Source: an uncultured Acidimicrobiia bacterium
GTDB taxonomy: Bacteria > Actinomycetota > Acidimicrobiia > Acidimicrobiales > SZUA-35
Direction of reading: 5' to 3'
DNA: 64,000 nucleotides
Assembly (NCBI GenBank): GCA_963781035.1
Contig: CAWAEN010000001.1
Location: forward strand, 35,386 to 99,385
The translations under genes were made by a program, and so were the position numbers. This document shows, piece by piece, positions 1-64,000 of this stretch (position 1 is the first letter of the stretch; each line of letters starts with the position of its first letter). Below the pieces are notes generated by a model. It made no database searches and was not told the origin of the DNA. It saw only the letters and a list, made by a program, of their open reading frames with translations.

Positions 1-439
1 CATCCTCCTCCCCCTCGAGGCCCACATGCAGCGACTGGCCGACGGCGAACGCTTCGAAGAGGCGGCAGACATGCGGAATCGAGCCGAGGCGATTGCCCGG
101 ATCGTCGGCCGGCAACGACGGATCGACATGCTCGATCGGATCGACCACCTCGTGGTCGAAGACCGGCGCGGTTCCACGATCCGCATCCGTACCGGTGGTG
201 CTCTCGACAGCGCAGTGCTCGATCGCACAGTGCTCCGGGGCGCAACAGACTCGGCGGACATGACCGATCCGGCGCAACGACCCGTGTCGCTCGACGAAGC
301 CCTCTGTGTCGCCTCGTGGCTTCAGCGAAATGCCGACGGAGTCCGTCTGCTCACCTCGGAGGGAAGCTTCGCGTCGACCCTTCCCGGTCTCCCCGACTTC
401 AAACCGGCGCCTCAGCCTGCGTCGCGGCCGAATCGCTGA
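1..439 (+). CDS. 3' part of UVR-domain protein (probable DEDD exonuclease/UvrC-like), truncated by window start
   Basis: MQRLADGERFEEAADMRNR resembles a UVR motif; convergent with trpD as for mycobacterial Rv2191/trpD. Confidence 0.6.
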   Translation, partial: ILLPLEAHMQRLADGERFEEAADMRNRAEAIARIVGRQRRIDMLDRIDHLVVEDRRGSTIRIRTGGALDSAVLDRTVLRGATDSADMTDPAQRPVSLDEALCVASWLQRNADGVRLLTSEGSFASTLPGLPDFKPAPQPASRPNR

Positions 440-1511
440 AGGGCTTCCAGCTTGGCGCCGACTCGACCGTCGCTGATCGCAGCAAGGGCCAGTTCGACTC
501 CGCCGGCGAGGTCGTCGGCCAATCCGGCCACCACCAGACCGGCGCCGGCGTTCAACAAGACGATGTCGCTGCGAGAGCCGGTCTCGCTGCCGTCGAGAAT
601 GCCTCGGAAGATGTTCACGTTGTCTTCCGCGGTGCCGCCGGCCAGTGCGTCCATCGACGACGGGCGCTCGATGCCGAGCTCGTCGAGGTCGATCGACATT
701 GCGATCGGACATCGCCGTCGCGGACCACGAACACGATCGACGGGCCGGTTGTGCTGATCTCGTCGATGCCGTTGTCACCGGTGACGACCCATGCGTGTTT
801 CGAGCCGAGCGCCTCGAGCACGAGACTCATTTCCTCGGCCAGTGCCTCGCTCGAACAGCCGACAACCTGGCGCCGCACCCGGCCAGGGTGAGCCAAGGGG
901 CCGAGGGTGTTGAAGACGGTCGGGATCCCGAGCTCGGCCCGCACGGGACCGGCGTGCCGCATCGACGGGTGATAGGTCCTGGCGAGCGCAAACCCGAGCC
1001 CGTGCTCCGCGACTTGGCGCTCGAGCTGTTCCGGCGTGAGATCGACGCGGAGCCCGAGTGCCTGCAGGAAGTCGAAGCTGCCAGACGTACTGGACGCCTT
1101 GTAGTTCCCGTGTTTGCACACGATGGCACCGGCACCGGCAGCAACGAAGGCCGACATCGTCGACACGTTCAACGCATGCTTCCGCCGGTGGGCCGAGCCA
1201 CCGGTGCCGACGATGTCGATGGCATCAGCGGGGATCGTCAGGGGCTCGCTGGCGGCGAGCATGCCCCGAACGAGACCGATCATCTCGCCGACGGTCTCGC
1301 CCTTGACCCGCAGCGCAACGATGAACCCGGCGATCTGGGCCGGCGTGGCTTCGCCGGCCAGAATCGACGCCATTGCCGCACGGGCGTGGTCCGAGACGAT
1401 GTCGGTCCCGGACGCCACGGCACCGATCGTGCCGGGCCACCCTCCGAAATCCTGGAGCAATGACACGTCCGTGGACGCTGGAGCGGTCGATGCGGATGGC
1501 TCGTTGGTCAC
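412..1511 (-). CDS. trpD: Anthranilate phosphoribosyltransferase (frameshift near 700)
   Basis: DIVGTGG, NVSTMSA, KHGN, YHPSMR, TVFNTLGPL, GIDEIS in ORF 615..1511; C-terminal VLLNAGAGL in ORF 412..699. Confidence 0.95.
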
Positions 1512-1550
1512 GCCGCCACGCTAGCGCCGTCGCTCCGAGCCGCCGGGAGG

Positions 1551-1994
1551 TCACGTCGAGGTGCTGTCGCGATCAGTGTCCTCGGTGTACTGCGCTGCCT
1601 CGACGAAGCGAGCCAGCTGATGCTGTTCGACCCGTACGACCGTGGCCAGCCAGTCGGCGATCTCGGTGAAGCCTTCGGCCCGGGCGGTCTCGGCGAAATC
1701 GGCGTAGAGGTCGGCATCGTTTCGCTCGCCGGCCACGGCGCTCCGCAGGTTGTCCTCGGTGTCGCCGATCGTCTCAGTGGTCAGGGGATCACCGGCGTCG
1801 GCGAGCAGGTCGAGGATCCCGAGGGCGTGACCGGTCTCGCCTTCGGCGATCGCCCGGAAGAGCGAGGCAAGATCAGGGCGCCCCTCGATGTCGGCCTGCT
1901 GAGCGAAGTAGAGGTACCTCATCGCGGTCTGGCTTTCGCGAGCGAACGCTTCGCGTAGGTGCGCCTCGGTTCGCGACCCTCTGAGTTCGGACAT
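1551..1994 (-). CDS. Rubrerythrin family protein
   Basis: LREAFARESQ..YLYFAQQADIEG, EGETGHA, ARAEGFTEIADW..EQH diiron motifs. Confidence 0.9.
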   Translation of the reverse strand: MSELRGSRTEAHLREAFARESQTAMRYLYFAQQADIEGRPDLASLFRAIAEGETGHALGILDLLADAGDPLTTETIGDTEDNLRSAVAGERNDADLYADFAETARAEGFTEIADWLATVVRVEQHQLARFVEAAQYTEDTDRDSTST

Positions 1995-2094
1995 CAGCAG
2001 TACTCCTCCATGGACGCGGAGGCGACCCCGCCAGAGCCACCGAAGTGGGTCCAGCAGGGCCGCTGGTCGCTACGTCACGTGGTTGTGCCGTCGA

Positions 2095-4757
<2,663 letters not shown>

Positions 4758-4799
4758 GTTCGACACACTGCCAAAGATTCTGGACTCAGTCAAGTCTTT
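4758..4799 (-). promoter_or_regulatory. furA promoter (TTGACT-17-CAGTGT, probably leaderless) overlapped by a FurA-box-like inverted repeat
   Basis: Minus strand AAAGACTTGACTGAGTCCAGAATCTTT; -10-like hexamer ends 7 nt before the GTG at 4757. Confidence 0.7.
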
Positions 4800-4869
4800 G
4801 ACCATGTCCGTTTCTGTTGGCCCGCCCCGTCGCCCGAGGAGGACCGCCACCCCGCACTACGATGGCCCG

Positions 4870-5269
4870 GTGATTGCCATCGACTGGATCGTCATCCGAT
4901 CCGCCGCTCTCGCCGGGCTCTTCGTCCTCGTGCCGTCGATCGTCGTGCTGACGTTGGTCCTCGACGACTCGGCTTCCTCCCTCTGGATCTATGTGTTCGG
5001 TCTGCTGTTGGTGTTCGGCTTCCTGACCGCGGGCTACGGCGCCGGGCGGGCCCGAAGCGACACGCCCGATGATTCACGGGGCGATCGCCGGTCTCAGCTG
5101 CTACCTCGTGATCCAGCTGTTCGGGTCGATCTCGCGTCTGATCCGCGGCGAGTCGGTCAACCCTCTGCAGTATCCCTTCCTCGCCATCCTCAGCGCCGCG
5201 CTCGGCGCCAGCGGGGCCCTGTTCGCCGACTGGTATCGACGCAAGGGCCTGCGCAGCCCGGCCAACTGA
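4870..5269 (+). CDS. Small 4-TM membrane protein (frameshift near 5068)
   Basis: Hydrophobic helices at the end of ORF 4423..5364 continue in ORF 5069..5269. Confidence 0.65.
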
Positions 5270-5374
5270 CGCGAGCTCCCGCGACTCTCGTTCTCCGTTG
5301 CGTTCTTCGCCGGCACGCGCAACATCGCGACGCAGAAGGGAAGGCTCGGTTGCCGAGCCGCTAGTCTCGCCCGC

Positions 5375-5750
<376 letters not shown>

Positions 5751-5762
5751 CTCAACCGCTCC

Positions 5763-5860
5763 TCATGGTTTCCGATGTGTATTGATCCGGAACTCGAGCG
5801 TGTTGCCGGAGGGGTCTTTGAACCAGACGATCTGGTCCCGGTCTTCTCCCACAGAGCGGC
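5763..5860 (-). pseudogene. Remnant 3' end of a VOC/glyoxalase gene
   Basis: IVWFKDPSGNTLEF without an N-terminal half. Confidence 0.5.
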
Positions 5861-5934
5861 CAGATGTGATACATCTTGTGTCCGGCTGGGGCCTACCTGA
5901 CGTAGACCCCATGGCCACGTGACCAGATGACCAG

Positions 5935-6979
5935 ATGACTACAACGCACATCGCCTCTTGGATAGGGATTGCAATTTGTCTCAGCCAGTCGGCGATGTTT
6001 TCCGGCCTCAATCTGGCATTCTTCTCCGTCACCCGCATGCGGCTCGAGTCCGAAGCCGAGCAGGAGAACGCCGCCGCCGTACGCATCCTCAGGCTGCGCA
6101 GCGACGCCAACTTCCTGTTGTGCACGATCCTGTGGGGAAATGTCGGTGTCAACGTGCTGTTGGCGCTGCTGAGCGAGTCCGTGCTGGCCGGCGTCGGCGG
6201 CTTCGTGTTCTCTACCGTCGGCATCACGATCTTCGGCGAAATCGGGCCACAGGCCTACTTCTCGCGCCACGCGTTGCGAATGGGTTCGCTGTTCACGCCG
6301 GTCATCAGGTTCTACCAGGTCCTGTTGTTCCCCGTTGCCAAACCGAGCTCGCTGATACTCGACGGCTGGGTCGGACCGGAAGGCCCGAACTTCATGGGCC
6401 GGAGCGCGACGTCGAGATAATTCTGCAAAAACACATCATCGAGGACGATTCGGAGATCGGTGCCGCCGAGGGGCGTGGTGCGTTGAACTTCCTCGATCTC
6501 GATGACCGCCTGGTCTCGCGCGAGGGGGCCCGCTCGACCCGGAAACGATTTTCGAGCTGCCGTCGAAACTCGACCTTCCGCTGATCCCAGACTTGGAATC
6601 CGCAGAGGGCGAGGCGTTCATCGAGCGCTTGAAGGGGATCAACAAGAAGTGGATCGTGCTCACCGACGAGAACGGTGATCCGTTGCTGGTGCTCGATGCC
6701 GAGGCGTTTGTCTTCAAACTCTTCGCCGACCGCGCTGACATGGACGTGTACGAATTCGCTCACCGGCCAATCGTCGTCGCCGACCCGAATGCCACAATCG
6801 AGAACGTGCTCGACCTCTTCGTCGTCGACGCCGAACACCGCAACGATCGCGTGATCGATCACGACGTGATCCTGTTCTGGGCGCCGGACAGCAAGCGGAT
6901 CATCACCGGTGCCGACATTCTCGGGCGCCTGCTCCAGGGGATCGTCCGACGCATCGAGCCGGACGAGGCGGACGGGTAA
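5935..6979 (+). CDS. DUF21/CNNM-domain membrane protein (frameshifted)
   Basis: SAMFSGLNLAFFS, LLCTILWGNVGVN, ITIFGEIGPQA; C-terminal IITGADILGRLL. Confidence 0.85.
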
Positions 6980-7229
6980 CGGCGGTGGCATCTGTGCTGG
7001 GACACTCCCCGGAAGAATGCCTCCGAACGTACGCCCACTGGTGGCCGGTGAACATGAGCCGATCCGCACCGCGGCGGCCAGCCGGGGCCGAACCAGGGCG
7101 AGCCGCGGACCTATTCGCGTGACTCGGCGACACCGCGATCGAGTCGTAGCCGTTGTCCGCGGGACGCAGGCGGCGGAAGCGCCTGCCGGTACCCGGCCCA
7201 CGGCCAACTCACCGCAACCACACGCCTCT

Positions 7230-7700
7230 TCATCTGGGATCGGGCAGGCCATCCAGTGCGAGCGCCGCGTTGGTGTACCGGCCGTCGTCGGTGACCTCAC
7301 GCCCGAACCAGGTGGGCGGCTCGAATGCGGCGAGCGCCTCGGAGGAGCCGAACTCCACTTCGGCCAAGACGAGCCCGTCGAGGCCACCGCTGAACACGTC
7401 GAGTTCGATGACCTGCTCGTCGAACGGGATGCGGTGGCGGACCTTGACCACGCGTCGCCCCTCGGTGTGAGGCCATGCGGCATCGAACTGTTCACGGTCG
7501 ATCGTCCATTCGAGTTCGGTCCGCTCGGCGCCGCCGCCGGCCTTCACCGTGAGCGTGAATCCCTCCGCTCCGGCATCGCGCACCCGCACCGATGCCTGCT
7601 CCCTGGCGGCGAGGTACCCCTGACGCATCTCGGTGTTGTCGGACAGATCGATGCCTGCCGGGATGGCATCGATGAGGAACTTGCGCTCTCGTTCGATGGT
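7230..7700 (-). CDS. CYTH domain (triphosphate tunnel metalloenzyme), possibly fused to the upstream CHAD
   Basis: IERERKFL, RQGYL, LTVK, RTELE, LAEVEF, WFGREVT..YTNAAL. Confidence 0.9.
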   Translation of the reverse strand, partial: TIERERKFLIDAIPAGIDLSDNTEMRQGYLAAREQASVRVRDAGAEGFTLTVKAGGGAERTELEWTIDREQFDAAWPHTEGRRVVKVRHRIPFDEQVIELDVFSGGLDGLVLAEVEFGSSEALAAFEPPTWFGREVTDDGRYTNAALALDGLPDPR

Positions 7701-7739
7701 GGACGCCGGCGCCGTCGGGCCGTCGTCTCGGGCCGATCG

Positions 7740-8673
7740 CGAGTGCTGCAATTCCTCCCGTCGGCAGTTCGGGTCCGGCACTTCTGGTGGCTCGCCAGTA
7801 GGCAGTGATCCTGGAGCTGAACTCCGAGGGGCGCTCGGCATAGATGGCCATGCCTGTTCGCAACGCCGGCATTCGGAGTTCACGTTGCTGGTCGAGCGCC
7901 ACGCGACGCGCATGGTCGACGATGTCAGGGGTGCCGTAACGATCGGGATCGGCGTCGAGCGACTCGACGAGGACGGCGAGGTCGTGGTCGTCGCCCAGTG
8001 CGTCGGCGAGCCGGTCGAGTTCGTCGATCAGGGGTGCCGATCATGCTCGGCGAGGCCTTCCGCAGGAGGCGCAACTGGTACCACAGGTGTTTCACCGACT
8101 TGCGCCACTCGTGCATGTGCTCGTCGTTGGCATCGTTCTGTGCCGTTCGCAGAGCACGGCGTCCGCGACGGTAGGTGGCCGTCAAGCCGTCGGCGATCGC
8201 GTCGATTCCGCCGGTCGAGTTTCCGCCCGCTGCCCGGTCCCTGGCCTCGTCGAGCAGGTTGCGGGCGTCGACGATTCGGTCATCACCGGCTTCGATCGCA
8301 CCGGTCACCTCGGCCGCGAGGACTGCCTGTCGGTTGCGGACCGGCTCGAGTCGATCGTCGAGGTCGTGAGCGCCCAGGAGCGTGTCGAGCGTTGCGAGGA
8401 GCGCGTGGGCGTCGCGCATCGCCGAGAGCTGGTTGGCGGCATCGCGCACGGTCGGTCGAACGGTCGGAACTCGTCTCCGAGCGCTGATTGTACCAGTCGG
8501 GCGAGCCCGCGAGCCTCCTTGCAGCGCTTGCGGACGTCGTGCACGGCAGTCTCGACGTCGGCCGAGCCAGCGATCACGGCGTCGAGCAGTTCGATCGCGT
8601 CACCGAGACGTTCGACCGCGACGCGGCGAACCTCCCGCTTCACGGCCTTCATCGGATCAAACACGTATCCCAT
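7740..8673 (-). CDS. CHAD domain protein (several frameshifts)
   Basis: AVHDVRKRCKEARGL, LSAMRDAHA, MHEWRKSVKHLWYQ. Confidence 0.85.
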
Positions 8674-9150
8674 CGCTGCCAGTGAAACCGCCACACGATG
8701 CCGGGTCAAACGTGACGAGGCGTCGACTCTTCAGGGCGAAACCTCGGGTCCGCCTTGCGGGATGTCGCAACGTCGGTTGACAACGGAACTCGACATCGGG
8801 GAACTCCTGTGACCGACGAAGTGGCCATCGACGCATCTGTCGCGAACGTCTGCCGTCGGCCCAAGAAGTTGACCAAGGGCCGTCTACACACTTGAGCAGG
8901 TACGGCCCGCCGTGGCCGCCCCGGCCGAGTATTGTCCTTTCTCGCGCACCAACTGAGCGCTGAGTCGAATCAAGGATCGGGTATGTCGATTGAGGCGGAG
9001 GCTGCCTTCCATGGCAGAAACCAGAACGCGGTTGCCGGCGCTCAGCGTCGGATCCCGGGACCAGTAGCAGGAGTTCGAGTCAACGAGAGGTACCACCGCG
9101 CTCGGCATGCCGCGGGTGTGGACGATGCCGTGGCGACTGCGTCTCGTTTC

Positions 9151-10800
9151 GTGATCATCGACCTGTTCGAAGAAGGAACGCCTCGCCACTTCTACGATGT
9201 CGTGATCGTCGGAACCGGGCCGGCGGGTATCACCGTCGCAAACGAGCTTTCCGGCAGCGGACTCTCGGTCGGAGCGCTGGAAAGTGGTGGGCGGACCACG
9301 CGGCCATTGACCGATCGGCTTCGTGCGACGGTCAGTGAAGGCATCGAGATCAAGGAGCACTCTCGCGAGCGTGTTTCGGCGGCACCTCCACGACATGGGC
9401 GACGCTGTCACGCCCGCTTTCGCCCGCCAATCTCAACGGCGAGAACGGTGGCGACCGATGGCCCATCGACTACGAGGAAGCCGAGCCGTTCTATAGCGTG
9501 GCGTCGGAACGCTACGGGTTCCCTTCGCTCGAGGCGTTCGACGACTCGCGGGTTCGACGGTGTGCGGGCACGGAGTGAGTTCGCTCCAGAGTGGGAGCTA
9601 CTCACCGAACGCCTCTACCTCGCCCCCCGCAAGGCACCCAACTTCGCCGCCGAGCACCGCGACACGTTCGGCAGAGAAGGTACCGATGCGATCCTCGGTG
9701 CCACAGCCGTCAGCCTGGAGGCGGACGGCAGCGGTGCGGTGACATCGGTTCGCTACCGCGACCCATGGGGAACCACCGCCAGGTCGAGTGCGGCCGAGTC
9801 GTCCTCGCCTGCGGAGGGATCGAGAATGCTCGCCCTGCTCTTGCGTCCAAGAACCAGTGCCCGGATGGTCTGGGTAATCAGTACGACCAGGTTGGTCGCT
9901 ACATGATGAACCATCCGGACGCTGTCGGCGAGGTGATCCTCGACACACCCCTGTGCGAGAAGTGCCACATCTCTTCGGATGCATGGTTGGCGGTAGGCTG
10001 GGTATGCGTTTCTACACCTACGCGACGGCGTTGGGCTTCTCGACAGCTCATCCGATTCGAGCCGGCTGTTCCGTGGTCAGACCGCCGTGGCATCGAGGCC
10101 TTCTTGACGGTGATGAAACGATCGAGCGTGCTACTCGATCTGTTCGCAAAGCGCCAGCACGGCAAGGTCGCTTCTTTGCGCGATTACGCAGAGACCGGAG
10201 ACGAATCAGATCTGCAGAACTGCGCGAAAGGCGGGACGAGATTGGGCGTCAGCTCGTGTGGGCAATGGCCAAGGACAGCCCGTGGATCGCGAGCTATCTC
10301 TACTATCGCCTGCGTCGTTCCGCCTCGCCGCAGGTCACTCGCGTGCGGCTGCGCGACTTCATGGAGATGGAGCCGGATCCACAGAACCGAGTGACGTTGT
10401 CCACTTCGCTCGACGAACACGGCGAACCTCTCGCCGATGTCGCCCATGCCTGCGGTCCCCGTGATCGTCTTTCGATGACCACTCTGCAACAAGCGCTGTC
10501 GCACGAATTGAAGCGGTTGAATGCGGGACGCCTGGTCGACCCTCTGGGAGACGTCGACCCTTGGCCCATCGACCGTGACGCCTCACACCACATGGGCACG
10601 ACTCGTATGGGTTCCGACCTCGCGACGTCGGTGGTCGATGCAGACTGCAGGCTCCACGGCAGCCCCAACACCTTCGTTGCCGGGAGCTCGGTGTTCACCA
10701 CGAGCGGCTGAGCCAATCCGACTTTCACCATCGTTGCCCTTGCAGTGAGGCTCGCGGCCCACATCCGAAGCGACGCAGGCCGTGCCCCTTCGCCGTCGTT
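9151..10800 (+). CDS. GMC-family FAD oxidoreductase (frameshifted; in-frame TGA at 10709)
   Basis: DVVIVGTGPAG, LACGGIEN, VGRYMMNHP, SHHMGTTRMG, VVDADCRLHG, GSSVFTTSG*ANPT. Confidence 0.88.
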
Positions 10801-10839
10801 GAGGATCGGCTCGGCGAGACCGACAATTGCCACCGAGGC

Positions 10840-11875
10840 GGCTGCAGAAGACGTCAAACGTGTGCTCGTTGTAGGAGCCGGGGATCGAGCGCGAAGCGAG
10901 CGGTGATTCCTGCGCTGCAACTCTCGAGCGACAGGTACAGCATCGAAGCGGTCGTTGCTCAATCCCGTGGCCAATTTCCGTGAACGGAGTCGACTACCAA
11001 GTTCGCGTCCATCGACGATGTGAACAGCGACACGCTCGACGGGATCGATCTGATCTACATCGGCGTGGCGAAGCGGGCCTCAGGAGCCACGATCGAGCGT
11101 CTCGTCGATCTCGCCGGAGACGACGTCACATTCCTGGTGGACACACCGGTGCTCAACATCGCCCATCTTGCGAAAGGCAGAGCACTCGTCGGCCGCCCAC
11201 TTCGTGGGCGGCCGAAGACTGTGCAACGTTGCCGTGGCTCGGCGTCATCGACGCCGCCGTCGCCGCCGGACGATGCGGCCCACCGGTAGAACTGTTGCTC
11301 GATCGATCGGCGTACCGCTACCACGGCTTCGCAATGATGCGGAGAATCCCTCAGATCCCCACTGCGGGCGGCCAGGAAACGCAACCTTCCGAAGGGTTCT
11401 CGCTTTGATGTTCGAATGGCCAACGGCACCCTGGCGTCATTGGTCACGCCACCCGCAACTACGAGTCCGGACACTTCCAGGGATCCGTCACGAGCGACGG
11501 AGCCGTCATCAGCGATGACCCCTCGGTAGCGACCGATGGACTGCTGTTGGCGCCGATCGTCGAGGCCGGATGGTGCCAAGGCTTCGACCTTGGCGGCATC
11601 ACCATACAACTCGACCATTCCGAGCAGCTGGCTGCCGGCGGCGGGCTGGCAATCCGAGTCGGTCACCCAGCGCATGGACGACCTCAAGCGTGCTGGCTTG
11701 GTGCGAATGCTGCTCGACATCGATGAAGAAGCGCGGCGGCTACGCGGTCGAGGATGCGCTCGACGACATGATCATCGACGCCGCCATGCTGCGAGTAGGA
11801 CGATGGCGCTCGAGTCCAGCGACATCAGTGGCCTCGCCGCTCGTGCGCCGTGCCATCACGGCGACTCGGCGGTGA
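10840..11875 (+). CDS. Rossmann-fold (Gfo/Idh/MocA-like) region, heavily frameshifted, possibly fused to the GMC enzyme
   Basis: KRVLVVGAGDRA; DLIYIGV; FLVDTPV. Confidence 0.45.
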
Positions 11876-12069
11876 GCTCGAGTCGATCGCCAACGACCCT
11901 GGTCTTCGGCCGGGAGATAGACCGTGAGCGGCAAGGAAATCGTGGCCGCGAGAGCCTCCGCATCAGGTGCGACGATCTCTTGGGCGGATCTTCTATTGCC
12001 TTTCCTCGAGCGGTCGGCCACCATGGGCGGTGCGTGGGACCGATCAGCGGTCTCGGATGGAGGACCAAA

Positions 12070-12339
12070 ATGTCAAGGACCACGAAATTGGCCAGCAAAG
12101 AAATTAGGAGCACGTCAGGTCGGAGGTCGCGACTCGCCGTTGGCTTCGGGACCGCGGTCGTCGCAGCGATGGCGATGGTGGCACTTCCGGCTTCGGCCGG
12201 TAGCGGTCACGTGAATGATCAAGGCGTCAAGATCTCCAAGGTTCACATCTGCGTGAACGGCGGAAACACGATGCTCACCAGCCAAGCCAACGCTGCTGCA
12301 CTCATCGGGTCCGGGGTGGCAACGAAGGGCGTTTGCTAG
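12070..12339 (+). CDS. Small secreted protein (89 aa, two Cys)
   Basis: GGAGG RBS; basic N-region, hydrophobic core and ASA cleavage motif; KVHICVNG...KGVC. Confidence 0.65.
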   Translation: MSRTTKLASKEIRSTSGRRSRLAVGFGTAVVAAMAMVALPASAGSGHVNDQGVKISKVHICVNGGNTMLTSQANAAALIGSGVATKGVC

Positions 12340-12354
12340 GCCTCTTGGCCACCC

Positions 12355-13179
12355 TCACATCCTGGCGTCGGTGGCGACGGCGACGCGGTGCATCACGCGT
12401 CGGTCTGGCAGGTAGTCGGCGACGGCGTAGTGCTGCGTTGCTCGGTTGTCCCAGATCGCGAGCGTGCCCGGCTCCCACCGCAGGCGCATGTGGAACTCGG
12501 GCCTGTTGATCAGGTCGAACAGCATGGTGAGCAACCGAGCACTCTCGGGCGCGCTGGCGCCGATGATCCAGCGGGTGAACGACTCGCTGACGTTCACATA
12601 CGGCCGTCCCGTGACCGGATGGTGATCGATCACCGGATGCACTGCCGACCCGGCGGCGACGATCGCTTCGTCGATGCCGCCGTCGCCGCCTGACCGATAC
12701 GCCGGTGTGCGGAACGCCCCCATGTCGTGAACGGCCTCCAATTGCTCGAGATCGGTCCGCAGCCCGGGATCGAGCCGATCGTGCACGGCGTACATGTTCG
12801 CCCAGAGCGTGTCACCACCGGTCGGAGGCACGACCATCGCTTGGAGAATCGACGCGAACGGAGCGATCGACTTGTAGGTCATGTCGGCGTGCCACTCGGC
12901 TGCGTCCGGCGCCATGTCACCCCACCAGTCGAGGACGACGACGTCGTCACTTTCGGGGTGCGTCTGATAGCTGTGATGACGGGCACCGAGGTCGCCCAAC
13001 TGGCGACCGAGCGCCACCATCTCGGTCGGGGCCAGGCCGGCACCACGGATCACGAGGACCTGGTGGTCGATCAGCGCCTCGTGGAGCGCGTCTCCGACAT
13101 CGGGCGATCGCAGATCGACGCCCGAGAGCTCGGCACCGATCGCTCGGGTGATGGGATGGATTTCAGCCGACGTGGTCAT
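12355..13179 (-). CDS. TauD/TfdA 2-oxoglutarate dioxygenase
   Basis: WHADMT, GGDTLWAN, HPV, WDNRATQHYA, MHRV. Confidence 0.93.
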   Translation of the reverse strand: MTTSAEIHPITRAIGAELSGVDLRSPDVGDALHEALIDHQVLVIRGAGLAPTEMVALGRQLGDLGARHHSYQTHPESDDVVVLDWWGDMAPDAAEWHADMTYKSIAPFASILQAMVVPPTGGDTLWANMYAVHDRLDPGLRTDLEQLEAVHDMGAFRTPAYRSGGDGGIDEAIVAAGSAVHPVIDHHPVTGRPYVNVSESFTRWIIGASAPESARLLTMLFDLINRPEFHMRLRWEPGTLAIWDNRATQHYAVADYLPDRRVMHRVAVATDARM

Positions 13180-13303
13180 CGGCTGCGCACACTACGCACC
13201 AACCGAGCCCAACGCCACCTGGTACTGCTGCGCCACCTGTACTGCGGAACTGAGCCCTCAGTTCTGAGGCTTCAGTGCCGCAAATCGGAAGGGTGCCGGC
13301 AGA

Positions 13304-13636
13304 TCAGTCGATCGGCAGGCGGGCGAAGATCTCGACCTTCGCGTCCTCGAACTCGTCCTGGGTGATGTCGCCGTTCTCGAGCTGCTTGTGCACGGCCTCG
13401 ATCAACTCGAGCAGTTCGGGAGCGCTGAGCTCCCCTTTGCCGTCGAGCATGTCGGCGACGACACTGGTGCTGGCCTCGATGACTTCGACGTCTGACCCAC
13501 CCTCGAGATCGGCGGTGGGTGCCGGACCGAACGGATCGTTCGTATTGCCCTGACGAGCGGCCTGCTTGGCAGCCTTCTTGGCCGCCTTGGCCCGATCGCG
13601 CTGGAGTTTTGCGAAGCTGGAACGTTGCTTACCCAT
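13304..13636 (-). CDS. Hypothetical protein
   Basis: ATG with GGGAG RBS; basic N-terminus, acidic C-terminus. Confidence 0.65.
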   Translation of the reverse strand: MGKQRSSFAKLQRDRAKAAKKAAKQAARQGNTNDPFGPAPTADLEGGSDVEVIEASTSVVADMLDGKGELSAPELLELIEAVHKQLENGDITQDEFEDAKVEIFARLPID

Positions 13637-13819
13637 TGGGGAGCTCCCTTGTGTCGGCTCGACCCGAACGTCAGCTGCTGCTGAGGTGATGACGGATCAC
13701 ATCGTGAATCAGTTCACGAAAGAGTGCGACCCTCAAGACTAGGGCGAGAACATGCCCTTGCCTCGCCATGTGGCGCCTGACCGGTGCTTCTGCTCAAGTT
13801 CTTCACCCTGGCAGCCGGG

Positions 13820-14395
13820 TCATTCAACGAGGTGATCGACCCGGTTGAATGCGTGCAGCGACGGGCCGCGGCTCGACACTTCGATCGTCGAGATGGATGC
13901 CTGTGCGACGTGGCTTCGCCACGACATCCCGATCCCCACTCCGAGTGCCCACGCCACCGAAGCCTTGATCGGGGACACGTGCGAGAAGAGGACGATGTCG
14001 TGTTCTCGGGCCGTTTCGGCGAGTCGATCGAGGAACCCTCCAACCCGGTCGGCCAGCTCCTGGAGCGATTCGCCGTTCGGCGGGGCGAAATCCGGATTCC
14101 GCCGCCACTCCCCCAACGTCTCGACCGGGATGTCGCTCATCGAGGTGAGATCGAAGTCCCCGTAGTCGAGCTCGATCAGCGATCCATCGACGGCGATGTC
14201 GCTGCTGTACGCCTGCGCCGTCTCGACACATCGCTGCAAGGGCGACGAGTAGACGAGTGCGTTCGCCGGCAGGGCCGTGGCGATCTGTGCCGCCTGTCGG
14301 CGACCGAACGCATCCAGGGGCGGGTCAGCTCGTCCGAGGAGCAAACCGGACGCATTGGCCTCGGTTCGACCGTGACGGCACACGTAGATCGTCAC
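13820..14395 (-). CDS. Histidine phosphatase family protein
   Basis: RHGRT, SSPLQRC, ELDYGDF, PNGES, SHVSPI. Confidence 0.92.
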   Translation of the reverse strand: MTIYVCRHGRTEANASGLLLGRADPPLDAFGRRQAAQIATALPANALVYSSPLQRCVETAQAYSSDIAVDGSLIELDYGDFDLTSMSDIPVETLGEWRRNPDFAPPNGESLQELADRVGGFLDRLAETAREHDIVLFSHVSPIKASVAWALGVGIGMSWRSHVAQASISTIEVSSRGPSLHAFNRVDHLVE

Positions 14396-14874
14396 GACAG
14401 AACGCTCCGATCCAGCTGCCCCGTACGCACGAGGCGCTGCCGGTTCGATGGATCGTCGAGTCGGTAGCGACCATGAGCCCACCAGGCGACGGCCAGGGCG
14501 ATCAGCTCGAGAACGACTCCGGTGATCAGCGGTCGATCGAACTCCGGAAGGGAACGCTCGCCGAAATCGAGACCGAATGCAGGCCACCAGAAGAGCTCCG
14601 TCCTCGTCCAGCTTCCGTCAAGCACGAGATGCACGAACAACCCGATCGGAACTCCCAACAGGCGACGACGAACGAGACGTCGCTGCTGTGTGGCCAGCAT
14701 GACGACGGTCATCGCGGCGACGGCCCCCAGCAACGTGTGGAGCATGTTCGGGCCGGTCACGACCTCGGCGATCGGCAGCAGCGCTCCGAGGGCAACGAGT
14801 CGGTAGTCGATCATCGGGCTGCGGAACACCTCGGCGACGAGCACCGGGGCGAGCACGAGGAACCAGATCAGCAC
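14392..14874 (-). CDS. Membrane protein, YdjM-like metal-dependent hydrolase
   Basis: GALLP, LHTLL, HLVLD, LFWWP; overlaps the downstream start. Confidence 0.65.
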   Translation of the reverse strand: MLIWFLVLAPVLVAEVFRSPMIDYRLVALGALLPIAEVVTGPNMLHTLLGAVAAMTVVMLATQQRRLVRRRLLGVPIGLFVHLVLDGSWTRTELFWWPAFGLDFGERSLPEFDRPLITGVVLELIALAVAWWAHGRYRLDDPSNRQRLVRTGQLDRSVLS

Positions 14875-14884
14875 TGCGTGCGCT

Positions 14885-15604
14885 TCAACGGATGAGCAGC
14901 CGACCGCAATCGTCGCAGGTCACGACGGCATCGTCTGGCTGCTTCTTGATGAGATCGATGGCGACCGCCGAGAGCGTCATGTGGCAGCCATCGCATGTCG
15001 AGCCGATGAGGCGAGCAACGGCCACTCCACCGAAGTCGATCCGCAAACGGTCGTAGTGGGTCAGCAGCTCGCTCGGCACCGCACCGGCAGCGTCGGCCCG
15101 CTTCACCTCGGTGTCGGCCAGTTCGACTTCGAGCTCGGCCACCGCCACCGTGAGGGCGGTCTCGCGCTCTTCCCGCTCAGCGGCGAGTTGTTCACGTTCG
15201 GCCACACTCGGTGCCAGTTCCGCCTCGACGGCCTCGAGCGACTCCATGAACTCGAGTTCGTCGTCTTCGATCGCGGTCTTGCGGGCGAGCAGCATCTTGG
15301 CTTCGTCCTGGAGGGCGAGCAGGTCCTTGGTGCCGGTGACAGACCCGTCGTACAGCTTCGCATCGATCTGCGAGCGCTTGTCGTCGATCAGCGCGACCTC
15401 GTCGGCGAGCCGCTTCACGTCGCGTTGGAGATCGTGCCGCCGGCTCTCGATCTCGGCGACCGTCGCGGCGACAGCAGCGATCTTGGCCTCGATCGCGACG
15501 ATCTCGTCCTTGATGGGGTGGTGTGCGATCCGATGACGACGCTGGTCGATGGCTGTGTCGAGGTCCTGCACGACCAAGAGCTGTTCGTAGGCGGGAGCAG
15601 CCAT
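14885..15604 (-). CDS. Coiled-coil protein with C4 zinc ribbon
   Basis: CDGCHMTL...CDDCGRLL after a long coiled coil. Confidence 0.9.
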   Translation of the reverse strand: MAAPAYEQLLVVQDLDTAIDQRRHRIAHHPIKDEIVAIEAKIAAVAATVAEIESRRHDLQRDVKRLADEVALIDDKRSQIDAKLYDGSVTGTKDLLALQDEAKMLLARKTAIEDDELEFMESLEAVEAELAPSVAEREQLAAEREERETALTVAVAELEVELADTEVKRADAAGAVPSELLTHYDRLRIDFGGVAVARLIGSTCDGCHMTLSAVAIDLIKKQPDDAVVTCDDCGRLLIR

Positions 15605-17823
15605 CAGCCGTCGTCCGCCGGAGGGTCGTGGGCGGGGTCGGTGGCAGGCGGAGGCGGTGGCGGCGGAGCGCGTGGTGGCGGAGGCGTGGGCGGAGGAGTG
15701 GCCGGCGGCAGCGTCGTGACCGGCGCGGGGCACACCCCGTCCTCGGGAACGGGTGTGCCGTCAGGGCACGGCAGAGTGGTGGTCGTGATCGGCACGTAGC
15801 AGTCCCCCACACCATCGCCATCGGAGTCGCGCAGCACCGTACCCTCGTTGTCGACACCGATGTCGCTCGTCGAGCAGAAGTCGGTCTCGCCATCGACCTT
15901 CAGATAACGCCCGCCGCCGTAGCCATCGGGATCGGCGAAGTCACGGGCCTCGAGGAGCTCGTGGTAGGCAGTGTTGAATTGTCCCCACACCGCAGCCGGG
16001 ACGGTCCCGCCGAAGATCGTGCCCCAGCCGGCAACCCCCCGCATGGGGATCTTCTCGTCAGGGTGTCCCATCCAGACCGCCGTGGTGACGTATGGCGTGA
16101 AGCCGACGAACCAGGCATCTTCGGAGTTCTGAGCCGTTCCCGTCTTGCCGCCGGCGGCCATCCCGTTGGGCAGGCGGGCCCGCTGACCGGTACCACCACG
16201 CACGTTGCTCTCGAGCGTCTGGGTGATCATCCTGGCGGTCTGCACCGTGACCGCTCGTCGCCCATCCGGGCGGTGTTCGTAGATGACCTCACCGCTGCGG
16301 TCCTCGATTCGGTCGATGTACCAGGGCTTGTTGTAGATGCCGTCGTTGGCCAAGGCTGCATAGGCCGCCGCCTGTTCGATGACACGGACTTCCTTGGAAC
16401 CGAGCGGAAGCGAGAGAACAGGGTCGAGCGGGGTGGTGATGCCCAGGCGACGGGCCACCTCGATCACGTTCTCGTTGCCGACCACCTGACCGAGCCGAAC
16501 GAAGGAACAGTTGTTGGAGGCGCGGGTCGCGGCTGCAATCGTGATGCGGCGACCGCTGCCACCCTTGACCTCGTAGGGGTTGGGGTAACCGCCCGGATTG
16601 TCGAACCTGCACGGGCTGTCGCCCCGAACGGTGTCGCTCGGCGTGTAGCCGGCCTCGAACAGGGCGGCGAGTACGTAGGTCTTCATCGAGGAGCCCGGCT
16701 GCCGCAGACCGTCGACGGCGAGATTGAACTGTTCCGTCGTGAACTCATCGCCGCCGACCATCGCCAGTACCGCGCCTGTCTCGTTGTCGACCGTGGTCAT
16801 GGCCAACGTGAAACCGCGAGAGTCGATCGGCAGGAGGTCGGCCTTGGCCTGCTCTGCCAGTGCCTGAGCGGCGGGATCGAAGGTGGTGTAGACCTGCAGG
16901 CCTCGCGAATAGATGGCGGCGATGCGCTCAGCGGGAGTGTCGCCGATCGGTATCGCCGGGTTCTCCTGCAGTTCCTTCTGCGCTTCGCGCTCGAAGTAGT
17001 CGGACGGCTTCGTGCTGAGCGGTGCGCTGCGCTCTTCGGGGAGCTCGGCGATCTTGATGCGCTCGCCATGGGCTTCGGTGATGAGTTCGAGCGACACGAG
17101 CCGATCGACCACGGTGACTCGCCGGTCTCGCGCCTGCTTCGGGTTGGTCACCGGATTGGTGCTGTTGGGGCTGCGGATGAGACCGGCGAGCAGAGCTGCT
17201 TCTTCCCAACCCATGTCCATCGGGTCCTCGAGACCGAAGTAGACCTCGGCTGCACCCTTCAATCCGTAGGCGCCCTGCCCGAAGTAGACGGTGTTGAGGT
17301 ACCGCTCGAGAATCTCGTCTTTGGTGAACTGCTCTTCGAGCCGCAGGGCGTAGAACGCCTCGGTCTTCTTCCGGTCGAAGCTCTGGTCCGAGCTCAACAG
17401 CGCGTTCTTCACCAGCTGCTGCGTGATCGTCGAGCCGCCCTGCTCGATCCCGCCGGCGCTGATGTTCTGTGCCAGCGCCCGGAAGACGGCCCGGTAGTTC
17501 ACGCCATCGTGCTCGTAGAAATCGTTGTCCTCCATCGCAAGGATCGCCGAGATCACTTCCTGCGGCATCTCGTCCAACGTGATCGACTCGCGATTCTGCT
17601 CGCCGACCAGCAGCGTCATGAAGCTGCCATCGGCGGCGTACATCGTGGACCGCTGAGCGAGGACATCGAGCTCGAGTTCTGCCGACGTACTCTCTGTCGC
17701 GGTGACGACATCGCCGAGTTGCGGGATCACGGCCAGCGCGGCAGCAGAGGTGACCGAGGCAACGGCGATGAGAATCAACCCGAGCGAGGCGATGCGTTGG
17801 ACGACCCTGAGCAGCGTGACCAC
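15604..17823 (-). CDS. Class A penicillin-binding protein
   Basis: EDNDFYEHDG, GGSTITQQLVKN, RKKTE, QPGSSMK, SNN, KTGT; Pro-rich tail. Confidence 0.96.
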   Translation of the reverse strand: MVTLLRVVQRIASLGLILIAVASVTSAAALAVIPQLGDVVTATESTSAELELDVLAQRSTMYAADGSFMTLLVGEQNRESITLDEMPQEVISAILAMEDNDFYEHDGVNYRAVFRALAQNISAGGIEQGGSTITQQLVKNALLSSDQSFDRKKTEAFYALRLEEQFTKDEILERYLNTVYFGQGAYGLKGAAEVYFGLEDPMDMGWEEAALLAGLIRSPNSTNPVTNPKQARDRRVTVVDRLVSLELITEAHGERIKIAELPEERSAPLSTKPSDYFEREAQKELQENPAIPIGDTPAERIAAIYSRGLQVYTTFDPAAQALAEQAKADLLPIDSRGFTLAMTTVDNETGAVLAMVGGDEFTTEQFNLAVDGLRQPGSSMKTYVLAALFEAGYTPSDTVRGDSPCRFDNPGGYPNPYEVKGGSGRRITIAAATRASNNCSFVRLGQVVGNENVIEVARRLGITTPLDPVLSLPLGSKEVRVIEQAAAYAALANDGIYNKPWYIDRIEDRSGEVIYEHRPDGRRAVTVQTARMITQTLESNVRGGTGQRARLPNGMAAGGKTGTAQNSEDAWFVGFTPYVTTAVWMGHPDEKIPMRGVAGWGTIFGGTVPAAVWGQFNTAYHELLEARDFADPDGYGGGRYLKVDGETDFCSTSDIGVDNEGTVLRDSDGDGVGDCYVPITTTTLPCPDGTPVPEDGVCPAPVTTLPPATPPPTPPPPRAPPPPPPPATDPAHDPPADDG

Positions 17824-17861
17824 AGCGGGCCAGGCTACTCAGATGAAGCGCAGAGCGGGTG

Positions 17862-18777
17862 TCAGGTGTTCGCTCTCGAGCGGAAGGGGTCGGCGCCGGC
17901 TGATGCGGCGGCAGCGAACGTGGCCTCCACGAGACCCGCTGACGACATACGTCCCGTGACGGCGAGGCCGAACACGGTGCCCGAGTCACCATTGAGTACG
18001 ACGATCGACACGTGATCATCGCCGACCCGGGTCGAACCGGCGAAGCGAACGTCCATCGGCAGATCGCACAACTCGACCGCTGCCTGGGCGACCGCCCGGT
18101 CTTCGGAATCGGCCACCGAGGCGCCGTGGCGACGCGATGTGCCTTCGACCAGGCGGACATCAGCCAGGAACCGATCCTCCGAGGGTGTGATCAACACTCG
18201 CAACGATGTGGTCTCGGGGATGGACGAATCGATCTCGATGGCCCGGGCGGCGCTCCGAATCAAGCCGTCGAGCTGGGCCGGTTCTTCATCGTCGAAGGGA
18301 CGGGTTCGTACCACGGCGGTGGAAATGACGGAGTCGCTGAGGTGATGGCGAGCGAGCAGCACGCTGTAGCCGCCGACGGTCGCAGACGAGATGTCGTTCG
18401 TCTGGTCGTTCAGAGCAGCCCAGAGCCGCCCGTTGATCTCGAAGCCGATGGGATCGCTCGGTGACCAACTCGAGCTGAGTCGGGTCTGGAGCGGGTCGAT
18501 CGATCCGTCGCTTCCCGAGCGGGCCATGAGCACACCGTCAGCGTTGAATCCGTTGGCGATCGCATCGACGGCCAGTTCGGTCACGAGTCGTCGGATCTCG
18601 GGCGAGTTCCGACGACTCGCTGAGCCGAGTAGCTCGGACACCTCACGAGACGGTTCGTGACCCGCTGCATCGCCGAGAATGCCGCTGAGGCCCGCGACCG
18701 AGGCCGCTGTGCGACGACGATGACCGAGCGTCGGGTTCTGACTCGGCGCCGCGGGCGCCCGGCGAATCGGCAGTCAC
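17862..18777 (-). CDS. Hypothetical protein (GTG start at 18777 after GGAGG; frameshift near 18650)
   Basis: 259-aa ORF plus upstream RBS/start. Confidence 0.55.
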
Positions 18778-18892
18778 GTTGTTCCTCCGTGTGGTGGATG
18801 CGTTGGCATCCATTTCGATATCGCCCGACTCAGACCGTAGCGGATGAGCGGGGCCGCCCGAATCGGCCTCGGGGCCTGAATGATGAGCAACC

Positions 18893-19648
18893 TCACCCGG
18901 TTGGACAGCCGGCGCCGGCGGGGGCCGACGCGGCGCTGCTGCCGCCCTCTATCTCTGCAGACTCGGCGCCGAGCTGACCGAGGAAGGATGCGATTTCGGT
19001 CGAAGGTACGGCGAGTGTGAGACCGGTCGAGCGATCGAAGCCGCTGAGTATGCCGACAACGAACCCATCGAGATCGAACACGGGCCCGCCCGAGTATCCG
19101 CCACGGGTCTCCGCTTCGATCAGCAGGACCCGACCTTCGAAACCGTAGACATCGCCCGGTACCAGCCCGACCACCAACCCGTCCTGCACTTCGATGGCTC
19201 CCCCATCGGCGTGACCGGCGAGGACCACCGGATCTCCGGGTTCAGGCTCGGCCGAAGCCAGGGTGACGGCGACCGCAGGCGGGGCCGCAGCTGCGGCGAG
19301 ATCGGTCGCGCTCGACACTCCGAGCATCGGGACGATCGCCGGCTCGATCGGCTGATCCGCCTTGACCTCGAACGCGTGCTCGACGAGGTGTGCGTTGGTG
19401 ACGAGCGTGTCGTCGACGACGAAACCACTGCCCATCGTCAGGACGCCACAGGCGTTGGTGGCGATCCGAAGCGTCGCCTGCTGCGCCAGCGCCCTCAGCT
19501 CGAGCGGGGACGGGGACGAGGTGTCCGCAGCGGCCGATGACGTGCTGCTCGTGAACCGCAGCGTCAGCCCGAACGCGGCAAGGCAGGCGGCCAGCACACC
19601 AAGCGCGAAGGTCCACTCGTTCCGTGTTGCGTTGCCTCGCTCCCGCAT
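18893..19648 (-). CDS. Trypsin-like serine protease with N-terminal TM/signal
   Basis: GSGFVV, TNAHLV, DLA, GYSGGPV. Confidence 0.9.
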   Translation of the reverse strand: MRERGNATRNEWTFALGVLAACLAAFGLTLRFTSSTSSAAADTSSPSPLELRALAQQATLRIATNACGVLTMGSGFVVDDTLVTNAHLVEHAFEVKADQPIEPAIVPMLGVSSATDLAAAAAPPAVAVTLASAEPEPGDPVVLAGHADGGAIEVQDGLVVGLVPGDVYGFEGRVLLIEAETRGGYSGGPVFDLDGFVVGILSGFDRSTGLTLAVPSTEIASFLGQLGAESAEIEGGSSAASAPAGAGCPTG

Positions 19649-19697
19649 CGAGAGCGACCGTAGATCGAGCCTTTCGGCCCGACATCAGCAATCCGAC

Positions 19698-20117
19698 TCA
19701 GGTGCTCTTGTTCCACTCGGCAGCGAGCCGGGCGTCGTTGCGCAGACGGGCGATGCCGTCGTAGATCGCCGCTTCGAGCGCCGGGCTGATCCGGTGGAAG
19801 ACGATGCCATACAGCACCATGCCGTCGTCGCTGAGCCGCATGTTGCGGACTTCGACGCGTCCCGCCTCGCCGCTGAGGCGAATGTCGACGCGGAGGCCGA
19901 CGTGGATCGCTGTGCTCTCCGGAGCCCGAATGAGAGCCCCGGCAACCGAGAGATCGAGCAGGTCTGCGGTGACCGCCTTCTTCCGGTGTGGCATCCACCG
20001 ACCGCCTTGGGGCGCGAGCCATTCGATGGTGACTCCGGTGACCCGATACCGGACGGAGATCCGCGGTAGGGAGTCAACCCTGGCAAAGGCCTCGGACTGG
20101 CGAACCATTTCCTTCAT
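19698..20117 (-). CDS. Stand-alone PilZ domain protein
   Basis: RVDSLPR, DLSVAGA, YGIVF. Confidence 0.75.
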   Translation of the reverse strand: MKEMVRQSEAFARVDSLPRISVRYRVTGVTIEWLAPQGGRWMPHRKKAVTADLLDLSVAGALIRAPESTAIHVGLRVDIRLSGEAGRVEVRNMRLSDDGMVLYGIVFHRISPALEAAIYDGIARLRNDARLAAEWNKST

Positions 20118-20174
20118 GCCACTGGTTATCGGACCTTGAGTCTCGGACTTGATGGGTTGCTCTACCCTGCCGGC

Positions 20175-21014
20175 ATGGGTCGTCTGCAGAGTTCGTTGGA
20201 GTTGTTCAAGGCGTCGTGGTCGGTGATTCGCCAGGACCGCGAGCTGCTCGTGCTCCCTGTCATCTCCGCCGTTGCTGCGGCAGGCACGATCGCCTTGTTC
20301 GCACTACCGGTGCTGGCCACTGTCGATTTCGACGCGGTTGATGCCACTGGCAACAGCACGGTCGAGGCCAGCCCCATCACCGCTGCTCTCGTTGCCCTCG
20401 CCTATCTGGTGCTCGCGTTCATCACGGTCTTCTTCAATGCAGCGCTGGCTCACGCAGCCAACGAGCGCATGAGCGGCGGCGACCCGACGGTTGGGTCGTC
20501 CATCCGAGGGGCCGCATCGCGGGTCAATCGAATCCTGCCGTGGGCCATCGTCTCGGCCACCGTCAGCTTCATCATCAACCAGATCCAGCAACGAGGCGGA
20601 ATGCTCGGTGGCATCCTCGGATTCCTCGGCGGCCTGGCCTGGTCAGCTGTCACCTTCCTCGTCCTGCCGATCCTCGTGATCGAGGATGTGGGCGTCACCG
20701 ACGCGGTGAAACGTTCAACCGGACTGCTCAGGTCGGCGTGGGGCGAGGGCCTGGCCGGCCACATCGGTTTGGGCCTGATCAGCTTCATCGCCATGATCCC
20801 GCTGGCCATCGTCGGGCTGGTCGGCGTGTCGAGCGGGTCAGCGGCCGTCGCCGTCCCTCTGGTGGCCCTTGCCGTGATCGGCTTCATCGGGGTGATGATC
20901 GTGACCTCAGCCCTCTCGATCGTGTTCCAAACCGCCCTGTATCGCTTCGCCACCAATCAACCGACGGCGTCGTTCCAGCGAGACCTGATGCAGGACGCCT
21001 TCCGCATTCGGTGA
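20175..21014 (+). CDS. Multi-pass membrane protein (DUF6159-like)
   Basis: SWSVIRQDRELL, FFNAAL, AVKRS..W, ALYRFA. Confidence 0.8.
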   Translation: MGRLQSSLELFKASWSVIRQDRELLVLPVISAVAAAGTIALFALPVLATVDFDAVDATGNSTVEASPITAALVALAYLVLAFITVFFNAALAHAANERMSGGDPTVGSSIRGAASRVNRILPWAIVSATVSFIINQIQQRGGMLGGILGFLGGLAWSAVTFLVLPILVIEDVGVTDAVKRSTGLLRSAWGEGLAGHIGLGLISFIAMIPLAIVGLVGVSSGSAAVAVPLVALAVIGFIGVMIVTSALSIVFQTALYRFATNQPTASFQRDLMQDAFRIR

Positions 21015-21082
21015 GTTCAACGGCCGCAGGGCGTAGACAGCGATCGGGTGGCATCGGGAACCGACCTGCTCATCGGTCAGCG

Positions 21083-21800
21083 TCAGCCCGCTGCGGCATC
21101 GGCGGTGCTGTCGATGGGAGCGTCGATGATCTCGTCCTCGGGTGCGGCGGCGTCGTCAGCTTCGGCGTCGTCCGACCCCGACCGGCCCGATTCAGCCCGC
21201 CACTGGGCGATCTCGGCCCGGAGGGCGGCCGCCTCCGCGTCCGGATCATCGAATGCAACTGCGGTCGCAACGGCTGTGTCCGCTGGACGTGCGGGTTCGC
21301 TCTCGACGATGGCTTCGTCCTCGACGATCGCGGGTCCGGCATCGAAGACCTCGACCGATGGTGGCGCCAACGACCCCTCAGCAGACAGACCAGACGCAAT
21401 GGTGACAGGTTCCGAAACCGGGACGGAGTCGGCGCCGCCGACCTCGGCAACCCTGACTTTGGAGAACAGGGCGAAGAAGCTGATGTCGAGCGGAGCCAGG
21501 GCCAGCACGAGTGATGTCAGTCGGTTGCTCTGAGGGGATCTCGACCTCGGACCACGACATGATGGCAACACCCGAGGGCTCGACATCGCAGCCAGGGGGC
21601 AGCAGCACGCTGACCGAGCCGAAGAGGGAGAAGATGTTCATCGTCAGGTCCTCGTCGTCTTCGTCGACGAAGGACCGACTCAGATCGACTGCGCACCGGC
21701 CGAACACGGCGATCACCAGGGAGTCCTCCGCCAGCTTCCATCGCCCTGAGCGAACGGTACGGCCGAGGACCGCAATCACTTTCGATGTGTAGCTCGCCAT
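21083..21800 (-). CDS. LiaF/DUF2154-like protein with acidic tail (frameshift near 21550)
   Basis: RSGRW, AVFGRCAVDL, LFGSVSVLLPPG. Confidence 0.65.
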
Positions 21801-21880
21801 CGCGAAAACCTGCTCTGAGTGGAGTCAAGGCAGCTTCGGAGGCCCCGGGACCGATATGAGCCGATACTGCGACGCGGCTC

Positions 21881-22792
21881 TCAGCCGAGAACCCGTCTCA
21901 CTTCACCGCAGCACTCGATGGTCTCCAATGCCACGGCCTGATCCGAACTCATGTTGCGGACCATGACCTCCTCGACGCCTCGGGCTGCGAACCCTGCCAA
22001 CTCTTCGGCGACGTCAGCGACGCCTCCGTAGACGAGTTGCTCACGCGGCATTCCCCGATAGCCGGTGTCGACCATGGCGTCACCCAGACGACGGGCGCGA
22101 TCCCCGTCGGCGAGGACGATCACGTCCTTGCGAACAATGATGCGTGCCGGACGGTCCTCCTCCACGCAGAATCGCTCGTAGTCGGCCTGCGAAGACGCCA
22201 TCGAGTCCGGCGTCACCGACGGAGTCGTGTACCAGGCGTCGCCGAGCCTGGCGGCGCGACGCAGGGCGACGCCGACACCGCCACCCATCCACCACTCGAC
22301 GCCGTGCGGTGGCAGTGGCGAGATGCGAGCAGCCGACAATCCAAAGCGCTCGCTGTCGACGACTCGCCCGGCCAGGAGCGCCGAGATGACGCGAATGGAC
22401 TCCTCGATGTCGCCACCCCGAGTCGCAAGCGAAGCTCCCATGGCATCGAACTGGACGCTCCCCCTTCCGATACCGGTCTGGATGATGAACGGGACGTCGC
22501 TCATGGTGGCCAGGGTCGCCACCTGTTCAGCCACGAGCACTGGATGCCACAGGGGCAGGAGAAACAGGCACCCGATGGGTCGGGTCGAATCCCATTCGGC
22601 CAGCAGCCGGCCGAGCATCGGAACGTTCTGGTAGTAGGGCGACGACATCGCATGGTGATCGCCCAACGAAAGCGAATCGAGCCCGGCCTCGTTGGCCGTC
22701 CGAGCCCGCTCGATCATGCTTCGGGCACCCGCTGCCGGGCCCGCCCCGTCCCCGTCAGGCCGGCTGGAGCTGAGCGAAATGCCGACACGCAT
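21881..22792 (-). CDS. LLM-class flavin-dependent oxidoreductase
   Basis: GLDSLSLGDHH, HPVLVAEQVATL, LRRAARLGDAW. Confidence 0.9.
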   Translation of the reverse strand: MRVGISLSSSRPDGDGAGPAAGARSMIERARTANEAGLDSLSLGDHHAMSSPYYQNVPMLGRLLAEWDSTRPIGCLFLLPLWHPVLVAEQVATLATMSDVPFIIQTGIGRGSVQFDAMGASLATRGGDIEESIRVISALLAGRVVDSERFGLSAARISPLPPHGVEWWMGGGVGVALRRAARLGDAWYTTPSVTPDSMASSQADYERFCVEEDRPARIIVRKDVIVLADGDRARRLGDAMVDTGYRGMPREQLVYGGVADVAEELAGFAARGVEEVMVRNMSSDQAVALETIECCGEVRRVLG

Positions 22793-22858
22793 GAGGCGCA
22801 GCCTTCCACATCTCCCATGGGTCGTGACACCGAGCGTGTCGGAGTGCCACACTCGGGC

Positions 22859-23716
22859 ATGGCGAAGACCACCGAAGACGCAACCCTCCAACACCTTGCA
22901 GACTGGCCGACACCGGCCGGCGCCGAGCACTACCGATCGGACGGGCGCCTGAAGAAGGCCTACTACGAGAAGCGACTGACCGAGCTGCAGGAAGAACTCG
23001 TCACGCTCCAGCACTGGATCCAGACCAAGGGACTCCGAGTGCTCGTGATCTTCGAGGGACGCGGATCGGCAGGCAAAGGCGGTGTGATCAAGCGGATCAG
23101 TGAACGGACGAGCCCACGGATCGTGCGGACCGAGGCCCTGCCCAAACCGACCGAACGCGAACAGACGCAGTGGTACTTCCAGCGGTACGTGCCCCTCTTG
23201 CCCTCCGGCGGCGAGATGATTCTCTTCGACCGGAGTTGGTACAACCGGTCCAACGTCGAGTGGGTGATGGGATTCTGCTCACCGGAGCAGCACCAGGAGT
23301 TCCTGCGCACCTGCCCCGAGTTCGAACGCATGCTGGTGCGCTCCGGGGTCATCATCGTGAAGTACTGGTTCTCGATCAGCTACGAGGAACAATCTCGCCG
23401 TTTCGCAGCGCGGAATCAGGAGCCCCTGAAGCGCTGGAAGCTCTCCGACATGGACCTCGAGGAGCACCGGCGCTACGTGCGCTATTCGATGGCAAAGGAC
23501 ACGACGTTCCAGCACACCGACATCAAGCAGGCTCCGTGGTTCGTCGTGCCTTCGGACGACAAGCGACGGGCGCGTCTCAACTGCATCAGCCATCTGCTCT
23601 CGGTGATTCCGTACGAGAACCTCGTCCCCGACCCGGTCAAGATCCCGAAGATGAAAGACGAGCCGTACATCCGCCCGCCGATCAGTGAGCAGACGCTGGT
23701 GCCGCTTCTCTACTGA
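22859..23716 (+). CDS. ppk2: Polyphosphate kinase 2
   Basis: FEGRGSAGKGG, QWYFQRY, FDRSWYNR, KRWKLS, KRRARLN. Confidence 0.96.
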   Translation: MAKTTEDATLQHLADWPTPAGAEHYRSDGRLKKAYYEKRLTELQEELVTLQHWIQTKGLRVLVIFEGRGSAGKGGVIKRISERTSPRIVRTEALPKPTEREQTQWYFQRYVPLLPSGGEMILFDRSWYNRSNVEWVMGFCSPEQHQEFLRTCPEFERMLVRSGVIIVKYWFSISYEEQSRRFAARNQEPLKRWKLSDMDLEEHRRYVRYSMAKDTTFQHTDIKQAPWFVVPSDDKRRARLNCISHLLSVIPYENLVPDPVKIPKMKDEPYIRPPISEQTLVPLLY

Positions 23717-23757
23717 TCCATCGATGGGCCCGCTCGCTTCGAGACTTTTTCGCGATC

Positions 23758-23793
23758 GATGAGATATCCGTCGTGGATGAAATATCCGTTGTG
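23758..23793. repeat. Tandem 18-bp imperfect direct repeat upstream of the peroxiredoxin
   Basis: GATGAGATATCCGTCGTG / GATGAAATATCCGTTGTG. Confidence 0.8.
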
Positions 23794-23882
23794 ATCAGGA
23801 CGTTGATTCCTCATTGTCCGTACATTCACCCCGGTACGTTCATGATGTCCGTCGAGCGACGGACCCGACAAAGGATTTCAAC

Positions 23883-24515
23883 ATGAGCCTGCATCTTGGC
23901 GACACCGCCCCAGACTTCACCGCAGATACCACCGATGGCGAGATGTCCTTCCATGCATGGAAGAAGGGCTCCTGGGCCGTCTTCTTCAGCCACCCCGCCG
24001 ACTTCACCCCCGTGTGCACCACCGAGCTCGGCCGCACCTCGGCCCTCCAGGGCGAGTTCGCCAAGCGCAACACGAAGGCAATGGCCCTCTCGATCGACCC
24101 AATCGAGGATCACAACCGCTGGGCGCCCGACATCGGCGAAGTCGGCGGCACCGAACTCAACTTTCCGATCGTGGCCGATCCGGATCGGCGAGTCGCCGAG
24201 CTCTACGACATGATCCACCCCGGCGAGGGCGACACCTCGACCGTCCGCTCGGTCTTCATCGTCGACCCAGCCGACAAGCTGCGGCTCATGCTCACCTATC
24301 CCAAGTCCGTCGGTCGCAACTTCGACGAGATCGTCCGAGTGATCGATGCCCTGCAGGCAACGGATCGAGACTCGATCGCAACTCCGGCCGATTGGCAGCC
24401 CGGAGACCGCGTGATCGTGTCCCCCGGCATGTCGACCGAGGACGCGAAGTCGACATTCCAGAACGTGGTCGAGGTCAAGCCTTACCTCCGCTTCGCTGAC
24501 GCCCCGTCAGCCTGA
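23883..24515 (+). CDS. 1-Cys peroxiredoxin (Prx6)
   Basis: SHPADFTPVCTTELG, GRNFDEI, TPADWQPG. Confidence 0.95.
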   Translation: MSLHLGDTAPDFTADTTDGEMSFHAWKKGSWAVFFSHPADFTPVCTTELGRTSALQGEFAKRNTKAMALSIDPIEDHNRWAPDIGEVGGTELNFPIVADPDRRVAELYDMIHPGEGDTSTVRSVFIVDPADKLRLMLTYPKSVGRNFDEIVRVIDALQATDRDSIATPADWQPGDRVIVSPGMSTEDAKSTFQNVVEVKPYLRFADAPSA

Positions 24516-24563
24516 GCTCGACGGCCAGCGGGCGGCCGAAACCGCACCGCCCCGGCCGAGGAG

Positions 24564-25241
24564 TCACGCCTTGGGGATCCGCAACACCTGTCCGACCATG
24601 ATCTTGTCCGGATCGGTCAGCATCGGCTGATTTGCCTTGAAGATCTCCTGGTACCGCAGCGGATCACCGAGATACTTCCTGGCCAACTTGGACAGCGTGT
24701 CGCCGGACTTCACCGTGTGCATCGTCTGAGCACCAGCAGCAAGCTTGCGACGCGTCGCCGCTGCCTTGCGGGCCGCCGGAGTGGCCGGAGCCGCACTCCT
24801 CGCGAGCGGCTTGACGGTGATCTTGTCGTTGACCCGACGGACGCCCTGCACATTGCCGACGGCGAGGGCGACCTTCTCACGATCCGCCTTGTTGCGGACT
24901 AGGCCATTGATCGTGGCGACGCCGTCGTCGAAGGTGACGTCGAGACGCTGGACCTTGAGCCCCAGTTGACCGACGTACTTCGTGAGTTCGACGCCCTTCG
25001 CGGCTTCACGATCGGCCTCGGCGGCCTTCAGCGACTTCTGGCGGTCGACTGCTGCCTTGGCCTTCTCCGCTGCCTTCTTCTTGGCGGCGGTGGCTTTCTT
25101 GGCGGCGCGGTCTGCGGCGATCTTGGCCTTGGTGGCCTCCTTCACCTGCGTCGCGATCTTTTCCGCTTTGTCCTTTTCCGCCTTGGTGGTGCCGATGCCG
25201 ATACTGGCGCCGGCGTCCTTTGCGAAGTCGATGACTCCCAT
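24564..25241 (-). CDS. BON-LysM protein (Kbp/YgaU-like) with Lys/Ala-rich inserts
   Basis: MGVIDFAKDAG, LAVGNVQGV, HTVKSGDTLS..IFKANQPML..GQVLRIP. Confidence 0.9.
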   Translation of the reverse strand: MGVIDFAKDAGASIGIGTTKAEKDKAEKIATQVKEATKAKIAADRAAKKATAAKKKAAEKAKAAVDRQKSLKAAEADREAAKGVELTKYVGQLGLKVQRLDVTFDDGVATINGLVRNKADREKVALAVGNVQGVRRVNDKITVKPLARSAAPATPAARKAAATRRKLAAGAQTMHTVKSGDTLSKLARKYLGDPLRYQEIFKANQPMLTDPDKIMVGQVLRIPKA

Positions 25242-25472
25242 TGATTCCACTCTCCTGTGTGATGAGAAGACGCCCGAGAGGAGTCTCTCTGTTTGCCCGC
25301 TTCTGCGGTTCCCGGACGACGGGCGTCCAGGAAACAGAACTTCTCTGCGGAAACGAAGCTAGTTGTTCGCCCCTGAGGGGTTCGGGATGCGGCCGCCGTC
25401 GTGGAGATCCGGCCAGACGTCGTTCGGTTCTGAGCGAGGCGGCACCCCCGATCTTCGGACACACTTGGTCCC

Positions 25473-25980
25473 ATGTTGTTGAAACCATGGCCGGCCGACT
25501 TCTTCGAGAAGAAGCGGGGCGAGAACTGCCCGCAGTGCACATCAGGCCGAGTCAGCGAGACCGAGACATGGTGTCCGCTACTACACCGGTGTCGCTGCCG
25601 ACGTCTATCTCCAGCGAACGGGACCAACACCTGGGTACTCGGTCGTGGTCTTCCGCGGCCGACATGTCGGCGATCCGCAGTCGATGACGACAACCGAGCA
25701 TACCGAGTTCTGGACCGACGTGAGCGCTGCGGCACGAGCGATCGAGGCGGTGTTCGATCCGGTTCACCTGAACTTCCAGATTCTCGGCAACCAGGACCCG
25801 CACGTCCACGCCCACGTCATCCCCCGGTACGACCCGGACCCGGCACCGTCGATGCCGCTGCCACCAGAAGCGTGGGAGGCGAGCGTCGAGTTGGAACCAA
25901 ACGTGTTGAAGTCACAACTCGACGCCCTTCGCTCACACATCGAGACGACCCGGACCGAGGGGTCGACACCGGTCAGATGA
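25473..25980 (+). CDS. HIT family protein (frameshifted)
   Basis: CPQC; LGNQDPHVHAHVIPRY. Confidence 0.88.
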
Positions 25981-26437
25981 CTGGCCAGACGATCTTGGTT
26001 CGCCAGGTGGCCGGGTCGGGCTCGGCCGCAGGATCCGACACGTAGCACTCCCACATTCCACTTGCGGGCCGAACGCCCTGCGCTTCCATCCAGGCCTGGA
26101 GGTCGGCGTAGGTCTGCTTCATCGTTTCGAAGGGGCCGATGTGCCATGCGACGACGGCCCGACCGCCTGGCAACACGATGGGGTGGGCATCCCCGACAGC
26201 GCCCACCGTGGTTGACACTGGGAAGCCGGCTTCGATGGTGACGGTCGCCCTCGGCACCTCCGGGTAGAACCCGAACGGCGGACCGACGATCTGCACGCCG
26301 GAGGCCTCAGCCGCGGCTGCTGCGGCCGTGAATGCACGTTCGAAGAAGGCAGGAAGGTCGGCCACAGCGACATCGCCGCGAACCGAGATGGCCTCTTGCG
26401 GCTCCAGTTCGACGATTTCAGGGGACAGTCGAGACAT
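25973..26437 (-). CDS. GyrI-like small-molecule-binding protein
   Basis: GPPFGFY, EAGFPV, HIGPF, WECY..DP. Confidence 0.85.
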   Translation of the reverse strand: MSRLSPEIVELEPQEAISVRGDVAVADLPAFFERAFTAAAAAAEASGVQIVGPPFGFYPEVPRATVTIEAGFPVSTTVGAVGDAHPIVLPGGRAVVAWHIGPFETMKQTYADLQAWMEAQGVRPASGMWECYVSDPAAEPDPATWRTKIVWPVI

Positions 26438-26521
26438 GCCCGAATCGTCCCCGATTTCGGCCCCGAGGGCCCGGGCCGTAGGTCCTGCCGCTGACCCGGA
26501 CGACGGAGCCCCGCAGGATCT

Positions 26522-27832
26522 TCAATGGTGCAGCTCGCGCCCCATCCACGCCGCCGGTGACGACCCCAGCATCCGAGGGCCGTGGGGCCATGTGCCGGAG
26601 ATCGGGAGGGCAGTCGTCACATCGCCGAACGGTGTCGACGTGGTGTGCATCGCCGCCGGGTCCACCGTGGGGCGCTCGGGCTCGAACCGCCGTGGACCGC
26701 CCATGACGACGAGCCAGTTGCGGGTTCGCAGCAGGGACAGCCGGGCCAGCCATGTGCCGCCCGCCTCGGCTTGGTGCTGCACGAGGCGCTCGGCGGCGAA
26801 CGCGGCGAGCAGCCCGGTGCAGTAGTCGAGCGCTTGCACGGGAAGCGGGGTCGGCGACGTTCGTCCTGCCGCCGCAGCGCCGGCGAGGACGATGCCGGTC
26901 GTGGACTGCACGATCGAGTCGAAGCCGCGCCGGCCGGCCCACGGTCCGACCCAGTCGAAGGCGCAGACCTGCACAGTGACACTCCCCGGTGCAACCGAGT
27001 CGAGCGAGAAACCTCGGGCTTCGAATGCACCAGGTCGGTACGCGTCGATCCACACGTCGGCCTCATCCAGCAGACCGCGGAACGTCGTTGCACCCTCCGG
27101 AGAATCGAGTTCGACGAACGCGTTCCGCTTGCCGGAGCCCGTCGTCAACACGCCGATCTCCACCGAAGGCAGGTGCTCCGATCCGATTCGCAACACGTCG
27201 GCGCCGTGAGCGGCGAAGGTCAGGCCGGCCACGGGACCGGCGAGCACGCGTGAACAATCGAGCACCCGTCGCCGACGTTCATGGTCTCGCGGTCGACCGT
27301 CACCGATCCGCTCGACCGAGATCACGGGAAGCGCCGACGTTGCTGCTGCGTGCGGGTGCTCGCTCCACTCGTCGAGTGTGCGAAGCCGGGCCGAAATCAA
27401 ACCCTGCTGGATCAGCACCGACTCGAGCTCGCCTGCGTCGCGTCGCAGGACCGCGGCCTGCACCGACGCACGTTCCGGTTCGCACCCGAGCTCGGCGACG
27501 ATCCCGGCCGCATGGTGAGGGAAGTTGCAGTGGAACTGGATGTGGCCCCCGTCAGACGTGTCGTAGTAGCCGGACAGGTCGGCCCAGGTCGGCACGCGTT
27601 CCCCATTGAGCAGGGCATCGCCGGAACACAGCGCTACTGCCCGCTTGCGATCGAGCGTCTTCACGCCGAACGCTGCGTTCGCTGCTGCTGCCGCGGTGAA
27701 CACGGCCTGATCGACATCGAATGCCGAGGCGAACGAGCCGTCCCCCACCAGAGCGACCGACTCGAGCGCAGGGCCGGGCACGAGCAGCTCGAGCTCGCTG
27801 AGATCAACGGCATCGTCCGACTGCTCGACCAT
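26522..27832 (-). CDS. CaiB/BaiF CoA-transferase family III
   Basis: VLDCSRVLAGP, GADVLRI, YRPG, RRGFDSIVQ. Confidence 0.92.
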   Translation of the reverse strand: MVEQSDDAVDLSELELLVPGPALESVALVGDGSFASAFDVDQAVFTAAAAANAAFGVKTLDRKRAVALCSGDALLNGERVPTWADLSGYYDTSDGGHIQFHCNFPHHAAGIVAELGCEPERASVQAAVLRRDAGELESVLIQQGLISARLRTLDEWSEHPHAAATSALPVISVERIGDGRPRDHERRRRVLDCSRVLAGPVAGLTFAAHGADVLRIGSEHLPSVEIGVLTTGSGKRNAFVELDSPEGATTFRGLLDEADVWIDAYRPGAFEARGFSLDSVAPGSVTVQVCAFDWVGPWAGRRGFDSIVQSTTGIVLAGAAAAGRTSPTPLPVQALDYCTGLLAAFAAERLVQHQAEAGGTWLARLSLLRTRNWLVVMGGPRRFEPERPTVDPAAMHTTSTPFGDVTTALPISGTWPHGPRMLGSSPAAWMGRELHH

Positions 27833-27908
27833 CGCCCAACTATCGGCTGGTCGACCGGGGAACGCCAATCATGATCGCGTCGACGTTGATCGGCGCGACC
27901 ATGGGTCC

Positions 27909-28454
27909 ATGTCCGAACCAATTGAGCTTGCGGGTGAACGGGTCCGGCTCGACTCGACTGTCGCCGAAGATGGGCCGGCTCTCATTGCCATTCGCAGGAC
28001 CGACCAGGTGCGCCGATGGTGGCGAGGCAAGGACTTCGAGGCGGAGTTTACTGAAGACCTATCGGACGACGAGGGGATCCAACTCACGATCAGAGCAGCG
28101 GATCGGATCATCGGAATGATCCAGTTCAGTGAGGAGGAGGACGCCGACTACCGGCACGCCTCGGTTGACGTCTACATCGACCCGTCCCTTCATCGCCGGG
28201 GCTACGCCAGCGACGCGATCCGGACGCTTGCCGACTACCTCTTCGACCAGCGAGGCCATCATCGACTGACGATCGACCCGGCGGTCGCGAATCGTCCAGC
28301 GATCAGCTGCTACGCCTCGATCGGGTTCCAGCCGGTCGGTGTCATGCGCGCCTACGAGCGCAACGCCGACGGCACGTGGGCGAACGGACTCCTGATGGAG
28401 ATGCTCGCGAGCGATCGGACGCGCTCCCGCCGAACACATTCGCCCCAACGATGA
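27909..28454 (+). CDS. GNAT acetyltransferase (AAC(6')-like/RimJ-type)
   Basis: RRGYASDAI, HHRLTIDPAVAN..AI.CY..IGF. Confidence 0.88.
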   Translation: MSEPIELAGERVRLDSTVAEDGPALIAIRRTDQVRRWWRGKDFEAEFTEDLSDDEGIQLTIRAADRIIGMIQFSEEEDADYRHASVDVYIDPSLHRRGYASDAIRTLADYLFDQRGHHRLTIDPAVANRPAISCYASIGFQPVGVMRAYERNADGTWANGLLMEMLASDRTRSRRTHSPQR

Positions 28455-28502
28455 TCTGAGGCAGCGTCACCGGCGGCAAGCGCCGCCGAGAATCGCGCTC
28501 CG

Positions 28503-29210
28503 TCAGCCGATGATCTCGAAGGCTGCCGCGAGCTCGACGCCCAACGCTTCGCCGATCGATGTTGCCGGTCCTCGTAGGAAGGCATCTGGCGAGGCCAAGT
28601 CACCCCCGAGATTGTCCAGGTAGATCTGATGACACGACAGCGATTCGACCCCGGCCGCGAACGTCTCGGTGACGTCGACTGCATGCGTCGCCTGAGGACT
28701 GCCGGAGAACGCAACGAAACGAACGCCATCCCACGCATCGGCTGCCCTGCGAAAGACCCACGGGTTGCCGGCATCACGCACGGCGTCGAGCAACGAACGA
28801 CCGACCGCGCGGTGATCAGGGTGGTTCCAACTGGGGCCGCCCCACGAATCGCGAAAGTTGATCGAGAGAACGACGTCTGGTCGATGGCGGCGGATCGCTT
28901 CACACAACGCAGCACGGAGTGCAACGCCCTCCTCGACGAGACCATCGGACAAACCGAGAAACTCGACGTCCTCGACCCCGACAGCGAGGCACGCAGCGAC
29001 CTGCTCGGCCCGCCGCAACGGCCCGACTTCCGCAGGTTCCATCGTCGAGATGCCGGCTTCGCCGTCGGTCACGAGCACATATGAGATCCGCTTGCCTTGC
29101 CCGGTCCATCGGGCGACTGCAGCCGCCGCTCCGTACTCCATGTCATCTGGGTGGGCGACAACGGCAAGGGCGGACAGCCAGTCCTCGGGGACAGGCTCGA
29201 GATTCGACAT
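28503..29210 (-). CDS. PIG-L family deacetylase
   Basis: AHPDDMEYG, TDGEAG, HPDH. Confidence 0.93.
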   Translation of the reverse strand: MSNLEPVPEDWLSALAVVAHPDDMEYGAAAAVARWTGQGKRISYVLVTDGEAGISTMEPAEVGPLRRAEQVAACLAVGVEDVEFLGLSDGLVEEGVALRAALCEAIRRHRPDVVLSINFRDSWGGPSWNHPDHRAVGRSLLDAVRDAGNPWVFRRAADAWDGVRFVAFSGSPQATHAVDVTETFAAGVESLSCHQIYLDNLGGDLASPDAFLRGPATSIGEALGVELAAAFEIIG

Positions 29211-29306
29211 ACGGTCAAACCTAGACGGCACCGGATACCGCTGTCAGCGGTGGGCGCGTCGGGTTCCCGCAGCCGGTGACGCGTGGGCGCGCTAGGTTCC
29301 GGCTCG

Positions 29307-29957
29307 ATGGCGCCTGCCCGCAAGATCGCATTCATCGGTTCACACTCGGTTCGCAAGACGAATGCGGTCCATTCATTCGCCGGCGCAGTCGGACGCAGCG
29401 GACGGAGCGTCGAGGTCGGTCGGGAGGTCGTGCGTTTCAGCCCGCTCGGGCTCAACGAAGGCGCCACTCCCGAGGCTCAATTGTGGGCGATCATGACCCA
29501 GATCCAACAAGAGCTCGAGTTGCGGATGCGCGCTGATGTGTTGGTCGCCGATCGCGCCGTCATCGACAACTTCGCCTACTTCCTCCGAGTGACCGGAGGT
29601 GATGACCCGTTCGGCATCAAGCCTCTGGTGCGGAGCTGGTCGAAGACCTACGACCTCTATGTTCGCCTCCTCCCCGACATTCCGCTGAAAGCCGACGGTG
29701 TTCGCAGCACGAACCAGCGGTTCCGCAACGAGATCGAGAAGATCCTCGACCTGATCATCCCGCAGTACGTCGACGCTGACAGATTGGTCGAGCTCCGAGC
29801 GTCCGAGATCAGCGAAGCGTTCGACTGGGCCGGTCTGCTCGAGCGCCTGTGCGGCCCTGATCGGTCCCGACGTTCCAGTGCCCAAGCCGGTCAGCTACGC
29901 ACCGACACTCTGGGATTGATCGTTGGGCCGGAGTCCCTCGTAACCCTGACCTCGTGA
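29307..29957 (+). CDS. NMP-kinase/NadR-like P-loop protein with non-canonical Walker A (3' end uncertain)
   Basis: KIAFIGSHSVRKT, VADRAVID, YDL, DGVR. Confidence 0.7.
   Translation: MAPARKIAFIGSHSVRKTNAVHSFAGAVGRSGRSVEVGREVVRFSPLGLNEGATPEAQLWAIMTQIQQELELRMRADVLVADRAVIDNFAYFLRVTGGDDPFGIKPLVRSWSKTYDLYVRLLPDIPLKADGVRSTNQRFRNEIEKILDLIIPQYVDADRLVELRASEISEAFDWAGLLERLCGPDRSRRSSAQAGQLRTDTLGLIVGPESLVTLTS
29891..29921 (+). repeat. 31-bp direct repeat, copy A
   Basis: TCAGCTACGCACCGACACTCTGGGATTGATC; one mismatch to 36435..36465. Confidence 0.9.
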
Positions 29958-30035
29958 CGGCCGACCGATTTGGGGCGCGCTCATAGCCGGCGGGACGGTA
30001 CCGACGCTTCTGTCGACCTCGATGTGGAGAAACCC

Positions 30036-33000
30036 ATGGGCGCCAAGGACACGCGAGACTTCTCGTCTCGCGATGAACTCATCACTCGGACTGCGACGAT
30101 CGCTGCGATCGCCGCGGGCTTCTCTATCTGACGTGGCGCCTCGTCGCCTCTCTCAGCGTCGGGACGCTCTGGCTGGGGCTCCCGCTTCTCGTCGGTGAGC
30201 TCTGGGGTTTCTCACAGCTCCTGATTCTCACCTTCCAGGGCTGGAACGTGAGGGGACCCGGAGATCCCCGTCGCAGGTCTCGACGACGACGACGAGCCGG
30301 TCACGGTCATCGTCACCGCCCACGGCGCAGCGCTGGACGACATCGAGCACACGCTGCTGGCCACCGACGGCCTACGCGGTCCGCACGACGTCGTCGTGGT
30401 GGACCGTCACCACCGGCCCGAGGTGGCCGATCTCGCCGCGAACTACGGCGCAGAGCTTCTCCATCGCCGGCGAGCAAGCCTCCGACGGCTTCTGGCATGG
30501 CCGCTTGCGAGAGCCGACGTCCGTTCGCTGCCTGGGTGCACGCCGGGCACGTCCCGATGCCGCACTTCCTCGAGCGGACATTCGGAGCCGTTCGAAGACG
30601 CATCGGTTGCTGTGGTCCAGAGCGCCTTCGGCATGCTCAACAAGGACTCACTCGTCCATGTCCGTCATGGCCGCGACGAAGAGGCGTTCGAGCGCAGTGT
30701 TGTCGGGCCGGCGATGAGCCGACGGGGTCTGGCATCTTGGCTGGGCAGCGGATCGATGGTCCGGGTCATGGCCTTGAAGACGGTCGGTGGACTCGACGTC
30801 GGTGATTCCGCCGCCGTGCAACGCGCTGCGTCTCGGCTCCACCGGGCCGACTGGACATCGGTCTTCGAACCAGACGCCTCTCGTCTTCCGGCGACGCCCC
30901 CGACACGCTGGGTCAGTACCTCGCCGAGCATCGGCAGCGAGCGATCGAGCAACTCGAGATCATCCGCTCGGTCGACGGTCCGCTGCGGGCGCGTGGGCTC
31001 TCGCTCGCGGTCGCGCGTCGCGCAACTTGCGATCCGCAGTCCGTTTGCGAGCGGAGCGCAGTCGGTGATCACCACCGCCGTGCTCATCGGCGCACTCGTC
31101 TCCGGCGTCTTCCCTGTCGCAGCGACCGTTCCGGACTGGCTCATCGCGTGGGCGCCGTTCGGAATCCTCGGTACCTTCGCCCGACACAAGCTCGGTCGCG
31201 GGACGATGGCGTACGGCGACTGGATCCGGCACGGCTGGCGAACGATCGGTGCCGATGCCGAGCGCGTTCGCGGCAGTGTTCGGCCGTGTCGCCAGCGTCG
31301 ACAGCCGGAGGGAGCAGATCGATTCGAGGCGCTCGGCCGGCTTCGCCTTCTCACCTTCGCGATGGTCGGTCTCGATCTCGCACTCGTCGCCCGGGCGAGC
31401 ACGATCCTCTGGCACGATCTCCTACCGGAGTTCACGACCGCTCAACGTGTTGCGGTTCTCGGAGCCAGCCTCGTGGCAGTGGTCCCGATGGTCGATGTGC
31501 TTCAGGTGATCGTCCGAAGAAAGCAGCGACGAGCGAACTTCCGCATCGACCTCGACCTCCCGGCGACGATCGACGATGACTCGGTCACCACCATCGATCT
31601 GGCAGTGCACGGTGTTGCCCTTCGCCATGTCCGTCAGCTCGAGGTCGGGGAACGCGTGCGGGTGACGATCCGCCTGCCCCACGAGGTCGGGCCGCCGACC
31701 ACGGTTGCGACGGATGGTCTCGTGCGCTCGTGCTCGCCTCTCGATGACGAGGCGCTGGCGTGTCGGCATCGAGTTCGTCGATGTGCCGATCGAGGCCAGT
31801 GCCGCCCTCTTCAGGTTCTGCGCGATCGAGTACCCGATGTCGACGGGCGAGGACCACGCCAGCATCGAGGCCCGTTCTCCCGGCGAGCTCGAAGTGCACC
31901 CCGCCGCCCACCACGGACTGGCCCGCGTCGCGACGTTCGTCGCCGCGTCGCTCGGCGCGCTGACGATGCTGTTCGGTCCGGCCGCTCCGTCGGCGTTCGC
32001 GGCGACCCCGATCATCGACGGATCCGTCTGCCTCTCCGACTCGACGGGCGCGCCCCTCGCGGGCGGCGACGTGTCGTACTACTCGGGCGGCTGGTACACG
32101 TTCGGCACCACCGACGAGACGCGGCTGCGTGGCTGGGCTGCTCCCCGATGCTCGAACGACGTTCGCTGTCGTCTACGGCGGCACCCGCAACGAAATCTCC
32201 CAGGACCCGACCGTCGACCCGCATGTGAGCTTCTCGACCGTCGCAGTCGAGGTCGCCTTCACCGACTCCACCGGCGCCCCCTACGCCGACATCCCGGTCA
32301 ACTACTACGCCAGCGGCTGGAAAGACTTCGGCACCACCGACGACGACCGGCCACGCCACCCTCGAACTCCTCGCCCAACGCACCACCTTCGCCGTCACCT
32401 ACGGCGGCACCCGAAACGAAATCACCCAGGACACCCGCACCGCCACCAACATCGAACTTCGCCACCATCCCCGTCGAGGTCGCGTTCACCGACTCCACCG
32501 GCGCCCCCTTCGCCGACATCCCGGTCAACTACTACGCCAGCGGCTGGAAAGACTTCGGCACCACCGACGACAACGGCCACGCCACCCTCGAACTCCTCGC
32601 CCAACGCACCACCTTCGCCGTCACCTACGGCGGCACCCGAAACGAAATCACCCAGGACACCCGCACCGCCACCAACATCAACTTCGCCACCATCCCCGTC
32701 GAGGTCGCGTTCACCGACTCCACCGGCACCCCCTATCGCCGACATCCCGGTCAGCTACTACGCCAGCGGCTGGAAAGACTTCGGCACCACCGACGACGAA
32801 CGGCCACGCCACCCTCGAACTCCTCGCCCAACGCACCACCTTCGCCGTCACCTACGGCGGCACCGCCAAGCAGATCACCCAAGACACCCGCACCGCCACC
32901 AACATCGAACTTCGCCACCATCCCCGTCGAGGTCACCTTCACCGACTCCACCGGCGCCCCCTATCGCCGACATCCCGGTCAGCTACTACGCCAGCGGCTG

Positions 33001-34433
33001 GAAAGACTTCGGCACCACCGACGACGACCGGCCACGCCACCCTCGAACTCCTCGCCCAACGCACCACCTTCGGCGTCAACTACGGCGGCACCCGAAACGA
33101 AATCACCCAGGACACCCGCACGACACCACCGAGTTCAACTTCGCCACCGTCCCCGTCGACGTCACCTTCACCGACTCGACCGGCGCCCCCATCGCCGACG
33201 TCCCCGTCGACTACTACGCCAGCGGCTGGAAAGACCTCGGCACCACCGACGACGACCGGCCACGCCACCATCGAACTCCTCGCCCAACGCACCACCTTCG
33301 CCGTCACCATCGGCGGCACCACCAACCAGATCACCCAGGACACCCGCACCGCCACCAACATCGAATTCGCCACCGTCCCCGTCGAAGTCGCGTTGGTCAA
33401 CTCCACCGGCGCCCCCATCGCCGACGTCCCCGTCGGCTACTACGCCAGCGGCTGGAAAGACTTCGGCACCACCGACGACACCGGCCACGCCACCCTCGAA
33501 CTCCTCGCCCAACGCACCTACCTTCGCCGTCACCTATCGGCGGCACCTCCAAGCAGATCACCCAAGACACCCGCACCGACACCAACATCGAATTCGCCAC
33601 TGGCGCCGTCACCGGCGACCCGGTCGAGATCCTGTCCTACTACGCCAACGGCTGGAAGGCCTTCGTCTCTGGCATGGAGCTTCTGGGCCAGAGCGTGCCG
33701 TTCCGGCTCGCCGACGGGTCGACGCGCTCCTTCACGGTCGTCGCCGGCCAGTCGCTCGCAGTTCCGTCCGGCCTGATCACCGAGCCCATCGCACCAACCA
33801 CCACGACCGCACCAACGACCACCCCACCACCACCACCGCACCAACCACCACCGCACCAACCACCACGACCACCGCACCAACCACCACCGCACCAACCACC
33901 ACCGCACCACCACCACCGCACCAACCACCACCGCACCAACCACCACCACCGCACCAACGACCACCACCACCGCACCAACGACCACCCCACCACGTCCACG
34001 CCCACCACGGCCGCACCCACGACCACGGCACCGACCTCCGAAGCGTTCGACGAGGAAATCGCCAGCGCTGAACAACGCCTCAGCACCACGACCACCACCG
34101 CCGCACCACACCACCGCCGCACCAACCAGCGCTGCACCAACCACCGCCGCACCATCCACCGCCGCACCAACCACGACGCCACCCGCGACGACGGCACCGG
34201 CCTCGGACGATCTCGACCAGGGAGTTGTCAGTTCAGAGCCTGAGGTCGAAACCAACGCCGAGCCCCCGACCGAATCTGCCGCGGCGTCCGTACCCCAGCC
34301 CGGCAACCCGACCGACTCGTCCGAGGCCGATGGTGGAACTGTGTTCATCGCCCTTGGGATCGCCATCCTGGCCGGCGCGCTGCTCCTCTTCTTCCGAGTA
34401 CGGCGCCGAACGTTCGCCGGGAACGTCGACTGA
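30036..34433 (+). CDS. Degenerate BcsA-like GT2 + PilZ + extracellular 75-aa repeats + Thr/Pro stalk + C-terminal TM (frameshifted; probable single gene)
   Basis: GGAG RBS, ATG 30036; YLTWR N-terminal TM; GT2 scaffold; PilZ RRANFR/DLAVHG/GIEF; open frame from PilZ end into the first repeat; ends VFIALGIAILAGALLLFFRVRRR, TGA 34433. Confidence 0.75.
32020..33680 (+). repeat. Intragenic array of ~225-bp (75-aa) repeats: 6 close copies plus a divergent first and a partial last
   Basis: Units start near 32246, 32473, 32698, 32926, 33154, 33381; VEVAFTDSTGAPxADIPVxYYASGWKDFGTTD..GHATLELLAQRTTFAVTYGG. Confidence 0.95.
33790..34200 (+). repeat. Low-complexity coding repeat, (TTTAP)n stalk
   Basis: Repeated ACCACCACCGCACCA. 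Confidence 0.9.
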
Positions 34434-34461
34434 CGGGCCGCACGCTGGTCCGTGAACTCCT

Positions 34462-34652
34462 GGGGGAGCCGGCTACGGGGCTACCACGCTCGTCGGTCCG
34501 GAGTACATGTCGGTCTGCTTGACGGGTTCAAAACCGACGCTGAGGTAGAGGTGTTTCGCTGCCGGGTTGTCTTGTTCGAAGCAGATCTTGATGCGCTTGG
34601 CGCCGGCCTCGGCAAGCCGATCGATTCCGGTGGTGAGTATGTGGCGGGAGCC
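34462..34652 (-). pseudogene. Duplicated 3' end of the GNAT gene at 37089..37977 (direct repeat B)
   Basis: ~190 bp nearly identical to ~37078..37270; HILTTGIDRLAEAGAKRIKICFEQDNPAA...VVAP. Confidence 0.9.
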
Positions 34653-34769
34653 ACGGCTCGGCTCGTAATGCAGCGATACAAGTGGCCGAGACTGTGCGGG
34701 TGACCGACCAGAAGGCTTCGACATCGGCGACCGGTGGATCGGCCTCGTCGACAGGCCTCCTGGCTCGAT

Positions 34770-36393
34770 GAACGACCTGGACGCCGAATCGATGGGTGGC
34801 TTTCTCGATTCGCGCCGTGATGCTTCTTGGTCCGGTTGCGGCCGGATTCGTGGCGGTTCAGTCCGCCGCGGTGTTGGTGCCGAGGCCGGGATCCCCTGCT
34901 CTGGATGCGCTGTGGCTCGTCCTTCTGATGGCCGTGTCGTTCGCTGCAGCCCTCGTGGTGCAGCGGTTCACCAAGTACCTGGCACCCCTTCGCACGCTGT
35001 TCACGCTTTCGCTCGTATTCCCTGACGAGGCTCCCTCGCCGATTCCGCTCCGCGAGCCTGCGAACCGGTACGGGCCGGCAGCTCGCGCAACGCCGACCGA
35101 CCGGGATCGGACCCGAGCAGGCTGCGGCGGAGGACCTCGTCACCTCGCTCGCTCGCCTGAGTCGTCACGATCGACTCACCAGGGGTCACGCCGAACGGGT
35201 TCGGGCCTACTCCGTCATGCTCGGCGAGGAAGTCGGTCTCGCTGCCGGACGATCTCGGAGAAGCTGAACTGGGTGCGTTGGCCCACGACATCGGCAAGCT
35301 CCACGTTCCCACGGAGATCCTGAACAAGCCCGGGGCGCCCGACCGACGCCGAGTGGGACGTATTGCGGACCGCACCGGGGTGCAGCGGCCGACCACGTGG
35401 AGCCGCTTCGCTCATGGCTCGGCGACTGGGTGGACGCAGCGACCCAGCACCACGAGCGCTATGACGGCAACGGGTACCCGCTAGGGCTGGCCGGATCGGA
35501 GATCGGGCTCGCCGGTCGACTCGTGTCGATCGCAGATGCGTTCGACGTCATGACGGCCACCCGCTCCTAAAGAAGCCTCTCCCGCTCGAGCAGGCACGGC
35601 CGAGCTCGTACGCAATGCCGGCTCGCAATTCGACCCCGCGCTCGTACGAGCGTTCCTTCGCGTTTCCGTCGGCGAGCTCCGATGGGTTGTCGGGCCTCTG
35701 GGTGGCTCTCGCATCTCCCGACTCCCGCGAGCCCCACTCACGGGCCTGGCGAACAGCCTCCGGATCGGCCGCAGTAGCGACCGTGACCGTAGGAGCCACT
35801 CTTGCGGTTGTCGCACCCGTCACCACGTTGTCGGACCCCGATCCGGGGGTGGAGCGGGCCGCGTCGGTGGAGTCGGTCGACGATCTGATCGAGGCTCCGA
35901 GCCCGCAGGCAATGGTGGACGAAAGCAGCAGCCGTTCCCGTTCCTCGCTGATCACGGTTCCCTCGACGAGCGTTGCACCCTCGACCACGACGAGCGTTGC
36001 ACCCTCGACCACGACGAGCGTTGCACCCTCGACCACGACGTGAAGTGACCGCATCCTCGACCACGACGAGCGTGGCACCCTCGACCACGACGACGACAAG
36101 GCCGCCCGGCGGCATGGTTGCCGGCGATGACCTCTACACGATCACGAAGGCGTCGTTCACGGTGCTGGCCGTTCAGGACAACGATGTTCCGGGAACGGGC
36201 AAGCTGGATCCCTCAGCCACAGAGATCGCGCAGATCACCGTCCCGCGGGACAGTCACCGTTCAGGGGCTCACGATTCGCTACACCCCAAATCCCGGCGAG
36301 ACATCGGGTGTCGACAGCTTCGTCTATCGGGCTTGTGACAACGGTTTGTCATGCGACACAGCGACCGTGACGCTGACGCTCGCTGTCACCTAG
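34770..36393 (+). CDS. Membrane HD-GYP phosphodiesterase with Ser/Thr stalk and C-terminal Ig-like (Big_9-type) domain (frameshifted; start uncertain)
   Basis: TRGHAERV, HDIGK, HHERYDGNGYP, IADAFDVMT, QFDP; AGDD..NDV..YTPNPG..GVDSFVYRACD..DTATVTL. Confidence 0.85.
35962..36095 (+). repeat. 24-bp coding repeats (PSTTTSVA)n
   Basis: TCGACCACGACGAGCGTTGCACCC about five times. Confidence 0.85.
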
Positions 36394-36434
36394 TCAAGCT
36401 ACGCGCTGGCCACTGCGTCGCCCATCGACGCCAC

Positions 36435-36465
36435 TCAGCTCCGCACCGACACTCTGGGATTGATC
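36435..36465 (+). repeat. 31-bp direct repeat, copy A'
   Basis: TCAGCTCCGCACCGACACTCTGGGATTGATC, abutting the cupin stop codon. Confidence 0.9.
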
Positions 36466-36961
36466 AACCTGGCTCCATCGGGGGCCCGATGATGTCGCAG
36501 TTGTGCTCAGCAGCGTGCGCAACCAGTCCGGGTACGTCGACTGGGGTCGGGGCTGGGATGAATGCGCCGCTGGTGACCTCTCGGCTGCCCTCGACGTGGA
36601 ACGTCTCGAACCCAGCTGGCGTGATCATCTCGAAGTAGTGAGCCGTCGCGCTGTCGACACGGAACGTGTGCGGCACATCTCGCGGCAACCAGGCCACCGT
36701 TCCCGGGCCGCACTCTTGCTCGGCATCGCCGATCCGTACCGTCAGCGTTCCCTCGACAATGAGCATGGCCGTGTCCTCGTCGTGATGCACATGAAGTGGC
36801 GGCGAGAAGCCGGCGCCGCCGTGCCACTCGATGACCGACATCGCCCCGCCGGTCGAGTCGCCATCGCAGCGAACCTGCATCCACGTGTCGAGAAACCACC
36901 GGGCTTCTTCCGGCCGGCAGGTACCCGTCGCACCGCTGGTCGTCGCAACTGCTGTCTTCAT
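36464..36961 (-). CDS. Cupin domain protein (quercetinase-like)
   Basis: PPLHVHHDED, PRDVPHTF, TPAGFE. Confidence 0.88.
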   Translation of the reverse strand: MKTAVATTSGATGTCRPEEARWFLDTWMQVRCDGDSTGGAMSVIEWHGGAGFSPPLHVHHDEDTAMLIVEGTLTVRIGDAEQECGPGTVAWLPRDVPHTFRVDSATAHYFEMITPAGFETFHVEGSREVTSGAFIPAPTPVDVPGLVAHAAEHNCDIIGPPMEPG

Positions 36962-37088
36962 CGGACTTCCTTTTCGGTAGATCATGGACCGCGCCAGCGA
37001 TATGTTCGTGGTTGTCACCGGCGCGGCGTTGACCGATCCACGACTCACGGAGTTGGAACACGAGACACAACGGCGTCGGGGGAGCCGA

Positions 37089-37977
37089 CTACGGGGCTAC
37101 CACGCTCGTCGGTCCGGAGTACATCTCGGTCTGCTTGACAGGTTCGAAACCGACGCTGAGGTAGAGGTGTTCCGCTGCCGGGTTGTCTTGTTCGAAGCAG
37201 ATCTTGATGCGCTTGGCGCCGGCCTCGGCAAGCCGGTCGATTCCGGTGGTGAGTATGTGGCGGGCGAGCCCTCGTCCCTGGTGATCGTCTTCGGTGCGCA
37301 TGGGTTCGACCTGACCTGTGGCGGTTTCGGCGTCGTACCAGAACAATCCATACGCCGCGGTGTCGCCGTGACTGTCCTGCACCACCAGGTCGAGGTCGGG
37401 GCGATACAGCGACGTTTGAAGCAGGCGTGGCTCGACATCGACGTGGTTGCGCTTCGTCGAGATCATGTGATGGGGACTCCCCATGGTGTCGACACGACTG
37501 GACAACCGATAGCCGTCGTGCAGCGGGCTGATCTCCGGCCGCTCGCCTGCAGCGATCCATGACTCGACCAATCCAGGTTCCTTGATCGCAAAGCCATGAC
37601 CGACCAACACCTCACGCATCACCTCATCAGCAGAGTCGACCTCGAGTTGAACATCTTCGAACCCGGAGGCGCTGGCGTGATCAAGCCCGCGCCCGATGAC
37701 GTGTGCAATCCAGTCAGGAGTTGCATCTGGCAGGAGAAGCGGATCGAGCGCCAGCCCGTCGCCCCAGGCGGTCGCGATCACCGCAGCCTCTGGGCGACCG
37801 AGATCGTCGAACCAGAAGAGCTGATCGAGGTTGTCCGTTGTCGCGCGGGGAACGCCACCACCACTGCAGATCGGCCGCTTCGTACAGCCCCTTGGTGGGG
37901 TGCATGCCACGGGCTCGTTGCAGCAGTGCCGTCACAGCTTCCAGGTAGTCGAGTCCGACCCGATGTTCTTCTCGCAT
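37089..37977 (-). CDS. GNAT acetyltransferase (frameshift near 37850)
   Basis: VEPMRTEDDHQGRGLA, LYLSVGF. Confidence 0.85.
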
Positions 37978-37989
37978 TGTCCTCACCTC

Positions 37990-38935
37990 ACGTCATCGCG
38001 TTCGGGTGTCGCTGCTCGGACCACGGGCGTCGAGACGAGTCGTTCGAGAAAGGCCGAGAGGAGAGGACCGATCTGGTCGGCGTGGTGGAGCCACGGTGCA
38101 TGGCCGCCTTCCACGATGTGCAGCTCGGCGTCGACCATCGCGTCGGCCATCTCGCCGGCCGACAGCCGAAGCTCCCATGGGGTCGTCGTCGGCGAACACC
38201 AGCAGTGTTGGTGCCTGGATCTGCGCCAACTGATCGGCGGTGAGCGCCATTTCGGGGCGACTCCCCCGAACTCTGACCAATCGGTGCAACATGGCGAGGA
38301 AGGTGTGCTCGAAGTGAGGCAGGCGCTCGGTGGCCAGGATGAGCTTGGCGATCTCGGGAGGCAACGGGTGCTCGTGGACCATCTTGGACAGTTGCTCGAC
38401 CTGGCCCTCCGACGGCGGCTGGAGCTTCATCAGCAGCCGGCCGAGCGGTCGGACCGACAGGAGCCGCATCGGCAACGGCGCCGATGTGTCGAGCACGATC
38501 GCAGGACAACCGATGTGAGCGAGGGCCAGGACCCGGTCGGGTCGGTCGATGGCCAACCAACTGGCCCACAGCGAACCCAACGAGTTGGCGATGACGACGG
38601 GCCGGTCGAGACCCAGTCCGTCAAAGACCTCGACGAGGAATCGGACGGCATTGGCTCGTCAGATCATCGGTGAAGTCGAGGGTCACATCGGTGAGACCGA
38701 ACGCGGGGAGATCGACGGCGAACAGGGTGACCCCGTCGATGCGGGTCATCAGCGGAGCCCACATCGCTGCCGGAACCCCGATGCCGTTGAGGAGTACGAC
38801 CGGCGGGCCTTCGCCGGTGACGAGGACGTGGGCCTGCCCATCGATGACGGGGGCCTCGACCCACCGCTCCTCAGCGGTCAGCCCGTAGTGGGAAAGCACC
38901 GTCGCCTGCGCCTGCGAGAACTCTTCGTCGAACAT
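37990..38935 (-). CDS. Alpha/beta hydrolase (frameshifted)
   Basis: GEGPPVVLL, VDLPAFG, NSLG nucleophile elbow. Confidence 0.85.
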
Positions 38936-38971
38936 CACCAGCTCCAACCTCTGCGTGATTTACTCTTGCGA

Positions 38972-39018
38972 TTTACTTCGTGTAAAGCACACTACGCTTG
39001 AGGTTTACGTGATGTCAA
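38972..39018. promoter_or_regulatory. Probable TetR operators in the divergent promoter
   Basis: TTTAC-TTCGT-GTAAA (38972..38986) and TTTAC-GTGAT-GTCAA (39004..39018). Confidence 0.7.
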
Positions 39019-39640
39019 CCAGCAGTGAGTACGGGGATCCCGGGACCCGAGCCCGGATCCTCGGCGCGACCTGGGACTTGGTTGCCGAGCAGGGTGTACG
39101 AGTCAAGCTCGCTGACGTGGCAGCACGCGCTTCGGTGTCGCGCCAGGCCATCTATCTCCACTTCGGCGATCGGGCAGGCCTGCTCGTCGCGCTGGTCAAT
39201 CACATGGACGAATCGCTCGACCTCGGCGAGTCGCTCGCCGCTGTTCACTCGGCCCCGGACGGTGCGACGCTGATCGAAGCCCTCATGCAGCTCAACACCA
39301 CCTTCTGGACCCAGGTCCAGCCGGTCGCCCAGGTGCTCGAGGCATCCCAACACGAGGACGAGGCGCTCGGCGCTGCATGGCGGGACCGCATGCGGTTCAG
39401 GCAGGCAACGTTCCGGTCGATGATCGAAACCCTGGCCGATCGGGGCGAGCTCGCCGAGGACTGGAGCGTCGACGATGCCGCCGCCACTCTCTACGCAGTC
39501 GCCCATTTCGACACATGGCGCGAACTCGTCGTGGAGCTCGGCTGGAGCGATGACCACTACGTCCAGTCCATGACGCGCCTACTGCGCCCGCTCTGCTCCA
39601 ACCGTGATCCGACTCCCCCGTCGAATCCAGACGATCGTCA
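39012..39640 (+). CDS. TetR/AcrR regulator (3' end uncertain)
   Basis: TRARIL, VAARASVSRQAIYLHFGDR. Confidence 0.92.
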
Positions 39641-40372
39641 GTCCTGGGCGGCGATAGCCGCGCCGATGATCCCGGCATTGTTCCCGAACTGCGCCACGCG
39701 GACCGGCGTGTCCACCGTGAGTCGCTTGGCAAACTTGTCGAACTTCTTGCTCGCACCGCCGCCGATGATGTAGGCGGCCGGGGTGAAAACCCTGTCGACC
39801 CGCTCGAGGAAGTAATTGAATCGCTTGCCCCACTGGGACCAACTCAGATCGTCTTTCTTCCTGGCCCTGTCGCCGGCGTAGAACTCGATCGGCTCGCCGT
39901 CTTTGCCAGGCATTCGTCCGAGTTCGACGTTCGGTATCAGCATGCCGTTGTAGAAGACCCCAGTACCGAGTCCCGTACCGATGGTGACCATGATGACTGT
40001 TCCTGACAGGCCACGGCCCGCTCCGAGCGTCATCTCGGCAATGCCGGCGACATCGGCGTCGTTCTGCACGACAAACCGCTGACCGGTCGCCTGTTCGAAG
40101 AGCTCATCGACCTGGGTGCCACGCCAGGACTCGGCGATGTTGCCCGCAGTTCGAGCCTGCCCGTCGACGACGACAGTGGGAAAGCTGCACCCGACAGACC
40201 CCGTGTAGTCGAGCTTGGCCACGAGCTCCTTCACGACGGCGGCGACGTTGTCCGGCGTGGCCGGTTGCGGCGTTGCGATGCGAATTCGGTCGCTCAGCAA
40301 CTCACCAGTGGCGACGTCGACGATCGCTCCTTTGATACCGGACCCGCCGACATCAATTCCGAGAGTGCCCAT
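39638..40372 (-). CDS. ppgK: Polyphosphate glucokinase (ROK)
   Basis: [40 protein letters not shown]. Confidence 0.92.
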
Positions 40373-40599
40373 CGAGTTCGTTCCCTTGGTTCAGCAGCGC
40401 TGATTCGCTGGTTGTGGGACAATAGCAGGCCTCCCCCGACGACCTCCGGTCGACGATCCAGGCTTCATCGGATCCTCGCCCGGGGCTGGCTCGTCCGTCC
40501 ACACGGTGACGTGGGTGACCTGATCTCCCTCACGGATGCAGATGGCAGCCGGCTCGCAACCAACTCGCGATGGTTTCGCCGCACCGACGTCATCGTTGC

Positions 40600-41409
40600 G
40601 GGTGAAGCACGGCGTCGACATCGTCTTCACCGTCAGCGGATCTGGCTCCAGCCGTCCTGTTGATCCACGGTTTCCCTGTGACCGCACGCTCTGGACTCTT
40701 CAGGCGAACGCCTGCTCATCGCCGACGGCCACACAGTCATCACGGTCGACCAACGTGGCTTTGGCAAGTCAGGAAAACCCGAGACCTGGCAGGCCTATCG
40801 ATTGCACAACGCTGCCGCCGACATGGTTGCCGTGCTCGATCACCTCGGCCTGGCGTCGGCCGACGTGGTCGGCCACGACTGGGGAGCTGCGACAGCGTCC
40901 TTCCTCGCGATGCTCCATGCGGGCCGGATTGATCGGCTTGTGCTCATGAGCGCCGGGCACCCCGCCATCTTCCACGACCTGGGCATCGAACAACTCGAGC
41001 GAGCGTGGTAGCACTGCAGTTCTTCCAAGCCGTTGACGTCGCAGCCGAGTGGTTGTCAGCAGACGACTGGGCCAACTTTCGAATGTGGGGTCGCCATCCG
41101 AACGAAGACGAGGCAATCGATCGGCTGTCACAGCCGGGCGCGGTCGGTATCCGCCCTCAACTGGTACCGAGCCAACTCGCGGCCGGCCACCCTGCTCAAG
41201 CCGAGGCGTGAATTCCCACGATTCTCACACTCTGTTCTCGGGATCTGGGGGCGCTCGACGATCACCTGGTCGAAGACTTCGTCAAGCGGACCGGAGCGTT
41301 CGTCGATGGTGAATGGCGCTACGAACGTATCGACGATGCCGGCCATTGGATTCAGATCGACCAACCTGACGCACTCGCCGACCTCCTGGTGGCGCACCTT
41401 TCCATCTGA
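40600..41409 (+). CDS. Epoxide-hydrolase-like alpha/beta hydrolase (frameshifted; start uncertain)
   Basis: LLIHGFP, VGHDWG, LNWYRAN, AGHW. Confidence 0.85.
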
Positions 41410-41424
41410 AGCCTCGCGGCGCCG

Positions 41425-41972
41425 AAGTCAGTCAGGTTGGTAGCTCTTGTGTCCGGCCAGTAGCGATTGGCGATCTTGAGCACTCCATCGACCTCGACGA
41501 TGGTGTAGCTGGCTTGCCCGTCGTAGCGGTAGTCGGTCTCCGCCCAGATCTCCTCGACCGAGACGAACCAGGGCCCGTCCCCTGTCACGATCGAGTCGCC
41601 GACCTGCTCGTTCGACCAGCTGTAGCCGAAGCCCTCACCGATCACGCCGTCGACGTTGTCGTTGACGTGATAGTTCAGCCGGAACCCGGCAATGGAATCG
41701 TTGGTGTAGGCGTACTCGTTGATCACGAAGTCCTCTGTGTCCTGGCTGAACGCACCGCAGCCTCGTCCTGCGTCTCCCAAGCTGACAGATAGGTGTCGAG
41801 CAACTGTTCGATTTCCTCATCCGGACTCGCTGCCTCGCTGTTGATGAGCCGAACTCCCAGGCCGACCAAGGCGAGCGCCACCACGAACGCGGCGATCACC
41901 CGGAACCGTTTGCGCTGCAAGGCCTGCTTCGAATCCTCCGACCGCAGTGGGTCGGTCGTTGATGGTTGTCAT
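41425..41972 (-). CDS. Membrane-anchored hypothetical protein, NTF2/SnoaL-like (frameshifted)
   Basis: TM helix, then EIEQLLDTYLSAWETQD and beta-rich C-terminus. Confidence 0.45.
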
Positions 41973-42259
41973 CAGTCCTCCTCCTTCGCCGCCCGGGCAA
42001 CAGGGTCTCAACTACGACGCTGAACCTCGCGGTCCGTGACTCATAGAGCCGAATGACCCGGTGCGCGAAGTGCTTGGCGCTACCTATCCGTTGGCCCAGT
42101 GCGCAGCAAACCGATCGGCACCTTGCGCCTTGAGTTCGGCGAGCGTGACCCCGACCGCTTCGATCGTGGTCCGATCGAATGGGTGATGCGTCGGATCACC
42201 GGCTGATCGAATGATCAAGGTTCCACACTCTTCTGGCCGCCCGAGGCCAGACTGAGCCG

Positions 42260-42745
42260 ATGCGCGTTCACCGGCCGACATCGCTGGTTTACCTTCCCGC
42301 GACGACTGGGAAGGGTCTGGTCAGACTGTCCGGCGTCGAGGGACTCACGCGCTCGCTTCTCATGGGAACAGTGCCACTTATCGCCCTGGACCGTCTCGGC
42401 TCGAAGTCGGCAGTCTCACAGGCGTACACGGCCGGCGCAGTCCTAACACTTCTCATCACGCTCAACATCGGCCGAACTCGAGCAACAGATCGCCCGGCGA
42501 TGGGTGATGACAGTGGGAATCGTCTCACTCTTCAGTGCGGGAATACTGTTCACCCTCGATCACGTGGTCGCCTTCATCGTCGCGATCGGCCTGCGATCGA
42601 CTGCAGCATCGATCTTTTCCGTGTTGGTCACGCTCTACGTCATGGATTTCATCGGCAAGGCGGATCTGACAAGCATCGAGTCGAGCAGGATGGTCCACAA
42701 CGGCGTCGGCTGGATCATCGGTCCGAGCCTCGGGGAGCTGCAACC
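42260..42745 (+). pseudogene. Truncated MFS transporter fragment
   Basis: TM helices and LYVMDFI..GWIIGPSLG, then abrupt loss of MFS character. Confidence 0.55.
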
Positions 42746-43067
42746 TGTGAGCGGTACGAGTGCTCCGAAGCGCAGCACGGCGAGCTGCGTCGTCCCATCG
42801 CCTCCTGACCTCCATCTCAGCGATGGCCAGAACCTCGCCACCTCCGCACGCAACCGCGGAACTCAGATTGCGGGCCTCCGTCCTTGGCCCACTGGGATGC
42901 GACAAGGGCAGCGGCGGCGAGCAGGACCGGATCACTCATGCACGTAAGTATCGGCGAAAGTCCAGACCAGGTTGAGTCCTCCTGCGCGCCCTGCTCGGGC
43001 CGGACTCCCGCCTTCGGTACACCCAGCTACTAGCGTCACCAGCCTGCGATTCAAGGGGTAGGCGGAA

Positions 43068-43940
43068 GTGGAGCCATCCGAGCTCGCTCGTGCGGTCGAT
43101 GCGGCGAGGTCGACCGTCTCCGAGCTCGACCTGGCAGTCGACGACGCGATCGTTCTTCAGAACTCGAACCGGCTCATGCTGCGGCTGACGCCGTGCGATG
43201 TCGTCGTCCGGATCGCACCCCTGGCCCTTCGAACGAGTGCAGAGTTCGAGGTCCAGCTTGCCCAACAGCTCGCAGAAGCCGAGAGCCCGGTGGCTCTGCT
43301 CGACCCTCGATTCGAGCCACGTGTCCACGTGCGTGATGGCTTCGCGATGAACATGTGGACCTACTACGAACCCGTGCCGCCAGAGCTGGTCCCGCCAGCC
43401 GACTACGCGAACGTGCTCGAGCGTCTACACGCCGGCATGCGACAGCTCGACATGACGACACCGCACTTCACAGACCGAGTCGCCGAGGCACGACAACTCG
43501 TTGCCAGCTGCGACCGAACTCCAGCGCTCGGAGACTCCGATCGGGAGCTTCTCAGCAACACGTTGCGAAGGCTGGAACGAGCGATCGGCGCTCGCGGCGG
43601 TACCGATCAGGTCCTGCACGGTGAGCCGCACCCGGGAAACCTGCTCAACACGAAGTACGGGCCGGTGTTCATCGACCTCGAGACGTCCTGCCGCGGACCG
43701 ATCGAATTCGACATCGCCCATGCGCCCGAAGACGTCAGCGAGCACTATCCCGACGTTGATCGGGAACTGCTCAACGAATGCCGGGGCCTCACGCATGCAA
43801 TGGTCGCTGCGTGGCGCTGGGACCCAGGCGATCAGCACCCATACGGTCGACGAGCAGGGCGAGAACTCCTCGGTGCTCTACGCGATGGCCCACCATGGCC
43901 GACGATCGACGCCGTGTGGCGACGACTCGATGGCCCGTAG
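43068..43940 (+). CDS. APH-like phosphotransferase
   Basis: LHGEPHPGNLL, FIDLE, GPIEFDIA. Confidence 0.88.
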   Translation: MEPSELARAVDAARSTVSELDLAVDDAIVLQNSNRLMLRLTPCDVVVRIAPLALRTSAEFEVQLAQQLAEAESPVALLDPRFEPRVHVRDGFAMNMWTYYEPVPPELVPPADYANVLERLHAGMRQLDMTTPHFTDRVAEARQLVASCDRTPALGDSDRELLSNTLRRLERAIGARGGTDQVLHGEPHPGNLLNTKYGPVFIDLETSCRGPIEFDIAHAPEDVSEHYPDVDRELLNECRGLTHAMVAAWRWDPGDQHPYGRRAGRELLGALRDGPPWPTIDAVWRRLDGP

Positions 43941-43955
43941 GCATACAAGCAGGTC

Positions 43956-44420
43956 TCACAATGGACGGGGTTCCAGGATGACGACCGCAGTCTCCATCGA
44001 ACGTCTCGCTGCGTACGCGTCGAGGTTCTTGTCGATCTCGCGCCACCGCGACCACAGGCGCTCCCGTTCCTCACCGCTCGCCGACCGTCCCCTCACGAGA
44101 CGATGTCCGTCATGCAGGTCAACCTGGACGTCAGGGTGAGCCTGCAGGTTCAACCACCACGCCGGCTCGCCCTCGCCCCAGCCGTTCATCGCCATCGTGA
44201 CGAGGTTCGGCCCATCCTCGAAGTAGCCGACCATGACACTGCGCTCGAGACCGGTCCGTCGACCGACGGTGGTGAGGCGCAAGGTTCCCCAACCGTCTCG
44301 CTTGGGTCGCCACAGACCAAGACGGCCCCCGCTCAGGCGATAGATGCGGCGATGGGTCATCCATGCGAACCGCATGAACCATCGAGGTGGAAGACGTGAA
44401 CTCGGGGTCGACTTGGACAT
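43956..44420 (-). CDS. F420-dependent nitroreductase (Ddn family)
   Basis: LTTVGRRTG, PAWWLNLQAHP. Confidence 0.9.
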   Translation of the reverse strand: MSKSTPSSRLPPRWFMRFAWMTHRRIYRLSGGRLGLWRPKRDGWGTLRLTTVGRRTGLERSVMVGYFEDGPNLVTMAMNGWGEGEPAWWLNLQAHPDVQVDLHDGHRLVRGRSASGEERERLWSRWREIDKNLDAYAARRSMETAVVILEPRPL

Positions 44421-44611
44421 GACGCTCCTTCCTGGCGAACCGCCTCGACCCTGAAGGTAACTTCGACCAACGATGCGGCCTAGGGCACCAATCCCCTATC
44501 GGCGACCGCCTGCCAGCCCTCGGCGGTGGTTCGACGGCCGAGGAGGTACCCCGTAGCTTGTCGATGGCGGGCCAGATCGGGCCCGCCTCAGGCGAGGGCA
44601 CGGAGGAAGCG

Positions 44612-46252
44612 ATGAGCCACGGAGGACGGCTGGCAGCCAAGGCCTTGAAGGCGGCCGGTGTCGAGTGTGTGTTCACCCTGTCGGGCGGCCATGTGATGGG
44701 CATCTACGACGGCTGTCTCGACGAGGGCATCAAGGTGATCGACGTTCGCCACGAACAGGCAGCGGTGCACGCCGCTGATGCCTGGGCCCGCCTCAACCCC
44801 GGTCGGGTGGGCGTCGCCATTCTCACCGCCGGCCCGGGTGTGACCGACGGGGTCACCGGCGTTGCCAACGCCTGGCGAGCGAACTCGCCCATTCTGGTCA
44901 TCGGGGGGCAGGGACCGTTCAACAACCTGCGGCGAGGCTCGTTGCAGGAGATGGACCATGTCTCGGTGATGAAGCCGATCACCAAGTGGGCCGATGCCTG
45001 CTACGAGACGGGTCGGATCGCCGAGTACATCGAGCTGGCCATCCGGACCGCCATGTCGGGGGTGCCTGGTCCCAGCTTCCTCGAGATCCCCATGGACGTC
45101 CTGCACGCCCCGATCGACCTCGACTCGGTTCCGATGCCTTCGTTCCGTGACTACCGAGTGGCCTCATCGGCCCCGGCCGAGCGAGTCGAAGCCGCTCTCG
45201 AGCTGTTGCGGAGTGCCAGCCAGCCCATGCTGATGGCGGGCACCGCACTGAAGTGGTCCGAGGGCGGACCGGCCCTGCGTCGCTTCGCCGAGGCAACCAA
45301 CATCCCGGTCTTCACCAATGGCATGGGTCGAGGCCAGCTGCCCATGAGCCACCGCCAGTTCTTCAACCGCACCCGCAAGGACGCCCTGGCCGGCGCTGAT
45401 CTCGTCGTGCTGGCCGGAACGCCGCTCGACTTCCGGATGAAGTACGGGGCCTCGATCCCCGCCGATGCCAAGGTCGTGCAGCTCGATCTCGACGAGACCC
45501 TGATCGGCCAGAACCGGTCGGCTGACGTGGGGCTGGTCGGCAACCTGGGAGCCAACCTCGACGCCATGCTCGACGGCCTGGGTGCCGGCGAGCTCGACTT
45601 CTCCGACTGGTCGGCCACCCTGCGGGCCACCGAGGATGCGGCCGAGCAGGCCTTGGCGTCCCAGCTGACGAGCGACGAGGTGCCGATCGACCCCATGCGG
45701 CTGTGCAAGGCCATCGCCGACGTCATCGCCGCCGACGACGAGATGATCGTCATCGGCGATGGGGGCGACATCGTGGCCCAGGCCTCCAAGGTGCTCAAGG
45801 TCCCCGACCGCGGCACCTGGATGGACCCCGGTCCGCTCGGCACACTCGGCGTCGGCATGCCCTTCGCCCTGGCCGCCCAGCTGGCCAACCCAGACAAGCG
45901 GGTCTTGATCATCTACGGCGACGGAAGCTTCGGGCTCAATGGCTTCGAGTTCGACACCGCCGTCCGTTTCGGGCTGCCCATCGTCGGCGTCGTCGGCAAC
46001 GACGCCGCCTGGGGTCAGATGATGCGACCCCAAGCCATGATCTATGGCGCCGATCGTCTGGTGGCGACCAGGCTGTCCTACACCCGCTACGACAAGGTGG
46101 TCGAGGCCCTGGGCGGCCATGGTGAACACGTCACCGAGCCGGCCGAGATCGTGCCGGCCATCGAGCGGGCCCTGGCCAGCGGCAAACCGGCCCTGGTGAA
46201 CGTCGAGATGCGCACCGACGTCGACGGAATGAAGGGATCCACCTACGTGTGA
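44612..46252 (+). CDS. ThDP-dependent enzyme (acetolactate synthase-like / 2-hydroxyacyl-CoA lyase-like)
   Basis: VRHEQAA, TAGPG, GTLGVG, GDGSFG...ND. Confidence 0.92.
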   Translation: MSHGGRLAAKALKAAGVECVFTLSGGHVMGIYDGCLDEGIKVIDVRHEQAAVHAADAWARLNPGRVGVAILTAGPGVTDGVTGVANAWRANSPILVIGGQGPFNNLRRGSLQEMDHVSVMKPITKWADACYETGRIAEYIELAIRTAMSGVPGPSFLEIPMDVLHAPIDLDSVPMPSFRDYRVASSAPAERVEAALELLRSASQPMLMAGTALKWSEGGPALRRFAEATNIPVFTNGMGRGQLPMSHRQFFNRTRKDALAGADLVVLAGTPLDFRMKYGASIPADAKVVQLDLDETLIGQNRSADVGLVGNLGANLDAMLDGLGAGELDFSDWSATLRATEDAAEQALASQLTSDEVPIDPMRLCKAIADVIAADDEMIVIGDGGDIVAQASKVLKVPDRGTWMDPGPLGTLGVGMPFALAAQLANPDKRVLIIYGDGSFGLNGFEFDTAVRFGLPIVGVVGNDAAWGQMMRPQAMIYGADRLVATRLSYTRYDKVVEALGGHGEHVTEPAEIVPAIERALASGKPALVNVEMRTDVDGMKGSTYV

Positions 46253-46334
46253 AAGCCCGCCGGCGGCGCTCCGTTCCCGCTGATCCATCCAGCCAGGATC
46301 TTCCATATCGACGTACGCTCGGTCACGACCACTG

Positions 46335-47261
46335 ATGGACGTCGACCTCCGCTCTCCCGCGCCGCCCAGGCGGCCTGCCCCGCTTGCCCGGTGGCTACGG
46401 CAGCTGGCAAGGGACGTGGTGCGGGAGTATCTCGACGACGGCATCGGTGACGTCGCCGCTTCGATCACGTTCTGGACGATCCTGTCGGTGCCCGCCGCGG
46501 TGCTGGCACTCGTCAGCGCACTCAGTTCGCTGGAGGCGGTCGTCGGTGTGTCGGTGGCCAACGACGTCGAGACCGAGGTGCAACGGTTCGTCACCGAGAC
46601 CTTCGCCGATTCAGAGACACTGAATGAGACGGTTGCGGAATTGTTCAACTCGTCCAGCGCCGGTGTTGCGACCGTCGCCGCCATCGTGGCCGTGTTCACC
46701 TTGTCCCGGGCGTTTGCCGGGCTCATTCGGGCCCTCGACATCGCCTACGGCGTGGACGATGGACGTCCGTGGTGGTTCGTGCGGATCGTGGCAATCGGTT
46801 TGGGGCTCGGCACCGTGCTGGTCGTGGCTTCCGGGGCCACGCTGCTCGCCGTGCTGCCGTCGTTGCCGTTCGACAGCGCCGTGCGGTTGTTCACCGCGCC
46901 CGGAGTGCTGTTCGTGCTGGTCATCTGGGCGGCGACGGTGTTCCACATCGGGCCGAACCATCGCACACCCTGGCGTTACGACCTTCCAGGTGCGGCGCTC
47001 ACGACGTTCGGGTGGGTCGTCGCGTCGCAGGGTTTCGCCTTCTATGTTCGTGCGTCCGGGCAAGGCAACGACGTGCAGACGGGTGTCGGCGCGATCCTGT
47101 TGGCCTTGAGCCTGATGTACGTGTTGAGCATCGTTCTTCTCGTCGGCGCAGAGCTCAATGACGTGCTCGCCCGACGAGCCGGTGTCGTCCGGCAACCTCG
47201 GTCGGTCACGGCTCGAGCACGAACCTGGCGGGAACGGCTGGCTTCGAACGACGCCGACTGA
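46335..47261 (+). CDS. YihY/BrkB membrane protein
   Basis: AASITF, LDIAY, LPGA, LVGAELN. Confidence 0.9.
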   Translation: MDVDLRSPAPPRRPAPLARWLRQLARDVVREYLDDGIGDVAASITFWTILSVPAAVLALVSALSSLEAVVGVSVANDVETEVQRFVTETFADSETLNETVAELFNSSSAGVATVAAIVAVFTLSRAFAGLIRALDIAYGVDDGRPWWFVRIVAIGLGLGTVLVVASGATLLAVLPSLPFDSAVRLFTAPGVLFVLVIWAATVFHIGPNHRTPWRYDLPGAALTTFGWVVASQGFAFYVRASGQGNDVQTGVGAILLALSLMYVLSIVLLVGAELNDVLARRAGVVRQPRSVTARARTWRERLASNDAD

Positions 47262-47377
47262 ACCTGAGGCGGTCATCCAGTTCACGGTTCATGACGAGGC
47301 TCGATGGGCGCTGCGCCGACTGAACGCACGCACCTTCCCCACCCGACCGCGACCGGCGACGAGTACTGTTCCGTGCC

Positions 47378-48251
47378 GTGAGAACAACGTCGGAATTGCG
47401 TCGACAGATCACGGCCGAGGAGGTGGCGACGTATCACCGCGACGGTGTCGTGCTGCTCCGAAGCATGTTCGACGACGAGTGGATCGACCTGCTGGACGAG
47501 GGCCTCGATACCCAATTGGCGGCTCCGACCGCCCGAGCCCGCGCGTGGGATCGAGATTCCGAGGGTCCGACCATGTTCTGGGACAGCCAGGCGTGGATGG
47601 GCGTCGAGCAGTATCAGCGCTTCGTGTTCGAGTCGCCGGCTGCCGAGATCGCCGGCCGGGTCATGGGCGCCTCGGAGGTCAACTTCTTCTTCGACGCCGT
47701 GTTCGTTCGTTCACCGGGCAGCCAGTTCTCGACGCCGTGGCATCAGGACGAGCCGTACTGGTCGATCGACGGGTACGACAGCTGCACGATCTGGATGCCC
47801 CTGGTGCCCGTCGCGGCGAAGAGCGCGTTGGCGTTCGTGCCGGGGTCACACATCGGCACGCCCGACTGGAACCAGTTCAACTTCGGCGCCCTCAACCCGG
47901 ATGATCACGCCGACGTCGACCAAGTCGACTTCTCGGCCGTCTCCGAGCGGGAGGTGCCGGACATCGACGCCGATCCCGACGCGTTCGGCGTGATCAGTTG
48001 GGCGATGGAGCCCGGCGATTGTGTGGTGTTCAACGGCCGCACGATGCACGGCGGCTCGGGCAAGCTGGACTCGGACGTCGACCTGCGGGTGTTCACCTCG
48101 AAGTGGCTCGGCGACGACGCCCGCGTCATCTTCCGCGAATGCGGCATGGACCCCGATCACAGCGCGATCATGACCGAGTACGGGCTCGAGCCCGGGCGAC
48201 CGCCCCGGCACCGATCTCTATCCCCGAGTCTGGGAGTCGGCTCCCTCGTAG
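47378..48251 (+). CDS. PhyH-family dioxygenase (frameshift near 48200)
   Basis: YHRDGVV, TPWHQD, PGSH, GDCVVF..TMHG. Confidence 0.9.
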
Positions 48252-48262
48252 CCGTCAGTGAA

Positions 48263-48961
48263 TCACGTCGGGGTTGTCCGATCGTGGAGCGCCTGTGCGA
48301 TTTCAGGGCCGACGATGCCCCGGATCTCAGAACGCAAACTGACCGCGACCGGCACCTCGCCGACGTACGCCGAGGGAAGACCGTCGGGCTGGGAATGCTC
48401 CGTGCAGCACCAAGCAAGCTCGTCCGCCTGGTCTCCCCAGTCAGACCGCCGCCATCGCCGCAGCGTCTTCGTGCCATCCTGATCCTCATCAACGCGGATC
48501 GGCACCTGCCAGCAGATCGTGGGACGCCAGTCCATGGGCGACTCGCCCTCGTCCAGCGCAGCGAGGTACAGCGCGCATCCCTCTCCCCCGCTGAAGCCGG
48601 GACGATTGTGGAAGATGCATGCGTCGTCGACGACCCGAGTGGCTTTGCCACCGTCGAGGTTGGTCGGCGCGTCCCGCAGGACGCCATTCGTCGCCGCCTC
48701 GGCATGGTTCTCGAATCGAGCTGGATCGAGCGTCAGACCGAGCGCCTCGATCCGCATCGCCTCGTCGTCGCCGAGCAGGTGAGCGCCCTCGCTGCAACAA
48801 CCCTGTGCCAGCTCGGGAGCCGGCACATCGAGAATGCCCTGGCATCCGTTGCCCCACAGGCATTGCCAGTTCGAATCGGTGAAGGCCACGTCGATTCGCC
48901 AGCGTGTGCCGTCCACGGGATCGGTGAACTCCTCGAATCGTTCCGCTCGATGGGAAGACAC
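48263..48961 (-). CDS. Cys-rich conserved actinobacterial protein (DUF3109-like)
   Basis: WQCLWGNGCQG, GCCSEGA, ACIF, GCAL, WCC. Confidence 0.7.
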   Translation of the reverse strand: MSSHRAERFEEFTDPVDGTRWRIDVAFTDSNWQCLWGNGCQGILDVPAPELAQGCCSEGAHLLGDDEAMRIEALGLTLDPARFENHAEAATNGVLRDAPTNLDGGKATRVVDDACIFHNRPGFSGGEGCALYLAALDEGESPMDWRPTICWQVPIRVDEDQDGTKTLRRWRRSDWGDQADELAWCCTEHSQPDGLPSAYVGEVPVAVSLRSEIRGIVGPEIAQALHDRTTPT

Positions 48962-49281
48962 TGGTGTCGACTATACGAGAACGTTGTGGGAGCCGTCACT
49001 CGGTCGGCGGCTCGGAGGCGGCGATCGGGACGCGGATGTCGTCGAGTCCGCTGGACTGTGAATCGAGCATTTCGACATCGCCGAGAGCGACGGCTTCGTC
49101 TTGTCAGTCATGGCGTCATTGAGTCTCGAACGTCATCGGTCATGCGCCCACCCTGCCACATCCTTCTGGCACGGCTAAGGACGCGATCGGGCTGGTTGTC
49201 GAATCAAGACCTGAACCGCAGGCCGGTTTTGGCCAGTGCTCGGTGCGTGACCATTGTCACCGCGCACCAAGGAGAATCGTC

Positions 49282-50848
49282 ATGTTCACAATGGCCGACG
49301 TCACCCGCACGCACGCCGCGCAGCGCCCCGACAAGACCAGCGCTGATCTGTGACGACCGAACGTTGACGTACGGCGAGCTCGACACCGAGAGCTGTCGAG
49401 TCGCGAACGCGCTTATCGATGTCCGGCGTGACACCGCAGGATCGTGTCGGCTTCATCGGCAAGAACATCCCCGAGTACTTCACGCTGATCTACGGCGCAG
49501 CGAAGGTGAACGCCGTCACCGTGGCGGTCAACTGGCGGCTGCGCCACCCGAGATGGCGTACATCCTCGACAACGCCGAGGCCAAGGTGGTGGTCGTCGAA
49601 GGCCGAGTTCCTCGACCATCTCGCCAAGATGGAGCTGCCCAGCAATCCGCTGATCATCGTGGTGGTGGCGACAGCGACCAACGTGTCATACACCGATTGG
49701 ATCGACGGTCGAGTCGACCGACGATCCGAACTACCCGACCGAACTCGATGACACCGGCGTGCCAGCTCTACACGTCCGGCACCACCGGGCTGCCGAAGGG
49801 CGCCGAGCTCAGCAACCGAAACTTCGAGGCGATCATCGAACCGATCAGCGAGATGATCGGGATGACGTCGGACAGCGTGGTGCTGCACGTGCTGCCGCTG
49901 TTCCACATCGGCGGCAGCGGGGTCGCGAACGTCGGGCTGTCCAACGGCGCCACCAACGTCGTGCACCGCGACGTCGACCCGGCCGGATCTTCGCCGACAT
50001 CCCGGCTACAAGGTCACCACCGGCTTCATGGTGCCGGCGCTCCTCCAGGTCCTGCCGATGATTCCCGGCGCATCCGACGTCGACTTCTCGTCGCTGCAGA
50101 CGATCTTCTACGGCGCGTCACCGATCACCGAGGAGGTGCTCGTCGCGTCGATGGCGCTGCTGAAGTGCCCGCACGCCCAGGCCTACGGACTCACCGAGAC
50201 CACCGGCGTCGTCACCTGGCTGCCGCCGGAAGATCACGATCCGGGTGGCCCACGAGCGAAGCTGCTGCGGTCGGCCGGCAACGCCGGTCGCCGGTGTCGA
50301 GCTGCGCATCGTCGACGACGACGGCAACGATCTGCCGCGACGGCGAGGTCGGTGAGATCTGGGCCCGGACCGCGCAGAACATGAAGGGCTACTGGCGCAA
50401 TCCCGAGGCCACCGACGAGGTCTTCCCCGAAGGGCGCGACGCCGACGGCCTCGGCTGGTTCCGCACCGGCGACGCCGGCTACATGGAGGACGGCTACCTG
50501 TTCATCCACGACCGGGTGAAGGACATGATCGTCTCGGGCGGCGAGAACGTCTACCCGGCCGAGATCGAGAACGCGATCATGTCCCACCCCGGCGTCGCCG
50601 ACGTTGCCGTCATCGGCATCCCGAGCGACCGGTGGGGCGAGTCGCCGCTCGCGCTGATCGTCCCCGCCGAGGGCGCCGACCCGACGCAGGAGGAGATCAT
50701 CGCCCACTGCGCGGAACGGCTCGCCCGCTTCAAGCTGCCGACGGCAGTCGAACGCATCGACGCGATCCCGCGCAACCCGTCCGGCAAGATCCTCAAGGTC
50801 GAACTGCGCAAGCCGTACTGGGAAGGCCGCGACCGAGCCGTCAACTGA
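49282..50848 (+). CDS. Long-chain acyl-CoA ligase (frameshifted)
   Basis: YTSGTTGLPKG, YGLTE, TGDAG, SGGENVYP, GKILK. Confidence 0.93.
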
Positions 50849-51054
50849 TCACGCGTACGAGCGCACCGTGGAGAGCCTTCATCGCCGGCTGGCGGTGCCA
50901 GATGGATCGGACCACCGCACTGGCCAATGCTCGACATCGGCGCCGAGGGGATTCCTTTGCGACATCGCTGGTTGAGTCGCCCCTCTTGACCTAGGTTGCG
51001 AAGAAGCACGACGGCAGCCGAATGCGTTGCCGTCTCCAAGAGAGGGACCTCATC

Positions 51055-51813
51055 ATGAACACCCCAGCACGTTCGCATCGTCGCGTCGTCTTTGGCTGCT
51101 TGGCAGCTGGAGCAGCGCTCGCTCTGGTCGCCGCCTCCCCCGCAGCGGCTCAAGACCCCGAAGAATTCCGGGGGACCTTCGGCCAGCTCAACGGTTCGGG
51201 ACTCAGCGGTGAGGTGAGTGTGACACTCACCGGCACCAGCGCCGAAGTCACCCTGAACGTTGACGGCGTGGTCGATTTGGTACATGCGCAGCACTTCCAC
51301 GGCGAATACGGGGTCGAGAACACGTGTCCGACCGACGCCCTCGACGTCGACGGTGACGGACTCGTGAGCACGGTGGAGGGAGTTCCCTCGTATGGCGCGG
51401 TGAAGGCCTCGTTGGTGACGGAAGGTCCGACGGATGAATCGTATGCGCTCGCCATATCCAGCTTCCCCGTCGCCAGCGGCGGCAGCTACGACTACACCCG
51501 CACCATCGAGGTGCCACAGGAACTCGCCGACAACATGGAGAACATGATCGTTGTCGTGCACGGGATCGATCTCGACGACAGCGGCGAGTACGACGGTGAC
51601 GCGCCGAGCTCCCTCGACGCATCACTGCCACTCGAAGCCACGATTCCCGCTGGTTGCGCCACGATGGTCGCCGCCGGTATGACGCCGACCGGGTCGGTGG
51701 CTGCAGGAGCCGGCGGCACAGCTGCAGATGGCTCCTCTGCTCCACTATGGGTCGTCGCCGCAGGGCTTGGCACTCTCGCATTGGCGACGGGTGTGCGTCG
51801 CCGCAAGGCGTGA
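51055..51813 (+). CDS. Secreted protein with sortase-F-type sorting signal
   Basis: Signal peptide; HAQHFHG, DVDGDG, VVHGID; PTGSVAAGAGG + TM + RRRK. Confidence 0.8.
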   Translation: MNTPARSHRRVVFGCLAAGAALALVAASPAAAQDPEEFRGTFGQLNGSGLSGEVSVTLTGTSAEVTLNVDGVVDLVHAQHFHGEYGVENTCPTDALDVDGDGLVSTVEGVPSYGAVKASLVTEGPTDESYALAISSFPVASGGSYDYTRTIEVPQELADNMENMIVVVHGIDLDDSGEYDGDAPSSLDASLPLEATIPAGCATMVAAGMTPTGSVAAGAGGTAADGSSAPLWVVAAGLGTLALATGVRRRKA

Positions 51814-52480
51814 TCCCATCTGCTCGCCGCCGGGCGGCCGTCTCGATTTTCGTGGCGGCCGGCCTGTGTGCAGCCGGATGTTCGACAACGGATCGGACAG
51901 CGGCGGTTGAGGGCGCCGGCAACGGTGCCGTCGCCTCAGCCGACCGACAACGATGAGGGACTCGGGCTCACAGCCGAAGTCGCAGGGGCCGCGTCCCTCT
52001 CCCACCGCTGGGTCAGGCACCTCGGTGTCAAGGCCAGTGGTCTCACCCCCGCGCCAGGTCGTGATCCCCTCGATCGATGTCGACGCTCCGATCATCGATC
52101 TCGGCCTCACCGCAGAGGGGGCCCTCGAGACGCCGACCGACTTCGACACGGCAGGGTGGTGGGCCGGTGGGACCGTCGCCGCCGAAGTGGGGCCGACCGT
52201 CATCGTCGGACACGTCGACGACACCAACGGACCTGCGGTCTTCTTCCGACTGCAGGAGCTGGAGCCGGGCGACTCGATCATCGTGATCGATGACCTCGGT
52301 CGCGAGCAGACCTTCGCGGTTGTCGACAAGGGTCTCTATGACAAGACTTCGTTCCCGACCGAGCGGGTGTACGGAGCGAGTGGCACCCCCACGCTTCGGC
52401 TGGTGAGCTGTGGCGGCGAGTTCGACCGTTCCGAGCGAAGCTATGAGTCCAACTGGGTGGTCTACGCCGTTTCCGCGTGA
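51810..52480 (+). CDS. Class F sortase (frameshift near 51950)
   Basis: GTGA overlap; lipobox-like AAGC; GHVD, LVSCGG, YESNWVV. Confidence 0.9.
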
Positions 52481-52498
52481 GCTGAGTTCATCGAGCGC

Positions 52499-52921
52499 CT
52501 ATTCGTCGATCCACGGCCCGACCCCACTGATGCGATCGACCGACACTCGAATGACGACGCAGTCCGGCGAGTCGCGCAGGGCGAGCGGGTGCCGACGAAG
52601 GCCGATGTATTTCGCCGCGAGCCGATCCATCAGGTCGGGGTCGGGACCGGGCTCGAGCGTGGCTGTGCCCCGGATCACCAGGTGTCGCTGGAATCCTCGT
52701 TCGTTTCTCTCGGTGTCCTCGATCGACAGAATGATTCGCGGATCGAGGGCCAGATTTCGGCATTTGACGCTCTTGGCGTCGGAACCGAACACGACATCGT
52801 CATCCTGAGCGATCACCCAGACAACAGACACTTGCGGGGACCCATCCGGGTTGGACGTCCAAACGTGAGCTACGGCGTCCGTGCCGAGCAGGGTCTGGAC
52901 CTGGGCCGGGATCGACACCAT
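52499..52921 (-). CDS. PPOX-class F420-dependent oxidoreductase
   Basis: NPDGSPQVSVVW, KCRNLALDPRI. Confidence 0.88.
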   Translation of the reverse strand: MVSIPAQVQTLLGTDAVAHVWTSNPDGSPQVSVVWVIAQDDDVVFGSDAKSVKCRNLALDPRIILSIEDTERNERGFQRHLVIRGTATLEPGPDPDLMDRLAAKYIGLRRHPLALRDSPDCVVIRVSVDRISGVGPWIDE

Positions 52922-53095
52922 GACTGACCTCCTCGTTGACTCGCCACCCTAGAACAGACGCCTCGGCCGCACCGGAGAAGTGCTGGACCCCGATGACAAC
53001 GAATTCTGTGTGTTGAGCCCCCGATGACAAGCTCGAGCACGTGCTCGGCTCGATGCCCCGAGCGTCCCGCGGACGGGGCCGGTTTGCGCTCGCTC

Positions 53096-54052
53096 TCAGA
53101 GTGTCGGCTCAGTAGTCGACGAGCGACGTCGCCGATCGAGCGCTTCGAGCGCCGCTCCCCAGGAGAGTATGTAGCCGGCACCTCCATGACCGTAGTTGTG
53201 GACGACCGGCCGCCCATTGGAATCGAGGTCTGCTTCCACCCTCACGCTCGATCGGCCCGGCCGCAGACCCACCCGAACATCGATGGGCTCGAGCCCTTCG
53301 ATCCTCGGATCCAAACGGGTGCAGTCTGCGATGATCCGGTCGGTCAGCGCAGAGTCCGGAGCCGTTACCGACGAACCCACGTGACGCAACCCGCCGAGCA
53401 CGACCTCTCGGGACCGCGGGTACACGTAGGCGACACGGCCGGGATCCGACTCGTCTGCGACGCCATCGCTGATGCCGGGGTTGGCGATCGCCACCACCTG
53501 ACCCCGAATCGGATACAACGAATCGTCGCCGGCGAGGACGGATGCTCCGAGACCCGAGCAATTCACCACGACGTCCCCGTCGACGTGTTCGAGCCGGTCG
53601 AGTTCGACGATGGTGACCTCGCCTCCCAGCCGGCAGAGCCGGTCGGTGAGCCACGGCAGGTAGATCGGCGGCTCGATCATGTACCCGTCGATCTCGAGCC
53701 CGGCGGCATAGCCGAGCGGCAGCTCGTCGGGTAGGAGTCGACGCACGAACGGCTGGCCCTCCCACCAGGTCGGTCCGGGGTCTACACGCTCGAGCTCGCG
53801 CTGACGCAAGGGAACCACGCCACTTCCGATCTCCTCGGCAAACGCGGCGAAACGCAACCGGCTGGCCAAGGCCCAGCGCCGAGTGGCCTCCCGGGGCGAG
53901 GCGTCGGTCACCGTCCAAATGGCGGCTGCGACCGTCGAGACCGTGGATTCGTGCGTCTCTCGGGCGACCACGCTCACCTCCCAACCCGCTTCCAAGAACA
54001 CCACGGCAGTGGTCAAACCCGAGACGCCGGCTCCCACGATCGTTGTATGCAT
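53096..54052 (-). CDS. D-amino-acid oxidase family
   Basis: VGAGVSGLTTA, VNCSGLG, RGQ, GLRP, HNYGHGGAG. Confidence 0.92.
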   Translation of the reverse strand: MHTTIVGAGVSGLTTAVVFLEAGWEVSVVARETHESTVSTVAAAIWTVTDASPREATRRWALASRLRFAAFAEEIGSGVVPLRQRELERVDPGPTWWEGQPFVRRLLPDELPLGYAAGLEIDGYMIEPPIYLPWLTDRLCRLGGEVTIVELDRLEHVDGDVVVNCSGLGASVLAGDDSLYPIRGQVVAIANPGISDGVADESDPGRVAYVYPRSREVVLGGLRHVGSSVTAPDSALTDRIIADCTRLDPRIEGLEPIDVRVGLRPGRSSVRVEADLDSNGRPVVHNYGHGGAGYILSWGAALEALDRRRRSSTTEPTL

Positions 54053-54219
54053 TGCGCCTGATCGTAGAGCCGCCACTCGGTAGGTCGCAGACGGCGCAGT
54101 GGGCCCGAGGCACTTCGAGATCATCCGACACCCCTGCTACCGTCGATCGAGTCGTGGGAACCGATCCGACACGACCGCGACGCACCTTCCACCGACAATC
54201 TCTGCCACCGAGGAGACCG

Positions 54220-55541
54220 ATGACCAACACCGTCGAGGAGAACACCTTCTTCGACCCCAACATCCGCACGCCCGAGATGGAGATGGCCGAGACCGGCGGA
54301 GGCGTGCCTGCGGCTGCCGACCTCGACATCGCCGACATCAACCCGGCCAACCCCCACCTGTTCAAGGAAGACCGCTGGCAGGACCACTTCGCCCGCCTCC
54401 GCGCCGAAGACCCGGTGCACTTCAACGAGCTCGAGACGGCGGGGCGCTATCTGGTCGGTCACCAGGTACGACGACGTGCGTGCCGTCGACGGCGACTGGG
54501 ACGACCTATTCGTCGGCGAAGGGCATCACCCTCGGCATCGCCGAGATCGCAACGGGCGAGGTCGAGCTCTCCACCACGTCTCACGCCGTTCATCGCGATG
54601 GACCCGCCCACGCACACCGCAGCAGCGCAAGACCGTGCGCAGCGTCTCGGCCCCGAGCAACCTCCGCAACATCGAGCCGATGATCCGCGAGCGCACGGCT
54701 GAGCTGCTCGACTCGCTCCCCGAGGGCGAGACGTTCGACTGGGTCGACACCGTGTCGGTCGAGCTCACCACGCTCATGCTCGCGACCCTCTTCGACTTCC
54801 CCATGGACGACCGCCGCAAGCTGACCCGCTGGTCCGACATCGTGTTCGCCGTCCCCGAGCCGGGCGGCATCGTCGAGACCCAGCAGCAGAAGATCGACGA
54901 GCTGATGGAGTGCGTCGCGTACTTCTCCGAACCTCTGGAACGAGCGCCGGGGCGGCGACGGGTTCGACCTCGTCACGATGCTGGCCAACGGCGAGGACAC
55001 CAAGGACATGACCCCGATGGAGCAGCTCGGCAACCTCCTGCTGCTGATCGTCGGCGGCAACGACACGACCCGCAACACCATGTCGGGCAGCGTCTCGGGC
55101 TCAACGAGAACCCCGAGCAGTACGAGAAGCTCAAGGCCGACCCCGGCCTGATCCCGAACATGGTGACCGAGATCATCCGCTGGCAGACGCCGCTCTCGCA
55201 CATGCGCCGCACGGCGACCAGGGACACCGAGCTCGGCGGCAAGCAGATCAAGGAACGACCAGGTCGTGATGTGGTACGTCTCGGCCAACCGCGACGAGGA
55301 CGTCTTCGAGAACGCCCACGAGCTCGACATCGATCGCCAGAACGCCGACCAGCACCTGTCGTTCGGCTGCGGCATCCACTTCTGCATGGGCAGCCGCCTC
55401 GCCGAGCTGCAGCTGCGCGTGCTCTGGGAGGAGATCCTGCAGCGCTTCGATCGCATCGACGTGCAGGAGGAGCCAGAACGCGTCTTCTCGTCGTTCGTCC
55501 ACGGCTACACGAAGCTGCCCGTCACCGTCACTCGTCGGTGA
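54220..55541 (+). CDS. Cytochrome P450 (CYP153-like; frameshifted)
   Basis: [27 protein letters not shown]. Confidence 0.92.
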
Positions 55542-55721
55542 GACTGACCTCGTCAGGGATACCGAGCCCCGCAGCGTTGCGCCGAAGCCTCGGCGCACCC
55601 GTCGGGCCCACTACGACTGCTACCTCGTGACCGGCACCCTCCAGAATGCAGGCGACGAGTTCGTCGATGGCGATGTCAGGCAGTCCGAGCACGTCGACAT
55701 CGCAGATTGACCGCGTGCCCG

Positions 55722-57111
55722 CTACGGCTTGGTCTCTTCGGTTCCGGTGGCGGTCGTGGGTTCGTCGTCCACGTACAGCCGTAGCTTGAACCAGTCGACC
55801 TCGACCCAGTGGGAGCTCGTGCTCAGGCCCGACAAGAGCGGTCCGATGCGTACCGGATCGGAGAGACCGCTCGTGAAGTTCACGTTGGTCCCGACCTCGC
55901 CCCAGGTCATGCCGTCAGCAGAGTTGAATGCTCTCGATGAGTCGCCGACCCGGGTGACGCGGTTGTAGTCGTATCGCTGACCCAGCTGCTCGGCCGTCGC
56001 GCCTCCGGTGGCCGACCGGTAGGAGTTGGTCGATCCGGCGCTGGTGTGGACCTCTGACATGTTGCGGTTCACGGAGATGTCGCTCGAGGAGTCACGCAGG
56101 TGGACACCGCCGTACTTCGACCAGCCCCCGTGGGTGCCGCCGATGGTGGTCGTGAAGGACTCGGCGAGGAAGTCGCCCGAGACGTCGCGAGCCAGGTGGT
56201 AGAGGTCGTCGGAGGTGCCCCAGATGTCACCGGTGTTGGTCGCCGAGATCCTGACCACGGTTCCGCTCTCGGCTCACCGTGCCGCCGGCCACCGTGCCGA
56301 TGGCGTCCAGGTTCCAACCGGTGCCGAGGGTCGCGTCGTCGAAGTCGTCCCAGACCGCATACACCGCCGTCTTGTCCGCGGGTGGACTCGCGGCGACGGG
56401 GTTGTCGTAGTAGAGGTAGTAGTCGGCGTCATCGGAGCCGACTGCGATGTCCGCCTGGAGCGAGAACCACACGGTCGTGTCGACAACTCCCCAGCCGGAC
56501 CCCTCCTGGAGCACGCGGTCGAGCTCCGACCACGTGCAGTCACTCCCCTCCAAGCGCAGGACTCGTAGGTCGTCCCCGCTGGGGAGCGACTTGCCGTCGG
56601 CCACCAGTTGCGCGTGGTCGACGGCCACACTGACCGAATAGCCAGTGGTCACGCTGTCGGAGCCGGTGCTGACACTGAAGCGGGCTCGATGCTCATACGC
56701 CGCATCCCACCAGGTGGGGAAAGGGCAGCAGACCACCTCGCTACTCTTCGCACTCTCCCAGGCGCCGACAAAGGCTTGCACGACGTAGTAGTAGGTGGAT
56801 GTTGGTGGGCCGTCGGAGTAGGTCACTGTCGACCGCGGCGTCACCTCGCCGATCTGGGTGTACGGCCCGCCGGATGTGGTTGATCGGAATGTGCGATGAC
56901 CAGACGCGTAGGTGTCGGGTGTCGCCGTCCACTCGAGGTCATTCGCTGCGCCGCACGCAGCAGTCAGGCCGGTCGGCGCTTCGAGGATGTCGCCGGTGAA
57001 CTCGCTGCCCTCGTTGCTGCTGGGATTGGTGAAGTTTGCGCCCGCCGTTGGCAGCGCAACCGGGAAGAGGAGCAACGCGGCCACCAGCAAGGTTCTCGCA
57101 TGGATCCTCAT
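55722..57111 (-). CDS. SipW-type signal protein with FN3-like, DUF2341-like and lectin-like regions (frameshift near 56270)
   Basis: TAGANFTN signal end; WWDAAY, DDLRV, YYLYYDNP, WDDFDD; DIWGTSDD. Confidence 0.7.
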
Positions 57112-57681
57112 GAGGGAACTTCGACCTCCGAGGGTGGTGTCGTGTGCCAGGGGTCGTATCGAGGTTCGACGGCGAACTGTGCCAACCACAGGGCCAGCGC
57201 CGTCGACCGCCACGGTCAGAACGAGCTGTGGCCACTGGCCTTGAGCGGCCCAGACTCGAGGAAGCCCGACAAAGGGAACGATCCACCGGGCCCTGCCACG
57301 CATGTTCTCCGCCGGAACCAGTGCGTCGGTGACAGCTGCGGCGTCGCCCTTGGTGACGTAGGAGCCGTCCTCGTTCTGAGAGACGACACGATGAGTGACG
57401 AGGCTCGGGTTGCTCGGGTCGCGCGGGTCCTCGTAGACAACGACGGTGTCGGGGGCGATCTCTGTGCCATCGTGCTCGACGCTGACGACCACGTCACCGA
57501 TGCGAAGCGCTGGCATCATTGATCCCGAGGTGATCGAGGCGGCACTGTGTCCCGGAACGATCATCGGGACGACGGTCATCACCGTCAGCCCACCAAATGT
57601 CATCAGTGCGGCGAGAGCGACGAGACCGCTGTAGAACAGCGCAACGTCGCTGCGACTGGCGGGACTTGGCATGACCGTCAT
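57108..57681 (-). CDS. sipW: SipW-type signal peptidase I (frameshift near 57200)
   Basis: SGSMMP..GD, VTHRV, TKGD; TGA overlapping the next ATG. Confidence 0.85.
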
Positions 57682-57712
57682 CGCGTCTCCGACCGTGATC
57701 CCTGCGTGGCTG

Positions 57713-58303
57713 CTAGTTATTCGTTGCGAGCCACTCGAACTCCACGCCGTCGACCCTGCTGTTCTGGGTCGAGTTGGGAGCGCCCGAATCGAGGGTGACG
57801 GTGATCTCGTAGTAGCGACTCTCGTCTGTGCCGGGCACTGCCGGCTGCCAAGCCGCCTCGGTGATCCCCGGAGCGGACAAGGTCCCGCTCGCAACGGCGA
57901 CCGGCGCGCCGTCGACGCACGTCGGAGACGTGTGTCGATCGATCGTGAGATTCATCTCGGCGCCGATTGCGTTTTCGTTCACTCCGCTGATCGTGGCCGA
58001 GTCCAACAGGATGTCCGCGTCCACCGACCCCTCGTAGATCACTTCGAAGCAGACGGTGTTGCTGTCGCCGGGAACCATGTCGCTGATGGTGAACAGGGCA
58101 GACCCGGTCTCGTCAAAGGTCGGAGAGGCTCCATCGGCGGTTGCGGCTTCGTTGACGAGGATCAGGCTCCCGGAGGTCCATGCATTTGCATCATTCGACG
58201 TGGGGTTGGTGAAGAGAGCCCGCGAGGTACCCATCACCATCAAGAAGGCCATGAGCATCCCTCCGGCGATGGCGGCAGATCTGAGCGTGGTGGTACGAGA
58301 CAT
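57713..58303 (-). CDS. TasA/CalY-like fibre subunit
   Basis: Signal ending GTSRALFTN..N.WTSGSL; MVPGDS; C-terminal Q..FEWLA; adjacent to sipW. Confidence 0.75.
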   Translation of the reverse strand: MSRTTTLRSAAIAGGMLMAFLMVMGTSRALFTNPTSNDANAWTSGSLILVNEAATADGASPTFDETGSALFTISDMVPGDSNTVCFEVIYEGSVDADILLDSATISGVNENAIGAEMNLTIDRHTSPTCVDGAPVAVASGTLSAPGITEAAWQPAVPGTDESRYYEITVTLDSGAPNSTQNSRVDGVEFEWLATNN

Positions 58304-58786
58304 AGTGGGCGTTTCCCTTCGTCGATCACCCAGCCTCGGCAGCACGGCCATCAGAATGAGGACCTCAACCCATCCACGGCTGAACCTGCCGCCCCCAGGC
58401 CTTGGATGCCATCTCTCGAGTCTCGACGCGCACGCTCCATACGTCGTTGGCGACTCCGCCAGCGAGCGGTTCGATACGAGCAACGTCGTCACCCCACTGC
58501 TCGAATGCCTCCCATCTCACGGGCCACATGATGGCAGAGTCGGCGAATGTCCGATCACCTTCGAGACTCCTACGACGCCATGGCTGAACAGTATGCGGCG
58601 CTGCCCCGGCCAGATTGCTGAAGCTCGGCGTGCGTGCCCCGATTCGCAGTTCCAAGTGGGTGACCTTGCGGCACCGGATGTTGCCGATCGCACCTTGCTG
58701 GCGGCATCAGAGCTGATCTCGATCACTCCAGTGAAGGACAGGTTCCAGCGGTTCGCTCTGGGTCTGTGCCCGCTCGGCAACTGCTG

Positions 58787-60439
58787 TCAGCCGGGCTGAC
58801 CGAGTACCCCTGCCACCAGAGACTTCGCGGCTTCCTGGACCGCCCGGAGATGGTCTGTGCCGCGGAAGCTCTCGGCGTAGATCTTGTAGACGTCTTCGGT
58901 GCCTGACGGGCGGGCTGCGAACCAAGCGCTGTCGGTGACGACCTTGAGACCACCGATCTTCGCCCCGTTCCCCGGTGCTTCGGTGAGTACCGCGGTGATC
59001 TGGTCACCGGCCAGCTCCGTGGCGGTCACCTGGTCGGACGAAAGGGCACCGAGCTTCGCCTTCTCTTCACGCGACGCCGGCGCGTCGATTCGCTCGTAGA
59101 CCGGTGTGCCATGCCGTTCGGTGAGCGCCCGGTAGTGCTCGCTCGGCGACGTTCCGGTGACGGCGAGGATCTCAGCGGCCAGGAGCGCCAGCAAGATTCC
59201 GTCCTTGTCGGTGGTCCACACCGACCCGTCGCGCCGGAGGAACGAGGCGCCGGCCGATTCCTCGCCGCCGAACCCGATCGAACCGTCGCTCAGACCCGGT
59301 ACGAACCACTTGAACCCCACCGGCACCTCGACGAGCTTGCGCCCCAGACCGTCGGCGACGCGGTTGATCATGGACGACGACACCAACGTCTTGCCGATGG
59401 CCGCCGAGGCGGGCCAGTCGGCCCGGTTCCCGAACAGATAGTCGATGGCCACGGCGAGGAAGTGGTTGGGGTTCATCAGGCCGGCATCGGGAGTGACGAT
59501 GCCGTGGCGGTCTGCGTCCGCATCGTTCCCGGTTGCGATCTCGTAGTCATCGGATGCACCGATGAGCGATGCCATGGCGTACGGCGACGAACAGTCCATT
59601 CTGATCTTGCCGTCCCAGTCGAGGGTCATGAATCGCCACGTCGGGTCGACCTCTGGGTTGACCACCGTCAGATCGAGGTCGAAACGGTCAGCGATGCGGG
59701 CCCAATAGTCGACGCTGGCACCGCCGAGCGGGTCGGCCCCGATGCGGACTCCCGCCGTGCGGATCACGTCGAGTTCGAGCACGTTGGGCAGATCATCGAC
59801 GTATATGCCGCAGAAATCGTAGCGATGGGTCGTGTCGGCGCCGAGTGCTCGATGGAGCGAGATGCGTGACACACCCCGATTTCCGTCGGCGAGGAGTTCG
59901 TTGGCCCGTGCGGCGATCCACCCGGTGGCGTCGGTGTCGGCGGGGCCACCATGGGGCGGGTTGTACTTGAAGCCGCCGTCGCGGGGTGGATTGTGTGAGG
60001 GGGTGACGACGATGCCGTCGGACATCCCCGAGCCCGCGTGATGGCCGGCGTTGTGCCGCAGGATGGCGTGCGACAGTGCGGGCGTCGGGGTGTAGCGGTC
60101 GGCGACGTCGATCAGCACGGTCACGTGGTTGGCGGCGAGCACCTCGAGCGCCGTCGCCAACGCCGGCTCGGAGAGGGCGTGGGTGTCGCGCCCGAGGAAG
60201 AGCGGTCCGTCGATCGACTGGGTGGCCCGATACTCACAGATCGCTTGAGTCGTCGCAGCGATGTGGGCCTCGTTGAACGAGCCGTCGAGGCTGGATCCGC
60301 GATGCCCCGATGTTCCGAACGCGACCCGCTGCGACGGATCCTCGAGATCGGGGCGTGACGTGTAGTACGACGACACCAGGTGGGGGACGTCGATGAGATC
60401 GCGGGTCGATGCCGGCTGTCCGGCTCGTTCGTGTGTCAT
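58787..60439 (-). CDS. pgm: Phosphoglucomutase
   Basis: [32 protein letters not shown]. Confidence 0.97.
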
Positions 60440-60526
60440 CTCTCCAGTATGTCCGCAACGCCCGTTCCGAACCGAGAGAAGTCGATGTTCGTGGCCGGTA
60501 GGCCGCCCGTGCCGTACGATCATCCG

Positions 60527-60736
60527 ATGATGCGCCGGGTTCGTCGCAAGCAACCAACGCGAGCTGAGTTGATCGACCGCAAGCATCAACTCAATGGCGA
60601 GATCCAAGCGCTGGCGGCTGAGCTTCAGCGGCTCCGAACTCGGAACGCATCAACAGCGCACATCGAAGGTCGGCTCGACCGGCTCCGGAACCTCCAGTAC
60701 CAGACGCGGCAGGAGATCGACCGAGCCAAGCCGTAG
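60527..60736 (+). CDS. Small basic coiled-coil hypothetical protein
   Basis: ~69-aa helical-hairpin-like ORF divergent from pgm. Confidence 0.5.
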
Positions 60737-60848
60737 CGATGGCCGCGCCTGGAGATCCTCTGGCCTCTCCTTCGAGTGGATCCAGACTGGCAATGCGAGC
60801 GGAACGGATGGGGTATACCTGTACCGGTACTCGACTGGAGCAGCCATC

Positions 60849-61946
60849 TTGCGAATAGCGATACTGACCAGCGGTGGCGACGCGCCGGGGATGAACGCCG
60901 CAATTCGCGCGGCAACCGTTGTTGCCCTTGCGTTGGGGCATGAACCGGTGGGCGTCCGGCATGGTTTTCGGGGCCTGGTCAACGGTGAGCTCGAACCGCT
61001 CGACTCGCTTGCGGTTGCCGATGTCTTGCGGCGAGGGGGCACGATTCTTCAATCGGCGCGCTGCCCGGAGTTCCACGAATACGGAGTGCGCGACACGGCC
61101 CGTGCCGTCCTTTCCGACGCCGGTGTCGATGGCCTGATCGTGATCGGAGGCAACGGTTCGTTGACCGGAGCGAAGTTCCTGAGTGATCCGCTCGAGGCTG
61201 GCAATTGGCCCGTTCGGGTGGTCGGTATTCCCGCTTCCATCGACAACGACATTGCTCTCACCAGTATGTCGCTGGGCGTCGACACGGCGATGAACACGAT
61301 TGTCGAGGCCTGCGACAAGATCGCCGACACGGCCAGTGCCCACGATCGAGTCTTCCTCGTTGAGGTGATGGGCCGCGAGTGCGGCTACTTGGCCATGACC
61401 AGCGCGATTGCGTCGGGGGCAGACATGGTGCTGTTCCCCGAGGCTGAGCGGACCGAAGAGCAGCTTGTCGATGCTGTGGTCGAAGCGGTCTTGGCCGTGC
61501 GTAGGCGGGGTGGGGCGCAGAAGGTCATCGCGATCAAGGCCGAGGGCATCGAGACGGCGACGGACCGATTGAAGACCTTGGTCGACGAGAGCTTGGCAGA
61601 CCGGACCGGTGAGCCGGTGGAACTGATCGAAACGCGCATCACCGTGCTGGGCCATGTCGTTCGTGGAGGTCGGCCCAGCGCCTTCGATCGGCTGCTTGGG
61701 AGCAGGATGGGCAATGTCGCCGTCCGGTCTCTGGTTGATGGTGGTCACCGTCAGATGGTGGCGTGGCAACCGCCGATTGACGCGACGGGCGACGTGGGCG
61801 AACGATCGGCCTACGATCCCTACTGTTACCTCATGCCATTGGACGATGTGATCATCGCGACCAAGAAGCTGCTCGAGGGCCAAAGCCCGCTCGCTCGCTG
61901 GAGGGCAACCATCTTCGACGATCTCGAGGGCATCTTTCTCTTGTAG
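60849..61946 (+). CDS. pfkA: ATP-dependent 6-phosphofructokinase
   Basis: TSGGDAPGMN, GGTIL.SAR, GGNGS, PASIDND, EVMGR, LGHVVRGG. Confidence 0.95.
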   Translation: MRIAILTSGGDAPGMNAAIRAATVVALALGHEPVGVRHGFRGLVNGELEPLDSLAVADVLRRGGTILQSARCPEFHEYGVRDTARAVLSDAGVDGLIVIGGNGSLTGAKFLSDPLEAGNWPVRVVGIPASIDNDIALTSMSLGVDTAMNTIVEACDKIADTASAHDRVFLVEVMGRECGYLAMTSAIASGADMVLFPEAERTEEQLVDAVVEAVLAVRRRGGAQKVIAIKAEGIETATDRLKTLVDESLADRTGEPVELIETRITVLGHVVRGGRPSAFDRLLGSRMGNVAVRSLVDGGHRQMVAWQPPIDATGDVGERSAYDPYCYLMPLDDVIIATKKLLEGQSPLARWRATIFDDLEGIFLL

Positions 61947-62398
61947 ACCGTGCCGGCGCATACATGCGGGCCCCGGTTGCCAGGCGCTTGTGGTGATGCC
62001 GGCGCCCGCTCAGCCGACCAGAACTCGATGAGACCCGCGTCGGCATCCCGGTGACGATCTGACCTGGGGAACGTGGTGGCTTCGACAGCGGTGTGGGCTT
62101 CGGGGGTTGGAAGGGTCCGAATGTGTGGCTGCGGGCTCGTGGTGGGCGACACATGAGAAGGCCCTCGTACGAGCAAATTCGCGGCCACGATCGCGAGCCA
62201 AGAGCGAAGACTGCGAACCTATCTGCAATAGTAAGCATGGTCTTCGCGAATCTGATTGGTGGGGAGCTCAACGGGCCGCAACTGAGCTTGGTAGTAGCAG
62301 AGCCCGGAGCGACCCGCGAGTCTGTGGTCGCAGCCATGACCGCAAGCGCCGAGCAAATCAACTACGAGGTCATCCTGCGCCCGGGCCGGATCCTCACC

Positions 62399-63016
62399 CT
62401 ACGACAGTTCCCGGCGGTCGAGGAACGCGGTCAAGGCGACGGCAGCTCTATCGAGATGACGGAGCAGTTCGGCTTCTGCGGTCGCAGAGTCGCCGGCTCG
62501 GTAGGCGTCGAGGAGGGCGACATGCTCGTTGTTTGAGTCGTCGGCACCGCCGAGACCCTCCATGTAGAGCACGACATACGGTGCGACCGACGCGTGCAAG
62601 ATCTCGACCATGGCCAAGCCTCGTTGCCATCCGGACGCCTGATACAGCGCACGATGAAAACGCCAATTCACCTCGGTCACGGATCCGACCGACGCCAGAG
62701 CAACCTCTGCCTCAGCGAGGTCGACGATGGTCACCTTCGGCACGGCTTGGCGAAGTAGCTCGACCTCGATGGCTCGGCGCAAGGTGTAGTTCTCTTGCGC
62801 GTCGGCTGCTGTCAGTTCTGGAAGAACTGCACCCCGGTTGGCTTCGAACCGAACAAGCCCGTTCGCCGCTAGCCGCTGCAATGCCTCCCGGACCGGAATC
62901 TTGCTGACGCCCATTCGGGCAGCTATCTCGTCCTGGCGCACCCACGTCCCGGGCTGGATCGCTCCGCTCAGCATGTCGGACATGACGGCCTGCTGGACTA
63001 CATCAACCGTTGACAT
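62399..63016 (-). CDS. GntR (FCD) regulator
   Basis: [18 protein letters not shown]. Confidence 0.92.
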
Positions 63017-63024
63017 GAGAAATA

Positions 63025-63036
63025 ATCGTATACGAT
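63025..63036. promoter_or_regulatory. Probable GntR operator
   Basis: Perfect palindrome ATCGTATACGAT in the 28-bp divergent gap. Confidence 0.75.
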
Positions 63037-63044
63037 CGCGTCCC

Positions 63045-64000
63045 ATGAAGCTGTCCGACTTTCCCCGCACGCCTCTCCTCTTCGGACCGTCCCCAATTCA
63101 CCCGTTGCCGCGGCTCAGTGAAGCACTCGGTGGAGAGGTCGAGATCTGGGCGAAACGGGAAGACTGCAACTCGGGGATCGCCTTCGGTGGCAACAAGGTT
63201 CGCAAGCTCGAGTATCTCGTCGCCGACGCACTGGCGCAGGGATGCGACACGCTGGTTTCCATCGGTGGCATCCAGTCCAACCACACCCGCCAAGTCACTG
63301 GCGTCGCCCGCTACCTCGGCCTCGGTGCTGTGACGGTGCAGGAGGGCTGGGTCGACTACAACGACATGGCGTACGACAAGGTCGGCAACATTCAGCTCAC
63401 GCGGATCATGGGCGGCGACGTCCGTATCGACCCGGCCGGATTCGACATCGGCGTGCGCGACAGCTGGACGCAAGCACTCGAGTCGGTCGTTGCCGCCGGG
63501 GGCAAGCCATACCCAATCCCTGCTGGAGCATCCGACCATCCACTCGGCGGACTCGGCTTCGCCAACTGGGCGGTCGAAGTCGAAACGCAAGAAGAGGAAC
63601 TCGACGTCTTCTTCGACAACATCATCGTCTGCACCGTGACCGGTTCCAGCCACGCAGGCATGATCGCCGGGTTCGCGCTGTCCGACGACCCGAGGCGCAG
63701 AGTCCTCGGCATCGACGCGTCCGGCACCCTCGAACAGACGGTCGACCAAGTGACCCGCATCGCCACCAACACCGCAGAAAAGATCGAACTCGGCCGAGAG
63801 CTGCGAGACGACGAAATCACAATCATCGCCGGCTACGAAGGCCCGGCCTACGGCGTGCCGGACGCGACCACGGTCGAAGCAATTCACCTCGCCGCCCGCA
63901 CCGACGCGATGCTCACCGATCCCGTATACGAAGGCAAGTCGATGGCCGGGCTCATCGGCATGATCCGCACCGGCGAGATCCCCGCAGGATCCAAGGTCCT
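63045..64000 (+). CDS. acdS: ACC deaminase (runs off the window; absent from the ORF track)
   Basis: [57 protein letters not shown]. Confidence 0.93.

Follow-up and report, generated by a model that had tools for sequence, protein, structure and literature searches.

The question raised by this locus is what a single gene can be doing when it joins a cellulose synthase-like protein that has lost its catalytic motifs to a PilZ domain and, beyond that, to a long array of beta-type repeats. The gene lies in a window of 64,000 nucleotides (the whole stretch of DNA that was analysed) from an uncultured Acidimicrobiia bacterium, and a sequence-only reading had taken it for a synthase scaffold repurposed as a c-di-GMP-responsive membrane platform for a surface adhesin. 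The answer that we put forward, tentatively, is that it may encode a polyprotein whose pseudo-synthase part acts as a c-di-GMP receptor and controls the cleavage and display of a swappable passenger of CnaB/transthyretin fold. The elements described previously are all present by three-frame translation, and are set out below; coordinates of the sub-parts were counted by hand from that translation and are accurate to a few bases.

30036..34433, + strand: whole gene, about 1,450 codons, with its start codon at 30036 and its stop at 34431-34433; the assembly copy is interrupted by single- and two-base indels
30084..30240, + strand: helices 1-2 of the synthase core, which has six membrane helices; 12-39 and 45-69 in the orthologue model
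30294..31055, + strand: dead GT2 domain (GT-A fold), with the motif sites that follow
30402-30410, + strand: DDG site, inside the dead GT2 domain
30539-30547, + strand: DxD site, inside the dead GT2 domain
30810-30818, + strand: TED site, inside the dead GT2 domain
30902-30904, + strand: Asp equivalent to E371, inside the dead GT2 domain
30926-30940, + strand: QxxRW site, inside the dead GT2 domain
31056..31514, + strand: membrane helices 3-6 and interface helix, with the FxVTxK gating loop missing
31515..31833, + strand: PilZ domain and C-terminal interface helix, with RxxxR at 31530-31544 and DxxxxG at 31596-31613
31834..32001, + strand: linker and internal signal-peptide-like segment, with a basic n-region, a hydrophobic helix at 31918-31974, Gly-Pro, and Ala-x-Ala at 31993-32001
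after 32001, + strand: predicted signal peptidase I cut, at the end of Ala-x-Ala (the helix is 622-642 of the orthologue model)
32002..33599, + strand: seven beta-sandwich repeats of about 75 residues (CnaB/transthyretin-like fold in the model of a relative)
33600..33785, + strand: conserved cap domain, corresponding to the last domain of stand-alone secreted relatives
33786..34340, + strand: Thr/Ala/Pro-rich stalk and acidic spacer (three-frame translation and repeat finding)
34341..34433, + strand: C-terminal membrane anchor and basic cytoplasmic tail (three-frame translation)

A scan for promoters and terminators gave no signal above chance.

The run from PilZ into the passenger without a stop had been proposed from a frame stitched across indels, and comparison with relatives indicates a real fusion rather than a stitching artefact. 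C4, a paralogue in the same genome, is a single frame of 1604 codons; the same-genus orthologue (L009, in genome G004; 83% identical over the part searched) is a single open frame of 861 codons that reaches its contig end and has the same motif losses and fusion; and there is no indel between it and the window gene from codon 568, inside PilZ, to codon 692, in the first repeat. These single frames and the indel-free junction led us to reject a separate passenger gene masked by an indel. The window gene contains 17 indels in 2.5 kb (6.8 per kb), against a genome background of 3.2 per kb, with 7 of 41 blocks equally high, and there are 21 gap openings in 2.6 kb of the gene versus 11 in 5.3 kb of its neighbours. 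This excess over the neighbours could mean that the family is functional and the copy in this strain a pseudogene, but we consider that quite improbable, given that indels occur throughout the assembly (651 insertions and 303 deletions in 299 kb against G004), that those of the gene share its bias towards insertion (15:2), and that 755 codons compared with the orthologue contain no stop. Insertions arising from merged alleles of two strains are also unsupported, 5 of the 15 adjoining a mismatch against a background of 0.41.

Mapping onto solved BcsA structures bears out the substitution of all four motifs, with the correction that the TED site sits one residue later than first placed. DDG retains its first Asp and has Arg for the second, both Asp residues of DxD are replaced (by His and Gly), the catalytic Asp of TED is Val, and QxxRW has Glu for Gln and Arg for Trp. 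Structure prediction recovers the BcsA fold, the orthologue model (pLDDT 91) matching E. coli BcsA 9fmz with Z 33.7 and an rmsd of 3.7 over 579 residues, and the orthologue scores 51.2 bits, far below the NCBIfam CelA cut-off of 699 bits. Values of dN/dS between the window gene and the orthologue are 0.145 over the dead GT domain and 0.131 for the linker and signal segment.

The same losses extend across a family that spans more than 80 clusters at 50% identity. Among 131 scorable relatives (83 fused, 22 intact synthases, and 26 dead without a passenger), a search for homologues with both the fusion and the motif loss recovers 83: DxD, TED and QxxRW are all missing in every fused protein, and the fusion occurs in none of the intact synthases. 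Neither a stop after PilZ, nor restored catalytic motifs, nor random decay was found in the relatives. At the second Asp of DxD, 99% of fused proteins have Gly and 100% of intact ones have Asp; the catalytic Asp, the QxxRW Trp and the HAKAG Lys are each present in 0% of the fused; and the FxVTxK loop occurs in 0/83 fused versus 20/22 intact proteins, its absence implying loss of the output that c-di-GMP binding is known to have in BcsA. The auto-inhibitory E371 position is acidic in 50/83 fused and 4/22 intact proteins; with so few acidic, it argues weakly for a retained switch, and these counts led us to downgrade the E371-R580 switch as strong evidence. It is very probable that the pseudo-synthase makes no polysaccharide. 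The fold, together with pocket and channel positions conserved in fused proteins (Tyr31, Arg35, Glu55, Gln194 and His207, and an acidic first DxD position in 81%), would be consistent with a GT domain that has kept the ability to bind a sugar nucleotide or a glycan, or that glycosylates by altered chemistry (for example the Thr-rich stalk), or with a membrane core that acts as a gated channel; such residual function is nevertheless highly improbable against the universal loss of those three residues and of the gating loop, and the GT domain of fused proteins has no new conserved acidic residue beyond those of intact enzymes.

Eight of the 26 dead unfused proteins nest inside the fused group, and two sequences (P0055 and P0057) retain the seventh helix with the passenger absent; together these suggest that the receptor can work without cargo. 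Matches with stops in G396, considered as split versions, proved to be unfused degenerate proteins with no evident secreted neighbour.

The PilZ domain has been kept, as the earlier reading held: an HMM scan finds it (Pfam E 3e-06, above the cut-off) with RxxxR and DxxxxG both present, and both PilZ arginines and D/NxxxxG are retained in 83/83 fused relatives, the third position of DxSxxG often being Thr or Ala. A Cys before the linker is 96% conserved. The domain probably binds c-di-GMP, and fold and motifs suggest that the protein is c-di-GMP-responsive.

It is at the helix following PilZ that our reading departs from the earlier one. Of the repurposed scaffold, the dead BcsA fold, the kept PilZ motifs, the true fusion and the purifying selection all stand; the helix, taken before as a permanent anchor, is more plausibly an internal signal peptide open to cleavage. 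The segment has the features of a Sec/signal peptidase I substrate (basic n-region, hydrophobic h-region, helix breaker, small-x-Ala). In a pattern count on related, non-independent sequences, Pro…[AVSG]xA follows the post-PilZ helix in 27/33 sequences, compared with 0/30, 1/30, 7/32, 1/32, 0/33 and 0/33 after helices 1-6 and 6.6% of background 12-mers; a looser AxA pattern, counted without a control, occurs in 80/83 fused proteins. The small-x-Ala ends 7-8 residues before the first strand in 6/6 scorable stand-alone secreted relatives and in 10/10 scorable fused proteins, the AxA register is preserved among proteins only 22-41% identical, and the Gly-Pro at the end of the helix is conserved to at least 90%, a constraint tighter than a typical signal peptide would need. 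A conserved internal translation start is unsupported: linker windows contain a start codon at 17/27 loci versus 421/531 background windows, and a start with a Shine-Dalgarno sequence at 3/27 versus 43/531. The gene thus likely encodes a processed polyprotein, for which Bradyrhizobium FbcH may be a precedent, and the seventh helix probably threads the passenger out via Sec and serves as a substrate of signal peptidase I. Ala-rich helices of actinobacteria often carry AxA, as seen after helix 3.

The seven or so repeats, the stalk and the second transmembrane helix with its basic tail were all found as previously described, together with the cap domain. The repeat motif recurs at 32077, 32303, 32530, 32756, 32984, 33212, 33438 and 33638 (seven repeats and the cap), and TRF reports a period of 228 with 6.3 copies and a 91% match, as well as a 15-base Thr/Ala/Pro array in the stalk. 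The passenger model of a relative (L029; pLDDT 91) is a tandem seven-stranded beta-sandwich of about 80 residues that matches 3e8v (Z 11.6, rmsd 2.0, 78 residues) and CnaB2 8bdw (Z 9.4, rmsd 2.6, 83 residues); TapA is not among the matches listed in the passenger fold searches, and the ESM Atlas gave generic GT2/PilZ clusters and Ig/CarboxypepD clusters only. The receptor half is retained across the family, with passengers that range over CarboxypepD_reg, SdrD_B, SpaA and DUF7507 arrays; Pfam searches of 30 long members and the orthologue gave SdrD_B, CarboxypepD_reg, SpaA and Big_1, with no BcsB, and the repeats have stand-alone relatives that are likewise non-BcsB. The repeat fold is what suggests an adhesin. 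A second, C-terminal anchor is present in 48/83 fused proteins, and in the others the stalk is at the free end, as it would be in a secreted protein.

In 19 of 27 related loci, drawn from the window's subgroup with the SdrD-type subgroup barely represented, the fusion heads an operon that also encodes TasA-like proteins, SipW peptidases and a GGDEF-EAL enzyme, and in 3/3 genomes where a SipW gene served to locate the operon, a fusion of this kind again came first. The SipW-type peptidases score above the TIGR02228 cut-off, with TasA/camelysin-like proteins alongside; the GGDEF-EAL partner keeps GGDEF and EAL-type motifs in 15/15; and in 9/10 stretches inspected, SipW itself is joined to its substrate via an internal SipW-type signal, making a second polyprotein. 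No bcsB-type neighbour occurs among the annotated genes.

In the mechanism that we propose, a dead BcsA fold with an intact PilZ domain is joined via the signal-peptide-like helix to a beta-sandwich rod that is likely exported and then released by signal peptidase. The signal helix quite possibly stays docked on the pseudo-synthase, with the c-di-GMP state deciding whether it is cut. In the window form, the passenger would start as a loop anchored at both ends and, once cut, stand upright as a stalked rod on its C-terminal helix; in the operon form, which lacks the C-terminal anchor, cutting would free a TapA-like accessory of a TasA-type fibre. More tentatively still, a cellulose synthase may in Acidimicrobiia have become a self-contained c-di-GMP-gated display valve, a single gene encoding the receptor, the cleavage site and the cargo (an adhesin or a fibre nucleator, either of them swappable), so that a polysaccharide-matrix machine turned into a controller of a TasA-type protein-fibre matrix.

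Cleavage need not be gated. The passenger might always be cut during export, the fusion fixing stoichiometry and place and the freed pseudo-synthase serving as a receptor for c-di-GMP that acts in trans on the SipW-GGDEF-EAL protein or on the fibre machinery. The AcsAB polypeptide of Komagataeibacter (Gluconacetobacter) hansenii, described as processed into AcsA and AcsB (PMC4877109, PMC9757748), offers a precedent, and the second polyprotein in the same operon and the existence of dead unfused relatives point the same way; yet free fission would then be expected and no example of a split pair with its own start turned up among the relatives, the module moves with unrelated passengers outside the operon, and the conserved Gly-Pro and the Cys before the linker suggest docking, so that we regard constitutive cutting as somewhat unlikely. 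At the other extreme, the seventh helix could stay uncut, as the sequence-only reading had it, and the whole protein be a membrane platform relaying c-di-GMP outward or surface contact inward. The single reading frame accords with this, as do the helix that persists without a passenger in P0055 and P0057 and the description of RsiV, in which residues beyond AxA can block cutting (PMC6066255). We think it unlikely nonetheless, as AxA is kept in register across divergent proteins, and more than half of the fused proteins already have a C-terminal anchor with the others showing a secreted layout.

In layout, the gated mechanism that we prefer resembles the processed BcsAB fusion of Komagataeibacter, and in logic LapD and RsiV. 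With BcsA (R. sphaeroides 4P00/4HG6, E. coli 9FMZ/7LBY) the family shares the six-helix core, the GT-A domain, PilZ with RxxxR and DxSxxG, and the C-terminal interface helix; it differs in lacking DxD, TED, QxxRW, HAKAG and FxVTxK and in carrying a C-terminal protein passenger. LapD is also a degenerate enzyme, built on HAMP and a degenerate GGDEF-EAL; the fusion protein has no HAMP or GGDEF-EAL Pfam domain. In the LapD-LapG-LapA system of Pseudomonas fluorescens, a membrane c-di-GMP receptor is described as controlling cleavage of a surface adhesin (PMC3032545), but LapD acts in trans on a dedicated periplasmic protease, whereas here receptor and cargo form one chain, the sensor is a PilZ domain carried by a synthase scaffold, and signal peptidase is the protease proposed to cut. 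In AcsAB/BcsAB, too, one gene carries a synthase-PilZ protein on into a beta protein that is exported and tail-anchored, with the AcsAB product reported to be processed (PMC4877109, PMC9757748, PMC8892547), but AcsAB is active with BcsB as its passenger, while the fusion family is dead and has a swappable CnaB/transthyretin-type array. In RsiV of Bacillus subtilis, the signal peptidase site of an internal membrane helix is described as shielded until ligand binds (PMC6066255); the RsiV ligand, lysozyme, is outside and the output, sigma factor release, inside, in contrast to the ligand inside and output outside proposed here. TapA is reported as a secreted beta-sandwich accessory (PMC9245690). 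As in the B. subtilis tapA-sipW-tasA operon and archaeal bundling pili, the fusion gene in relatives leads a SipW/TasA-like operon; unlike TapA, the passenger is fused to a pseudo-synthase and follows an AxA site, not one of SipW type, and the window copy is outside the operon.

A literature search, confined to main texts and with few subscription papers, found no BcsA pseudoenzyme family or matching fusion described, and we know of no such family. If our reading is correct, dead cellulose synthases would form a novel class of membrane receptors for c-di-GMP, kept under selection, a second messenger would control signal peptidase cleavage from the cell interior, and there would be a direct evolutionary path from a biofilm matrix of polysaccharide to one of protein, in a class of actinobacteria that is abundant and largely uncultured. 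Were cleavage gated, the module would also be a portable c-di-GMP-controlled display system, into which many passengers have already been swapped in nature.

The window's own fusion gene, outside an operon of this kind, adjoins an HD-GYP gene, and the following neighbours may bear on its role.

34790..36393, + strand: frameshifted membrane HD-GYP-type protein with a Thr stalk and Big_9 (HD_5 E 2.7e-12; Big_9 E 1.9e-08)
55722..58492, - strand: candidate partner locus, 21 kb away (TasA-like gene at 57713-58492, then a SipW-type peptidase and a DUF2341-like secreted protein)
29886..29921, unstranded: 36-base direct repeat, left copy
36430..36465, unstranded: 36-base direct repeat, right copy, 92% identical to the left

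The HD-GYP neighbour is a probable c-di-GMP phosphodiesterase, and its adjacency suggests a functional association with the fusion gene. The distant locus is a possible partner by analogy with the relatives' operons; its TasA-like gene is assigned to no family by Pfam and scores 60.8 bits with a purpose-built profile. The direct repeat, which brackets the fusion and HD-GYP genes, occurs in the genome in these two copies only.

All the elements described in the sequence-only reading, a degenerate BcsA-like glycosyltransferase (GT2) with a PilZ domain running on into a repeat adhesin, are present across shifting frames, from the start codon at 30036 to the stop at 34433 (forward strand), in a three-frame translation of the window (G000:C1:35386-99385, from a 4.7-Mb, 15-contig assembly that is 80% complete). 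Alignment to the solved BcsA bore out the loss of the catalytic motifs; TED is lost too, albeit one residue later than had been read, with Val for the catalytic Asp, and the expected seven repeats are followed by a cap domain. The fusion itself is real, as the orthologue in the same-genus genome G004 reads from the first membrane helix into the repeats without a change of frame and a paralogue in the window's own genome is a single 1604-codon frame.

The window gene is one of a family, its relatives being for the most part Acidimicrobiia MAGs. Scanning GTDB genomes by pattern identified 27 loci, where almost always a single frame runs from a dead GT2 through PilZ and a hydrophobic helix to beta domains. 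From the best 150 matches of a profile search over 1.84 billion representatives, 19 with gaps at scored motifs were set aside; the 131 scored comprise 83 fused proteins (about ten with very short passengers), every one missing DxD, TED and QxxRW, 22 intact synthases, none fused, and 26 dead or partly dead proteins that are unfused. In an unrooted tree all fused proteins lie on one side of a branch (SH-aLRT 98), with eight unfused ones nested among them, and the branch persists (96/91, likewise unrooted) in a random 54-row subset with the motif columns removed. Matches were found at E 1e-40 in 17 of 401 genomes sampled across the phylum; of 17 loci read, three are dead and fused, all from the same order, and 12 are intact and unfused. 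Within the order 25 of 301 genomes match at 1e-60 (each sample includes one unpublished genome, and nothing else here depends on either), and the family is thus patchy. Two members (L018 and L029) have two tandem PilZ domains ahead of the signal segment, and the longest passenger seen belongs to L101 (G396:C15:8687-10531), a dead fused member with a 3387-codon open frame. A wider pool of degenerate BcsA-PilZ proteins without passengers occurs in Acidimicrobiales-order genomes (L013, L014, L083, L100).

None of the 83 fused proteins keeps the catalytic Asp, the QxxRW Trp or the HAKAG Lys, the gating loop FxVTxK is absent from all of them, and the second DxD Asp is Gly in 99%. The PilZ motifs, which the earlier reading had noted as retained, are intact throughout: both arginines (R580 and R584 of R. 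sphaeroides BcsA) and D/NxxxxG occur in 83/83; the roles of these catalytic, gating and PilZ motifs are those given in parts of PMC8892547. Between the window gene and its G004 orthologue dN/dS is 0.145 for the GT domain, 0.16 for the membrane parts, 0.34 for PilZ, 0.13 for the linker and signal segment and 0.38 for the passenger, and whole-frame values in eight further close pairs are 0.16-0.44. At the sequence level these data show a pseudo-synthase that is dead but maintained by selection. Although the window's subgroup almost always keeps the E371 partner, it carries little weight as evidence since it occurs in just 50 of the 83 fused proteins and in 4 of the 22 intact enzymes. An AlphaFold model of the orthologue (pLDDT 91) has BcsA as its best match (Foldseek E 4e-29; Z 33.7, rmsd 3.7 over 579 residues), with six membrane helices and then a seventh after PilZ.

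This seventh helix resembles an internal signal peptide, with a basic n-region ahead of a hydrophobic core and then Gly-Pro and small-x-Ala. Of 33 sequences, 27 show the signal pattern after this helix (one of the 27 frameshifted here; seven duplicates, fragments or unfused rows had been dropped beforehand), as against 0-7 for the other six helices. The passenger repeats also occur in 23 stand-alone proteins, many with an ordinary signal peptide at the start and the same cap domain at the end, and small-x-Ala ends 7-8 residues ahead of the first strand in all proteins where that strand could be placed by pattern (6 of 23 stand-alone, 10 of 83 fused). We found no conserved internal start codon before the passenger and, given the signal-peptide-like helix, a complete secreted protein with its own signal peptide would therefore be made only as the tail of a pseudo-synthase. 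PilZ would lie inside and the passenger outside, with the window's C-terminal helix as a second anchor; such an anchor is present in 48/83 fused proteins.

The modelled passenger of a relative (pLDDT 91) matches sandwiches of the CnaB/transthyretin type, as found in Gram-positive pilins and adhesin stalks, and this fold and layout suggest a role in adhesion. Among 30 fused proteins of up to 2,646 residues, sampled so as to be long and diverse, the passengers are arrays of SdrD_B, CarboxypepD_reg, SpaA or DUF7507 or lack a named domain; the family swaps its cargo but conserves the receptor half. Stand-alone long-passenger genes adjoin HDOD genes at three loci and a GGDEF gene at one (L023, L026, L028, L034).

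At 19 of 27 distinct loci, each with 2.9 kb or more of downstream sequence, TasA-like and SipW genes come next in the same orientation, and stop and start codons often overlap; the profiles used were built from some of the same loci, and Pfam and NCBIfam provide independent support. The full operon has four camelysin/TasA-like genes and two SipW fusions:

SipW-GGDEF-EAL fusion: L020:13437-16433 plus 14 further loci.
SipW-type peptidase in one frame with its own probable substrate (DUF2341-LamG): ten loci, among them L012:3346-7026 and L020:17868-21362.

GGDEF is intact in 15/15 of the former. In the latter an internal SipW-type signal joins peptidase and substrate, giving the operon a second polyprotein. 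The remaining eight loci and the window gene stand outside it, and the G004 orthologue clusters with four of these eight, the long-repeat forms (96/95). Among five genomes carrying a stand-alone copy, SipW genes score above cut-off in three, and in all three the SipW operon is led by another fused pseudo-synthase. The operon is also present on L021, a contig filed under Chthoniobacterales that nests among Acidimicrobiia sequences and is possibly misbinned.

What the sequences show is the architecture, the motif loss, the selection and the gene linkage; cleavage, c-di-GMP binding and gating are predictions of the mechanism that we propose. The product would be a polyprotein whose passenger is likely exported via Sec behind the seventh helix and cut by signal peptidase I, and the dead synthase would likely bind c-di-GMP, its output being to hold or expose that helix. 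We regard this full mechanism, drawn from sequence, as having slightly less than an even chance. Control in cis would account for a receptor that travels with unrelated cargo, for our seeing no split pair and for the unusual conservation of the signal helix end; against it, unfused dead relatives exist, and BcsA's signal-carrying gating loop is missing. Constitutive processing with the receptor acting in trans is unlikely, if by no means far-fetched. An uncut membrane platform, the form proposed from the sequence alone, is distinctly unlikely. Residual sugar chemistry is highly improbable.

The proposed cis mechanism has partial precedents. The G. hansenii AcsAB fusion, processed to individual chains according to passages of PMC4877109 and PMC9757748, is alike in layout, whereas here the enzyme is dead and there is no BcsB. 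As far as portions of PMC3032545 and PMC6066255 describe them, LapD-LapG-LapA and RsiV share the proposed logic with different parts, and TapA, in an excerpt of PMC9245690, holds the operon slot of the relatives' fused gene. The fused pseudo-synthase falls outside BcsA, BcsAB and LapD, and targeted searches of the open-access literature found no description of such a protein.

Comparison with G004 over 2.5 kb shows 15 insertions and two deletions inside the window gene, 17 indels in all, and no stops in 755 compared codons, indel-adjacent codons being left out. Across 299 kb in 41 orthologous blocks, frame-shifting indels in this assembly average 3.2 per kb and are likewise biased towards insertions; 7/41 blocks reach at least 6.5 per kb. 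The immediate neighbours are cleaner (11 gap openings over 5.3 kb, compared with 21 over 2.6 kb for the gene), which leaves room for a pseudogene in this strain; we consider that quite improbable, and it is a separate question from the family mechanism. The surroundings of the gene are as follows:

29886-29921 and 36430-36465: 36-base direct repeat, only two copies in the genome.
34462-34648 and 37078-37264: 187-base duplication (97%) of an acetyltransferase-like 3' end (label by reading), flanking the HD-GYP block.
34790-36393, forward strand: frameshifted membrane protein gene with an HD-GYP-type domain, Thr-rich stalk and Big_9, downstream of the pseudo-synthase.
51022-52480, forward strand: sortase gene (PF04203, E 2e-21).
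55722-58492, reverse strand: reduced TasA-like/SipW/DUF2341 locus, 21 kb from the window gene.

The HD-GYP-type gene appears to couple a further c-di-GMP enzyme to a surface module. The two copies of the 36-base repeat enclose 6.5 kb, pseudo-synthase and HD-GYP genes included, and are possibly an insertion scar. Profiles found no second TasA-like/SipW locus in this 80% complete genome. The sortase gene lies directly behind one for a secreted protein whose C-terminal tail is hydrophobic and basic. Elsewhere in the genome, L049:5999-9931 (reverse strand, G000:C6) encodes a GT2 with intact motifs, many membrane helices and a C-terminal serine beta-lactamase-like fold (labels by reading).
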